Shown piece by piece: positions 1-64,000 of a stretch of 64,000 nucleotides of DNA; position 1 is the stretch's first letter; each line of letters opens with the position of its first letter. The position numbers and the translations under genes were made by a program. The DNA comes from Histomonas meleagridis 2922-C6/04-290x (lineage: Eukaryota > Protista > Parabasalia). The notes below the pieces were generated by a model, which was not told where the DNA came from, searched no databases, and saw only the letters and a program-made list of their open reading frames with translations. The stretch lies in the NCBI GenBank assembly GCA_020184695.1, contig JAANOX010000231.1:62001-126000 (forward strand), written 5' to 3'.

Positions 1-1
1 A

Positions 2-1372
2 AGTACTTCTTCTTCATCTTCATCATCTTCTTCTTCTGAAAAGAACGTGAATGAGTATGATATGCCTGCGCCGCCTGAAGCAGCGCCGCCTCCACCAGAA
101 GAAGAAGAGAACGAAAATTATTACGAGGAAGCGCAACAAAATGCTAACGAAGAAGTTTACTTCCCAGAGCCACCTGAAGCAGTGCCTCCGCCGCCAGAAG
201 AAGAAGGTAATGAAGAGTATTATATGCCTGCGCCACCTGAAGCAGTTCCGCCTCCGCCTGAAGAAGGTAATAACGAATATTATATGCCTGCGCCGCCTGA
301 ATCAGTGCCGCCTCCACCAGATGAAGAAGAGAACGAAAATTATTACGAGGAAGCGCAACAAAATGCTAACGAAGAAGTTTACTTCCCAGAGCCGCCAGAG
401 GCAGTTCCGCCTCCGCCTGAAGAAGGTAATGAAGAGTATTATATGCCTGCGCCGCCTGAAGCTGTTCCACCACCGCCTGAAGAATATAATGAAGAAGTTG
501 AAATGCCGCCTCCACCAGAGGCAGTGCCACCGCCGCCAGAAGAATATAATGAAAATGTGGAATATTATAACGAGGATGAAACACAGCCGCAAATAGATGA
601 CAACGAAAATGAATATGAATATAACGCATATGTTGAAATGCCGCCACCGCCAGAAGCAGTGCCGCCGCCGCCAGAAGAATATGGCGAAAATATCTATGAA
701 GAGGCACAGCCTGCATATTATGAAAATGATAATGAAGTTGAAATGCCGCCGCCAGAGACATCGCCATTGCCACCGCAGGATGATAACGTCGAATATTATC
801 ATGAAGTTGAGCAGCCGCAGGAAACAGAGACAGCGCAAACAGAAGAATACGAACACACAGAAGATGAAAATAATGTTGAAGCAAATGACAATGCCGCAGA
901 AGCGCCGCACTCATCTTCATCTTCGTCGTCTTCGTCGTCATCATCGTCTTCTTCTTCAGACGATGATGAAATCGAACAGCCAAAAGTTACCAAAGAAGAA
1001 GAAGTCACTGCGGAAACAAAGCGCACAGAGAAAACCGAAGCCGCGCCGCAGCAAGTCGATAAGCCGCTGTTTCCTCGAGCGGGCGTACAGCATTGGGGCA
1101 ACATCATACACAAAGACAACAGACCAAAGCCACTACCACAGACACAACAGCCTCCGCAGCCACAACAAATGCAGCCAAAGCCACAGCCACAGCCAGCGCA
1201 AAAGGATGGGAAACAATTGACAAGAACGCAATTGCTCGCGCAGGCGTATCAGAGAGGAGAAAATAATGAGAGTTCAACAAATGTTGTGAAGGAGCAAATG
1301 CAGCCAAGAGTCAACAGGACATTGTTACTAGCACAGAAGTTCAACCAAAATATTGAAGACTCTAGAAAATAA
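2..1372 (+). CDS. Pro/Glu/Tyr-rich low-complexity repeat protein, 5'-truncated by the window edge
   Basis: Frame is open from position 2 (STSSSSSSSSSSEKNVNEYDM...). It has repeated PPEAVPPPPEE units, an internal duplication of about 70 aa, poly-Ser and a Gln/Pro-rich C-terminus, ending TAA at 1372. Confidence 0.8.
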   Translation, partial: STSSSSSSSSSSEKNVNEYDMPAPPEAAPPPPEEEENENYYEEAQQNANEEVYFPEPPEAVPPPPEEEGNEEYYMPAPPEAVPPPPEEGNNEYYMPAPPESVPPPPDEEENENYYEEAQQNANEEVYFPEPPEAVPPPPEEGNEEYYMPAPPEAVPPPPEEYNEEVEMPPPPEAVPPPPEEYNENVEYYNEDETQPQIDDNENEYEYNAYVEMPPPPEAVPPPPEEYGENIYEEAQPAYYENDNEVEMPPPETSPLPPQDDNVEYYHEVEQPQETETAQTEEYEHTEDENNVEANDNAAEAPHSSSSSSSSSSSSSSSSDDDEIEQPKVTKEEEVTAETKRTEKTEAAPQQVDKPLFPRAGVQHWGNIIHKDNRPKPLPQTQQPPQPQQMQPKPQPQPAQKDGKQLTRTQLLAQAYQRGENNESSTNVVKEQMQPRVNRTLLLAQKFNQNIEDSRK

Positions 1373-1679
1373 TTATAATTATATTTTATGGAAAAGCGGA
1401 AAGAAATGTAAAATTAACTTTCGAATTTCGGGAAATTGAATTGAATAAACATCAGTTGATAACAAAGTCATTAAATATGTTAAAACTTTAACAATTAAAA
1501 TTCATTATTTCTTATTCAATGAATAAATTTTGTATTAATAATAGTAATCAATCAATTAACAAAATTATGAATATCAAATATAATAATTATTTCTTTTTGT
1601 CCTTTTCAAAATTTAAAATAACATAAAAGGGATTTTGAATATACATAAAATGTAAATAAGAAAGTTTTAATAAAATGGT

Positions 1680-2810
1680 TTAGAAGCATTTACGGTGAAC
1701 TATTTCTGGCCCAGTTTCGTTGTATTCATCTCGAGTGATTATCATTTGTGGAAATGATGTAAGAGAAGCAAGAATTGATCCACCAATCCAAACTGCATAT
1801 TTACGTTCTGGAGGTGCAATAACTTTAATTTTTATTGATGGCGGTGCATGATTAACCATTTCTTTCTCCATACGCTCTGGAAGACCAGGAAACAGTGTAG
1901 TGCCGCCTGAAAGTACAATATTTCCATAAAGATCTTTTCGAACATCAATATCACATGTCATAATAGAATTAAATAAAACTTGATCAATACCTTCTAATTC
2001 AAATCCATTAAAATAAGGTTTAAATAAAAGTTCTGGGCAACGAAATCGTTCATTAGCAATTGTAAGCACATTGCCATCTGGGAGTGTATATGAAATATCA
2101 CATTCAGAAGATGTAGCAGCTTTATTCATTTCTTCATCAAAATCATATGCTACATAAGCATGTTTTTCTTTAATATCACGAACAATTTCTTTTTCTGCTG
2201 TAGTTGTAAATGTATAACCACGTTCATTAAGAATCTTTTGAAGATAAGTTGTAAGATCACGACCAGCAAGATTCATACGCATAATAGCATGAGGAAGTGA
2301 ATAGCCTTCATATATTGGCACTGTATGCGAAACACCATCACCTGCATCAAATACAATACCTGTAGTACGTCCTGAAGCATAAAGTGAAAGAACTGCTTGA
2401 ATACCTACATAAAATGCAGGTACATTAAATAGTTCAAATTGAAGTTGAATCATCTTTTCACGATTAGCTTTTGGATTCAATGGCGCTTCAGTGAGTAAAA
2501 CAGGATGTTCTGATGGATCAACTCTTAATTCATTATAAAATGTATGATGCCATATTTTTTCCATATCATCCCAGTTCGTAACAATACCATGTTCAATTGG
2601 ATATTTAAGAATTAATATTCCTGCTTTTGAACATGCTTCATCTCCAACATATGCATCTTTATTTTGACCTCCAGCAATAGTTAACTTATATTTTGGACGT
2701 CCAACCACAGAAGGAAATACTGAACGAGGTGCTTCTTCACCTGCAAATCCTGCTTTACACATACCGGATCCATTATCAATAACTAATATTTCAATATCAT
2801 CTTCAGCCAT
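1680..2810 (-). CDS. ACT: Actin (divergent trichomonad-type paralog)
   Basis: [41 protein letters not shown] and C-terminal IVHRKCF; 376 aa. The ACSKAG and RPKYK signatures resemble trichomonad actins. Confidence 0.98.
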
Positions 2811-3343
2811 GATAATAAAAAATGAATTATTAGTGTATTACATAAATTTTAGTTTTAGAGAACAACATCAATGAAATTTTATCTAGTTTGCTTGGTAGAA
2901 ATCTCTGTCCAATTATAAACTATTTTAAAAAGAATTATGAAAGAGTTTTTATTTATTTAAACAAGATATTACGTAATATACAAAATAATAAAAAGATAAT
3001 GATTTCTAACAGGATAATATTCATTCTTTTTTTGAATTTAAACAAATAACGAATGTTTTTATGTCAACCAAAATTAAATTCATAATTTCCCTTTGTCTTA
3101 TTTTATGATCTTACTAGCAAACTTAATTTTTTTGAAATTATTTTCCTATGTATGAAACTCAAAGATATTCAGCAAATTTCGTGAAGACCGTTTAATGCCT
3201 TTTCAACCTTTATCGAAAGTGAGCGAAAATTTAAATTTGAATGTTATCATGCCATCGGCAACCGCTGACTATTTTTGCCGCGGATTTGAATATTCAATTT
3301 TTGAATGTGTAAAACTATCAAATTCGTTAAAGATTTTTTAATG

Positions 3344-3946
3344 CTATGACATATCAGAAAGGAGAACACGTGCTTGGTTAACGTCACTATCATAGAGAGC
3401 CATAACTTGCATGATTGTAAACTTGTCTAAATGTGGGAATTCTTTTTGAAGTATAGCATATGAAGAATTATCGACTTTGATTTTGTTTTCTTCGGCAGCA
3501 GATGTCTCAGCGTGAAGACCATCTGGAATTCTTCCATCAATCAAATATGAACCTGCCCTATTAATGTCGTAAAATGAGGCTCTTAATGCTTTTTCGCAGT
3601 CACTTCTTGAGTATTCACCTAGCTCCAACAGCGATTGAACCCTATCCTCAAAGTCATCTGGATCATGGAGTTGCAATTCACTATTTCCGTCTTCTCTCGG
3701 TGGTAATGTAGATGCTCCTTTTGCCGATGAATTTCTAAGATTTAATTCAAGGTACTCATTTTCCTTCATGTTAAGGTCACTTATTAATTTATTTTCGCTT
3801 AATTCAATTCCTTTATAAAATAATTTATAAAAACTGTATGAAACTTGAGTCTTCAAATAACTAATAACGTCACCTACTGTTATGGTCGATTGTACTGGAA
3901 AGTTATAGACGTTGTCATGTGTATCTTTGATAACGAGAGACATCAA
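3344..3946 (-). CDS. UBL-UBA domain protein (RAD23/Dsk2-like architecture)
   Basis: N-terminal ubiquitin-like fold (KLFYKGIELSENKLISDLNMKENEYL), a UBA motif (VQSLLELGEYSRSDCEKALRASFYDINRAGSYL) and a C-terminal CUE/UBA-like helix set. Confidence 0.8.
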   Translation of the reverse strand: MMSLVIKDTHDNVYNFPVQSTITVGDVISYLKTQVSYSFYKLFYKGIELSENKLISDLNMKENEYLELNLRNSSAKGASTLPPREDGNSELQLHDPDDFEDRVQSLLELGEYSRSDCEKALRASFYDINRAGSYLIDGRIPDGLHAETSAAEENKIKVDNSSYAILQKEFPHLDKFTIMQVMALYDSDVNQARVLLSDMS

Positions 3947-4140
3947 AATTTTGGGATCGGAAGTGGCACTTTTATTTGAGCCTGTTTTCGATTGAATTTT
4001 AGGAACTAATGATAACCGAAACTTATTGAATTGATAACGATTGCCGTGACAACTCTCAATTGCAAGATTGATAGAATTACTTTTTTCAATTGGTCTGTTT
4101 CGGTTAATGTTAACTAATTATAAACGTACATTAATTCTTC

Positions 4141-5184
4141 ATGTTTTTTGTGTTTTTCTTTTGTTTTATAACATCAGAAACATCTACAGAAGTTGATGAC
4201 GGATCTCTCCAATCTGTTATCATGCAAATTAGAAAAGGAAAGAAATTTTCAGATGTTGTAAACGTTAAAGAAATAATTAAAGAACACCCATCATTTAAAA
4301 ATCTATTAGATGCAATTGATGAAGTACAATTTCCTGAATATTCATGTTATTCTGAAGTACTTGTTCGTTTGAACATTGACTGTAATAATGCCAATGAAGA
4401 TCAACAAAAATTATTATCAGTTTACTTCACACAGTGTTATTATAATATCACTGGTAGATTAGATGAATTTCCAACATCATATCCAGATGAAGAAAAAATT
4501 CAACATATGCAAAGTCATGTATATGGAACATATGTCACAATGAAAACACATTGGAGTAATCTTTGTCACTTTGCCAAACAGTCCATATTTAATGAAGAAA
4601 CAGCTAAACAACTTATTAGTTTATTCAAATCAGTTGTTGATTCTTCAAATGCAATCAAAGATATGAACGATGCAATGAATGAATCTGCTCGATCACTTAA
4701 TGTTTCCGTCCACAACATCACCAAGAAGCTTGAAAGTGGAAAAGAATTTCTCACAAACATTGGCACACAAATTCTAAAGTTTAATGTTAGTCTAAAAGCC
4801 ATGACAGAGATCATTATGAAACCATTGGAACACATTGAGCAAGTCAAGATATTCTTTTTAATGGCGATCATCAGTGTTTTCATTGGGATTTTCCTTCCTG
4901 AAATTCTAATTCCACTTCTGATGCTTACGGCAATATTTTATTTTGGCGATAGTGCAATGCGTCAGAGATATGATTGGTATAATGGTTATGTGAGAACGAT
5001 AATGAAAATATTGTATTTAGTTATTTCTGCTTCATATCCATTGTATAAATTGGCCAAAAATACTGTATCAATATCGTCATACTTATTAAGATTAATACAC
5101 GTTAAAAAGAAGCCAACGACAGTAATACCAAGAATTGGAAGAGTGCAACAGCGTAAATATGGTTCCAAGCCACGCGCTTATTAA
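4141..5184 (+). CDS. GEX1: GEX1/KAR5/Brambleberry-like nuclear-envelope fusion protein
   Basis: Signal peptide, then a Cys-rich domain C69-x11-C81-x17-C99...C142 (CYSEVLVRLNIDCNNANEDQQKLLSVYFTQCYYNITGR...YGTY...LC). A long coiled coil, 2-3 C-terminal TM segments and a basic tail follow. Confidence 0.75.
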   Translation: MFFVFFFCFITSETSTEVDDGSLQSVIMQIRKGKKFSDVVNVKEIIKEHPSFKNLLDAIDEVQFPEYSCYSEVLVRLNIDCNNANEDQQKLLSVYFTQCYYNITGRLDEFPTSYPDEEKIQHMQSHVYGTYVTMKTHWSNLCHFAKQSIFNEETAKQLISLFKSVVDSSNAIKDMNDAMNESARSLNVSVHNITKKLESGKEFLTNIGTQILKFNVSLKAMTEIIMKPLEHIEQVKIFFLMAIISVFIGIFLPEILIPLLMLTAIFYFGDSAMRQRYDWYNGYVRTIMKILYLVISASYPLYKLAKNTVSISSYLLRLIHVKKKPTTVIPRIGRVQQRKYGSKPRAY

Positions 5185-5265
5185 TTTATATGTAATAAAA
5201 GATGTTTATATTTGATAAAGTTTACATATTAAGCGAGACCGTTTACGTTTGTGCTGGTCATTCAA

Positions 5266-8200
5266 ATGTTCACGACACAAGATAAATTTTTAGCGTTTGT
5301 TCGACATCTTGAATCAGCCAACGAAGAAGAACTTGACCAAGCATTAACACTAATCCAAGAAGAGCCGAAAATTGCGACGATGTTTGCGGATAAGTCACCG
5401 AAATTTGTCGAAATATTCAGTCATCTTCAGCAAGGTAATGTCCAAACACGAATCGCCGTAAGGTACTACCGAATTATCAGTGTTCTCTTCGACATCCTAA
5501 CTCCGAATTATCAAATTTACTTCCGATCGCTCAATTACCTCTCGGACACAATAATCAGAAGACACATGGCGTCGATGTTAATTCTTATGAAAAATAAAAA
5601 AGGAAAAGACGCTCTTCACTTATTATACCAAGCGGCTAAAGTCAACACAGCTCATTGTCGTGACTTATTCACTGCCATTGACTTTAGTAATTACATTATC
5701 AAAGAACAAGCGAAAACAGATGCGCGTCCACAACTCATCCAATTAATCTCATTATTCCTTCAAACGCCAGAGATATCGCCATCACTTCTTTCCACTAAGT
5801 ACAGCGTTTCCGGCATCTGGAAGGATCTCATCAAAGATCCAAACGATGTCGCGCGACTATTTTTGGACTCAATGATCGTAGCAACAGCAAAACTTAACTA
5901 TTCAACAAAGAGGTGGGTCTTCAACGATATGACACTCAAAACGCTCTCGAGTTACCCACTCGACCATCGAAAGTCATCAGTGAGTCCGCACTTTTCGGCT
6001 TTCCAACTCCTCAAATCGGTTTTAACGGGCGAAAACTCAATCAACACAGAAGAACCGCAGAGGGTATACTGCAGGAACTATCAAAGCATTGAGCCTCCAC
6101 CGAAGAACAACTTCATATTGTTTTTCATCAGGGAGTTAAACCCATGGCGTCTTATGAGTCATTGTGAATTAGTCATATCAATATTCGAAGATTCACCCGA
6201 TTTAATCGGAACATATCTTTCGACATGTGGCAAGAAATTACAACCAGATGTCAACTTGACAACATTATCATCAATTAGATTTTTGGGTAAGATTATTGAA
6301 CTCGACTGGCCCGCTTTTCTTTCGAATGAAACTAATTTCTTTGATGATGGACATTCACTCGATCTTCTTTTCGAGTCAATTCTTCCATCCATGATCCAGA
6401 CTTCAGTCATCATCCAATTTCTTAAACATGAATCACTAATTGTTCGTCGTGGAATGCTTCTTCTCCTCAACAAAGCAGTCAACAAATTCCTAAAACTTCC
6501 AGAAGCACTTAAGCGATCTTCATTGTATACAAAGTTTGGAGGTCGACTTACCACAACCATTTCACAAAACATCATCAACACGTCAAAGTTCGAGTCACTG
6601 TTTCCTTTTGCGTTGAAGTTCTTCATCTCAATGAATCAAGTTTTCCCATTCTTTGTCTCGGACACTTTTTCAAAGGACCCTCCGTTTTTGAATGAGATTC
6701 AATCGTTCCCTCCATACATTCAACATTTGATACTTCAATTCATACCACTTTTGTCCAAGCCGATACCGAAGATACCGTTATTATGTTCCATTGTAACCGA
6801 TGACAGATTTTCGAAGCCTATTCAACGGGAGTCGTTAGAGATCGTTAAGTTAATTATCCGGAACACAGAGATAATGAATGGCTTTGAGTCAGAAATACCT
6901 ATTTTTGTATCAGAAGCGTTACAGAATAATGCTTCGAATAACCTATTTGAGTTAATTAATTTAACTAAAGGATCATTACTTAAGTATTCACAACATGTCG
7001 GGTTTTCACCAATGTACAATGCATTACAACCAGAGAATCCATTATATAATTCGAAGTTAATCATTGACGTAATGAATGGTAATGTACCAAATGATATAAT
7101 ACTTGAGCCATCAGAGATAATGAAGAATATTAAATGGTATTCACTTGAAGCTATTACTATATTATTATGTGCTTCATTACATAATAATTTACAAATTGGT
7201 ATAAATTGTTTGACAATTGTTACATGTAGTTCACCTGAAAGAACTTTACCTTATGTACTTGAGAATGTATTTATCAAAGATAACTTATTTAAAGGTAATA
7301 ATTTGTTTGATGAAACTATTGCTAAATTCATCCAATGGAATAATGGATGTAATGATATCATTTCCCGATGTTTTATTGAAGAAAATATTATTAATGAAAA
7401 TGTCATTGATATTATTACACCATTTATACCTAAGATTTATACGAAACAATTAATACACAAATTATTAAATATAAATCATAGTATTAGAAATGTTATCATT
7501 GATAATAATAAGGAATATGACTTAGAAACATTAAATGAATTTTGGAAATGGGCTTTTAAAGGTTTTATACCAATTGATTTAACATTATTAGATGAAGAAA
7601 TTACGCCGAAAATTGATGACGAACTTTTGTTATTAGATATATTACGAACTATTTGGTTAACTAAAGACATTACATTATTGCCTTATTTGAACATACAATC
7701 TGTAACTAATTCGCGATTATTTATTTTCGCAACTGAAATAATACCCGGAAGATTTAATAATAATATCGAAATATCTTCTTCGTTAGCATTATGTTATTAT
7801 TTAAAACGAAATGTTAATGATCCTTTGCATATGTTTAAAAAGACACATAAAAAATGGTGTTATGAATTCCTTCTTCAACAAATTCGAAATAGTCATCAAG
7901 TTTCAGATGAAATAACAAGAGTTTCTAAAGACAAATTAAATGCACTTGTAGATTTCTATATCCGAAATCCTTCAAATAATTTAGAAATTGTTTTCAATCG
8001 ATTGTTAACTAAATACTTAATAAAACATCCCGAAAAAGTAATAATACCAATACAAATAAAATCCGAATTTTTGACTAATGTCGCACAACAAATTATTGAA
8101 CCTTCACAACTAATAGAATATACAAATGAACAAATCGAAGGTGTAATTAATATATTGTTTGGAGCTAATATTAATATAACAATTAGATTAATATTATACT

Positions 8201-9270
8201 TATCAACTTGTGTTACAACTTCTTCTTCATCTTTCTTTAAGTTCTTGGAAACAATTCATTTCCCACCTTCCGGAATTTATTTTGTTACTGGAGATGTCTC
8301 GAAAGTTGTCATACAAATATTAGATTCAAAACAAAATGTTAATATTGTCGGATTATGTCGTAACGCTTCTTATCTTGCGCCATTTCATGAGGCTCAACAA
8401 CACATAGAGATCGATACTCCATTCTTTCGATTCTTGTTACAATTCGCTCATTTCTTATTAACAAATGCTGAAATACCTATCGAAATAATGCTTGAACGTG
8501 GTGTTCTATCTGTTCTTTTCCATGCACTTTCTTCGAAAGATGATCATACTCGTGCAATATCTTATCATTCATTGTCACAATTATATGATTATAATCATAA
8601 GAAAAAAGGTTGGAAATTCGAAAATCAAATTGCTATTTTGTTAGAATCTGTTCTAAATGCTGTAACTGAACCTAATAAGAGATTCACATCAATTATTACT
8701 CATTTCTTATCTGCAGCTACGACAATTATTATGAAGCCAAATCATCCTTTGTTTATGCCAGTGGTGAAATTCATCGCTAGTAACCCATCATTGAAACGGT
8801 CTTCTGTTCCAATGTTTAACGAGTTATTTGGTCAGTCAACTTTAGATTATAGAGTTGGTCGAATGTGGATATTAAAATTCTTACGGAATGGTATTAATGA
8901 ATCTTCAGACGTCTTACTGATGAAGAAAGGTCGAATAATTGAACGACTTTGTAGTTTCTTTTCTTCTTCTTTATCTGATAGTACAACTCGAAGTAACGTT
9001 CTCGAAATTTTCATTAACGCATCAAAACAAATCAAAATCGATGGTTTAATTTTTTGGGTTTATTCGATAATTACTGAACAATTTGCTTTAATGCATTATA
9101 ATCAATTGATCGAATTAGCTTTGTTAACAAAACAAAAAACAGAAATAGAAAAAGAATGTTTAAAAAGATTAATCGATATAGTGATGAAGGAGCACCCCGA
9201 ATTAATTGAGGAGGAGACGTTAGCGAAACTGAAAAATTTGATCGGTAGTGAGACGTTAAATATAGAATAA
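5266..9270 (+). CDS. URB1: Nucleolar pre-ribosomal-associated protein 1 (URB1/Npa1)
   Basis: About 1335-aa alpha-solenoid. The C-terminal region (FNELFGQSTLDYRVGRMWILKFLRNGINESSD...IIERLCSFFSS) matches NopRA1. First ATG is at 5266, preceded by Inr-like TCATT and GACCGTTT. Confidence 0.85.
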   Translation: MFTTQDKFLAFVRHLESANEEELDQALTLIQEEPKIATMFADKSPKFVEIFSHLQQGNVQTRIAVRYYRIISVLFDILTPNYQIYFRSLNYLSDTIIRRHMASMLILMKNKKGKDALHLLYQAAKVNTAHCRDLFTAIDFSNYIIKEQAKTDARPQLIQLISLFLQTPEISPSLLSTKYSVSGIWKDLIKDPNDVARLFLDSMIVATAKLNYSTKRWVFNDMTLKTLSSYPLDHRKSSVSPHFSAFQLLKSVLTGENSINTEEPQRVYCRNYQSIEPPPKNNFILFFIRELNPWRLMSHCELVISIFEDSPDLIGTYLSTCGKKLQPDVNLTTLSSIRFLGKIIELDWPAFLSNETNFFDDGHSLDLLFESILPSMIQTSVIIQFLKHESLIVRRGMLLLLNKAVNKFLKLPEALKRSSLYTKFGGRLTTTISQNIINTSKFESLFPFALKFFISMNQVFPFFVSDTFSKDPPFLNEIQSFPPYIQHLILQFIPLLSKPIPKIPLLCSIVTDDRFSKPIQRESLEIVKLIIRNTEIMNGFESEIPIFVSEALQNNASNNLFELINLTKGSLLKYSQHVGFSPMYNALQPENPLYNSKLIIDVMNGNVPNDIILEPSEIMKNIKWYSLEAITILLCASLHNNLQIGINCLTIVTCSSPERTLPYVLENVFIKDNLFKGNNLFDETIAKFIQWNNGCNDIISRCFIEENIINENVIDIITPFIPKIYTKQLIHKLLNINHSIRNVIIDNNKEYDLETLNEFWKWAFKGFIPIDLTLLDEEITPKIDDELLLLDILRTIWLTKDITLLPYLNIQSVTNSRLFIFATEIIPGRFNNNIEISSSLALCYYLKRNVNDPLHMFKKTHKKWCYEFLLQQIRNSHQVSDEITRVSKDKLNALVDFYIRNPSNNLEIVFNRLLTKYLIKHPEKVIIPIQIKSEFLTNVAQQIIEPSQLIEYTNEQIEGVINILFGANINITIRLILYLSTCVTTSSSSFFKFLETIHFPPSGIYFVTGDVSKVVIQILDSKQNVNIVGLCRNASYLAPFHEAQQHIEIDTPFFRFLLQFAHFLLTNAEIPIEIMLERGVLSVLFHALSSKDDHTRAISYHSLSQLYDYNHKKKGWKFENQIAILLESVLNAVTEPNKRFTSIITHFLSAATTIIMKPNHPLFMPVVKFIASNPSLKRSSVPMFNELFGQSTLDYRVGRMWILKFLRNGINESSDVLLMKKGRIIERLCSFFSSSLSDSTTRSNVLEIFINASKQIKIDGLIFWVYSIITEQFALMHYNQLIELALLTKQKTEIEKECLKRLIDIVMKEHPELIEEETLAKLKNLIGSETLNIE

Positions 9271-9287
9271 AAGTTATACATATTGTT

Positions 9288-9887
9288 TTATTCTGAGTTT
9301 ATCCACCAACTTTTAGGACCAAGCCCAGCAGTTTTACTGTCCATTGAGCCAATGATAATCATTAGTGGTGAATTGTTTGTGCCTTGTGTATATTTGACAT
9401 CACATACACGAAAACGAACAGTTTCCCCTTGATCAAAGCTAAATGGAATTGATTCACCACTTTCTTCATCAATTGATGACCACGTCCATAATTCTTGTGC
9501 ATTATCAAATTCTGAACCTTCTGGTAGATTTTGATATGGAATAAAAATATCTTCAAAGAATGAAAGACTAATTGAAATACCTTCTTCTGTTGATTTCGAG
9601 ATAAGGCCTTCCCAAACACTTCCTATTGGTGGATTAAAAACAACATATCGAAAAATAACAGTAACATATGATACTGGTAAGTCTGGAATTGATTTACATT
9701 CATAGGCTTTTACTATGTCATATAGTTCTATTAAAAGACCAATGTTTGGTTGAATTCGATCATTATAACGATGTGTAATAATATCACATAAAACTTGTGG
9801 ATTTACAGTCATTCTTCCATTTTCATCGAATGTCATATGATGATATGGAAGGGGGAGTTCTTCTTTACAAAGAACAACCTCGAACAT
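9288..9887 (-). CDS. POLR3H: RNA polymerase III subunit RPC8/Rpc25
   Basis: RPB7-family N-terminus (NIGLLIELYDI; VIFRYVVFNPPIGSVWEGLISKSTEEGISISLSFFEDIFIP), S1 domain, C-terminal GLGPKSWW. Likely start is MFEVV at 9887. Confidence 0.93.
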   Translation of the reverse strand: MFEVVLCKEELPLPYHHMTFDENGRMTVNPQVLCDIITHRYNDRIQPNIGLLIELYDIVKAYECKSIPDLPVSYVTVIFRYVVFNPPIGSVWEGLISKSTEEGISISLSFFEDIFIPYQNLPEGSEFDNAQELWTWSSIDEESGESIPFSFDQGETVRFRVCDVKYTQGTNNSPLMIIIGSMDSKTAGLGPKSWWINSE

Positions 9888-9985
9888 TATTTTGATTCTT
9901 AAACAGCAAAAATAAAAGTTCACAATTTTTTGTGACATTTTAAGTTATTGGCGGTTTGACAGCCGTTTGGTCTTCCTTTTTGTTC

Positions 9986-10408
9986 ATGTCGAAGGTGACA
10001 ATGCGCATTCGTAAGTACATTGTCAACAAATTGCTTGATCGTAAGCAATTTGTTGTTGATTTAAAGCACCCAGGTAATAGAGCACCAACAAGAGATGAAA
10101 TCAAAGATTTAGTTGCTAAACAATTAAAGGCTAACAAGGATCTTATCGTTATCTTCTCCCTTGAAACAAAGTTCGGAGGTGGCCGTACAACAGGTTTTGG
10201 TCTTATCTATGATAATTTAGATGCTCTCAAAACAATCGAACCAAAGCATCGTCTTATCAAAGCTGGTCTTGCTGAAAAGAGCAAGGTTACACGTCGTATG
10301 CGTAAGAACACTCGTAAACAAAAGGTAAAGGTTTGGGGATCTGGTGTTCGTGCACAACGTCATAAGGTTCGCCGTCAACAACGTAAGGAAGCTCTTGAAG
10401 GTCAATAA
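9986..10408 (+). CDS. RPS24: 40S ribosomal protein S24 (eS24)
   Basis: NKLLDRKQFVVDLKHPG, TKFGGGRTTGFGLIYD and EPKHRLIKAGL. ATG at 9986 follows a CCTTT element. Confidence 0.98.
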   Translation: MSKVTMRIRKYIVNKLLDRKQFVVDLKHPGNRAPTRDEIKDLVAKQLKANKDLIVIFSLETKFGGGRTTGFGLIYDNLDALKTIEPKHRLIKAGLAEKSKVTRRMRKNTRKQKVKVWGSGVRAQRHKVRRQQRKEALEGQ

Positions 10409-10605
10409 ATTACGAGTTTTACATTTACAAATATTCTTTTCTACTTTAATTAATTTCAATGAAAGTTATTTGTAATATTATTAATATCTTAAAACCGAAA
10501 ATTACTTACGCTATCCTAAACATACAATCTGGGAATATTAAAAAAGAATAAGGCAAATTGGTGATTAAATGAGTTGTTTGTCGAGTCCTGTAATTCAGTG
10601 TTTAT

Positions 10606-10651
10606 TTGGCCGAATTATAACGGTTTATAATTGGCCGAAAAAGAAAGTGAC
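10606..10651 (+). promoter_or_regulatory. Structured promoter: TTGGCCGAA direct repeats around an AATTATAA-cggt-TTATAATT dyad, plus AAAGTGAC
   Basis: Repeats at 10606-10614 and 10631-10639, dyad at 10613-10632 carrying M3-like AACGGTTT, M2-like AAAGTGAC at 10644-10651; upstream of PSMA3. Confidence 0.55.
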
Positions 10652-10679
10652 AAATTTGCTGTTTTTCACTTAGATCAAA

Positions 10680-11381
10680 ATGTCTGGTGCTGGAAGTGGA
10701 TATGATTTTAACTCATTTACATTTTCTCCTGATGGTCGTCTTTTTCAAGTAGAATATGCAACAAAAGCAGTTGACAAAGAAACTCTTGCTATTGGTGTTA
10801 GGTGTTCTGATGGTGTACTTTTCGCAGTCGAAAAGAATCTTGCATCCCCTTTATTAGCTCAACGAGCTAACCCAAGGATTTTCTGGGTAGATACCAAAAT
10901 TGCTTGTGCAACTGTTGGATATAGACCAGATTGTTATGCTGCCATTTTACAAGCACGAAAGGAAGCTGCTACATATTTCGACAATTTTGGCTGTCAAATA
11001 ACAGTACCAGAACTTGTTTCTAGAGTTGCATCAACATTTCATCAATCACATGCTTTTGCATCAATTCGACCTTTCGGTTGCGCATTGTTGTTTGGTTCGT
11101 TAGAAGGTCCATCGTTATATGCACTCGAACCAAATGGCCAATACTTTGGATATTATGCTGCATGTTTCGGAAAAGGAAGTAGTCTTGCACGCGCTGAGCT
11201 TCAGAGGACTGAATGGGCAGCTGTAACTGTGGAAGAAGCCGTACCAATTGTTGCTGGCATCATCAAAGGACTCCATGAATCGCAAAACAAGAAATGGGAA
11301 ATAGAAATGATGTGGGTCTGCGAGAAATCAGGTGGAAAACCAGAAAAAGTTCCAGATACAATTTTTGTTCCAGAGCAATAA
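10680..11381 (+). CDS. PSMA3: 20S proteasome subunit alpha type-3 (alpha7)
   Basis: GSGYDFNSFTFSPDGRLFQVEYATKAV, RPFGCALLF, FGYYAACFGKG and KKWEIEMMWV. Confidence 0.95.
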   Translation: MSGAGSGYDFNSFTFSPDGRLFQVEYATKAVDKETLAIGVRCSDGVLFAVEKNLASPLLAQRANPRIFWVDTKIACATVGYRPDCYAAILQARKEAATYFDNFGCQITVPELVSRVASTFHQSHAFASIRPFGCALLFGSLEGPSLYALEPNGQYFGYYAACFGKGSSLARAELQRTEWAAVTVEEAVPIVAGIIKGLHESQNKKWEIEMMWVCEKSGGKPEKVPDTIFVPEQ

Positions 11382-12912
11382 ATAAAAGGGAATTATTTGC
11401 AACCATATGTATCGTATCCACTTTTTGAATTCAATTCTATTAAATCCGATCAAAATTGTATTTCAATTTTTTGCTTCCTAAACTTCTTATAAAAAAATTT
11501 ATTTGATCTGTACAGATAAAGAAATTTTTCGCAATTACTTTCAGAAGCACTTCCTAAAACAGTTGTAAATGTTGAAACTTATTAGAATAATAATTTATAA
11601 AACCATATTTTAAATTATGTTTTAAATTTAAATTGCTGTTTCAAAAGAAAACCATTTTTTATTCACAAAGGATTATAATGGTTAGCTTTTTTTCAAGCTA
11701 TCATTTTGAAGATTTTCATCTAATTAATTTAACCTTTTAAAAAAAAAACAAATAGAATTTCAATTTAGTAGATCAACAACAAAAGGAAATTGATTTGATT
11801 CATCAGAAACTCCTGAGTTCAGGAGCTGTAACATTTATAATTAAAGAATTCTAAGTAAGGAGTAAAGTTAATAATATATGCTGTTGATGTTGATACAGTA
11901 CAATGAATCAAAATATTGTATTAATTATATATTCCTATCCACGCAAAAGAACACTTTGAGCATTTATATTCTTTTATAGTGAAAAAGAGAAATTAGAAAA
12001 TATTTTACACAATTATACACATAAATTCATTGAATTTCGAGTGAAAAATAATTTTTTTAACACCAAATCTTTTCAGTCTTCAACTGAGCTTTCATTATAT
12101 TATTTAAAAGTGCTTTTAAAAGCATTTTGTTCTTGTGGTTTGCTTGTACCCCTTAAATATTGATTGAAAGTCTCGATAGTTAAATTGAAAAAATTTAAGA
12201 AAACAATAGGCCTTTTATTTTATAACCGTGTGAATTTTAACTTTTGTATTGGCCGATGTGTATTTGGTAGTGCTTCAAATTATTTCATCTTGAAAAATGA
12301 AAATCCTTCAATTCCTACTCATTTTGCAGGTCTCAAAGCAACTTAGAACTCATTTGACGCTAAAATGCCCATTTTTCAAACATATAAAAAATTTACATAT
12401 ACCAAAAAGCAGGAACAAAGAAGAACTTTCTCATGCTCACAACGTGGATGTTCCAATCTTTGAAACCATTACAAAAAAAAAAAATGATTTTTTGCAATAT
12501 TTCTACAGAGTTTGCCAAATGTCATTTAGATGCAAAACTCATCTTAAACATTATATGTGCGATGCCAATTAGTCATGTTTTAGTTCCCCAGCAAAAACTT
12601 TTAAAATCAGATTTTACAATTTCTCATAAACAATCAAATGAAATCATTACATTTGATCAAGCTATCCTTCCTCTACAAACACTGGATCAATATTATGATT
12701 ATATATCTTTTATTACATTGGAAATTTTTCTTCTTTGGTGCACAACGGCAACAATTTTGAATATTCAATTGTTTACTTCACATTAATACAATTTTTTCAA
12801 TACTGTTGATAGCGGTTTATATTAAATTTCTTCAGAAAAATTCAATTCATCACAAAAAAGTTTTTCAAAAAGATGATGAATTGAAAATGTTTTTGTTTTT
12901 GTTCTTTTTTTC

Positions 12913-13984
12913 ATGAACTCTTATCAAATAAAATTCATTGAGAGAAATTCAACGCTTTTAATTGAAAATCCGAATGATTTTAATGATATGAAAATGTATA
13001 CAAATATAACCGAAAATATTATCATTGGTGAAAACATTACTATAATTCCAAGTCGCACATTTATTGAATGGACATTTGTTGTTTGTGTCAATTTTAGTAA
13101 TTCAGTAGAAAGCATTTAATTATCAGCATTTTCAAATTGTTATAATTTGACAATTTTGACACTTGGCACAGGATTATCAGTGATTGCAAGTGGTGCATTT
13201 TCGCAATGTTATAATTTTCAATGTATTTATTATTACGGTATTACACAACCAGAGTTTGGAGAAAGTGCATTTCATTTAGTTGATGCAACAGTTCTTACAT
13301 ATTCAACATATGAAAATGCAAAATTTGTTCCATTTACAGTGAATGATTATGAAGGAGGAGTTTGCATACCATTGTTTACACATTCATTTTCAAGTTCAAG
13401 TACATTCACTAAGACAAACACGTTCAGTAAATCGAATACATATACGCAATCAAGTGCATTCACTAGGTCGGATACATTTATGAAATCATTTCAAAGTTAT
13501 TTATCTTTATCATTTTCTTATATAATAACCATATCAGTATCTATTACCCATTCATTAACGATTTATGAAACGCAAATAAAATCATTTTCATTATTTTTAA
13601 GTAATTCAATGTTTTCATATATCGAAACTAAATTTATTTATTATGATTACACAATTGTTATTTATACGACATATTATAATTATTATTCAAATTTCTATAC
13701 ATATATTAATAAATGATTTCCAAAGTAACGATAATAATATAACAACAATTATTATCATTGTTTGTGTTGTTATTATAATTATAATTATTATAACAATTCT
13801 TGTCGTATTATTGATTCGAATTCGAAACAAAAAATCAGAAAATATTAAAAACGAAAGTTCGGAAGAAAATGAAAACAAAAAAGAAGCCACAAATACATTT
13901 GCAACAGGAATTTCTATGTCAACAATTGAAGAAGATCCTTTCGCTGATGATTTCAAAGAAGATAAATTTATTGTGCAAATGTAA
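12913..13984 (+). pseudogene. Disrupted BspA-like surface protein (LRR_5 remnant, SxTFT stalk, TM, acidic tail)
   Basis: Three collinear pieces: in-frame TAA at 13117-13119 (ESI*LSAFSNCYNL) and a frameshift near 13700 before the TM helix. Tail is EEDPFADDFKED. Confidence 0.8.
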
Positions 13985-14709
13985 TTTTGTTGAAATATTA
14001 AATAAGCAATAAAAGAAATATATTCGATATTAAAACCATTTTCTTTTTTTAGATTAAACATTGAATTTCTTTTAGATATGTATATCATTAATTTTAATAA
14101 CAAGAAATGAATTTTTATAGAACATTGAAAGAATAACAAATATACGCAATGATAGACCAAATTTTATAAATATAGTTTAATTTGTATAAATATTAAAATG
14201 AAAAAGCATGAACTGAAAAAAATCATAACTGGTTTAACCTCATATGTCAATGATATCAATTTTCTTCAAATTCGTTATAACTTGTGATAGTCCAACTTTT
14301 AACCTCGAAAAAATTCCTCGAAAATTCCCATTTCTAAAACGCCAACATAATTAAGACATGGCTTGATAACATATATCTTAAATATGCACACACCTATTAT
14401 CATGCACTTCTTCAAACGAAATTAAATAATAAAAACTATATTAACATTTATATAAATTGTCACATACACTCATTTTTATAATTTGCTTTGATTCATAGTT
14501 ACAATGGTAACTAGGAAAAAATACGTCCGTCATTATAATGGGAAAACATTTCAAATGTTTCAAATTTGTTCCAAAAGCCATGAAGTCGATTTTCTTTGCC
14601 ATTTTCGAAAAAGGTTTGAGCGACCACTATCTGAAAAACGAAGACACAAACGGAGTTTTTTCAATGGTTTTACACTTTTTTGTCATTTGTCAAGCGAAAT
14701 ATCTTTCAA

Positions 14710-14842
14710 AAATGCCATTTATGGCAAAAATTTCATAAATGCCACCTATGGCAAAAATTTCATAAATGCCACCTGTGGCAAAAATTTCATAAATGCCACC
14801 TATGGCAAAAATTTCATAAATGCCACCTATGGCAAAAATTTC
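14710..14842. repeat. 27-bp minisatellite, about 4.9 copies, each with a TGCCA-N4-TGGCA inverted repeat
   Basis: Unit AAATGCCACCTATGGCAAAAATTTCAT. First copy has CATTT, third has TGT; no spacers. Confidence 0.95.
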
Positions 14843-14883
14843 TAATCTATCCATCCATTCAAACAATATGTCACAATTTTTTT

Positions 14884-17800
14884 ATGGTTCTTTCATTTTT
14901 TCTTTTATTTTCTTTTTCTTTATGTGAGCCCCTGAACTATATACCATCTCAATTTAAAGACCTTGCAAGAATGGCCAGGAAAAACAAAGTAATGCAAATT
15001 CTTTCCTCTCGAACTTATGAAGATGCTATTACACCTGAGAGACCATATATTTCTGATACTTTTAATGGTTCTGTACGTCATCCTGTATTTGGTGTCACTG
15101 TAAAAGAACTTAAAGGTTCTGCAATGAGTGATGATGAAAAACATGTTGCATTAATTACAGACAGATCAACATCTATTGGCCAAAGAATACTTACAGAAAA
15201 TGCAACATTTGTATCAGATACTAAAAATGGATTCTTTTCTCTTTCACAAAGAGTAGCAGATGATGGCGAAGTAACTATTTTTTCTGTATCAAAAATAGAA
15301 TTTATGGCTGTTTTTGATCTATTTGAAATGAGGTTACCGTCTTCTAGCAATGAAAATATTAAATGCGAAAGTTATGGGAAACCATTTGGCAGAAGATGTT
15401 ATAAAACAGAATCATTTAATTGGGATAACAATGCAGATATGCCGTCAGAAATAGAAATACCTGTTAAAGAAATACAAAATAAGATAAAATTATTTGGTGG
15501 TATCTCTGCAAATGCAGAAGCATCATTTCTTCTAAGGAAAACTGGAGCATTTAATGCTCAGCTTGAACTTGATGCATCACTTGCTGTTTCACTAGGTGTT
15601 GGATTTTATGTGGAAAAAATAGACTATCATTCTACTGATCCGATTGATATTGGCGATAAATTGAACCAAAAAATAGGAGAAATTACAATTACAATTTTTG
15701 AAGTTCCAATAAATGTTAATGTTTTACTAGTTGGAGGAGTTCAACTTGAAAATCTTGGGATTAATGTTCCTAATGATATCACATATATCAAAAAATATAA
15801 ACTTATGCTGAAAAAAGGATGCACTTTATCCTTGAATGGTTTTAATTCACCAGATATGACAAAAGAATTTACAGATGATTTTGTGGATCAAAACAATAAT
15901 ATATTAGATGAAAAGCCAGATGTAAACATGAAGATTGAAGGGAATTTTAGCTTTTCTATTGGCATTAGAGTGGAAGTTAACTTTGATAAAGTTGTTAAAA
16001 GTAATATATATATTGAGGGAGGTGCCAAAGCAGGAGTCGAATTTAAATATGGTATAAATACTACAAAATGTCCATCACCAGCTTTTTATGGTACAGTTAG
16101 ACCTAGTGTCAGTTCTTATATTAAAGGTGGTGGATCTCTTTCAGTATTTGGAATTACAGTATTAAATGGTGAATTGAATCATCTCTCAACTATTTGGGAA
16201 AAGCAAATAGGAGATGAAGATGGCAGTTGTTTATTTGATTCATTATCATCTAATGAATTGGAAGATGATTTAATATCTAAGAATGAAAGGAAAAGATATG
16301 TGGTTAAAGTATCAAATCCAGTGTTTAAGAAAGATGAAAATCAAGATTATCAAATTCAAATTATTGCTAAAAATAAAGGCACACAAAAATCACAAATAAA
16401 ATATTATAAATTTAGTAAGAATCTTAAAGGATATTATACAGACTGTTATTTTTATATGAATGAGACCAATACATATGACGAATTTACAATAAAATCGTTT
16501 GATTTAAATAAGGAAGTTGTTATAACAAACGTAGATATTATGAATACTTATAAATATAGTGATGATAATATCGAATTTGACCTTATTTTAAATGAAACAA
16601 CGCCTATATCTAAGATTGGTACAGAGTTTCCAATTTCTAATATAAATGGATATTATAATTATAAAACAGATGGTCTACAAGGAAAATATAAAACAATGGC
16701 TTTAATCATTCATTCTAATGTAACAGGATATACTTCTTCATATAATAATTATTATATGATGGATGAATATTATGATGATGAACAAGATAATGTATACAAT
16801 ATTAAGACATGGATGAAAGTAACAGTAACAGAAGTAACAACTGAAGATGAAAAAAAATGTAATTCTAAGTATCGTTTAACACAAATATATAAAGATCAAA
16901 TATATCGTATGGTTGAAACAAGTGGTTGTATATCAGGAACAAACAAAATTAGTTTTATTGATGTAGCATATGAAGTTCCAATAATAAATCCTGGAAATGG
17001 AGATGAAGTTTCTCTTAAACTTAATTTTGAAGTTGATGGTGCTACAAAAGAAATAGGTATAACAAATTCAGATCTTCAAAAATCAACATTAACAAAACAA
17101 ATTGATGAAACATATAGTATATCATTCAAAATAGAATCATTCCAAAATATTGAATATTTAACTGAATTAAGTGATTCATATAAAAATACCCTTAAAGAGT
17201 ATGAAAAATTGTCTGGAATCTTTTGTAAATTATATGAGCCATTACAAAGTACATATTCCTATCAAAGAAGCCCATATAATGGAAATGAAATTACGTTACA
17301 AATTTCATTTGATATCAATGAAGTATATGGCGTATTAAGATTTTTATTTAATGGTGATGGTTATGACTTTACACATTTATATATATTAGTTAAGTTACCA
17401 GGCATTCAACCATTAATAAAAGAAGATAAAGTACTACAAGATAACATCTATTTAATTAAACTTCAATTGGGAATTTCTTTATATAAGACAAAGATTGATG
17501 ACCCAAATGATAAGCAATATGATATTGTCATTCCATTTAGAAAAAGATCTAAGCCAAAAGCAAAAGAAACAACAGAAATTATTTTTTATTCAATTTTCCA
17601 AAGTCCTGTTAATAATGAGAATAAACCTGATTGTTCAGAATTCCCATTATTTAAAGTTCCACAAATGAAGCAAGTTTATTTCGGTTGCATTAAATCTTAT
17701 GCAAACAAAGCTGAATTTGAAAATAATAAAATGCAATATTTCACAACTGCTGACGTTTCTTTTTACCAGAATGTAATGCCAAAAGATTCTAAAGATGATT

Positions 17801-18777
17801 CACATAGTAATTTAATTAGAATGAATCCAACAACAGATTCATCAAGCACAAATTTAAATGTAATTTTGAAACAAGAATATATTGACTTAAATAAAGAAAT
17901 GACACAATTAACAATTGATAATTCCACAATTGAAAACATCAACAGTTATTTTGATGCACAGAAATCATTTAAGATCAAATGTGAAAGATGTGACTCAATA
18001 TATATTGATGACATATCAGAGGATACAAGAATTCAAAAATCAAATGATGAGTTCATAATCTATACCAAAAGTTATACAAAAGGATTTACAGTTTTACCAT
18101 ACTGTAATGAAAATACATCAATTAATTGCATTTTTGCATTAAATGTTGAAAATTTTGGAACATTTTTGTTAAGATATGATAAATCTGTAGATGACAAAAA
18201 AGCTGATATTGGAGTTAATGAATACTTTAATTGGAATAATGAAGAAGTTAAATCAAATAGATTATCAATCGGATGTAAATATCAAATAATAGACGGTAGA
18301 AAAGGAACCATTTATGGCATAAAGAATTGGGAAGGTCCTGTGATAGCAGCTATAACAAATATTGATACAAATCATATTAGCATACAGTTCACAACAGCAT
18401 CTGAAAATGGAAATACGACAATTACACTGAAAAGTGGGGAAAATATTATACCATTTTCTCATTATGTGTATTCAAGTGCAAATGATGAAGAATTAAAAAC
18501 ATATTTGGAGGAAATTGGAATTACATTATCAAAAACTAAAGAAGAAATTTCAAAATCTAATGATTTCATTATTGATGAAGAAGGAAAAATCATTGTAAAG
18601 GATACTTACTATAAAGGTGAAAATGCAAAGAAAAACATTGAGGATAAAAAACAAATTCACCTGTTGGATCTTAAGCAGGACTATTACACAATGACTTATA
18701 ATGGAGCAATGAAAATTGGCGGCATTCCTATTTTGGGATGGATTCTCATAGGAATTAGTATTTTTATGGTGATTTAA
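14884..18777 (+). CDS. Large secreted/surface beta-rich protein with C-terminal hydrophobic anchor (unknown family)
   Basis: Signal peptide MVLSFFLLFSFSLCEP at 14884 opens about 1297 codons. It ends in the hydrophobic GWILIGISIFMVI immediately before the stop, so the tail may be truncated. Confidence 0.75.
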   Translation: MVLSFFLLFSFSLCEPLNYIPSQFKDLARMARKNKVMQILSSRTYEDAITPERPYISDTFNGSVRHPVFGVTVKELKGSAMSDDEKHVALITDRSTSIGQRILTENATFVSDTKNGFFSLSQRVADDGEVTIFSVSKIEFMAVFDLFEMRLPSSSNENIKCESYGKPFGRRCYKTESFNWDNNADMPSEIEIPVKEIQNKIKLFGGISANAEASFLLRKTGAFNAQLELDASLAVSLGVGFYVEKIDYHSTDPIDIGDKLNQKIGEITITIFEVPINVNVLLVGGVQLENLGINVPNDITYIKKYKLMLKKGCTLSLNGFNSPDMTKEFTDDFVDQNNNILDEKPDVNMKIEGNFSFSIGIRVEVNFDKVVKSNIYIEGGAKAGVEFKYGINTTKCPSPAFYGTVRPSVSSYIKGGGSLSVFGITVLNGELNHLSTIWEKQIGDEDGSCLFDSLSSNELEDDLISKNERKRYVVKVSNPVFKKDENQDYQIQIIAKNKGTQKSQIKYYKFSKNLKGYYTDCYFYMNETNTYDEFTIKSFDLNKEVVITNVDIMNTYKYSDDNIEFDLILNETTPISKIGTEFPISNINGYYNYKTDGLQGKYKTMALIIHSNVTGYTSSYNNYYMMDEYYDDEQDNVYNIKTWMKVTVTEVTTEDEKKCNSKYRLTQIYKDQIYRMVETSGCISGTNKISFIDVAYEVPIINPGNGDEVSLKLNFEVDGATKEIGITNSDLQKSTLTKQIDETYSISFKIESFQNIEYLTELSDSYKNTLKEYEKLSGIFCKLYEPLQSTYSYQRSPYNGNEITLQISFDINEVYGVLRFLFNGDGYDFTHLYILVKLPGIQPLIKEDKVLQDNIYLIKLQLGISLYKTKIDDPNDKQYDIVIPFRKRSKPKAKETTEIIFYSIFQSPVNNENKPDCSEFPLFKVPQMKQVYFGCIKSYANKAEFENNKMQYFTTADVSFYQNVMPKDSKDDSHSNLIRMNPTTDSSSTNLNVILKQEYIDLNKEMTQLTIDNSTIENINSYFDAQKSFKIKCERCDSIYIDDISEDTRIQKSNDEFIIYTKSYTKGFTVLPYCNENTSINCIFALNVENFGTFLLRYDKSVDDKKADIGVNEYFNWNNEEVKSNRLSIGCKYQIIDGRKGTIYGIKNWEGPVIAAITNIDTNHISIQFTTASENGNTTITLKSGENIIPFSHYVYSSANDEELKTYLEEIGITLSKTKEEISKSNDFIIDEEGKIIVKDTYYKGENAKKNIEDKKQIHLLDLKQDYYTMTYNGAMKIGGIPILGWILIGISIFMVI

Positions 18778-19065
18778 TAAAAGTCATTCCATTTAAATTA
18801 TGATTTATGAAATAATGCATCAAAGAAATCCATTGAAATTAATACCTCCCACAGTATCCAAATCCAAATATACAAAAAGAAATTGAATAATTCGAAACTA
18901 TTGCTGTTAGATATGGTGTAATGCTTGAGAGCCTGCATGTTATGGTAATACTACATGAAATTTTTTAGATAAAGATAATCAAAATAATGGATTATTAAAT
19001 CTACTTATGTTGGAGTAATGAATAATCAACTACATTAAATAATGTCTTTTAGATAATAATAATAA

Positions 19066-19165
19066 TAGTGATATAAACATATTATAAATAATTTCATATT
19101 TGAGATAATAATAGTAAATAATCACATTTTATATTATTCAAACTATTTAAATATGATCTTTAAAT
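19066..19165 (+). repeat. 100-bp direct repeat, copy 1
   Basis: TAGTGATATAAACATATTATAAAT...ATATGATCTTTAAAT; differs from copy 2 at 2 positions. Confidence 0.95.
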
Positions 19166-19326
19166 ACAAAATTAAGGTAATTGTTTTGAATCATCCAAAA
19201 TTTAAAATTTTAGATTTTACTTTTGACATAAACTTTACAAAAATCATTAATAAATTTTTTTAAAAAAATAAGAAGAAGAATAAAAAAGAAAAAAAAAAAG
19301 TTTCATTTTTTTCTTGGTTTTGTTTA

Positions 19327-19578
19327 TTACTTCCGACCATAATAATTTAAGTTTTCTTGATTACGAATTTGACATGCAGCGAGATAATCACCTTGTGTAG
19401 CTTTTCCTTCTTTCATAAGATTGTAAACCCTATGTTCATTATTAACTGCTTTTTCATATCGAACTGATGGTGTATCAAATGAAGAAAACCCGGGTGATAA
19501 ACTAACTCCAGAAGGATTGAGGTTACAATGTAACATTTGATATATAGGATTTGTTAATAATGGAAGTGGAAAAGACAT
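19327..19578 (-). CDS. Small hypothetical protein (83 aa)
   Basis: Clean ATG-TAA ORF, GC-richer than its flanks, with Inr-like TCACTTCATT just upstream of the ATG. Confidence 0.6.
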   Translation of the reverse strand: MSFPLPLLTNPIYQMLHCNLNPSGVSLSPGFSSFDTPSVRYEKAVNNEHRVYNLMKEGKATQGDYLAACQIRNQENLNYYGRK

Positions 19579-19806
19579 TATAATAATGAAGTGAATTGAT
19601 GGAAAATTTTGGGGAATATCATGATAACTTTTTTAATATGCGTTTTTGAAATTTTTAATGTAAAATTTTGAATAATTTTTTCCTTATTTTTAATGCCATT
19701 AAAATGACAAAAATTGATTTTTATAATTTATTAAACTTAATTATTAATAAATTTAATAATAAAAATTATGAAAAAAGAAGAAAGAAAGTTTAAAAATTTA
19801 AAAATT

Positions 19807-19906
19807 TAGTGATATAAACATATTATAAATAATTTCATATTTGAGATAATAATAGTAAATAATCAAATTTTACATTATTCAAACTATTTAAATATGATCT
19901 TTAAAT
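19807..19906 (+). repeat. 100-bp direct repeat, copy 2
   Basis: 98/100 identical to 19066-19165. Confidence 0.95.
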
Positions 19907-19973
19907 GTATTTAATATATTATTTTTTATAAAAAAAAATTAAAATTACAAACAATATTTAACAATGTTTTGTT

Positions 19974-21278
19974 CTATTTGTTGCGTGGCACTTTCTTCTT
20001 TAATGATGCATTTGTATAATTGGTCCATGCTTGTATATCCTTTTTACCATTATTCTTTACATTACTTTTATTTTGTATTGTTTTTCCTTTTGTTTCTGTT
20101 TCATTTCTATTTTTCATTCCCGATATTTCTTGTGAAACGTGACCAATTTTCCTTATTACAGCATTTAATGCAGAAGAATGATTTTCTAATTCTTCTTTTG
20201 TTGGATCTTTTTCTTGAAATTCCAATGAAGTTAAAATGAACAAAGCAGATTCATTAAGTACCGAAATTAAATTCATTTCTTTCTTATTTCGTTCAATACT
20301 TTGAGCTTCGGCGGTTTTAACGTCTTCCTTCAATTGCTTTAACGTATTTTTTAATTCAAAATTTTCTTTTTTCGAATTTTCTAAAACATTTTTTAACTCA
20401 GAGATTCTTTTATTTGTTTTTTCTTTAATTTCTTTTATCTTTTGTTCATATAATTCATTTGACGCTTCATATTTCTTTTTCATTTCTTTAAGCTTGTTTT
20501 GTAAATCAACTGATTGATTTGTAAGATTTTTTTCGCTTTCTTGTAAAATGTGTTTTTGCTTTTCGAGCTCTTGTATTTGTTGACGAAGTTGATCATTTCG
20601 TTTGATAATTTCTGAAATTTGTGAATTTTCAGTTTTGAATTGTTCGCGTTTAAGTTCAATGTCTTTAAGTACTTTGTTTGTGGCCTGCTGAAGATTTAGC
20701 TCCTCGAACTTTGTGGAATACTCGTCAACTTCATTGGGAAAATTCTCAAGAACTTGTTCATAATATTCACGTTGGGCAATGAGTTTATTATGAATCAAAT
20801 TTAACTCATTTGTTCGATCTTTTCTTTCTTTGGAAATTTGATTGTTTGTGTTAGAAATGGCTTGTTCAAGTTGTTGCCTTTTGTCTTTAAAGTCTCGAAG
20901 ATCTTGGAGTTGTTGTAATGATGATTGAATTTTATTTTGTAGACTTGTTTCTTTTTCTCGTGCTTGGTGTTGAAGAGATTCAACCAGTTGATTATGTTTT
21001 TCATTTTGCATTTCAATTTCATTTTCTATGCGTCGAAGCTGATTTGATAACCGTTCTTTTTCTGCATGAATATTGTTGAGTGACATCGTCAAAAATTTTA
21101 TCCGTGCTTGTTGTATGTTGTTTCCATTATCTATAGATAATTTTGCTGAATCAAGACGCATTTTAAATTGTGTCATTAATTCTTTCGTAGCTAATTCCAC
21201 ATCTGCAGATGTAGAATTTTCATTTGTATTCGGTTCATCTTGTGCTTTGTTTTCATCAATTTTTTGCATTTTTTTCAA
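19974..21278 (-). CDS. Long coiled-coil protein (possibly cilia/basal-body CFAP157-like)
   Basis: 434 aa of continuous heptad-rich Q/E/K/L sequence, with LISVLNESALFILTSLE near the C-terminus. Family assignment is tentative. Confidence 0.7.
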   Translation of the reverse strand: MKKMQKIDENKAQDEPNTNENSTSADVELATKELMTQFKMRLDSAKLSIDNGNNIQQARIKFLTMSLNNIHAEKERLSNQLRRIENEIEMQNEKHNQLVESLQHQAREKETSLQNKIQSSLQQLQDLRDFKDKRQQLEQAISNTNNQISKERKDRTNELNLIHNKLIAQREYYEQVLENFPNEVDEYSTKFEELNLQQATNKVLKDIELKREQFKTENSQISEIIKRNDQLRQQIQELEKQKHILQESEKNLTNQSVDLQNKLKEMKKKYEASNELYEQKIKEIKEKTNKRISELKNVLENSKKENFELKNTLKQLKEDVKTAEAQSIERNKKEMNLISVLNESALFILTSLEFQEKDPTKEELENHSSALNAVIRKIGHVSQEISGMKNRNETETKGKTIQNKSNVKNNGKKDIQAWTNYTNASLKKKVPRNK

Positions 21279-21362
21279 CGATAAGAAAACGTTATTTCAC
21301 AAACGTACTCAATGTAATTGAATACTTTTCAAAATAACCGTTTTGTTCGACCTTTGTTTCCT

Positions 21363-21881
21363 ATGGCTACTAAGCAAAACAAGCTCAACGAAATTCGTGT
21401 TTCAAAGCTTTGCATCAACATCAACCCAGGTTCTGTTGGTGATCAAGTTACACGTGCTTCCCGCGTTATTGAACAATTAACAAAGCAAAAGGCTATGCTT
21501 GCCCGTTCACACCGTACAATTCCAAAGTTCGGTGTTCGTCGTAATGATAAGATCGCCGCTTATGTTACCGTCCGTGGACAAAATGCACTCAAGATCTTAA
21601 ATGATGCTCTTCAAGTTCACGATTTTGAAATCAGCTCACACTGCTTCTCAAGCACAGGTAACTTCGGATTCGGTATCAAGGAACATATCGATCTTGGTCT
21701 TAAATACGACCGTGATATTGGTATTCATGGTATGGATCTTTATGTTGTTCTTGAACGCCCAGGAGCACGTGTTGCCAAGAGAAAGCACTGCCGCTCAAGG
21801 ATTGGCCCAAAGCAAAGAGTTACAAAAGAAGAAGCTAAAGAATGGTATATCCAAAAATTCCAAGGAACACTCCTCAAGTAA
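21363..21881 (+). CDS. RPL11: 60S ribosomal protein L11 (uL5)
   Basis: KLCININPGSVGDQVTRASRVIEQLT, VTVRG, FSSTGNFGFGIKEHIDLGLKYD. ATG at 21363 follows AACCGTTT and CCTTT. Confidence 0.98.
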   Translation: MATKQNKLNEIRVSKLCININPGSVGDQVTRASRVIEQLTKQKAMLARSHRTIPKFGVRRNDKIAAYVTVRGQNALKILNDALQVHDFEISSHCFSSTGNFGFGIKEHIDLGLKYDRDIGIHGMDLYVVLERPGARVAKRKHCRSRIGPKQRVTKEEAKEWYIQKFQGTLLK

Positions 21882-22379
21882 AACTAATAAATTGAATTTA
21901 CTAATTGTTATTTTTTATTTTTTCAATTTTAAAAAATTCATATTAAAAACAATTTGTTCTTAACATTTTCCATGTCATTTTAATTTCACATCTGTACACA
22001 ATAATTTTCAAGCACACTCCACCTTGAGAGTGTTACTTTATAATTAAAATGACAAATTTTAATTATTAATGCATTAATATTTATTCATAATTTTTACCTT
22101 ATAAAGTTCTTTTGTATATTAATTCTGTTGGCGAATTCATCCCTTCAGATGTTTTTAACATTCAAAAGATGACCTGATATTAATTTAATTTTTCTTCAAG
22201 TTCAAATTTGAACTTTAAAACAATTTTCTGATTGAGAAACTCTCCACACAAGGAATGAGCACGAGATTTTGATTTGAAAAAAAAAAAAAAATTAATTTAA
22301 CAAATTAAGATTTCTCATATAAAACCAGAATTAAGACAAAAAAATCTGTTAAAAGAAAATTATGTGCAATGAAGTTTGT

Positions 22380-22802
22380 TTAACGGTATGACATTTGTCT
22401 GCGGACACGGGCACCTTGACCACCGAACTTCTTTGGCTCCATACGACGTGGATCAGCAACAAGGAGTGTACGATCGTAGTCAAGGAGGACCTTCTTGATT
22501 TCATCTTTAGCTTGTTCGTCTACATACTTTTGGTAATATGCAACAACGGCCTTAGCGATAGCTTGACGAATGGCATAAATTTGGGCAACGCTACCACCAC
22601 CATGGCAACGGAGGCGGATATCGAGGTTCTTGTATTTGTCTTCACCGATAAGGAGAAGTGGTTCCATGAGCTTGGCCTTAAGGGTTTCAGTTCCAACAAG
22701 ACCAAGTGGAACACCATTTAATTTGATGAGGCCTGAGCCTTCCTTGCAATAGGCGACTGCTGTAGCTGTCTTCTTGCGTCCAAAGACTTGAACACTCTTC
22801 AT
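22380..22802 (-). CDS. RPS16: 40S ribosomal protein S16 (uS9)
   Basis: [50 protein letters not shown] and terminal SYR. Confidence 0.98.
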
Positions 22803-22880
22803 AGAAAAGGAATGACCAAAAGGCACTTTTCAAAACCGTTTATTTGAAATTGAATGTTTTTTTGGTCGTAAACAAGAAAA
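22803..22880. promoter_or_regulatory. 78-bp bidirectional promoter between RPS16 and DDX51
   Basis: AAACCGTTT (22833-22841) reads as an M3-like site on both strands; CCTTT elements lie on the RPS16 strand. Confidence 0.65.
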
Positions 22881-24215
22881 ATGGAAGAAACAGAAGAAAA
22901 TGTTTCTTGGACCGATTTTCAAATGATACCAGAATTCTTATATCATAATCTTATAGATGGAGGGTTTGATTTTCCTTTTTTAGTTCAATCTGCTGTTATT
23001 TCAACATTTTTTTCGACTACATCAGATCTTGCAATTGGTTATCCTACAGGTAGTGGAAAAACATTGTCATATCTCATTCCAATTATTTCTTGTTTACATA
23101 GTCGAATTGTTCCACGTCTTCGTGCTCTAATTGTTGTCCCAAATCGAGAGTTAGCAAGACAAGTATTTTTTGTTGCTTCTTCTCTCATTAAAAATTCCAA
23201 TCTTTCTCTAACCATTTTAAATACAAACAGTTATGCAGGACCAAAATCTACACCAACGAATACGGATATAGTAATTACTACAGCACATGGGCTTTCTACA
23301 TATCTCATTGAAGTTGATCCAACCATTTTATCAACTGTTGAGTTCATTGTTCTAGATGAAGGTGATGTTATTCTTGAACAACCACTTGAAAATTGGCTTG
23401 AACATGTTACCAAATCGCTTTATAGTGGTCAATATCCAGCATATTTTGAGTCTCCAATAGTCTGTTGTCCACCCAAACAACGGAAGATTCGAAAGATTTT
23501 ATGTTCAGCCACGTTATCACGTAATTCCAAACAGTCCGAAGATTTTGGCATGGTTTCTCCAATTTTCCTTGTTTCTTCTGATAAATCGCGCTATGTTGTT
23601 CCGCAAGGCATCACCGAAGAGTTTATAGTAATTCCACGCGGTCGTAAAACCGCCGCTTTGATGGCAATTTGTGAGAAACTTAAATATGTTTTATGTTTTG
23701 TCTCCACCACAAAGCGCTGTATTTCATTAGCGTCAGCTATGAAGAAATTAAAGCCAGATCTGTCGATTGTTGAATTTGCAGCAGCAGCAACAAATCAACA
23801 GAAAAAAAGAGCACTTGAAAATATCGAAGAAGGACAAACGAGACTTATTATAGCAACAGATTCATTAGCAAGAGGAATCGATTTGCCGTTTTTGGATGCA
23901 GTTGTTAATTATGACGTCCCAAGTTCATCAAGAACTTATGTCCACAGAATGGGAAGAACTGCACGAGGAGGAGCGCAAGGAAAATGTATAACTTTTGTTG
24001 TGGAAAAGGAATTGGAATTTTTTAAAGGAGTAATAGAGAAAATCGACGGATCAGCGCCAAGAGAAGCGACGTGCAACTTCGATAGGTTCATAAGTAAGGA
24101 ATACTTCGATATAACAAAAAGAATAGAAAAACATAAGTCAAAAGTTATCGGAAAGACTAAAGAGGTCAAAGCCGATACGGAAGATGATGAAACAGAAACA
24201 GAAGAAAATCAATAA
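22881..24215 (+). CDS. DDX51: DEAD-box RNA helicase DDX51/Dbp6
   Basis: PTGSGKTLSY, RLRALIVVPNRELA, LDEG, SATL, DSLARGID and YVHRMGRTARGG. The FPFLVQ...DLAI...SRIVPRLRAL context is typical of Dbp6. Confidence 0.88.
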   Translation: MEETEENVSWTDFQMIPEFLYHNLIDGGFDFPFLVQSAVISTFFSTTSDLAIGYPTGSGKTLSYLIPIISCLHSRIVPRLRALIVVPNRELARQVFFVASSLIKNSNLSLTILNTNSYAGPKSTPTNTDIVITTAHGLSTYLIEVDPTILSTVEFIVLDEGDVILEQPLENWLEHVTKSLYSGQYPAYFESPIVCCPPKQRKIRKILCSATLSRNSKQSEDFGMVSPIFLVSSDKSRYVVPQGITEEFIVIPRGRKTAALMAICEKLKYVLCFVSTTKRCISLASAMKKLKPDLSIVEFAAAATNQQKKRALENIEEGQTRLIIATDSLARGIDLPFLDAVVNYDVPSSSRTYVHRMGRTARGGAQGKCITFVVEKELEFFKGVIEKIDGSAPREATCNFDRFISKEYFDITKRIEKHKSKVIGKTKEVKADTEDDETETEENQ

Positions 24216-24329
24216 ATATTTATAGAGTTTGAAAAATGTTTTCATTTTATTTTTTATTAATCATAAAAATGTTACATTAATTGAATTTCTTTGGATAAAT
24301 TAAATGTTTAAAATATTTATTTATGAATA

Positions 24330-24900
24330 ATGCTAATGTAAATAATGCAGGCAAATATGCACTTTATAAAGGCGCCATGAAAAAATGTTTACTTTGAAAG
24401 ATTGTCATTCAGAGAAGAAGTTTTACAGCATGTTGATTAATGTTAAATAATATCATTGTAGTTCACTCATAATGGTTTTTTGTGGAATCTATCGTTTAAG
24501 GGATTTTCATTTTGATGCACTTGTGAAAACTAAAATCTTCTGCATCTTTGGCAATAAAAGATTAGACCAAAAGTTTCATGCTTTATTCATTAGATGTCCA
24601 ATTCAGAAATTCATCAAAGGTATGTGTATGACATAGATGATTATATTAATGAAAATTTTGAAACACTTTCAAAGAATGATTGTACACTACATATGCAATA
24701 TATTAAAGAAGGAATTATTCATAATGCTCTTTCAAAATAATATGAAATGCTGAAATAGAAATTTTTTGGATCAGTTTAATGTTTTAAATATTTTGATTAG
24801 AATAGTGTAAATATACAAAAAACAGGTAAATATGCAGTTACAGGTGGAAATGAAGAAATCATTCATCATTTGAAGAATTCTATTCATATGAAACAGTAAA
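24330..24900 (+). pseudogene. Decayed DUF3447/ankyrin-repeat gene relic
   Basis: KYAVTGGNEEIIHHLK at 24828-24875 matches the trichomonad YAIxGGNxEIIHxL motif; flanks contain many stops. Confidence 0.55.
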
Positions 24901-25352
24901 TGAATTTTATCTAAATAATATCCTCACGAAAATAAAATATACCAAATTAGAACCTTAGAAAGTTTTTTGAGCATCTTGCATTTTATCTAACATATATATA
25001 TATATTTAAATTTGATTGAAGAAGGAATGGAAATCATTAATAGTATTATTAATGTATTAGCTCAATATGTTAATATATATCTTATTTAGCATTTTAAAAA
25101 GGGAAACAATTCCTAAAAATTTTTTAACAACATCTAAAAATTTGAAGTTTCTAATCAAAATAACATATGGAAAATATTCAAATTATTTTTGACATCATCT
25201 TCAAATGTATTATACATAAATCGTTAAATTACCTTCTGTTCTAACAAACATATGAAAGCTCCTTCTTTTTATTCAAATAAAACTATACATATTTCTAACA
25301 ACACATAAATATTCAATTACATATATTTATATATAACCAGAAATATAAAACA

Positions 25353-28300
25353 CTAAATGAGTGATAAGCTTATTTCACTTTCACTTTCGGCAGGAGCGTT
25401 CGGCTTTTTTTGGTTATTTTTCTTTGCGAAAATTCGTTTTAAGCAAGAACACATTTTTTCCTTTTTGGTCAACTTATGGTTTCTAATTATTTCTTCGAAG
25501 TTAATATCATTAAAACCATTTTCCAACACATTTTCCATCACATCGAATGGCACAGACGGCCACACATTTTGGAAAGTGTCCTCCAACAAGTCGCATAATT
25601 TCTTCTTTTCGAAGTTAAACTTTGGGTTTTTAGTTTCTTTTCGAATATATTTTTGGATTTTTGCGATTATTGCATTTGTAATATCGACTTCGTTATCTTC
25701 TTTTTCATACTTATCTTTTGCCCATTTCAATATTGTTTCGAAAATCGATAAAATTCGTTTCTTCACTGTATAAATATTCGTGAACCAATCATGAATGAAT
25801 GAATAACCAATTCCGATGACACCACTCGCTGCTATTGCTGAAGCTAAAGCAACAATAATCTCAACGGCATCATTAAGTTCACAACTTTCCGCAAGTGTTG
25901 AACTTTTATCTTGGAATGTATTAAAACCTGTTGAATCATAACATCGATTATCATCTGTAGAATTACCTTGACAAGTTTTCGGTACATTTGATAAACATTT
26001 TATTGCTAAGTTACCAAATGCTTTATCACCAATTACAATCGAATTGTTTTTACTAAGTTCTTTATCAAAATAAATTCGTGTTAATCCTTTACATTGAAGA
26101 AATGCATTTCGTCCAATATATGAAACATTTTTAGGAAATTGTAATACTTGTGTAAAACCTGTACAATAAGCAAATGCTGAATCACCAATATATATTAAAG
26201 ATTGGGGTAAAATTAATTGGTTTTCTAATCCATGACAATCGAAGAATGCAAAATTACCAATATAAACTAAAGTGTTTGGTAAATCTAATGTACCTTTTAA
26301 TGAAGTACAACTAAAGAATTCATTATTACCAATTTCTTTAAGGATTTTGGTGTGGATTTCAAGTTGTCCATTAAAACCTTTACATTCAGAGAATGCATAA
26401 GCGCCAATATATTCAACATTATCACCAATTATTAATGAACCAGTGAATGAAGAACATAATGTAAATGCATATTGATTAATTATTTTTACATTATTAGGTA
26501 TAATTAAAGGTCCAGCAAATTTAAAATTAGAAAATGCATATGCACCAATTTCTATAAGTGAATCAGGTAATACTAATGATCCACCAAATGAAGTACAACC
26601 TAAGAATGCATATGATGAAATTATTTGTAATTTTGTATTATTAGTGAAATCTAAAATACCATTAAATCCATTACAATTAGCAAATGCACTTTGCCCAATT
26701 GAAACAAGGCGTTTAGGTAAAAATAATGATCTTGTAATACTTTTACATCCTGAAAATGATTCTCGTTCAATACTAATAAGTCTTTTAGGTAATCTTGAAG
26801 CTAAGTCAAATGAATCTAATTTCCAAAATGCTTCATCATCAATAATTAAATCTTTTCCATTTGAATGATATAAAATTAGGACATTGCTCAATGAAATGTG
26901 AACTAATCCTAGTAACAGTTGAAGCAATTTTTATGTATTTTAATGTTGACGACTTTTTTAATACAATATGACGGAATTATTGATGAAGAAAATAGAAAAC
27001 TTTGATCGCATGAATCTTCAAATGAATATGATTCCATCTCTAAAACACTAGTACAATCAAATTCTAATGATGAACATTTAATTAATGCTTGTGATTCTAT
27101 TTTAATAATTATTGAATTTTCATCTAGCAAAACACTTTTTAATGATGGACAATTACAAAAAGCATTGTGACCAAATGTTACATTTGAATAAATAAAATAT
27201 ATTGCTTGAAGTGATGTACAATCTGTAAATGAATTACTTAATATGAAATTACCATTAGAAAAAGATATAGTTGTAATTTTGGGACAATTTTTCGTTGAAA
27301 ATTTTATGGTACCCAATCCAACAATACTAAGTGATTCCAAATTTTTACAATCAGTCACAAAATCACTTAAATTTCCTTTAGTACCAATGACAATTTGTTC
27401 AAGATTATCACAGCTCGAAATTGCACCATAAGAAATATCTTCTGAAAAAATTTCTAGATATTTTAATGAAGAACATCCATAAAATGCATCATTTCCAACG
27501 AATGTATTCTCGAGAATACCTAATCTTTTTAAATTTGTACATTCATAAAATGCATTCGATAAAACCATTACAGCTTTTAGTTGTTGAGGTTCTGAAATAT
27601 CAAGGTTTTTACAATGGGAAAAACAACCATCATCAAAATATATATAAGAATTGTGATCAAAAGAAAGGTCATTAATATTTGTATATGCAAAACAACTAGA
27701 ACCAAATGTTATGTTCTTAATAAAATAATTATTAAATGAAATATCACAACTTAAAGCAGAATTTTCAAATGCATACGAACCTATTTCTAATATTCTCTCA
27801 TCATATGATTGTTTGAATGATATCGATGAAATATTTAATCCTTGAAAACATTTTTCACCAATTGTTTGAAGACTTCCAGGAAAGATAATTTCTCCTGTTA
27901 ATTATGTATCAACAAATGCTGAATCGCCAATTGTTTTTAATTTAGAATCATCAGCAAATTGTTGTTTCAATTAATGATTTCAATTTCTCTTAATGAATAT
28001 GGAAACATATTACCAAGTGGTTTAGTAAATGTATGATAAAAAAAAAGCATAAGAACATATTCTTGTAAGTTTTGAATTACTAGGAAATGAAATTGAAGAA
28101 ATTTTTGTGAAAATAAAACAACGAGTACCAATTTCAGTTAGCTGAAAAGGAAATAATACATCACACGTTAATAAAATACATCCTTCAAAAACACTTTCAC
28201 CTAAAATTAAACTTGCGTTTTCTGATGATGAATCTTCAAATGAGATTGATGAAATTTTTGTGTAATAAAAACACCCGTTGCCAATTATTTGCAGAGATGA

Positions 28301-28693
28301 AGATAATTGAATATGTCCAGTGAGATTTGCATGATAAAATACCGTAGATCCAAACATTTGAAGTTGTGAGCCTTCTTCGAAATTTTATAAAGCGATCTGT
28401 TGTGAATGAAAATAATTGGCTCCTATGGAAATTATGCTGCTTGGAATCGTGAGCGAACCACTTATAATACCGGTATGGCCCCCATGTAGAACTAAATGCG
28501 CTACAGGATAATTATTGTTTTGGTGTTGAATGGTAGATGGTATTACTAAATTATTTGTATCTTTGAGAATTTTGGTAAGATTTATTGAACTTGTGGATTC
28601 ATCATAACAATATTCAAATAGGCCATCTGTTGTGTTATAATAGTCAGGTAAATTCTTTACGAATGAAAACAAGAATAAAAGAAAACAAAACAT
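25353..28693 (-). pseudogene. Fragmented large BspA-like LRR surface-protein gene
   Basis: Signal peptide MFCFLLFLFSF at 28693. TpLRR repeats (xxIGxxAFxxC) run through 28385-28762, 28022-28357, stop-ridden 27680-28020, 26909-27568 and 25353-26927, ending in a TM helix and cytoplasmic tail. Confidence 0.85.
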
Positions 28694-28953
28694 ATATAAA
28701 TGATCAATATGACAGTGAACTAACACAATAGTGTCATTAATTAACAAAAAAATATTTATCAAACTTTCAATTGAAATATTAATATTCTTAAGAACGATAT
28801 TGATCGTAACGTTACAAGGAATTGAAAGAGTTATTGTTGTTACAGAACTTTTTGATATATTTCATACAATATTTTGTTTATTAAAAACGCCTTTACACAC
28901 AACAAATTTCTTTAAAGTGTGCAAATCCATGTCGAATCCATTTTAAAAGAACA

Positions 28954-29712
28954 TCATTCTGGGTATTTTGCACCCTGTTTGGATAAAGATGACTTGACAA
29001 AATTTCGCAAAGCTGAAAATGTTTTCTCATTTAGCCTTGACACATCAATGTTAATAACAGCTAAACCATTATCTAGCTCTGGTTGCATCTCTTTGATAAT
29101 TTTTATCATTTCAAGATGGTCTTCATCAGATGAAATCATTGAAGTTGCATTTAAAAAATTATTAACGTCTTGTTCGCTAGGAGTAGCTAGAAATTTTCTC
29201 ATTGGTCGTGCAGTTCCTATTGAGTCTGTGAGTTGCTTGATTTTTGCTGGTAGTTGGTTCATTAAGTCAGTAATATAAGTTCTTGTTTCATAAACTAAAT
29301 TACACCATGAACTTAAATTATTGGCTTCGAAGCTTGCTCTTTCCTTTTTGAAAATCTTTCGATTTTCTGCAGCAGCAATTGCGAAATGAGACTTTTCTCC
29401 ATGGTATATTTCTGCATTTTTCCATACCGTTTCTACATCATCATACCATTCTTGTATTTTTTTGTATTTCATATCTTCTAGGTTTTTTACGATTAATAGT
29501 AAATATTGTGGATTTTTGATTATTTTATAATAATCAGGAGCATCATCACCAATAGGATCCCGAAACGGGATTGAAATCGGATGCATCATTAACCTTTTCA
29601 TTACATCTTTGGCTGATTCAAAAAGAGCTTCATTAAACATTCGTTTATCGGTATAGGGTGGTTCAAAACCGTTAACTAGCTTTTGGTCATTCGTTTGTTC
29701 TCTTTTACACAT
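28954..29712 (-). CDS. Bromodomain protein with ET-like C-terminal domain
   Basis: HPISIPFRDPI...DYYKIIKNPQYL...WYDDVETVWKNAEIYH, and C-terminal IDVSRLNEKTFSALRNFV. Confidence 0.92.
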   Translation of the reverse strand: MCKREQTNDQKLVNGFEPPYTDKRMFNEALFESAKDVMKRLMMHPISIPFRDPIGDDAPDYYKIIKNPQYLLLIVKNLEDMKYKKIQEWYDDVETVWKNAEIYHGEKSHFAIAAAENRKIFKKERASFEANNLSSWCNLVYETRTYITDLMNQLPAKIKQLTDSIGTARPMRKFLATPSEQDVNNFLNATSMISSDEDHLEMIKIIKEMQPELDNGLAVINIDVSRLNEKTFSALRNFVKSSLSKQGAKYPE

Positions 29713-29997
29713 GTATAAACATACTCAAATTTTCAAATTCAACTACGCTTGTGTATGACAGGTTTGTAAGTTTTTTCATCAGATTTTATTTTTTTTAAAG
29801 ATTCATTAATTAATGAATAAATTCATTCTTCAAAGGAAAAACGAAAATTAGATGTGACCCAAAAAGAATTGTTTTTAAAGATTAATATGATATCCAATTC
29901 TTTGAATTGGTTCTTTTTCTCAGTTTGATTTTTTAATGTGCACTTTTGATAACGAATTCTGAAGAAAAATGAACGACAGATGACGGTTTTAAATAAA

Positions 29998-31434
29998 ATG
30001 ATTGGGGTTTCGACAATTGAAGCAAAACTAACAGAATTGGATCGTCTTGAAGAACAATGGATGACCGAACGGACGGAACTCCTAACAAAGATATCAGCGT
30101 TAAAACAAGGTCAAGAAGAATGGCCCGAAGTTAAAGCAAATTTATTGGCCAAACTTCATAGCCTTCAAGCTCAAGCCGCTGAAGCAGATAAGCTTGCCCT
30201 GCTAATGTTAAACAGTTCCAACGAGAAATCAACAGATTCACCATCTTCATCAGCATTAGCTTCATCACCTACATCACCCAGTCATAGACAGCCACTTTCT
30301 GTTACTGCCCCACAAGCAAGTCCAGTATCCGCACCTTCATCAACTCCTTCAACTCCATCCAAACCAACTGCCAAAAAGTCGAAAACCACCAAAAAGCGTA
30401 AGAAACCCGTGCACAAAGCAGCTGCGGCTCCTCCACCACCCGCGGAGAGCACAACGACTGCAATTGATTCCACAGTTACATTTGATTATGCTCCCAAATT
30501 TACACTCAGTTTCCATCTTGACTCAATTAGATGCCTTGCTTTTCATCCAACGCTTCCATATCTTGCCTCAGGGTCAGATGATGGAACAATTCGAATCACA
30601 AATCTCGAGACCAAACGTGTCAAAGGTCGACGTAACCCCATTCAGTTTCTTTCGTTACGAGGGCATTCATCTCCTATTTTGTCATTAGCCGTACGAGGAA
30701 ATGTGTTAATTAGTGGAGATGTTGATGGCGGAATCTCCGTATGGGAGTTTGGCGAGATGAAATCCACGCTATACGAAACCCATGGCCGTGTAGATCATCA
30801 CCAAATATTCCATTCACATTTACATAATGATGCGATCTGGTCGATTGCCGCGCATGAGAAAAGTTCTTTCTTTGTTACTGCTTCTTCTGATCAAAGCGTT
30901 CGAACATACGATTGTAACACATATGAATCGACATCTATTTCCACGCCATCTATACCATGTAGTGTCGTTTTTATTAATGATGGCCAATTATTTGTTGTTG
31001 GTTGTATTGATGGTACAATCCTTGTGTATAACTCTAAGCTTGAGCTACAATCGACATTTAATTGTGGCTCACGTATTATTTCGATGTGCACATTTAATAC
31101 ACCTTCGAATATTCTTGTTGCTTGTGAAGATAAAAATGTGAAACTAATGGATGTAATGACTAAGGAAGAAAAGAAAAGTTTCGTTGGTCATGAAGATTTC
31201 GTTTCAAGTATTACTATGTTAAATAATGGATGCTTCTTCGCAACAACAAGCGCTGATAAAACTGTAAGAGCGTGGAGATCACAAACATTTGAAATAGTAT
31301 ACGCCGAGGCTCATCATAGAGATAAATATGGCGAAGGAGGCTTATGCGTAGCTTCAACACCTGCTTCGAACCCACATCAATTTTTCGCATCAAGCGGAGC
31401 TGAGGGAACCGTTAAGGTGTTTGCTCTTAAATAA
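29998..31434 (+). CDS. STRN: Striatin-family WD40 protein
   Basis: N-terminal coiled coil WMTERTELLTKISALKQG...NLLAKL, then a low-complexity linker and WD repeats (FTLSFHLDSIRCLAFH, LRGHSSPILSL, HNDAIWSI). Either ATG 29980 or 29998 may be the start. Confidence 0.85.
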   Translation: MIGVSTIEAKLTELDRLEEQWMTERTELLTKISALKQGQEEWPEVKANLLAKLHSLQAQAAEADKLALLMLNSSNEKSTDSPSSSALASSPTSPSHRQPLSVTAPQASPVSAPSSTPSTPSKPTAKKSKTTKKRKKPVHKAAAAPPPPAESTTTAIDSTVTFDYAPKFTLSFHLDSIRCLAFHPTLPYLASGSDDGTIRITNLETKRVKGRRNPIQFLSLRGHSSPILSLAVRGNVLISGDVDGGISVWEFGEMKSTLYETHGRVDHHQIFHSHLHNDAIWSIAAHEKSSFFVTASSDQSVRTYDCNTYESTSISTPSIPCSVVFINDGQLFVVGCIDGTILVYNSKLELQSTFNCGSRIISMCTFNTPSNILVACEDKNVKLMDVMTKEEKKSFVGHEDFVSSITMLNNGCFFATTSADKTVRAWRSQTFEIVYAEAHHRDKYGEGGLCVASTPASNPHQFFASSGAEGTVKVFALK

Positions 31435-31720
31435 ATAATTAGAAACAATGGAAACAATTGTAAATGTGTTTTGAATATGAACTGGTAAGAAAAAAATGTG
31501 CTCATTTTGATACGTATACCATTTATCAAAACATTCGTATCTAAACCGAATTCTGTAGTACTAGCATTTCACAAAGGAAGTCAATATTAAATGTTATAGT
31601 TTGACGAAAACCGTTTATTTTTGAACGTTTAATATTTTTATTAAGAAGACGTTAAATTAATATTTCAGAGAAAATAAAGTAATCAATATTGAATATAAGC
31701 GGTTTTCTCGTTATTCGCAG

Positions 31721-33295
31721 ATGAGCAAAACAAAACCCGCTGCAACAAATTCGCAGCCTGTAACAGAAACTTTTGAAGCCGAAATATCTTCAATCAAAGA
31801 AAAGGGAAAAGATTTGAAAGGAGAACAAAGAGAATTCTATGCTTCAATCGTACAAAGATTAGAAAATAATGTTAAAGTATTATCTGATTTAAGAGAAGAA
31901 CATAAAGCGCTTAGGAATAATTTAGGCTCACTTGTCAAAACAATGAACAGTCTTTCAGAGGAATCAAATCTTCAAGAAGATATCAAACGTTTAAATCATG
32001 AAGTAAACTTTTTAAAGCGTCAAATCGACAAAGCAGTTCACAACAAAGAAAAATCAATTGCACGACAAAAAGAACTTGAAGCAATTTATTCCAATTTACA
32101 AAATGCTTCTGAGACCGTTCATCCTGAAGAAGCACGCATCCACTCCATGAAGAACAAGCTTGACAAAACCAACATCAAGAATGACGAAACATCTCATCTC
32201 ATGAAAATCTATCAACAAATAATCCGTCAATTTGACAAACAAAAGATGCATTACGCACCAATTCTTCGTGCTACTCAACAACAGATTGATCAAGCACATC
32301 GAGACATTGGTGATCTTACATTAATTGCTCGTGATTCACGACATTCTCAAAACATTGCACGTGATGAATTTCTCACGACCGAAGCACAAATCAATGCATC
32401 TGAGCAACGTCGCCGGAAGATTCTTGAAGCCAAGAAAGCGCAAGCAGCCACATTACAATCGCAGCAAATTTTCCAATCCAAAGAATCCAGTAAACCATCT
32501 CGCGCATTGCATTCGCTCAACTCCCAATCGTCTGTTTTGCGCAACCGGATGAACAAAGCCGTCCGCGAGAAGCGCGAAGAGCGTTTTCGACAAGTTTCAC
32601 AAACATATGATGACATACGCGAACACTTTGGTACGAATGACTCGGAAAAGATCCAACGATTTTTCGAAGAGCGTCGCGAGACGAGTAAAAACTTACAAAA
32701 ACAAATCGAAGAACTCAAAGACAAATGTTCTCATTTAGAGGCTAAAGCATCGCAACTTAAATCATCTATTGAAGAAGCAGAGTTTGCGTCATCGCGAGGA
32801 GTCGGAGGAAAGCGACTTATAAACGAAGGGAAAGTTATATATGAGACGAAAGTACATGAAGTAGAGAATGAACAAAATGAAATTTCCGCTATCGAAACAC
32901 ATCAACGGACAGTCATCTCTGCGATTATGCACATCTTCGAGATAATGCAACTAGTTTGCAAAGTCGAAATCGATACTTCAGATCCAGCGGAAGTATTAAA
33001 TTGGTGCAGAAATAAATGCGAAGAAGTTACGGAGGCACTCGAGAATGAGGACACTGACTTCGTGGAAATGGTAAATAGAAACGCATTTAAGGATTACGTC
33101 GAAAGAACTGAAGTCCCATTTAACATAGAGCAAATAGATTCGCCAAGAAGAAACGGAAAGAGAGCTGATAACCACAAGAGACAGTCGAAGGAAACAAAAA
33201 ATGATACGGCGTCAAGAGTGTTGGATAGAAACGCGGTGAAGGCAATGGCGGCAAGAACTGTGTTGGCATCACAGCAGCAAAAGAAAAGAAATTAA
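31721..33295 (+). CDS. Outer dynein arm docking complex coiled-coil subunit (ODAD3/CCDC151-like)
   Basis: RIHSMKNKLDKTNIKNDETSHLMKIYQQII resembles the ODAD3 RxLENxLDKAxxKxxEA..I.K.Y.QI motif; 524 aa coiled coil. Confidence 0.65.
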   Translation: MSKTKPAATNSQPVTETFEAEISSIKEKGKDLKGEQREFYASIVQRLENNVKVLSDLREEHKALRNNLGSLVKTMNSLSEESNLQEDIKRLNHEVNFLKRQIDKAVHNKEKSIARQKELEAIYSNLQNASETVHPEEARIHSMKNKLDKTNIKNDETSHLMKIYQQIIRQFDKQKMHYAPILRATQQQIDQAHRDIGDLTLIARDSRHSQNIARDEFLTTEAQINASEQRRRKILEAKKAQAATLQSQQIFQSKESSKPSRALHSLNSQSSVLRNRMNKAVREKREERFRQVSQTYDDIREHFGTNDSEKIQRFFEERRETSKNLQKQIEELKDKCSHLEAKASQLKSSIEEAEFASSRGVGGKRLINEGKVIYETKVHEVENEQNEISAIETHQRTVISAIMHIFEIMQLVCKVEIDTSDPAEVLNWCRNKCEEVTEALENEDTDFVEMVNRNAFKDYVERTEVPFNIEQIDSPRRNGKRADNHKRQSKETKNDTASRVLDRNAVKAMAARTVLASQQQKKRN

Positions 33296-33329
33296 ATAAA
33301 GTTTTATTTGATAGCAAATATTAATAGTT

Positions 33330-34310
33330 GTTCTAATAAATTTATGCATTTTTTGATAAGATTCTTTGTATATATATACATGAGAATTTTCTCAGATTCT
33401 AATGGGACCCCATTAATGCTTTATTCAATCAATAAATTTAGATTTTCACTCAAAACTGAAACATTTTCCCTGTATGTTTTCCTTTTTCTGTAATAACTTA
33501 TTATTCAAGAACAATTGATAATGCATATGTTAGGAATAACTAAAAATGGACTCAATTTTTGTGATAATTGTAATTGGTATAAACAAGATTGCCCACCAAG
33601 TAGTTTTGAATAAACAATTAATGGTCAAACTAAAATCTCTTGATCATCTTCAATTTTTCGAAAAATTAATAAATAGGTGCACAATTAAATATTTATCCAT
33701 AAAAGACAAAATTGGTTTCTTTATCTCAGTAAATTTATTCTTTTATATAAGAGCACAATATAAATCTTTGTGTTATAATCTAAAATATATTAACATTCCA
33801 AGTTCCATTTTTTCAATAGGAGCAAATCCATTTCTTGGTTGCAAAGGTCTTCAAATTTTCGACGTTTCAAAAGAAATTTATATTTTAGTAATTATAACAA
33901 CGATGGAGTTTTATATAATAAAGATATTTCACAACTAATGGTTTATCCAATAGGAAATTTATCGCAAACATTTCGTATTCCAAGCTTAGTCACTTCTATT
34001 CGCGCTCATTCATTTTAATATTGTACTAATATTACAACAATTTATTTTGGTGATAATGTTAAATCAATTGGGTTTTGTTCGTTTTCATGCTGTTCATCAC
34101 TTAAATGTATTTATTTTTATGGTGAAACATCACCAACGATATCAAATGACGCGTTTTATGATATCACACCGAAAGTAATGACAATGGCATCATACGCAAA
34201 TGATACGTTCGGAGATTTAAGTGTTATCAACATATTATGAATATTATTCCAATTTTTATTCAATATATTATTTAAATGAAAATATAACTGAAGACAACAA
34301 CAATAATACC
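33330..34310 (+). pseudogene. Decayed BspA-like LRR gene
   Basis: Fragments INIPSSIFSIGANPFLGCKGL, LMVYPIG, FRIPSLVTSIRAHSF and YFYGETSPT are separated by stops and frameshifts. Confidence 0.75.
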
Positions 34311-34426
34311 TGAAATAAATCATTGGTGTTAGGTTTCCTCCTCCAACAAATTTGAAAAAAAAAATATGTTTTATTAATAAAAAAAATGATATAATTTTGT
34401 TTATTTAGAATGAGTTTTTTATATTT

Positions 34427-36007
34427 TTAATGTACATTAATTCTCATTGGGGCCGGAAAATTATTTGAATCATTTTCATTATTTTTTATTGTTCTTTTAG
34501 GAGTTTCTGTTTTCATACATTGAACATCAAGTGGGATTTCGATATTTTTTGTATTGTTTAAAGATTTCTTAAGGTTTTCATTTGTTTTCTTTAATTCCTT
34601 AATTCTATTTTGAAGCTTTTCATTTTCTTCTTCTAGTCTTTTATTTTCTTCTTCTGTTGAATTGATTTTATTATTAAGTAAATCAATTTTTTCTTTGAGT
34701 TTTTTGTTTTCATTTTCAATTTCACAATTTTCTTTATTATGTTTTTCCAAAATTTCATTTAATTCGTCAATAGATAAATCACAATTTTTATTATCATTTA
34801 TTAGTTCATAATTATTTATGTTTAAATTTTTAATTGTTTCATTAATTGATTGAATTTGTTGTTCGAATAATTTTTTGCTCTTGTTCATAAATTCATTCAT
34901 TTCTTTTTGTATATTATTTTGAACACGATTCTCTATGTCTTCCTTGGTTTCTTGATGTAACTGATGAGTTATTAATGATGTTTCAGATGCCAATTGAAGT
35001 GAATATAATGATTCTTGAATTTGTGAATCATCTAATGAAATGTTTAAAATTAAAGAAGATTTTGATGACTTCTTCCCGGGTTCAAAAAGTTGTTTGAGCA
35101 AGTGAGTTAATTTTGAATCTTTATATGGAATTGTGGCTTTCCTTTGATCAAACTCTTGGAAAAATTTCACGCATTTTAAGAACATTTGAAGTGAAGTATT
35201 TGGTTTATCGCTATCTCTGATCAATGTGTTTACATTTGATGTCTTTCTTACGCTTTTTTCAGTTGCAGGAAGATCAACGAAAACGAAATATGATAACTTG
35301 TTCCGAATGGAAAGCTTGAGACGAATAACAGTGCTAGAAGATTTCCTTTGTTTATCACCTTTGTACTTAGAAGTGAAATTGTTGATATCATTGATTGTAT
35401 TAAGTGGTAATTCAACCAAGTTTTTGATCTCAATTTCGCCATCCTTGTCAATTCCAATCCTTATTGAAGAGGATTTTTGTTTTGTGCATAGAAGATCAAA
35501 AATTGTTTCATTATTGATTTCCATTAATGAGATAGAAAGTCGAGGTTTGCGCTTTTCGTTGGATATTTTATTGAATATGTGATTTAATGTCATTTGAATT
35601 ATACCAGAATTTTCATCATTGCCAAACAATGTATATGTTTTACCTGAGTTTTGAGGTCCAAAACAAAAAAAGAATGCATTTTTTTGCTCCAAGAAATCAG
35701 AAATCATTGGTAAAACGATCGTTTCAAATAAAGAGCTTTGAGTTTGGTTGATTTCAATTTTTTGTGGAAATTTAAAACAAATTTTTCCTTCAGATGATTC
35801 TAAAAGTAAATCATTGTCTTTAATTTGATAATTGCTCTCAATAGTTTGTTGGAGAATAGGTTTTATTCTGAGATAAGTTTTGATTTTATTGTCTGATTTA
35901 GATGAAGGTTTTATTATCTTAACATGTCGTGTGGGTTTTGTTTTCTCTAAGTTTTTAGTATGAGTTGATTGCTTGTTTTGTTTGTCTTTGGTTGCTTTGG
36001 ATATCAT
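34427..36007 (-). CDS. Kinesin motor-domain protein with degenerate switch motifs and coiled-coil tail (kinesin-6-like)
   Basis: YLRIKP, GPQNSGKTYTL, ISLMEINNETIFDLL and IPYKDSKLTHLL are present. Switch II reads DLPATE and no SSRSH is found. Confidence 0.85.
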   Translation of the reverse strand: MISKATKDKQNKQSTHTKNLEKTKPTRHVKIIKPSSKSDNKIKTYLRIKPILQQTIESNYQIKDNDLLLESSEGKICFKFPQKIEINQTQSSLFETIVLPMISDFLEQKNAFFFCFGPQNSGKTYTLFGNDENSGIIQMTLNHIFNKISNEKRKPRLSISLMEINNETIFDLLCTKQKSSSIRIGIDKDGEIEIKNLVELPLNTINDINNFTSKYKGDKQRKSSSTVIRLKLSIRNKLSYFVFVDLPATEKSVRKTSNVNTLIRDSDKPNTSLQMFLKCVKFFQEFDQRKATIPYKDSKLTHLLKQLFEPGKKSSKSSLILNISLDDSQIQESLYSLQLASETSLITHQLHQETKEDIENRVQNNIQKEMNEFMNKSKKLFEQQIQSINETIKNLNINNYELINDNKNCDLSIDELNEILEKHNKENCEIENENKKLKEKIDLLNNKINSTEEENKRLEEENEKLQNRIKELKKTNENLKKSLNNTKNIEIPLDVQCMKTETPKRTIKNNENDSNNFPAPMRINVH

Positions 36008-36157
36008 TTTTAAATTTGTTAAACGTACGGATGCGGCAACCGTTTTGCTTCTGGCTTAACGGCTTTACCCATTTTTTCCCGATAAATTTGTCAAAATTCA
36101 AAGTGTGTTCAAATAATGTGTACTTTACACGAATTCCGACACATTCAAAACAAAATA

Positions 36158-36754
36158 ATGGCTGAAGATCGTGGGATAAAAGTTGTATTGATTGGCGATC
36201 CTGCTGTTGGCAAAAGTTGTATTGCAAACCGAGCAGTTACAGGCGTTTTTAACGAAGAAATGGAGGCAACACTTGGGGCTTCTTATATTTCAAAAGTAGT
36301 TACATTCAACGATAAAGAATACAAGCTTCAAATATGGGACACAGCAGGACAAGAAAAGTTTCGTGGTTTAACACCTCTTTATTTTCGAGGTGCAAATGTT
36401 GCACTAATTGTTTACGCGATTGATAATATCGATAGTTTTCATGCAGTCGAAAAATGGCTAACGCGTCTAAGAGAATCGGCAGACAAAGACGTTCGAATTT
36501 TTTTGGTGGCAAATAAAATCGATAACATAGCGTACAAAGTTGTAGAATCGGATGAAGGTCAGGAACTAGCAGAAAAGATTGGTGCAACATTTTATGAGGT
36601 TAGTGCAAAAACAGGTCAAGGTGTAGATGATCTTTTTGCTGAAATTCCAGAAGCTTACGAAGGTCAATCAAACAGCGAACAAAATTCACAACAAACAGTC
36701 AAAATAGATGGCAAAAAGTCAAAGAAACACAAGTCTAAGCTTGGAAAATGCTAA
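36158..36754 (+). CDS. Rab-family small GTPase (Rab5/21/22-related)
   Basis: GDPAVGKS, WDTAGQE, YFRGA, NKID, EVSAKTG and a terminal Cys. Confidence 0.95.
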   Translation: MAEDRGIKVVLIGDPAVGKSCIANRAVTGVFNEEMEATLGASYISKVVTFNDKEYKLQIWDTAGQEKFRGLTPLYFRGANVALIVYAIDNIDSFHAVEKWLTRLRESADKDVRIFLVANKIDNIAYKVVESDEGQELAEKIGATFYEVSAKTGQGVDDLFAEIPEAYEGQSNSEQNSQQTVKIDGKKSKKHKSKLGKC

Positions 36755-37200
36755 CGTGTAAAAACCTTTTTGGCGCTACAATTAATAACCGTTATAATGC
36801 AAGCAATTTTTCGTTTTCGAAATTCAAAAATTGAATTATACCAAATTATTTGTTCAAAAACATTGAATTAATTCCGTTAACCTGGCAGTCAAGGTCAAGT
36901 GATTTAACGTCTTTAAACGTTTTCCAGTCATGACCGTTATAATGGATATGTTTAGGTGGTTCAACCAGATAAAAATTTGCTTTTCTAGCGAAGGGTACCC
37001 TTCATAAAGTACTTATTCTTTTCAATTTTGCAAAATGAATTGCCCATGGGGAGCCTTGGGCAAGTTTGAATGAAGTGTGAACTTTACACCAACGATACAC
37101 TCTGAAAAAACCACAGTTTGGTGGGTTGCAGTGGGCATGTTTGAATGGTATTCAAAATGTATTAGTTGGTACATTAACAATGTTATTTCCAATAACAATT

Positions 37201-37461
37201 TCATAAATTGGAATACGAACAGATAATGTAGAACCTGTCTCTAATGCTAATCGTGAAGTAATATGGATAATATATAGTGAGATCTTGCTCAGTATAATTA
37301 GGAATTCTTCCATTATTTTGCAAAACTCCATACGCTCTTTCTAAATCATGATCAGTTATGGGAGAATTAGAAGAACTGGTTAATTTACGATGTAAAACTC
37401 GTTCTTTATTTAGTGAATAATATGATTCATTACGTGTACCAATACGATAAGGATCAAACAT
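37201..37461 (-). other. Orphan 86-aa ORF downstream of the capsid relic, possibly an accessory ORF of the endogenous virus
   Basis: Same strand as, and 47 bp after, the capsid fragment. Coding-like sequence continues to about 36860 with frameshifts; no recognised homolog. Confidence 0.35.
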
Positions 37462-37508
37462 AAAAATAAATAGGTGGTGAAATATTTATTCAAATATAAT
37501 TGCATGAT

Positions 37509-37718
37509 TTAATTGTAATCCTCTTTATGTCCCAAATCACTTTCATCATCAGATTCTGCAGTAGTGATTAATAATATTATTGAATTACCTGCATTCAAAT
37601 TACGTGCAGACCTAGTACGAAATACTTGCATTTGATCAAATCCTGGTGTGATATATTTTGACATAATAACATTTTGATTAGGTTCATATAATGATGCTGG
37701 TGCTACAGGAGTACCTCT
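37509..37718 (-). pseudogene. CRESS-DNA virus capsid C-terminal fragment (kirkovirus/Po-Circo-like)
   Basis: Manual translation: RGTPVAPASLYEPNQNVIMSKYITPGFDQMQVFRTRSARNLNAGNSIILLITT...*. YxPNQxVIxS and xRNLNxGDxIxL resemble recalled kirkovirus-type Cap motifs. Not in the ORF track. Confidence 0.6.
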
Positions 37719-37727
37719 TTAAATATA

Positions 37728-39905
37728 TAGACAGTGGGAAAAGTGCGTCCGTCAGCCTTTTTTTCGATGAATAAATAAGTAAAAGAAAATTTGTTTACTT
37801 ATTATGCAATGTATTCACCTTGAGTTTCAATTGTAATTATAAGTCTGTTCATCCATTCATTATATAGGATGTCCGGGAGAAATGTTAGCATATCTATATA
37901 TAGACAATTAATATAATTAATATTATTATATTATAATAGAGCACTTTGGATACAATATAAATATATATATATAATATTTATTTAATATTTCAGACAATTT
38001 GGTAAATTTTGGATTTTTCTTCGAAAAAATTTGAAGGATTTATTTTTGTCACAATGCAAACACACAGAAAATGATTGACCAAGATAGTGTCGCAAGATAT
38101 CTCAGCCTAAAAGGATGGACAGCTGTTAAAATTTATATTAAAATTTATGAAGGAGACTTTAGGTACTTCCTGGAAATCATATCAGAGTATTGCTAGAGCG
38201 ATTAGATTAGGAACAATTGGAACAAATAGTAATGAGTCTAATGAATCAATTAATTTCACTGAACCATCAAACACTGATGAAAATATGTGGATATGTTTGA
38301 TGAATTCCCTTTCTCTTCAGTTAGGCAAATAGCCCATAAAACATATATCCCAAGATCAAGTGTTTACGATCACCTAATCAAAATTAAGTTCGTTTGCATA
38401 CACCTTCATTGGGTACCCCATTCTCTTACACCATAGCAAAAAAAGTGCGGGTTCGATTATGTATCAAACTATCATAGGTCATTAGAACTGCAAAAAAAGA
38501 TTCCTAGAGGCATTTTGTTACAGAAGATGAAAAATGGTTTTATTTCAACTATGATTATCGAGAAAGATGGGGACAAATAGGGGATAACCCAGAAGAAATT
38601 GTATCAAATAAAATTTCTTCTCAAAAATTCATGTTGTCAATATATTTCAATGCAAATGGTTTTGTTATCGTTGACTGTCTTCCTAGAGGTCAAAAGTTTA
38701 ATGCACACTACTACGTGAATAATATTCTATCTAAACTTGTTCAAAGATTCAATGATGGTTTTGATAAATATTTAATTTTGCACGTTGACAATGCAAAACC
38801 GCATACTGCTCGTATCACCACAAATTTTATTGACTCGAACCAGATGATAAGAGCTCCGAATCCCCCATATCCACATGATGTAGCACCATTAGATTTTTGT
38901 CTTTTAAATAATGTCAAAGAAAAGCTCAAGGGTTATTCATTTGAGACCCCTGAAGAGTTAAGACATCAGGTTCATCGAATTTTAAATGACATTTCAGAAG
39001 ATGAATTGAACCGTGCTTCTCTGAACTGGGAAGAGAGATTTCAAATAGTTATTGAGACCAAAGGTGAATACATTCACTAAATATAAAAATAATATTTTAT
39101 GTTTTCATTTATTATCTTTATATGTTGAAATGCTAACACTTTTACCGGACACCCTATATAGGGCTTCGTAGGTGTCTTTAAAAATACTATACAGTAACGC
39201 CTAAACCTTTTGAAAAGTTGATCTTTATTTTCAAACATCTCACCTTTGAGCATTTTTTTTCGATATCCGAACAGAAAAAAGTCAGACGGTGCGAGATCTG
39301 GCGAAAACGGGGGTTGCAGAAGTTTCTGAATGCTCACTTCATTCAATTTTTCATGAACCATATGAGGTCGGGCGTTATTCATATGAAAAAAATACCCCTC
39401 AGTTGAAATTCTTTTTGCCGAATCTCCAAGTACAACTTCAGAAAAAAATTTCGATCGAATTTTTGACCTATTGGGAGCATTGTTATTGATTTGATACCAT
39501 TTATCAACCATATAACAAATATCATCACTTTTTTGGAGGCAATAGTTTGTTTGGGTTTGTTTGGTTTTTGCACTCCAGATTCAATTTACATGAAGTTTCT
39601 CCCGTTAACAAAATAAATCCAGGTTTCATTTTGCGTCAATATGTGCCTCAGTCTGTGATCATATGAACTAACCAAAGAAAATTGACAACAGAACGTAATT
39701 CCTCAATTGGAACTGACATAAGAATGATTAAACGTTCTTTTTCAGAGGGTATCCTGAAAAAAAGTCGTTTTACTTCATGCATCATATTTATTTGAAAAAC
39801 AGTATTATAATATATTTATTATAAATTATATTATATAACTTGATTTTATAAAAATCTAATATTAATCGAAATAAAATATGACGAACGGACTTTTTCCACC
39901 CCCTA
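37728..39905 (-). mobile_element. Outer mariner element B, internally deleted, host of nested element A
   Basis: 27-bp TIRs at 37728-37754 and 39879-39905 (21/27 match), TA on both flanks. Transposase remnants: ELRSVVNFLWL, LRHILTQNETWIYF, FHMNNARPH, QPPFSPDLAPSDFFLFG, and C-terminus EWMNRLIITIETQGEYIA* left of A. Confidence 0.9.
37865..39156 (+). mobile_element. Inner mariner element A (1292 bp), D,D34D-type transposase pseudogene
   Basis: 27-bp TIRs at 37865-37891 and 39130-39156 (23/27 match), TA TSD. Transposase 38071-39080 has VTEDEKWFY, LHVDNAKPH, PPYPHDVAPLDF and WEERFQIVIETKGEY, with frameshifts and stops. Confidence 0.93.
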
Positions 39906-39907
39906 TA

Positions 39908-40125
39908 TTTATTTGTAAAAGATGGATTATAACTTGGAACAATCCCCCAGAAAACTGGCAAGAAAACGATTAAGAACTAATGATTAATAACATCGAATCT
40001 CTAATCGCAGAAAAAGAATATGCTCCTACAACATGGAATTGTCATATTCACGGATATTTCCAGATTGAGTATTAATTAGTATAAACAAACTGTAAAGTCA
40101 TGGTTACCAAGTATATATACTTTTG
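39908..40125 (+). pseudogene. CRESS-DNA virus Rep (HUH endonuclease) N-terminal fragment
   Basis: Manual translation from 39917: KRWIITWNNPPENWQEND*ELMINNIESLIAEKEYAPTTWNCHIHGYFQIEY*. This gives RCR motif I (W-x-x-T-W-N-N-P) and motif II (ExAPTTGxxHIHGY, with G>W). TVKSWLP follows after a frameshift. Not in the ORF track. Confidence 0.85.
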
Positions 40126-40654
40126 TCTCGCCCAAATTTGTAATTTTATATCAGAAAAATTGATAGCATTAAGATATTATTGAAAATTGGATTGAGTTAT
40201 AATTTTTGGCGCCAGTATTGGCGGGATCGATGGTAGCGAAAAATTCCCTGAAACTGCTAATGATTATATCAAATTCATGTGATAACCGTTGTTGATACAA
40301 AATCAGTTTATTATCCTCATGTTGACCTATCTTTACGCAACTCCTGGACCACCGGGGGATCAGTGTGGCAGGGTTGAGAATGGATCGCCTGCACATTCAC
40401 GCTACAGCGTCAGGTAGGTCAACAATAACAAATTAATACAGTAAAACAATAGTGAACATGTCAGAAGGAGATCTCAGCATTGCATCTCAACAAAACATCA
40501 ATGAACATCTCAAATGAACAAAAAAAATAATAAATATTGAAAATGTTTTTTGACTTTTGTTATTGATAAATTTTTCTTTTTCTTCACAATATGTGAATTT
40601 TTCTTAATAAAAATTGCTTTTTTTATTTTAATTTAACTTTGACGTATTTTTTTC

Positions 40655-41815
40655 ATGAATCGTTTGAACCGTGTCTATAATGACAATCCAAGATTCCACA
40701 AAGATCACAAAGAATACATAAATTACGACATATGGATGCTAATATGTGCAGAATTTCAGGACGAAAAGGCCATACCATCCATAAGCAATAGAACTGGTAT
40801 TCCTCCATCAACTCTTCATACATGGAGGATATGCTACCGGGAAGATCAAAAATGGTCCCCAAGAGATAACAACTGGGGAAGAAGAAATAGAATTTTTAAA
40901 GGAGAAAAAGAAAATAACCTTGCATCATATTATTGATCAAGGAAAGTTTTACTCCACAAATAAAGACTTCAAAGAAATCGCAATTGAATACTACTTGAGT
41001 ATTCACCCAGGTGATGACATTAAAATGTTCAATTGTTCGGAGGGGTCAATTGCGCATTTCAAAAGAAGACACAAGTTCTCATCCAAAAGGTTCCATTTCA
41101 AATGCAGGATGAAACGTTACATCGGAACAAAGGCAACATTGGCTGGAACAAATGTGCAAGCTTTTGGCAAAAGTACCTCATACGAAAATCATAAATTGTG
41201 ATGAGACTTCATACTGCCTATACCCAAAAGGTTTGCTTACATGTGATGTTGTCGGACAAGATAATGTGAAGACATTGATCCGAAGGAACGAGAAGGACAA
41301 CATGACGGTTATAGCTAGTATAACAGCAGAAGGCAAGAAATTCCCTCTTATGTATATAGCGAAGGGCAAAACCGAGAGAGCCGAAAATTCACAAATTGGT
41401 GATATTGGTCCGCATTGGAAAACCCACTCGGAAAGTGGATGGATGACAAACGAAGCTTTCCGAATATACCTGAGAAAATTGCGAGAGCATTTTGGTGATA
41501 ACAAGACGATTCACCTGGTTTTGGACTGCTACAAAACCCACAAAAGTAAACTGATCAGGAATTTGGCAGAAAATCTCAACATTTCATATCACTTTATTTC
41601 TCCAGGAATGATGAATTTCAGCCACTCGATAGGAAGATCTTTGGCATCGTGAAGGAACATGCAAAAAAATTTCATCGGAAACGCGTAAAAAAGGTAATTG
41701 GCAACATCACAAAAAGTGGAGCGTGTGTGAAATGATTCAAGCCTGGGATCTTATAAAGAAGGAATCTTCGGTTTTGAATTCATGGGACATCTATGATGCA
41801 TGGCATATTGAATAA
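40655..41815 (+). mobile_element. pogo/Tigger-like (DDE_1, CENP-B-type) transposase pseudogene
   Basis: HTH (TGIPPSTLHTWR), CSEGSIAHFKRRH, IINCDET, FPLMYIAKGKT, SESGWMT, LVLDCY and QPLD (about 41620) lie in successive shifted frames; TIRs not resolved. Confidence 0.88.
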
Positions 41816-42140
41816 AAATCATTATAAATTGATCTAATTTTTTCGAAATAATCGATAATTGTCAAAAGAATCAAAATTTCCAATAATTTAAAATTTATAT
41901 AGTATTTGATATTTAAATGACAACGTAGGGATATGCTTTAAATAACATTCATTATGTGGCTTAAAATAATTTTAATAAACCGATGCACCGATCAAAGATT
42001 TTTTCCGTCCGAAATTTTAAATGATACATATCAAATTACATATGATATAGTCTTTTAATTAGCCTCGTAGCAGCCGTTTAATAAACAATTAATTATTAAA
42101 TAACATACTATTAATATGTAACTTGTAACGTAACGTAATG

Positions 42141-42683
42141 TTAAATATAACTATTATAAAGAAAAAAGTATAATGAAGTTGTAACCAAACAAGTTACGTC
42201 ACGAAGTCTGGTGGTAAAAAAAAGCGCACTTTTTGATTGGTTTATGCAACAACAATAGTGAAAGTAGGGTTCGTTTTTGGGGGTGATGAGTTTTGATCGG
42301 CGTGCATTTAAAACGAAGTTGAGGTGCCCTTTCTTTTTTTCTGGACGATTAAATTGGAACAAGGTAAATTGTTTATATATGGATTTGCATTTCCATATTG
42401 TAAGAGACTTTGGTGCAAATGGATCTCTCTTGGCTACATTTGCCATTGCTTGGTAACCAACATTAGCTTCCTGCTTATATGCCATTATATAGGCGAGTTC
42501 TTCTTGAGTTACAGGAGGAGATGGACGACCACAATTTCGAATTTGGATTTCGAACATTTCACAAATCTCATGTACCCTATCTCTTCCGATGTGGTATTTC
42601 TTCATCACTGCCTTTACGCCTTTGGCACAGATATCGTACTTGAACTTATCAATGCTGAAGCTCATTAAAAGTAAACCTGACAA
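42141..42683 (-). mobile_element. IS481/integrase-like transposase N-terminal fragment
   Basis: AVMKKYHIGRDRVHEI...GRP...YKQEANVGYQAMA...WKCKSIYKQFTLF resembles the N-terminal half of recalled parabasalid 'integrase core' transposases; catalytic core missing. Confidence 0.5.
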
Positions 42684-44550
42684 ATATTGGATTTAAATTT
42701 ATCGAATATTCAATTGTTTCAATATCTATCAATTCATTCAATTTTTTAATAAAAATTTTTGAACGTATATGTATAAAAAATCTTAAGATGCTTTGAAGCA
42801 TGTTAATATACATTACATTATATATTGTTTTCATCTTGGTATTATTATATAACTCAAAAAACCAAGTATTAGGACTGTTAGAAAATATCTTTATATAATA
42901 TGTTTTCAAAGTTTTCTTATTAATAAATTTATCTTTAATACGACGTTTAATAACATTTTTTATTTTCTTATTAGTTGCACTAGAAATAACTTTCATAATA
43001 TGTTTTTTTACATGATAATAGAATTTAAAATGTGTCTTATCTATAATACTTGTTACTTGTTAAAAAAGGAGTGAAATAATCAGTAAAATACCAGGTGCTA
43101 TGCAAGCATTTAGAGGCAAGAAAGATAAAGTAGAACGTGGTATTGATAATATAGTGAATATGGTACCAGATTCAAAATTTGAAAATAAGATTAGAGGTGC
43201 TGTTGATAATGGCAAATAGTAGATAGAGTCCAAAAAGTCTCTGATAAAGCACAACCTTATATAACAGCTGGTAGAAATATTTATAATAAATTATAAAAAT
43301 TTAATTCAAATACCTAAAAATAAAGAAGATATTAAAAAAATAGTTAATTCTCTGCAATATAAAGATGCTGTTAATAAAATAATATTATCATTAACTAATT
43401 ACATTTTTATTATTATAATATGTGTTAAATGACTGAGATAGAGATTGATTCTGGTATTAATGAGAATGAAACTACTAATAATGAAAAATAAGTGATCAAT
43501 AATGAAATAGGAAAGAAACCTATTAAAAACTTAACTAATAAAAAAAATAACATTGTATTAAATAATGCTATAAAAGGTATTGATAATAAGTATTATGATG
43601 TAGTATTTTATAAGAATGGTAATTCAAGAATAGTTTTAAAGAAATCAGGTAAAGAAAGTAATAAGAATAATAATAAAGTTAATAAAGATAAAGAAAGTAA
43701 AACTATTACTAACTCAACTAATGATCAGTATATGATAGAACATTTATTCAGACTTGAAAATAGAGTATCTAAATTAAAAAGTAAACAAAAGAAATTAAAA
43801 CGAAAATATAATAAAATGAGATATGATATTTATGATGAAGATGATGATAGTGTTATTATTAATGAAAATGAAACTACTAAAAATAATACTACTAAAGAAA
43901 ATATCACTGAAAACGAAACCAATGAGTCGCAGACAAGCTGCTCCGCTGCGCCAAATCAATCTTATGAAAGATATATTAAACAACCAAGAGGCTGGAGATT
44001 ATGTATTAGATCCTATAACTATTTATAAACAACTATATTTTATTTTTTATTAAATGTCTAAACGAATCAAAAGATCATTAAGAAAAGTCCGTAGAAAACG
44101 TAATCTTAATCAAATAACTAAAAGAAGTTTAAGAACTCTAAATAAATCTAACTCAGTTAGAAATGAAAAAATTGGATTAAGGGGAGTTGTTCCACCAAAA
44201 CGTTAATTGGGATAAAGTTAATAGATTAAGAAATACTAATGAATTTAAACAACGAGAATTAAATGATATCAAAAAATAGACAAAAAAGTTATATTAATCA
44301 AAGAAATGAATATGATAAGCAGATTAAACAAGCTCAAGATGAATCTAAACTAATTTCTCACATGGAATTGAAATACATTGTCCTCCCCCTCACTCTTCAG
44401 ATCAACTTCAAGCTCTCGACCTTTGCGTATTTTCCGCGACAAAATCTTATGCAACAAGGATTGGAAATATTGATACAGGGAAATTATAAAATATCTATTA
44501 ATATACAATGTATGAATAATCATAATAATAAATCATTAAACACATTTTAA
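42649..44550. mobile_element. Maverick/Polinton fragment (integrase relic plus small ORFs)
   Basis: 42649-42996(-) YYIKIFSNSPNTWFFELYNN resembles Maverick integrase. Plus strand carries an amphipathic ORF relic (about 43060-43300), 43492-44028 (YDVVFYKNG...LFRLENRVSKLKSKQKKLK) and a basic MSKRIKRSLRKVRRKR ORF at about 44056. All resemble recalled trichomonad Maverick ORFs; very AT-rich. Confidence 0.65.
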
Positions 44551-44688
44551 ATTATTCGTACAAAAATGATAAACACATTAATAAGATATTAAATCAAAAA
44601 ATTACTTTATTAAATGTATTTATAAATATATTCAATAAAGTTTTGGATTTGAAACTCTTTCAATTTATATCACTTAAATTTCAGTTAA

Positions 44689-47600
44689 CTATTTATTCAT
44701 TTGTTTTCCCTGATCAAGGACTCTTACTTCTGATTCTGGTATTCCCTGAACTTGCGCAATTTTCGCAACCAGCTGTGCGTTTGACATTCCCGGCTCAAGT
44801 TCGACGTCGATAATTCTTCCAGTTGTCGTTTTAACCTGAATAACTTTTCCTCTTGTTTGTTGCTGGTTATCACTACCGAATAAAATTGGCGAAATTTCAG
44901 TGAACATTTCGAGAACGGAATCAGCTGAAGACTCAGAAAGACACTTCTTCACTTCGTTTGTTACCATTTGTTTCACTTCGGTTCTTACGTTCTTCCATTT
45001 GGATATACTACAAAGATGTTCTATAGTAAAGTTGGACTTCAATGAGTTATAAATTTCATTACCGAATTCGATTTTAGTTTCATTTCCTAACAAAACTAAG
45101 AAATGTTTTAATGCTTCTGACTTATTATCTAATGCCTTAGCGAAATTCATAAAATGTTCATTACCTATAACATTAATTGTATCTTTGAAATATACAAAGT
45201 TATCAGTTAACACAAGTAATGGTTGAATTGTTTCATTAATCTTCTTACATAATGAAGAAAGCCTTTGTAAGTCATTTGATTTGTTTTCTTTAAACTTATG
45301 TACAACTTCTTCATTTAATGTGTCGCCAATGATTTTATATGGTTTTGTTGAACGACGACTCCATTCTAATGATACATTAGTAATTGGATTATTATTACCA
45401 AGAATTGTCATTAATTGTTCTTTAGCAATTGCATTAAATTCATTTTGAAGAGATTTAAATGAATAAACAAATGAATCAATCAAAGATGAATTATCTGAAC
45501 TTGCACATAATGTAACACAAAACTTAAACAGTTGTTCACTAAGTTCAAGTAATGAATTACCATTTAATTTGTTAATTATGAATGGAATAATTGTTTCTTG
45601 AAGTGTTGAAGCTTCGATATTAATTGATGGTAATATTTCGATTGCATATTCCACCATGAAACTATCACTTGAATTTAATGCTTGACAAATGAATTTAGTG
45701 ATGAAATATTCATATAATGATTTCCATTCATTTGAGCCATTTTTAATATTAGAAAATCCGTCAATGTTAATATCAACTTTCATATCTGATATAATTTGAT
45801 TCATTCCAATTGCTCTATGTGCGATTTGTCTATTTATTAATATTCCCGAAATTACAGTTAACTCATTTGGATATTTAGAGTAACAAATCTCTAATGCATC
45901 ACATAATTGTTTTGATGAATTTGTTGGTGTTGAACCAATGTTATATAAATTAATATGATATTGTGCAACTGATGAGAAAATTGATTGAGAAACAATTAAA
46001 GAATTCGAATTATTTGCTGCAAATGTAATGAAATCAATACAATATTGTGGCGCTTCAATTAATCCAATGATCTTATTATCAAGACATAATTTAACTAATG
46101 AAGATAAACCATTTTCATTGATTTTACAATTCGATGATTGTGCAATATCAAGTAAATTCTTTATAAACAAAATTCTGTCTTTAACAGAATATATAACTTG
46201 TGGTACAATTGTATAAATCAAATTAGAGAAAAGAGGACTTGATAATATCTTTGATATTAACTCAACGTCATTATTAAGTAATGCTCTTCGAATGAAAATA
46301 TCAAATGTAGAAGCAGAAAAATATATATCATATTCTGTTAATGGACAAAGTAATGAAAATTGTTCAGAAATCTTCGGCCAAATAGAATTACGACGTTTAT
46401 GACATAATTCTTGGAATATTTTTGTTGATTTTATGTAAATTGATTGACGTGATTTTGTTTGTATAATAAATATTTCGAGTAATTTAATAATGAATTCATC
46501 ACTTAAAACAGGTGTTATTAATGTAACAAAATTAGTCAAATTTAAGTTTTTGAATATTTGATCAATTGGAATTGATTCTAATGCTTTAGCAATTTTAAGA
46601 TATGGACTATATATTAATTGTTCATTTTGTGGTTTTAATACAGTTTCAATATATTTTGGTTTTGATATTTTTTGTGGTTTTATTAATTCATTTTCTGAAT
46701 AAAAATCACGTAAATTATTTTCGGCATTATGTAAATCTAAAGTTTTCTGATTTTTATTTTGGATTAATTTTGCTTCATTTTCTATTTCAGTTTGTAAAAG
46801 TTTTCTTGATTTATCTCTAAGTTCAAATGCAATTGGTGTCTTAATATTTAAATTAAATGTAATTAATGGTGGATCAAACAAAACGGAATTATCATTTCCA
46901 CGATTAAAATCATATAATTGAAGATTCTTAATTAACTCGAATAAATTTGATGATGAAAATAATTTATAATCATTTGAAATTGATTTAAAGAATCCATAAT
47001 TTGTTTGAGAAAGTTCAATTTTAGGATTCAAATTTATTTCTTCAAATTTAACATCTAAATCATCAAACATTGGCTGTTTTAACTCAATATTAATAACATC
47101 ATTTAATGATTTCTTTAAAAATGTTTGGAATTGTATTAGAAAAGCAATCGATGGCTTTTCATCATTTGCTGGTTTTTGTACTGTTTGTATTTCCTTATAA
47201 AAGAATTCTAAACATTTTACATATGATAAACCACCAATTTTAACTTTGGGTATTTTCATTATTTCTTCATAATTTAATAATATTTTTGGATCGATAACTT
47301 CTATTTGTTGATATTGAGAAGTTTCTCCAATTTTAATATGTGAAACTTTTGTTTTTGATAATGCATTAACTAATGTTTTAACATATGCTTTATAATCAGT
47401 TCTATTAAGAGGATAAACTCTAATAAAATATGGAGGAACATTCTTTTGTATTCCTGCAATTGTAGCAATTGATTGTGCATAAGGTAAAACTAATTCCAAA
47501 ACATATGATGCAGTTTCATCTAAATGTGGTAATTCTTCACAATAACTTGTGCATATTAAAGTAAGAATTACTTTATGTATTGGTACAAATTTCATTCTTT

Positions 47601-49434
47601 GAAGAATTTTGTTATATAATAAAGTTGCATATTCTTTAGAACCATAAGCAAGTGAACCAACTTCCATCGATATCGGAGTACAAACAACTTCAGAGAGTAA
47701 TGTCATTTGGAATGATTCTTTTTCAGAATGATAAACTTTTAACAAAAGTTCACACATACGAATATGTGAATCAATTGCTTTTTTCATATATTCTTTATCA
47801 TTAGAAAATAGTGAATCAATTAATAATTCCATTGTAATTCTTAATAAGAATTCATATCCATCATCAAGTAAACTTGTTTTAGATTCCCAAAATTTACATG
47901 TTAATATTTTATATTCAGATAAATGTATTTTTTCTCCTTCAGAATTGGTAACAAAACAATGTTCATCAACTGTTACATCATTATCTTTTATAATTAATTG
48001 TGTTTTTCTTGGTGATGAAAGTTGAAGAATAGGTGCTGATAATGCTGTAACGCCTGCAACTTTAACCCAATCAGCAAAATCATCACTTAATGGATCTCTA
48101 ACTGAAGCAGCAATTAATTTATCCCTTAAATCTTGATCAATGAAATTTAATACACTTCGATAACCATCACGTGTTCCTTCAAATGCTGATAAAGAACTAA
48201 CAGAAAATGTTCGATATGTTGCCCATAAATTTGGTATTAAACGAAGAAGAAGATCACTATATTTACGTACATCAACTTGAACAATACTTTCACGTGCATC
48301 GAAAACAGCATTAATTGTATTAGTTATGATTGAAATTGCTTCATCAAATGAAAGTAATGAAAATGTTTGTTTTGGATTAGGTTTTAATGTATCAATAACT
48401 TTTTGGAATAAAGTTGCTTGTTCTAAATCAATGAAATAATGTATTACGTTTTCATTTAATTTCTTAAGTAAATATGGCCAAAATGGTTCATAACGACCTC
48501 CAAGTTGACGCATTTTATGTACTTCAAATGCTAAATTATTATCAGTCATCATTTGGATGGAAAGATCTTTGAGTGCATGTTGTTTAGAATCGCCATTTAA
48601 CTCAAGTTCACATGCAGGTAAGAAATAATTATTAACCAATTCTTCTTTCTTTAGATATTTATTTAATGTATAAAAAACGCCTTTTGGATTCGAAGTTATT
48701 ATTGATAAAACATTATCAGGATGTTGTTCATGAAATGGTACTTTAATTAGCATTTGGCGAATTTCATTGATTTTCTTTTGATTTAAATCTTTAATAATGT
48801 TTAACTTAGTTGGATGAGAATCTCTTTTCAAACTTTTTTCAAGAACTGATAAAAAAACAGGTAAAACATCATCGCGTTTTTTGAAAGTAGAAAATGGAAA
48901 TGAATTAATATTATATTCAGTTGCAAATGGTGGAATTTTAACAACTGGAAGTTTCACAGTAGTTTTATCGAAATCAAGTAATGATTCAAATATTGGCTTC
49001 AAAACAGAAACAGGTAACAATGGAACAACATTCGAAAATTGACTTAAAACCCAGGAATGTTCTTGAACATTATTGAAACATTCATGAATTGCCGAAATTT
49101 CTTCCTCTGATGGATGCTTTCTAAGTTTTACTAATATATCTGATTGTATTTGAGTAATATCAAGAACAGTAATTAATACAGATTTTGGTATTTTTGATAA
49201 TTGTTCGCATGTAAAAGAGAATAATTCACTAGGAATAGAACCATTTAATTCCAAAATAGCTTGAATAAGTTCTTCCCATTTTCCCGCTTGAATAAGAGAA
49301 TCAACGAGATAATGGCGTGGTGAATTTGGTTGAGTTGTTTTTTGTTGGCTTGTTGTGCTACTAGCTGTAGAATTTTTATTTTTATCTTCATCACGAACAA
49401 CATAAAAATCACGTCTGGAGGCGGAGAGACACAT
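44689..49434 (-). CDS. 1581-aa helical-repeat protein with a C-terminal truncated ubiquitin-like domain
   Basis: Uninterrupted ORF ending IQVKTTTGRIIDVELEPGMSNAQLVAKIAQVQGIPESEVRVLDQGKQMNK*. Confidence 0.8.
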   Translation of the reverse strand: MCLSASRRDFYVVRDEDKNKNSTASSTTSQQKTTQPNSPRHYLVDSLIQAGKWEELIQAILELNGSIPSELFSFTCEQLSKIPKSVLITVLDITQIQSDILVKLRKHPSEEEISAIHECFNNVQEHSWVLSQFSNVVPLLPVSVLKPIFESLLDFDKTTVKLPVVKIPPFATEYNINSFPFSTFKKRDDVLPVFLSVLEKSLKRDSHPTKLNIIKDLNQKKINEIRQMLIKVPFHEQHPDNVLSIITSNPKGVFYTLNKYLKKEELVNNYFLPACELELNGDSKQHALKDLSIQMMTDNNLAFEVHKMRQLGGRYEPFWPYLLKKLNENVIHYFIDLEQATLFQKVIDTLKPNPKQTFSLLSFDEAISIITNTINAVFDARESIVQVDVRKYSDLLLRLIPNLWATYRTFSVSSLSAFEGTRDGYRSVLNFIDQDLRDKLIAASVRDPLSDDFADWVKVAGVTALSAPILQLSSPRKTQLIIKDNDVTVDEHCFVTNSEGEKIHLSEYKILTCKFWESKTSLLDDGYEFLLRITMELLIDSLFSNDKEYMKKAIDSHIRMCELLLKVYHSEKESFQMTLLSEVVCTPISMEVGSLAYGSKEYATLLYNKILQRMKFVPIHKVILTLICTSYCEELPHLDETASYVLELVLPYAQSIATIAGIQKNVPPYFIRVYPLNRTDYKAYVKTLVNALSKTKVSHIKIGETSQYQQIEVIDPKILLNYEEIMKIPKVKIGGLSYVKCLEFFYKEIQTVQKPANDEKPSIAFLIQFQTFLKKSLNDVINIELKQPMFDDLDVKFEEINLNPKIELSQTNYGFFKSISNDYKLFSSSNLFELIKNLQLYDFNRGNDNSVLFDPPLITFNLNIKTPIAFELRDKSRKLLQTEIENEAKLIQNKNQKTLDLHNAENNLRDFYSENELIKPQKISKPKYIETVLKPQNEQLIYSPYLKIAKALESIPIDQIFKNLNLTNFVTLITPVLSDEFIIKLLEIFIIQTKSRQSIYIKSTKIFQELCHKRRNSIWPKISEQFSLLCPLTEYDIYFSASTFDIFIRRALLNNDVELISKILSSPLFSNLIYTIVPQVIYSVKDRILFIKNLLDIAQSSNCKINENGLSSLVKLCLDNKIIGLIEAPQYCIDFITFAANNSNSLIVSQSIFSSVAQYHINLYNIGSTPTNSSKQLCDALEICYSKYPNELTVISGILINRQIAHRAIGMNQIISDMKVDINIDGFSNIKNGSNEWKSLYEYFITKFICQALNSSDSFMVEYAIEILPSINIEASTLQETIIPFIINKLNGNSLLELSEQLFKFCVTLCASSDNSSLIDSFVYSFKSLQNEFNAIAKEQLMTILGNNNPITNVSLEWSRRSTKPYKIIGDTLNEEVVHKFKENKSNDLQRLSSLCKKINETIQPLLVLTDNFVYFKDTINVIGNEHFMNFAKALDNKSEALKHFLVLLGNETKIEFGNEIYNSLKSNFTIEHLCSISKWKNVRTEVKQMVTNEVKKCLSESSADSVLEMFTEISPILFGSDNQQQTRGKVIQVKTTTGRIIDVELEPGMSNAQLVAKIAQVQGIPESEVRVLDQGKQMNK

Positions 49435-49735
49435 TGTTTAAAATTTAAATTTTAACGGTTAATGATGTCACCTCAACTAATGAAAACAATACAAAACCGT
49501 TCGAAGTTTATTAACCCTTTCAATATTTGTGATGAACGTTCATCCGAAAAAATTGATAAACGAATATTACAAACTTGTCAAAAAATCTTTTTGACATGTT
49601 GCATGAAAACATTTAGAAAATTCTATTCAGAAGAAATGCTTTATTATATAAAATCAAAACATAATTAAAAATTTTTAAATTTTAAAAATCAATTTCCAAA
49701 TCGAATCATTTATATTATTCAAAACAAAACATTTA

Positions 49736-52700
49736 TTAAACATTAACATCTACATTATCCTTATTCATCATAATTGGGAAGTACCACATATTTTCCTCTT
49801 CTCCTTCTATTTCTTCCACTGATTCGAGCATTACTTCATTTTCCTCTTCCTGGAAGAAACGCATAAACTTCGCGTCCGTCAGCACCTCGTTTTTCCTCAA
49901 GTTCATCAAGTAATACTTCAAATTCGCCAATACTTGTGTGTACACTTCGTAAAGTGGCGAAGGTATTAAATTTGGTCTATTTGCATTGTCGCTACATAAG
50001 TCGTCATAAGCTATTTCAGGTGGCGGTGTATAAATTATATCCACGTCAATTTGATCAATTAAAAATCCGGATTTAGAAGAAATCACATTTTCATTTTCGA
50101 TTTCGACTTTATAATCTTCAAAGAATTGGAACGCGTAATTTAAATAATCATCATTTGAACCATTTGATAAATCGACGAACATAATCAAACAACTATTTGA
50201 AGTATCATCGATTACAATTGAACCATTTTTACCATTATAATATGAACTTGATATGATAATACCATTTTTGAACTCTTTCACGTCGATGTTCACATGGAAA
50301 TTATCATTTAGTTCATAACAAACATATACTAAAGCAAATCGCTCATAATGATGTATAGTCTTTTCTTTCAAGAAGCTTCCATCCAATAAGAAATTCGGGA
50401 TACTTGAAGCTAACATTTCCAAGAATATTTGTTCATGAATTTGGACTGAATCTTCATACTTTAATTGTTCTTGAATTGATTTGAATTGTATTAATATGAA
50501 TAATATGTTTTGATATTCGATTTTATTGACGTCGATTTCAAAGTTTATTATTTCTAAGTCACTTGTTTGTCCATATATTAATTGTGTAAAACGTGGCTCT
50601 GCTTTATCTTTTAAGACTAAATCTAAATATTCATAAAATCGAATGTTCTTTTTTATGTTTGGTATTAATATATTTAATTGTTGTCCAATTAATTGTTCTT
50701 CACGATAATTAAATAAAATTCCAATGTTTTTAGTGAAGTTAATAATAGATAATTTTGTACTTACTATTAAAAATGTACAATTTAATTCATTACACATTTT
50801 AATTAATGGTGATTCGATATATTGTGTCTTCTCTTCTACTATATATGATAATAATGATTGATCACTTGCTATGAACACAGGATCTGTCAAAGAGTATATT
50901 GAATTTAATGTATAAATATTAATTTTATAATTCATTCCAATCTTTGTTAAATAGATTATAATTATTATAACAAAAAATATTATAATTAAAATCTCAATTA
51001 CAAATAAATCATAAATACTTGGAACTATAATATTCATCATATCTAAATATAAGTTTAAAATGTTGTCAATTTCATATATAAAATGTGTGCAATAAAAATG
51101 GAATAAATATTTACAATATAATGAATATTGATCAATTGTATATTGTTCATAATAACTCGTATAATAAAATGTTATAGTTGAAAATTGATGAACTATTTGT
51201 AAACGACTAAATAAATCATGAATCGTCGAAACAGTTTCATTATATTCTACAGTTTTTAAAAGATTTGGTACTTTCACTCCATCAGGTATAAAAGTTATTA
51301 AATTAATAATAGTTTCGCATAATATCTTAAATTGATTAATGAATTTTTGTGAATCGCCAAAAGTTTTATCATTCCTAAAGAATTCAGTCATTAATTTAGT
51401 ACATTGACATATTATTGATTCGATTTTTACAATTAAATTATTCGAATATACAACATGATTATAAAAGTTACATATACTATTATGCATAATTATTGCTTGA
51501 ATAAGAAATATTATACCAATTAACATAATAAATATAGAATCCGCTAAATGAATAAATCTCAATTTAAACTTAGTAATTGTTTCAGAAAATTCAATGTTTT
51601 TAGTTAAGTTCGGATGTGTTTTAGGTCGAAAATATTTATTAATTTTCGAATATATAATATGTTTAATAACAAAATGTAATAAATAATCAAATATACAATA
51701 AAGTACAAAAAAGACAATTAATAAATAATGTATAGGTTTCGATCTATCGAAATAATTTATTAAAGTCGTTTCTTCTTCTTGTAAAATTATGAAATTATTT
51801 AAATTCTCTAATATCGAATCACTTGTATTAATAAATGAACTTAATTCATTTTGATATATTCTTGAAATTGTTGAATTACAATAACCTTCTTCGAAATCAG
51901 AATAATATTTACCAATACGTATTAAATGATATGTAATAATTGAAATAGTTTTCGAATAAATTGTGTTATTAAATATTTCGAAAAGAGGTATAATATCTAA
52001 AGTTAAAAAGTCATGAAAATTCAAGTTTAAATTAGAATCAATTTCTTGATAATTTATATCTTGAATTATCGAATAAAATTGCTTAGTAATATCATCCAAA
52101 GTATTAATGAAAGTGGAAAAATTCGGATGTATTTGTATTTTCGGTTCATATGTAATATTTAAAAAATCAGATAATGAAAAATTATGTGTGAAAACAGGAT
52201 CAGTACAATTTGTCGATATCGTTAAAAACAAATAAAATTTACTAAAATATGAAACAATTAACATTGATTGATTAAAAGTTTTCGGATAAAATTGAAAATC
52301 AGAATATTTCGAATATATTGAAAAAAATGAATAATTACAAACAAACATAAAAACTATAAATATCAAAAATATTAATATAATTAAAAACCATATAACAGGA
52401 CTTAAATGATTTTTGTTATTTAATAAATCTTTAATTCGAATATTTAATGATCGTGAAGTACTTGACGCATCTGAAGAAGGTGATAAAGATGAATTATCTG
52501 AACCTGATTGTAATCTTGAAATTTGATTTGATTGTAATAAGCTCATTTTTGGTTTCTCTAATAATAAAGAAGGAGGTAATTTATTAAAGAATTCATTCTC
52601 TAATTGTATGAACTCTTCAGAGTTTGGTGAAGTTTTAGATAATTCATGATATTTAAATAGTAATGTTTGAAGTATTTTATTAAGACTTTTATGGAAATAA

Positions 52701-54004
52701 ATCGCAGATGATAAATATCCATTAATTGTTGACGTCCAAAATTCGTCAGTTAAATTCTTAAATTTGATGATTAAATTCGAAAGTTTTTTAATTTCGTTTT
52801 CATCAAATATATCATTTTCATTATCAGCTTTACGATAATGAATATATAACTCGAAATATATATATTCATTTAATATTGTCGAATTAACTTTCTTTTTAAC
52901 ATGTTTTAATAAATCAGAATTACTTCCACTTAATATTAAATATGATAAACATAAATAATATAAATCAGGATCATAATCCGAAAAATCAATTTGATTAATT
53001 TTCTCTTCGATTTCTTTTGGATATATTCCATTCGATATTGAAAAATGTATAATTTTCGATAGTTGATTCGGACTACGTGAAAATACAGAAAAGAATATAA
53101 TGAACGCAATAACAAACAAGAAAAATGATGAAAGATAAAAATATACTAATTGATAATTACTAATACGTAATTGTAATGTAGCTAAAATAGGATTAATTAT
53201 GATGGATAAATAAACACTACAATCTAAACATGAGAAAAATGTATTCGTGTGTGGGTTTGTGACAGTAATATATATAAGAATTATTCCAACAAAAAGAGAT
53301 ATAATACAAAAAAAGAACTCAGTGATCTTTACTTGTGAATTCATGCCTAAACATAATGATGTCATTAATAAATAAAAAAAATGCATTTTAATCGGTTTGG
53401 ATGATGGTATTAAAGGTGATGGTAAATAATTGTTTTGATGAAATGGCGAATTAAATACTAATGGTAACACTAAAAAGATGTATATAATGTTTGTGGTAAT
53501 GTCAAGAAATAAAATGATTAAATGAAAAATTAAATATCCTCTGTCTTCCTCAGAACTATTATAACGGACAATAAAAAAGCCAATGGAAATGACTGTTGGG
53601 TATATAAATAGAAATGGATTAATAAATAAAACACCTCGTATCTTAAAAAATATTTCTGGTATCTTTAAACCTCGAATAAAAAAGAGATAAAGAGCTGACA
53701 ATGAAATTATTGAGACTATCGTAATAAATAATTCAATTAAAAAGACGGGTTCTGGTCGATTCATCGAAAATTCATTGGCTTTCATATCGCAACCAAGTAT
53801 TAAATGATAAAGTTCGCTTAAAAAATTTTCAGAGTCTTCAAAAACAAATGGTGAGTACGATAATAATAATAATTGTGCACGATTGAAAATTACTGTAATA
53901 ATAGATATCCAATGGAGTGGATTCTTTAATTTGTTTAAATATGAAATGAAGTAGAAATATTTTGGAAATCGTTTTACTTGATAAAAGTCATCCAATGGAT
54001 CCAT
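49736..54004 (-). CDS. Polytopic membrane PAS-domain protein of the trichomonad transmembrane adenylate-cyclase-like family, catalytic domain degenerate
   Basis: Multiple TM clusters, FWTS segment, DPVFIASDQSLLSYI linker and PAS (IINFTKNIGILFNYREEQLIGQQLNIL). No recognisable DIVGFT or GDCY cyclase motifs follow. Confidence 0.7.
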   Translation of the reverse strand: MDPLDDFYQVKRFPKYFYFISYLNKLKNPLHWISIITVIFNRAQLLLLSYSPFVFEDSENFLSELYHLILGCDMKANEFSMNRPEPVFLIELFITIVSIISLSALYLFFIRGLKIPEIFFKIRGVLFINPFLFIYPTVISIGFFIVRYNSSEEDRGYLIFHLIILFLDITTNIIYIFLVLPLVFNSPFHQNNYLPSPLIPSSKPIKMHFFYLLMTSLCLGMNSQVKITEFFFCIISLFVGIILIYITVTNPHTNTFFSCLDCSVYLSIIINPILATLQLRISNYQLVYFYLSSFFLFVIAFIIFFSVFSRSPNQLSKIIHFSISNGIYPKEIEEKINQIDFSDYDPDLYYLCLSYLILSGSNSDLLKHVKKKVNSTILNEYIYFELYIHYRKADNENDIFDENEIKKLSNLIIKFKNLTDEFWTSTINGYLSSAIYFHKSLNKILQTLLFKYHELSKTSPNSEEFIQLENEFFNKLPPSLLLEKPKMSLLQSNQISRLQSGSDNSSLSPSSDASSTSRSLNIRIKDLLNNKNHLSPVIWFLIILIFLIFIVFMFVCNYSFFSIYSKYSDFQFYPKTFNQSMLIVSYFSKFYLFLTISTNCTDPVFTHNFSLSDFLNITYEPKIQIHPNFSTFINTLDDITKQFYSIIQDINYQEIDSNLNLNFHDFLTLDIIPLFEIFNNTIYSKTISIITYHLIRIGKYYSDFEEGYCNSTISRIYQNELSSFINTSDSILENLNNFIILQEEETTLINYFDRSKPIHYLLIVFFVLYCIFDYLLHFVIKHIIYSKINKYFRPKTHPNLTKNIEFSETITKFKLRFIHLADSIFIMLIGIIFLIQAIIMHNSICNFYNHVVYSNNLIVKIESIICQCTKLMTEFFRNDKTFGDSQKFINQFKILCETIINLITFIPDGVKVPNLLKTVEYNETVSTIHDLFSRLQIVHQFSTITFYYTSYYEQYTIDQYSLYCKYLFHFYCTHFIYEIDNILNLYLDMMNIIVPSIYDLFVIEILIIIFFVIIIIIYLTKIGMNYKINIYTLNSIYSLTDPVFIASDQSLLSYIVEEKTQYIESPLIKMCNELNCTFLIVSTKLSIINFTKNIGILFNYREEQLIGQQLNILIPNIKKNIRFYEYLDLVLKDKAEPRFTQLIYGQTSDLEIINFEIDVNKIEYQNILFILIQFKSIQEQLKYEDSVQIHEQIFLEMLASSIPNFLLDGSFLKEKTIHHYERFALVYVCYELNDNFHVNIDVKEFKNGIIISSSYYNGKNGSIVIDDTSNSCLIMFVDLSNGSNDDYLNYAFQFFEDYKVEIENENVISSKSGFLIDQIDVDIIYTPPPEIAYDDLCSDNANRPNLIPSPLYEVYTQVLANLKYYLMNLRKNEVLTDAKFMRFFQEEENEVMLESVEEIEGEEENMWYFPIMMNKDNVDVNV

Positions 54005-54389
54005 TGCTTCCTTTGATTCTGGATTTTATAATATCACCGTTTACAAAAAGTGGCAAATAATTCCAGAACGGAAAAGTGAATCAACAGAAATTAATGTGAA
54101 GTTTATTTTTACAGAAAACTTGTTTTTTACATATTGTAAACAATTCAAATGAGAAAGTAAAATTATTTGCTGGTCAACCTTGTTTTTAAACCAAATGAGA
54201 GAAAAAAATACAGCAACTAAATAAAGCATTATATAACAAATTAGTTAAAATTATACACAACCAAACCAATTCCATTATCCGAAACGCAAACTTTTAATAT
54301 ATGAAAAACACAAAATCTAATTACACATTGAGTTTATTTCCGCAGATTTCCCTAATAACGAAATTTTTCTTCAGTTAAAATTTAATTAT

Positions 54390-56756
54390 TTAAATCCATT
54401 TATCTTTTTCGCTAAGTACATTTTCCTTGATTTCTTGATCAATGACATTTATTTTCACTAATTCATCAAATTCATCTCCGATTTTTTCTGCTTTGACGAG
54501 TTCTTTTTTATTATGTTTCACCAGATATATAACAATTCCGATGATTATAAAAACAATTGCAACAGAGCAACAAATAATTCCAATTAAAACTCCATTCGAT
54601 AAAAATGTTTGTGATGTTTTATTAGAATCAATAATTGTGAAATAAACTTTTGATATAACAAAATAAGTCGAATATCGAAAAACTGTATATTCATATATCA
54701 CTAAATCCGTAAAAAATAATGTATAAAAAGAACCACTCAAAGATAATGAATATGACTTTGTTAAAAGTGAATTATGTATACTGATTGTTTGAGTAATAAG
54801 TAAAGATTTTGTTAATATAAGAGTTTGAGATAAAATTCCATCAAATGGAATAGAACCTGAAAATGTATTTGAATTAGTGAATGTATTAGAATTAGTAAAT
54901 ATATTCGACTTTGTATGTGAATTTGAATTAGTGAATGTATTAGAATTAGTAAATATATTTGACTTTGTATGTGAATTTGAATTAGTGAATGTATTAGAAT
55001 TAGTAAATATATTTGACTTTGTATGTGAATTTGAATTAGTGAATGTATTAGAATTAGTAAATATATTTGACTTTGTATGTGAATTTGAATTAGTGAATGT
55101 ATTAGAATTAGTAAATATATTTGACTTTGTATGTGAATTTGATTTTGTGTGTGTATTTGATTGTGAAAATGACATATTCGGAAATGGTGAACATCCTTCA
55201 ATGGAATTTCCGCGCGAAATTGGAAATGAAGCAAATGTATCATTTAAATATGTTTCCAATGTCATAACGGTGGTAACTTTAGTATCAGTGAAAACACTTG
55301 TCCCAAATGATGGTTCTATTGTACCATAATAATAAAAACATACCAAATTTGTACAAGATCGAAATGTTGAATTACCAATACTTTTAACATTTCCTTCAAT
55401 AATAACAGTTTCAAGTTTACTATTTACAAAAACTGAATTTTCAATTATCATAACAGATGATGGAATTGTGATCTTTAACAATGATGAACATGAATAAAAT
55501 GAATAATTATTAAGAATATTTACACTTGATGGAATTGTATATGTAATATCTTGTTTCCCTGATGGATAACAAATAATTTCTGTGATTTTTTTGTTATAAA
55601 GAATACCATCATCATCATAGTTTGAATAAAATGCATTTTCTGTTGAAACTTTAATAATTTGAAGATTGGTACATAACATAAATGGATTAATCATCAATGA
55701 AACTGATTTAGATATAGTAACATTCTTTAAAATAGTACAATTTTGAAATGCATATTGGCCAATCGTTAGAACATTTTCTCCAATTATAACAGTTTCAAGA
55801 TTAGGACTTGATAAAAATGAATTCAATTCAATAAATAAAATAGAATTTGGAATTTTAATATAATGAATTAAACAAAAAGAAAATGAATAAGATTTAATCG
55901 TTTTAACGCTATTTGGAATATCAAATGTTTCATTCGTTGCTTTTGGTGAATACCAATAAATTTCTGTAAGATTTATATCATATAAAACTTGACACTGATT
56001 TGAATTACAATAATATAAATTCCTTTTGGAAACATTAATAATTTCTAAACTTATACATAAACTAAATGCACTTGTTCCAATATTTGTAACTGATGATGGA
56101 ATCGTAATATTAACTAAAGATAAACATCTTTCAAATGCTGATTTTCCAATCGTTTTAACATTTTCACCAAAAATAAATGATTCTAATGAATTACAATTGT
56201 AAAATGCATAAAGTCCAATGCTTTCTAAACTATTTATGAAATTAAAAACGATTGACTTTAACAGCATACAATTAAAAAATGCTTCCTTATAAATTGATTC
56301 AACTTTACTTGTAATATTGACCGAAATTAATGAAGAATAATATGAAAATGATGATTGTAAAATTTTAATAATTTCACCTTCAATAATAACATGTTCTGCT
56401 AAATCTTTATAATCAGATTTAAATTCATCATAATTTGTAATTGTGAGCGTTTTTGTCGTTTTATTAAATGTTTCAAATGTTTGTTTGAAAAATAAAACGA
56501 ATATAAACAAATAGATTCCATATTTACATTTATTAGAATTATTGACAATATTGAAGAGAAAATATTTTTTCAAAATAATCAAATTTTGAATCAAAACCAT
56601 TAATAATGAGATATAAATAAAATATTCATTTGCTATAATAATATTTTTGAAATTAATTTCATTTTTCATTGAGATAAATGATGTATAAAAACCAATTACA
56701 AGAAATGCACGAATTAAAGTAATCATTGGTGGTAATAGGTTTGATGATTTTATCAA
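54390..56756 (-). CDS. BspA-like LRR surface protein with tandem-repeat stalk and TM helix
   Basis: TpLRR repeats (ITIPSSVTNIGTSAFSLC), FYYYGTIEP cap, SxTFT repeats, TM GVLIGIICCSVAIVFIIIGIVIYLV and a short tail. The true start may lie downstream of 56756. Confidence 0.9.
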   Translation of the reverse strand: MIKSSNLLPPMITLIRAFLVIGFYTSFISMKNEINFKNIIIANEYFIYISLLMVLIQNLIILKKYFLFNIVNNSNKCKYGIYLFIFVLFFKQTFETFNKTTKTLTITNYDEFKSDYKDLAEHVIIEGEIIKILQSSFSYYSSLISVNITSKVESIYKEAFFNCMLLKSIVFNFINSLESIGLYAFYNCNSLESFIFGENVKTIGKSAFERCLSLVNITIPSSVTNIGTSAFSLCISLEIINVSKRNLYYCNSNQCQVLYDINLTEIYWYSPKATNETFDIPNSVKTIKSYSFSFCLIHYIKIPNSILFIELNSFLSSPNLETVIIGENVLTIGQYAFQNCTILKNVTISKSVSLMINPFMLCTNLQIIKVSTENAFYSNYDDDGILYNKKITEIICYPSGKQDITYTIPSSVNILNNYSFYSCSSLLKITIPSSVMIIENSVFVNSKLETVIIEGNVKSIGNSTFRSCTNLVCFYYYGTIEPSFGTSVFTDTKVTTVMTLETYLNDTFASFPISRGNSIEGCSPFPNMSFSQSNTHTKSNSHTKSNIFTNSNTFTNSNSHTKSNIFTNSNTFTNSNSHTKSNIFTNSNTFTNSNSHTKSNIFTNSNTFTNSNSHTKSNIFTNSNTFTNSNTFSGSIPFDGILSQTLILTKSLLITQTISIHNSLLTKSYSLSLSGSFYTLFFTDLVIYEYTVFRYSTYFVISKVYFTIIDSNKTSQTFLSNGVLIGIICCSVAIVFIIIGIVIYLVKHNKKELVKAEKIGDEFDELVKINVIDQEIKENVLSEKDKWI
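54869..55140. repeat. 54-bp coding tandem repeat, 5 copies (TNSNTFTNSNSHTKSNIF)
   Basis: Near-identical units TTGAATTAGTGAATGTATTAGAATTAGTAAATATATTTGACTTTGTATGTGAAT. Confidence 0.95.
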
Positions 56757-57168
56757 AGTAAAATTATCGAAGTTTGATTATAATGAATCGAGTACTTTAT
56801 TTTTTTACAACACTATAGGTTTTTCTAAACTCCAAATTTTTGAATGAGTTTTTAAGTATGGTTTGTCCTTATGTGGTTTGTTGTTGAGTTTTCTGAAGTT
56901 AATTTCCTAAACAACAATTCTTTTTTTGATCAATTTACATAAAATTATTTTTTGATCATTCTGTCTATAAAACTTTATTTAAAGAAAGTTTTTTTTCCCA
57001 TTTATTCATAAACAAATAAAAAAATTCATATCATATATAGAATTTGAGATGACAAATGTAATGAATTTTTGCATGTTTTTATTTCACACTTAGTAAATAT
57101 AAAGTAATTTAAAGTTGAAAACATTTCGCATTGTGAAAAATATATAATACATTATTAAACAGTTTATA

Positions 57169-58677
57169 TTAAAAATATGTCGATTGCTTATTGGTTCTTC
57201 TTTCAATGCCAACATCGAATGGATCATTTGACCTTTCTCTAGCACAAGAACCATTTCTTAATGTCACAATTACGACAGCGATAATTATACCTATGAACAA
57301 CGCGCATGCCAAAACGATACATACGATTGCAGCTGTGCTTAATCCGCCACCATTATCCTCATTACTTGTTGATTCATTTAATGATTCTTCGAAAGTTGAT
57401 TCATTCAAAGTAATGATTTCTGATGTAGTAACCTCATATGAAGTTGTAGCTTCTTCACCACTTCCTCCACCTGAAATTGGAAGAGGTGGATAATTGCTCG
57501 CAAAGTCAAAGTTGATGCTTCCATCTGAAGTTTTAAGAGGTGGTAAGAAGTCTATATCCCCATTTATAGTTGTTGCTTCTTGTAAATAAATTGTTCCAAT
57601 AGTTCCGCTTTGAAAACTATTTTCATAAAACGTCTGCGCTAAAGTTGAAGTTGAACTTTGCGCAGAAATATATTTTGTATTTGTGTTCTTTGCTGAAAGA
57701 AGAAGTGCATAGATGTACAAAAGTGGATTAGTGATTAATAAATCATTATAATTCAAAGAAATAAAACTTAAAGGTATACTTGTGGATGATGAAGTTGTTA
57801 TGTTCGTATAATTAAGAATCATACGGTTATAATTTTCGGCATAAAAAAAAGATCCATCATATGCTGAGCAATCACTAAAAACAGTAAACGTGAAATTAAG
57901 AATGCTTGCATCAGAAACAATGTTTTGCTTGGCATATAAGCCGCCACCAGTTGATTGTGTGGGATATGGAGTTTGACATCCGCATCCAGTAAAAGTTGTA
58001 TTAAATAAAATCAGTTGACTAGACTCCGAATAAACAGCACCACCATATGATGTGTTTCCTATGCAAACGCATCCTTCAAAAATGGTATTTGATAAATTAA
58101 CAATTCCTTGTGTATTGGCATAGAGCCCACCACCCATTGAAAAAATAGGATATTTATTTCCCAGTGATATTCCATACCCAGTAGTGCAAGAAATAAAATG
58201 ACAAGAAATTATTGTAACTTCTGAAGCTGAATTATTGACAAAAACTGCACCTCCATGATAGTGAGAAAAGCAGTTTGTAAATGTACACTCATTGGCAATT
58301 AGTTGTCCATTTGTGATTAGTGCGCCACCACTTTGATTGAGTTCTACACCAGTAGAACAACTTTGAAAAAGACACTGATAAAAACTACTACAAACCCCAG
58401 TGGTTATATGAGTTCTTTGCCCTAAGTATGTTTTTCCACTAATTTGATCACAATTTGTATGAATTATAAATGGTGTGGACAAAAAATTTGTAAACTCTGA
58501 TGACACTACACTAAGAGTAGATATACTATTAGAAAAAAAAGTACTTCCTATAAAATTTCTTAATCTGAGATTTTTTAAATTAAATTTTGTATGAATTTGA
58601 AACTGTCCAAAAGAAAACATTGGCGATGTTGAAACACTGCTTGTAAGTACAAGTGAAATAATTGTTGTAACATTCAT
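57169..58677 (-). CDS. Pmp-like (GGA[I/L/V]/FxxC parallel beta-helix) type I membrane protein
   Basis: Signal sequence from ATG 58677; repeated GGAL/GGAV/GGGL plus FxxC units; Ser/Thr/Glu stalk; TM AAIVCIVLACALFIGIIIAVVIV; tail ending STYF. Confidence 0.8.
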   Translation of the reverse strand: MNVTTIISLVLTSSVSTSPMFSFGQFQIHTKFNLKNLRLRNFIGSTFFSNSISTLSVVSSEFTNFLSTPFIIHTNCDQISGKTYLGQRTHITTGVCSSFYQCLFQSCSTGVELNQSGGALITNGQLIANECTFTNCFSHYHGGAVFVNNSASEVTIISCHFISCTTGYGISLGNKYPIFSMGGGLYANTQGIVNLSNTIFEGCVCIGNTSYGGAVYSESSQLILFNTTFTGCGCQTPYPTQSTGGGLYAKQNIVSDASILNFTFTVFSDCSAYDGSFFYAENYNRMILNYTNITTSSSTSIPLSFISLNYNDLLITNPLLYIYALLLSAKNTNTKYISAQSSTSTLAQTFYENSFQSGTIGTIYLQEATTINGDIDFLPPLKTSDGSINFDFASNYPPLPISGGGSGEEATTSYEVTTSEIITLNESTFEESLNESTSNEDNGGGLSTAAIVCIVLACALFIGIIIAVVIVTLRNGSCARERSNDPFDVGIERRTNKQSTYF

Positions 58678-58834
58678 ATGAATTCGATTTTTATATAATG
58701 AACGTTTAGAATTTTGGATAAATAGCACCAAAAAAAAAAAATTCTTAAAGAAGTAACAAGCAAAACATACCTTAAATGATTTTTATTATAAAACAAAGTT
58801 TGTAACAAAAAATATTAAATTTAGACTGAGTAAT

Positions 58835-59221
58835 TTATTGTCTTTCAAGTAATCTGATAGGCCGTTCTGGATATCTGCATCCATTGTTATTAACATAAAT
58901 ATGTTCCCAATCAAGTCTAACTTGATCACCAACCTTAAGATCTTTTATGATGTTGATGATGTCAGCCTGCTGTCTATCTTCCTCGGCGTTTGGATTTATG
59001 TTTGCATAGAATTCAGTAGCTTCTTCATCTCCATATTGTCCTTTCTTTTCGTAATTAAGGTATTTAAGAATTGTAAATTTCGCAAGATCTTTTGCATGAC
59101 CGCATCTATCTGGGCATAGTGCAGTTCTAAACATGCAAGGTCTGTGAATTATACCTTCAAAGCGTGCAATTGTGCTGTTGGTTGCAAGAACGTCGTATGG
59201 TATTGTTTGCATTTTTTCCAA
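58835..59221 (-). CDS. Small conserved hypothetical protein with CxxxxxxCPDRCGH motif
   Basis: 128-aa clean ORF: FEGIIHRPCMFRTALCPDRCGHAKD...YGD...LKVGDQVRLDWEHIYV...YPERP. Confidence 0.75.
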   Translation of the reverse strand: MEKMQTIPYDVLATNSTIARFEGIIHRPCMFRTALCPDRCGHAKDLAKFTILKYLNYEKKGQYGDEEATEFYANINPNAEEDRQQADIINIIKDLKVGDQVRLDWEHIYVNNNGCRYPERPIRLLERQ

Positions 59222-60373
59222 AATCTAAGTGAACTGAGAACGATAGCGATATTTGTGTTCAAAGCGTAAAGTTGGTCAGATATTTGACTATACTACAAAA
59301 AGCTTTTTGAAAGAATAACCATGTTAAGCATACAAAAATGACGGCTATTTTATCGGCTAGAATTGAATGCGTGTTAAACATGAACGTAAGGAATTTTTTG
59401 AATTAACTCAAAGAAAAAAATCTGCAGCAGTCTCCACTTTTTGAACGTAATCCTATTGAAATCGATGAAAAGTGCTGTTAAAAGCTTAATTTTAATCCAC
59501 AATCATTACAAGAATATTTTTTATATGATGAAATAAAACAACATTAAACATAGCATGCGTTTTTTATTCACACCTTGTTTAATAGTTCCTATTTTTTTTT
59601 TCATTTGTGTGGTTATAAACTCCAAATTGACAAAGTGGTCTTATAAGTTAGGTGGTTATTATTTTAATTTATAATTTTAAAAATAGATGAATCTTTTAAC
59701 ACCATGTCTTTGTCGATATTGCTAAAATGCTGTTGTAACATCTTTTTTTGAAGTTAAATGTTGTAATGAATACTTTTCGTTTTTATGTAAATAGAACAAA
59801 TTATTCCAAAAGAATTTTCAATTTATAAATTCATAAATAGTTGGTTTTGTTACCATCTCTATCTTAAGAACCTGTTTTTTGAACAATTTTCCTGGAAGAG
59901 ACAAAAATTTTTTTTGCATTAGATGTATCTTTTAAAAATTAGGAATCATCAAAATTATGTAATTAAAATTTACGAAAGTAATGAGACAAGCAGATAAATT
60001 TAAATGAAATAATTTTTTTTTAAAAGAAATAACTTGTATCATGGAATATTTTTATTGAGAACATATTATCCAAAAAGTTGGTTTGAACATATCGGAGTTA
60101 TTTTTCTTGAATTTTTCCCCAGAACATTTTGAAGATGTGATCAAACACTTTCGGTTGAAGTTCTTCTTGTTTCTATCAATTAATACACTTTACCACAAGA
60201 ACTTTTGTTTCTTCGACTTAAAAGAAAGGATTGATTGTGACTTAATTAAACAATTGCAAATTTAAATTCGAACATCGATTTAAAGAATATGAAATATATA
60301 TTGCTTAAAAACATTAGAATCTTATTTCATTTAAATGAATTTGAAAAAATTAACAATTAAAATAAAAGTCAGA

Positions 60374-60700
60374 CTATTTTGAATTCGCAGAAATAAGGTC
60401 TCCCAGTGTAATTCTAGAATTTTCCAAAATCTGTTTTTTTTCTTCCAATTCAGAAATCAACTTTTGAATGAAAATATTCTTTTCGTTGTCATTCATTTCT
60501 TGAACTTTGCTTAATTTGGTAAGTGTGAGTTTTCCATCTGCTAATTCTTCTGAATGATCAATTTTTTCATCTGGGATTGATGAACGAGATTTTTCTTCAA
60601 TGTTTTTTATTTTATCTGAAATGCCTAATAGTGCTTCTAATTCATTATAAATTTCTTCAATTAAACATTGTCTCTCTTCAATTGAGCGAAATTTAAACAT
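60374..60700 (-). CDS. Hypothetical coiled-coil protein
   Basis: Open frame rich in E/K/L heptads; start uncertain (MFKFRS at 60700 or an upstream ATG at 60796). Confidence 0.45.
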   Translation of the reverse strand: MFKFRSIEERQCLIEEIYNELEALLGISDKIKNIEEKSRSSIPDEKIDHSEELADGKLTLTKLSKVQEMNDNEKNIFIQKLISELEEKKQILENSRITLGDLISANSK

Positions 60701-60806
60701 TTTTATTGCATAAATTAACGTCCTCGGGGCACCCTGTTGCGATCTGTGTTTGAGCAAGCATAAAGCTATTCGATATATTGTCAATATCAAAAACATTTAT
60801 ATCACT

Positions 60807-61008
60807 AACACAGTAATAGTTGAATTGCTTCTTGAACAAAGAGGGATTGATATTAAAGCAAAAAATATTAATTTGTTTTATTGAAAATTCATTTTTATAA
60901 TTTTTTCAAAATAATATTTGGAAATTATTTAAATTATTTAAAACAGCACTTGTATTAGCATCTGAAAATGGAGACACAGAAATAGTTAATTTGATTCGTG
61001 GGTTCTAA
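60807..61008 (+). pseudogene. Ankyrin-repeat fragment interrupted by an AT-rich spacer
   Basis: NTVIVELLLEQRGIDIKAKN (60807-60866) and KTALVLASENGDTEIVNLIRGF* (60940-61008) lie in different frames, separated by 73 nt. Confidence 0.75.
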
Positions 61009-61612
61009 TTGAAACATAAGTTTTTATTCACTAAAACATAAGAACAATAATTCCTAATTTTTATTTCCAAAAAATAATTTTTATTTTCACATTCGATCAT
61101 TGCATTAAACATCGCAACATTTGAGAAATTTGTAGTTACAGCCTTTGACCAAGCAATTACGGAGACATCTTTCCATGGGTTAATAGTTGAATTCATTCAT
61201 CTTTTTCCAAGAAAATTAAATTAAAAGCAGCGGTTATGTCAAAACTGCCATCGCAACGCTTTAAAATCTAAATGTTATAAAGAAAAATGTTAATCCTCAG
61301 CCATTAGTTCCAAAATTTAGTTTACATTTCAGATAGAAAACAATAGATTCCACACATTAAAGACTATATCTCTTCGTTTTTGTAAAGTTCTGGTTACTGA
61401 ATTGCAATAAGTTTCATGAGAGCTTGATGATCTTTTGGATTTTTCATCTCTTTAGTATTTAGAATGAAATCCCAAATTCGTTTTTCGTTAAGAAACTGTG
61501 GAAAGATTTTTTCATCACTCAATCCAATTGAGTTTGGTATGGCATTTTTAGGAAATGTTTCACTTAGCCCAACCAGCTTGCTATTTATACCATTATTTCA
61601 TCCAAATTTAAA

Positions 61613-61864
61613 TTATTGGTCATTTGAATGAATTTGAACATTGATTGTGAGTCCATCAATCTGTCCAAGATCCATTGACTTTATAGCTTTTAGTGCATTT
61701 TCGTAAGTTTCATATGTAATATATGAATTTTGTGTAAAATTTTCTGGATTTTTTTCCATTTTTATTGATTTAATTGTTCCCCATTTTCCAAATATCTCTT
61801 TAATATGATTTTCATTCACATTTAGTGATAAGTTAGATACGAAAATAGTTAAACTTTGTTCCAT
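61613..61864 (-). CDS. Single-RRM protein (RNPS1-like RRM)
   Basis: IFVSNLSLNVNENHIKEIFGKWG...AIKSMDLGQIDG matches the RNPS1-type HMDGGQIDG RRM; no RS domain. Confidence 0.75.
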   Translation of the reverse strand: MEQSLTIFVSNLSLNVNENHIKEIFGKWGTIKSIKMEKNPENFTQNSYITYETYENALKAIKSMDLGQIDGLTINVQIHSNDQ

Positions 61865-61972
61865 TTTTTCTGCAGAAAGACTAAGAACCGTTAAAAGTAT
61901 TCAATGGTTTATTTTGCATTGAAACAATTTTTGCCAAAGATTTCCAAATTCCATTTTTAATCATTTTTTTTT

Positions 61973-63838
61973 ATGGCAGCCATTGGTATTGACCTTGGTA
62001 CAACTTATAGTTGTGCTGCTATTTCGACGAACGGAAATGTTGAAGTTTTTCAAAACGATAATGGCCGTCGTACTGTTCCATCATTTGTTACTTTTACAAA
62101 TACTGAAAGATTTGTAGGGGAACAAGCAAAGGATCAAGAAGTATACAACCTTGGCAATGCTGTTTTTGATGTTAAACGTTTAATTGGCCGCAAATTCAGT
62201 GATGAAACTGTTCAAAATGATATGAAAAAATGGCCATTTAAAGTTGTAAAAGGTGAAGATGATCACCCAATGATTGAAGTTCAGTGGATGAATCAAACCA
62301 GACAATTTTATCCAGAAGAAATTTCTGCCATGGTTCTTGGCGAAGTCAAAAGGATTGCCGAGAAAAGCCTCGGAACAAAAGTCGAGTATGCTGTTGTTAC
62401 TGTTCCTGCGTATTTTACTGATAGTCAAAGAAGATCCACCATCACAGCAGCCAAAGCAGCCGGATTAGAAGTTCTACGTATTATTAATGAACCCACAGCA
62501 GCTGCTATTACATACGGATTAAAAAATAAGTTTGAAGGAACCCGACATATTCTCGTATATGATTTAGGCGGTGGTACATTTGATGCATCTATAGTTAAGA
62601 TTCAAGACAAAGAATACACCGTTGTAGCCAAAGGAGGTAATACACATCTTGGTGGTCGAGATTTTGATAATTGTCTTTTTGAAAAATTGGCCGACATCTT
62701 CCAAAAAGAGAAAGGCTGTGATCTCCGAAACAACCAGCGGTCATGCTGTCTCTTGCGTAATGAGTGTGAAAAATTGAAGATAAATTTGTCAAGTAATCCT
62801 TCTTATACAATTCGATGTCCTACTCTTTATCAAGGAATTGATTTTAGTTATACTGCTACACGTGCATTCTTTAATGATTTGATTGAAAATCTTTTACAAG
62901 AGACAATTCAGACAGTTAAAACAGTTATTCATGATGCCGGACTTCGAAAAAATCAAATCGATGACGTTGTTTTAGTCGGAGGTTCATCACGTATTCCACA
63001 TGTCAAAGAACTTTTAACTGAATTATTTGGTAAAGAGCCGAAGCGATGTGTTGATCCCGATGAATCTGTTGCATATGGCGCAGCTATCCAAGCCGAAATA
63101 TTACGCAAAGGAATGATAAGCGCAACTAACAATAACAATAATAATGATGATAATACTCATGAAGAAGATGAAGAAGATGATAATGGAATTATACTTTTAG
63201 ATGTAACATCGTTATCTTTAGGAATCGACATAACACATGATCGAACTGCTATTGTAGTTCCACGTAATACACCATTGCCATGTAATAAAATGGAAACGTT
63301 TTGTACATCCACCGATTACCAAACAGTTGCTAACATTAAAGTGTTGGAAGGAGAGCGTTTGAAGGTTCAAGATAACAACGAACTTGGCCAATTCAGGATA
63401 TCGAATTTGACGCCTGCGCCAGCGGGTAAAACTAAAGTCGATGTCACATTTAATATTGATGAAAATGGAACATTAGTTGTCACTGCACAAGAACAATCAA
63501 CGGATAACATCGTAAGGCATCCAGTGATTAACGTGAAGGGAAGACTGACCGATGAACAAATCCAGAAAATCATCGAAGAGGCAGAAAAGAATCGAAGACA
63601 AGACGAAATGATAAGAAGAAATATCGAAGCAATGAATAACTTCCAATCTTTCATTAATGGAATTAATTACAGAGTGAGAAGAATGGGACAAAATGATTCC
63701 CAAAAGGTTGCGGAAGCACGAAATATAATTCAACAAATGAGAAATTGGACCGATGATAACTTTGGAGTAGATGAAAACGTAATCGAAGAGAAGAAAAGGG
63801 AATTCGAAAGACGAATAACGCCTTTGATTGATGGTTGA
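61973..63838 (+). CDS. HSP70: Divergent cytosolic-type Hsp70/DnaK family protein
   Basis: GIDLGTT, IINEPTAAA, YDLGGGTFD and LVGGSSRIP. An Asn/acidic insert precedes the linker and there is no C-terminal EEVD. Confidence 0.95.
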   Translation: MAAIGIDLGTTYSCAAISTNGNVEVFQNDNGRRTVPSFVTFTNTERFVGEQAKDQEVYNLGNAVFDVKRLIGRKFSDETVQNDMKKWPFKVVKGEDDHPMIEVQWMNQTRQFYPEEISAMVLGEVKRIAEKSLGTKVEYAVVTVPAYFTDSQRRSTITAAKAAGLEVLRIINEPTAAAITYGLKNKFEGTRHILVYDLGGGTFDASIVKIQDKEYTVVAKGGNTHLGGRDFDNCLFEKLADIFQKEKGCDLRNNQRSCCLLRNECEKLKINLSSNPSYTIRCPTLYQGIDFSYTATRAFFNDLIENLLQETIQTVKTVIHDAGLRKNQIDDVVLVGGSSRIPHVKELLTELFGKEPKRCVDPDESVAYGAAIQAEILRKGMISATNNNNNNDDNTHEEDEEDDNGIILLDVTSLSLGIDITHDRTAIVVPRNTPLPCNKMETFCTSTDYQTVANIKVLEGERLKVQDNNELGQFRISNLTPAPAGKTKVDVTFNIDENGTLVVTAQEQSTDNIVRHPVINVKGRLTDEQIQKIIEEAEKNRRQDEMIRRNIEAMNNFQSFINGINYRVRRMGQNDSQKVAEARNIIQQMRNWTDDNFGVDENVIEEKKREFERRITPLIDG

Positions 63839-63918
63839 ATTTTTAATATAATTTTTGAGCTTTCTTTGTAAAATCAAAATATAAATCATATCGAAGTTTA
63901 AAAAATGCATTTTCCATC

Positions 63919-63924
<6 letters not shown>

Positions 63925-63968
<44 letters not shown>
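63925..63968. repeat. (TG)22 microsatellite
   Basis: Direct read of the sequence. Confidence 0.97.
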
Positions 63969-63972
<4 letters not shown>

Positions 63973-64000
63973 GTTTTTTGTTTGAAAGTCAACTGAATAT

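What the first reader, a model, noticed from the sequence alone, without database searches (positions are those of the whole stretch)
36860..40430. Hidden endogenous CRESS ssDNA virus (Rep plus capsid relics) split by nested mariners
Seen: just right of mariner B (39917-40075) the plus strand reads KRWIITWNNP...EYAPTTWNCHIHGYFQ, i.e. rolling-circle Rep motifs I and II (HUH). Just left of B (37718-37509) the minus strand reads LYEPNQNVIMS...RSARNLNAGNSIILL. Removing B at its TA duplication puts the two about 20 bp apart and divergent. Neither appears in the ORF track. Established: HUH Reps define cressdnaviruses, and to my recollection Kirkoviridae have been linked to parabasalid hosts through endogenous copies. 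Inference: one integrated kirkovirus-like genome fragment, a fossil record of ssDNA virus infection in this lineage, older than both mariners.
Basis: partly seen in the sequence, partly recalled or inferred. Interest (0 to 1): 0.9.

Follow-up and report, generated by a model that had tools for sequence, protein, structure and literature searches.

The report
Broken kirkovirus fossil in parasite genome
Three broken genes of a small single-stranded DNA virus (kirkovirus type) lie in this protist's chromosome on either side of two nested transposons that likely deleted the virus's middle; it is a real but ordinary fossil, of a kind already reported in large numbers for Histomonas meleagridis, the likely host.

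Summary
39917-40066 (+) matches the N-terminus of a cressdnavirus Rep (52% to Human fecal virus Jorvi2). 37718-37515 (-) matches the second half of its capsid gene (56%). Order and orientation match intact genomes, so one integration is likely. Assembled reads join the relic to a host Rab gene. Neighbouring genes point to Histomonas meleagridis. One correction: the ~20-bp spacing is not the natural intergenic region. The matching points lie 672-1470 nt apart in intact relatives, and the front half of the capsid gene is absent from the window. Mariner B therefore marks a deletion, probably of its own making (only 5 of 87 TA sites fall in that gap). Kirkovirus affinity is supported; the sub-lineage is unresolved. 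Novelty is low: Kinsella et al. 2022 report 145 cressdnavirus-like elements in H. meleagridis, and intact Rep and Cap copies are annotated for that species. The element is most likely inert.

The parts
36860..37200 (-). Unassigned stretch; possibly the decayed rest of the post-capsid ORF
   Evidence: Position fits the length of that ORF in relatives (mostly 185-345 aa), but there is no tblastn or profile hit here. Inference only.
37201..37461 (-). N-terminal 86 codons of the ORF that follows the capsid gene in kirkovirus-type genomes
   Evidence: Profile of 15 non-redundant post-capsid ORFs: 28.9 bits, E 5.7e-8, best of 880 window segments (next 6.5), 1000 shuffles at most 10.7; pairwise tblastn E down to 0.006 over 37461-37270.
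37509..37724 (-). Second half of a kirkovirus-type capsid gene; first ~87-96 codons absent, last codons diverged
   Evidence: 56% to Jorvi2 Cap residues 88-158, E 5e-20; 66-77% to H. meleagridis 'Cap protein' copies over 39-53 residues; profile positions 86-145 only.
37728..39905 (-). Mariner B: broken transposase on the minus strand, TA on both sides, sitting at the deletion point of the viral DNA
   Evidence: Terminal inverted repeats 21 of 30 alike; Transposase_1 E 0.004; multi-copy in assembled reads.
37865..39156 (+). Mariner A, inserted at a TA inside B's transposase gene; broken transposase
   Evidence: Terminal repeats 25 of 30 alike; Transposase_1 E 2e-7; contigs of other B copies leave the window sequence at 37865-37866 (loose ends).
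39914..40132 (+). N-terminal piece of a cressdnavirus Rep (motif I and HUH motif II; firm 39917-40066); 3 in-frame stops, no start codon, no recognisable motif III, no helicase domain
   Evidence: 52% to Jorvi2 Rep residues 9-64, E 6e-11; profile positions 10-82 of 308, 47.1 bits; stop count.

Best explanation
This is a broken, likely inert piece of one kirkovirus-type ssDNA virus genome (post-capsid ORF, capsid half, Rep start) integrated next to a Rab gene of a parabasalid, likely Histomonas meleagridis, with mariner B likely having deleted the virus's middle and mariner A having inserted into B later. Shown: the three gene relics, their virus-like order and orientation, their link to host DNA, the missing 650 nt or more, and the nesting of A in B. 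Inferred: (1) a replicating viral DNA was captured into the chromosome, by double-strand-break repair or by its own HUH Rep (established routes for such elements, recalled, not testable here); (2) B landed in the viral DNA, and the segment holding the capsid start, the intergenic region (probably with the origin) and Rep's first codons was lost with B's ends as breakpoints, by an adjacent deletion or by recombination between two B copies; (3) A then inserted into B; (4) point mutations and further loss removed the rest of Rep. It cannot replicate or package: no Rep start, no motif III, no helicase, half a capsid.
For: Homology and controls. The capsid family folds as an eight-stranded jelly-roll (pLDDT 83.9); the highest TM-score among listed matches is to a nanovirus capsid (0.55). 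Order: post-capsid ORF directly behind Cap, and Rep divergent from Cap in 13 of 16 scorable relatives (3 same-strand). Integration: contigs of runs X1 and X2 run without a difference from 35900, through the Rab gene, to 37688; one X1 contig bridges the Cap/B junction, 37666-37837. Host: paralogues in the 90% clusters of three window genes are named H. meleagridis. Deletion: homologous anchors are 672, 956, 956 (same virus twice), 1003 and 1470 nt apart in five contiguous contigs and 931 and 1444 nt round the circle in L004 and L002, against 24 nt here; no front half of Cap anywhere in the window. Capsid homology reaches to within about 3 nt of B's left TA and Rep homology starts within 9 nt of its right TA; only 5 of 87 TA sites of the shown viral DNA lie in that gap.
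Against: No empty site was seen: no contig joins 37727 to 39908 in 4 of 4 runs laid, and these runs may be the window's own strain, so the order of deletion and insertion is not observed. The right junction is covered with only 26 letters on the B side, under the tool's 31. The TA count is a rough chance figure (about 5%), made after seeing the layout. The trees do not prove that Rep and Cap come from one virus: fragments fill 21-42% of columns, and the Cap placement is unstable. Pfam does not recognise any of the three pieces on their own.
Confidence: 0.62

Rival explanations
1. One integration of an already deleted (defective or scrambled) viral DNA; B later inserted cleanly at a TA that happened to lie in the AT-rich junction. 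This is closest to the first reader's picture.
For: TA on both sides of B; about 9 nt on the Rep side do not clearly match homologues (FIC against a commonest PRG), as expected of a repair junction; defective CRESS genomes and messy integration ends are common (recalled).
Against: Only 5 of 87 (or 5 of 110) TA sites lie in the gap; capsid homology runs almost to B's end.
Confidence: 0.22
2. Two separate viral integrations (a capsid-side one and a Rep-side one), each hit by a B-family mariner and brought together by recombination between the two mariners.
For: The genome has many Cap and Rep copies (PMC9615429) and many B copies; B's two ends differ at 9 of 30 places.
Against: The divergent orientation is the natural one; in the free trees both pieces fall near Jorvi2; a rearrangement between distant loci needs more steps.
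Confidence: 0.1
3. The relic is functional, for example as a template for antiviral small RNAs or as an expressed peptide.
For: The capsid piece and the post-capsid piece keep open frames of 69 and 86 codons; contigs in two runs guessed to be RNA extend from the Rab gene to about 37021-37025; small RNAs against repeats are reported in Trichomonas vaginalis (PMC7845603, search listing only).
Against: The capsid piece has no start of its own upstream of the homology and a stop right before it; Rep has 3 stops; it is far more diverged than the near-identical intact Cap copies of the species (92-99% among seven).
Confidence: 0.05
4. Assembly artefact or contaminating free virus.
For: Kirkoviruses occur in gut samples; repeats at both junctions could mislead an assembler.
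Against: Short-read contigs join host gene, relic and mariner end with no difference; stops and truncations are not those of a live virus.
Confidence: 0.01

Closest known systems
Kirkoviridae endogenous viral elements of Histomonas meleagridis (Kinsella et al. 2022, PMC9615429; sections 8 and 16 read, other passages, supplement searched)
   Same: Same likely host species and virus type: 145 elements reported (104 Rep-like, 102 of them Kirkoviridae; 41 Cap-like). NCBI names intact 'Rep' and 'Cap protein' copies in this species, one Rep and one Cap with consecutive accession numbers. The window's Cap piece is 66-77% identical to them.
   Different: This copy is decayed and truncated, carries a recognisable third gene, and is split by nested mariners at a deletion. 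The supplement holds no match to three peptides from this locus and I saw no per-element list, so whether this locus was among the 145 is unknown; their method (tBLASTn 1e-5, ORFs of 120 nt or more) would probably catch the Cap piece.
Human fecal virus Jorvi2 (L001, 3925 nt; its Rep is identical to P0294, named Jorvi2)
   Same: Best whole-genome match: Rep 52%, Cap 56%, 87% DNA identity over 54 nt of Cap; same gene order; post-capsid ORFs of its close relatives hit at E 0.007-0.04.
   Different: Free circular virus with all genes intact and 1444 nt between the two anchor points; the window has 24 nt. That Jorvi2 is formally in Kirkoviridae I could not confirm from a text.
Porcine/bovine circo-like kirkoviruses (L004: 3912 nt, 310-aa Rep, stem-loop GGGCAAGTCTGCCC as described in PMC10654594)
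   Same: Same capsid family (52% to the window piece, E 3e-11), same divergent Rep/Cap layout, post-capsid ORF starting with the same four residues.
   Different: Their Reps did not hit the window by tblastn at E 0.5 and form a separate branch; their stem-loop is absent from the window.
Mariner (Tc1/mariner, DD34D-type) elements
   Same: About 30-bp terminal inverted repeats, TA flanks, Transposase_1 domain.
   Different: Both copies are broken; the catalytic triad spacing was not tested. The H. meleagridis genome paper (PMC8529796, passages) lists few DNA transposons and does not use the word mariner.

Membership tests
Cressdnaviricota | Rep with HUH endonuclease domain (motifs I-III) | tested here: met
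   Motif I and motif II align to profile positions 10-82; 7 of 10 phmmer hits carry PF02407. Motif III is not recognisable in the relic.
Cressdnaviricota | SF3 helicase fused to the HUH domain | tested here: inconclusive
   Absent from the window because the piece is truncated; present in the full-length nearest homologues (PF00910).
Cressdnaviricota | Single jelly-roll capsid protein | tested here: met
   Model of the intact homologue P0193: 8 strands, pLDDT 83.9; Foldseek top matches are satellite-virus, nanovirus and geminivirus capsids, E 2e-5 to 5e-4, TM 0.37-0.55. Tested on the family, not on the half-gene itself.
Cressdnaviricota | Circular ssDNA genome with stem-loop origin | not testable with these tools
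   An integrated relic; no nonanucleotide or known kirkovirus stem-loop found in the flanks; the region where it probably lay is deleted.
Kirkoviridae | Rep phylogeny: falls within the kirkovirus clade | tested here: inconclusive
   Groups with Jorvi2, and one level up with the H. meleagridis Rep (SH-aLRT 95-96); grouping with five other CRESS Reps rejected (p-AU 0.0006). But the piece fills 21-22% of columns, no nenyavirus or CRESSV2.3 references were on hand, and the Jorvi2 branch and the L004-L006 branch did not form one firm clade.
Kirkoviridae | Kirkovirus-type capsid and extra ORFs (3-5 ORFs, 2.8-3.9 kb; PMC12892396, PMC9290044 passages) | tested here: met
   Capsid family shared with L004-L006; post-capsid ORF present in the same position. 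Whether related families share this capsid was not tested.
Kirkoviridae | Parabasalid host | tested here: met
   Window genes cluster at 90% with proteins named H. meleagridis; host link from PMC9615429.
Helitron or plasmid/phage rolling-circle Rep | Similarity to Helitron RepHel or plasmid Rep families | tested here: not met
   No such hit among 10 phmmer hits, none in Pfam, no match in 72,556 plasmids or 50,697 phages.
Endogenous viral element | Physically joined to host chromosomal DNA | tested here: met
   Contigs of X1 and X2 span Rab gene to capsid piece; X1 contig spans capsid piece to mariner B. Runs may be the window's own strain.

The most novel reading that the evidence does not exclude
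The relic records a second, older invasion of Histomonas by a lineage close to the human-stool virus Jorvi2, separate from the species' young intact Rep/Cap family, and a mariner cut out its origin and capsid start. It would then be a genomic link between human-gut kirkoviruses and the Histomonas/Dientamoeba group (their close kinship is recalled), where validation for Dientamoeba is still missing, and a clear case of a transposon disabling an integrated virus.
Probability: 0.2. Interest if true: 0.45.

Novelty: new member of a known kind. Interest (0 to 1): 0.24.

Why it matters
It is one more proof that kirkoviruses, found in stools of people and livestock and often blamed for diarrhoea, infect gut parabasalids and not the animal. 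That point was already made with 145 elements from this host species. What this locus adds is small: a third viral gene that Rep/Cap screens do not count, and a relative order of events (virus, then mariner B with a deletion, then mariner A) that could date the infection if B and A were dated or typed across isolates.

Tried and rejected
No whole genome is held for this window, so sister copies could be seen only through public contigs and protein clusters. Pfam gave nothing useful on the 12 flank frames or on the three pieces alone. The post-capsid piece found no relative in the word-based protein search (18 candidates, none at E 1) and only sub-0.9 hits in the ESM Atlas: no evidence either way. 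Idea rejected: that the left end holds Rep's C-terminus (a circularly permuted whole genome); the Rep profile finds nothing there. Idea not established: that the relic is Jorvi2-like and not of the H. meleagridis family. Free trees put Cap with Jorvi2 (95/92; 98), but forcing it with the H. meleagridis Caps gave a 3.2 higher likelihood (p-AU 0.59). For Rep, sisterhood to P0053 was weakly rejected (p 0.033) but membership of its wider group was not (p 0.29). No RNA holder listed on record; the runs guessed as RNA give no evidence on expression. No Rfam match in 36700-42800. The capsid profile has no sequence match in the PDB. The wide structural search was busy and not repeated. Accession MF118166 in the Kirkoviridae list is Tarto, not Jorvi2; a search for NC_035212 found no paper. 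Earlier scan findings: three look-ups, nothing shown. Three of the 10 phmmer hits (P0336, P0338, P0343) are long repetitive proteins and were set aside as chance.

Full report
Setting. The window is eukaryotic, 30% G+C, with actin, ribosomal proteins, leucine-rich-repeat genes and a Ras-family GTPase gene at 36158-36754. For five of six window proteins looked up, the exact sequence is in the collection; three of their 90% clusters hold paralogues named Histomonas meleagridis (one also Tritrichomonas musculus actin), two hold no name. I take the host to be H. meleagridis. No whole genome is held.

Observation. The 52-residue Rep piece found 1 relative among 12 candidate stretches in IMG/VR, the 3925-nt L001, whose Rep is identical to a protein named Human fecal virus Jorvi2. 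Of seven L001 ORFs, two hit the window: Rep 9-64 at 39917-40066 (52%, E 6e-11) and Cap at 37718-37515 (56%, E 6e-20). Of 120 Rep and 120 Cap homologues, 22 and 117 hit the window, all at these two places. Profiles without the window score the pieces 47.6 and 77.5 bits; the best of 1000 shuffles score 10.7 and 6.7. An unbiased phmmer search of 1.84 billion proteins gave 10 hits; 7 carry Pfam Viral_Rep and 3 are long repetitive proteins. Plasmids and phages gave no match. The capsid label was tested by fold: an intact homologue gives an eight-stranded jelly-roll (pLDDT 83.9) whose best matches are small-virus capsids, with the highest listed TM-score 0.55 for a nanovirus.

A third gene. In 43 of 47 capsid-bearing loci an ORF starts just behind Cap. 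I dropped three by hand (two frameshifted, one duplicate) and near-duplicates, leaving 15. Their profile picks 37485-37204 (-) as the best of 880 window segments (28.9 bits, E 5.7e-8; next 6.5; shuffles at most 10.7). It starts about 50 nt behind the capsid piece, on the same strand, as in the viruses. Beyond 37270 nothing matches, so 36860-37200 stays unassigned.

Transposons. B spans 37728-39905 and A 37865-39156, each between TA dinucleotides. B's transposase reads on the minus strand up to A and resumes after it with a typical mariner C-terminus. Contigs of other B copies leave the window sequence at A's left end, so A is the younger. Both are broken.

The junction is a deletion. The capsid profile matches positions 86-145 only, and no front half exists in 4260 tiles of the window. 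Of 47 loci, 20 hold Rep's N-terminus; 16 could be scored, 13 divergent and 3 same-strand. The distance between the points that match the window's two anchors is 672-1470 nt in five contiguous contigs and 931 and 1444 nt round the circle in L004 and L002; two incomplete contigs give only lower bounds of 222 and 298. In the window without B it is 24 nt. So at least about 650 nt are gone: capsid start, intergenic region and Rep's first codons. Capsid homology runs to 37724, next to B's left TA, and Rep homology starts within 9 nt of the right TA. Only 5 of 87 TA sites in the shown viral DNA lie in that gap. Since every mariner end abuts a TA (established knowledge), a TA on both sides does not prove a clean insertion. 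The coincidence favours a deletion made with B's ends, by adjacent deletion or by recombination between two B copies; a clean hit on an older junction remains possible.

Integration. Contigs of runs X1 and X2 run from 35900 through the Rab gene to 37688 without a difference. One X1 contig covers 37666-37837 across the capsid/B junction. The right junction is covered with only 26 letters on the B side. No contig joins the two flanks in 4 of 4 runs. Other contigs match the capsid core with a few differences (6 in 57 and 2 in 36 letters in X3) and then continue in other sequence, which fits sister copies elsewhere. All runs bear one species label and come from two studies among those laid; they may be the window's own strain and are not independent.

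Family. In two Rep trees (56 and 27 rows) the piece sits near Jorvi2, within a group that one level up includes the H. meleagridis Rep. Grouping with five other CRESS Reps is rejected (p-AU 0.0006). L004 has the size, Rep length and stem-loop described for bovine/porcine circo-like kirkoviruses (PMC10654594 passages) and shares the capsid family and post-capsid ORF. Finer placement failed: the Cap piece joins Jorvi2 in free trees but fits the H. meleagridis Caps as well (p-AU 0.59). No nenyavirus references were on hand, so formal membership is likely, not shown.

What is known. PMC9615429 (passages, sections 8 and 16, supplement searched) reports 145 cressdnavirus-like elements in H. meleagridis assemblies, 102 Rep-like ones in Kirkoviridae and 41 Cap-like. 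Three peptides of this locus are not in the supplement text; its tree figures, which I could not see, may label the elements. Searches for kirkovirus with endogenous and Histomonas listed no other paper on these elements. PMC12892396, PMC9290044, PMC12017068, PMC5989203 and PMC8529796 were seen as passages only.

How it works. It most likely does nothing now. Shown: three relics in viral order, joined to host DNA, with stops, truncations and nested mariners. Inferred: capture of viral DNA in the nucleus, loss of the middle at B's ends, insertion of A, decay. Odds: one integration with a B-linked deletion 0.62; one integration with an older deletion 0.22; two integrations joined 0.10; functional relic 0.05; artefact 0.01. 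That it is a genuine kirkovirus-type endogenous element is about 0.95 across these.

Verdict. A correct and well-spotted observation of an ordinary object: a new, decayed member of a published set. Interest 0.24.

Noticed in passing
window 40640-41830 (+): A third broken DNA transposon right of the Rep relic, with DDE_1 (E 2e-8) and DDE_3 domains, pogo/Tigger-like; contigs of sister copies skip 40613-41484 in three runs.
   Followed up: partly
window 40290-40610: Multi-copy stretch with very high contig depth in the two runs guessed to be RNA; no Pfam or Rfam match. Unexplained.
   Followed up: partly
window 39949-40063: A contig in 4 of 4 runs matches the Rep motif I region and the sequence from 40063 on but not the 113 nt between: probably a sister Rep copy with a different or missing middle.
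   Followed up: no
protein clusters of P0193 and P0053: H. meleagridis holds a family of near-identical, mostly full-length capsid genes (10 members in one cluster, four with consecutive accession numbers) and an intact Rep next to an intact Cap. Recent integration, amplification or domestication; more interesting than the present relic.
   Followed up: partly
window 42141-42692 (-): 183-codon frame in a multi-copy stretch that looks like the front of another transposase; no Pfam hit.
   Followed up: partly
window 19048-19165 and 19789-19906: 118-nt direct repeat, 92% alike, 741 nt apart, around a short ORF at 19327-19632.
   Followed up: no
window 14677-14869: Tandem 27-nt repeat, about six copies, just upstream of a long surface-protein-like ORF.
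   Followed up: no
window 25353-28861 and 54390-56777 (-): BspA-like leucine-rich-repeat genes by eye; the first is split over several frames, perhaps a pseudogene or sequencing frameshifts.
   Followed up: no
L106: A Jorvi2-like contig with Rep on the same strand as Cap, unlike its close relatives: inversion or misassembly.
   Followed up: no
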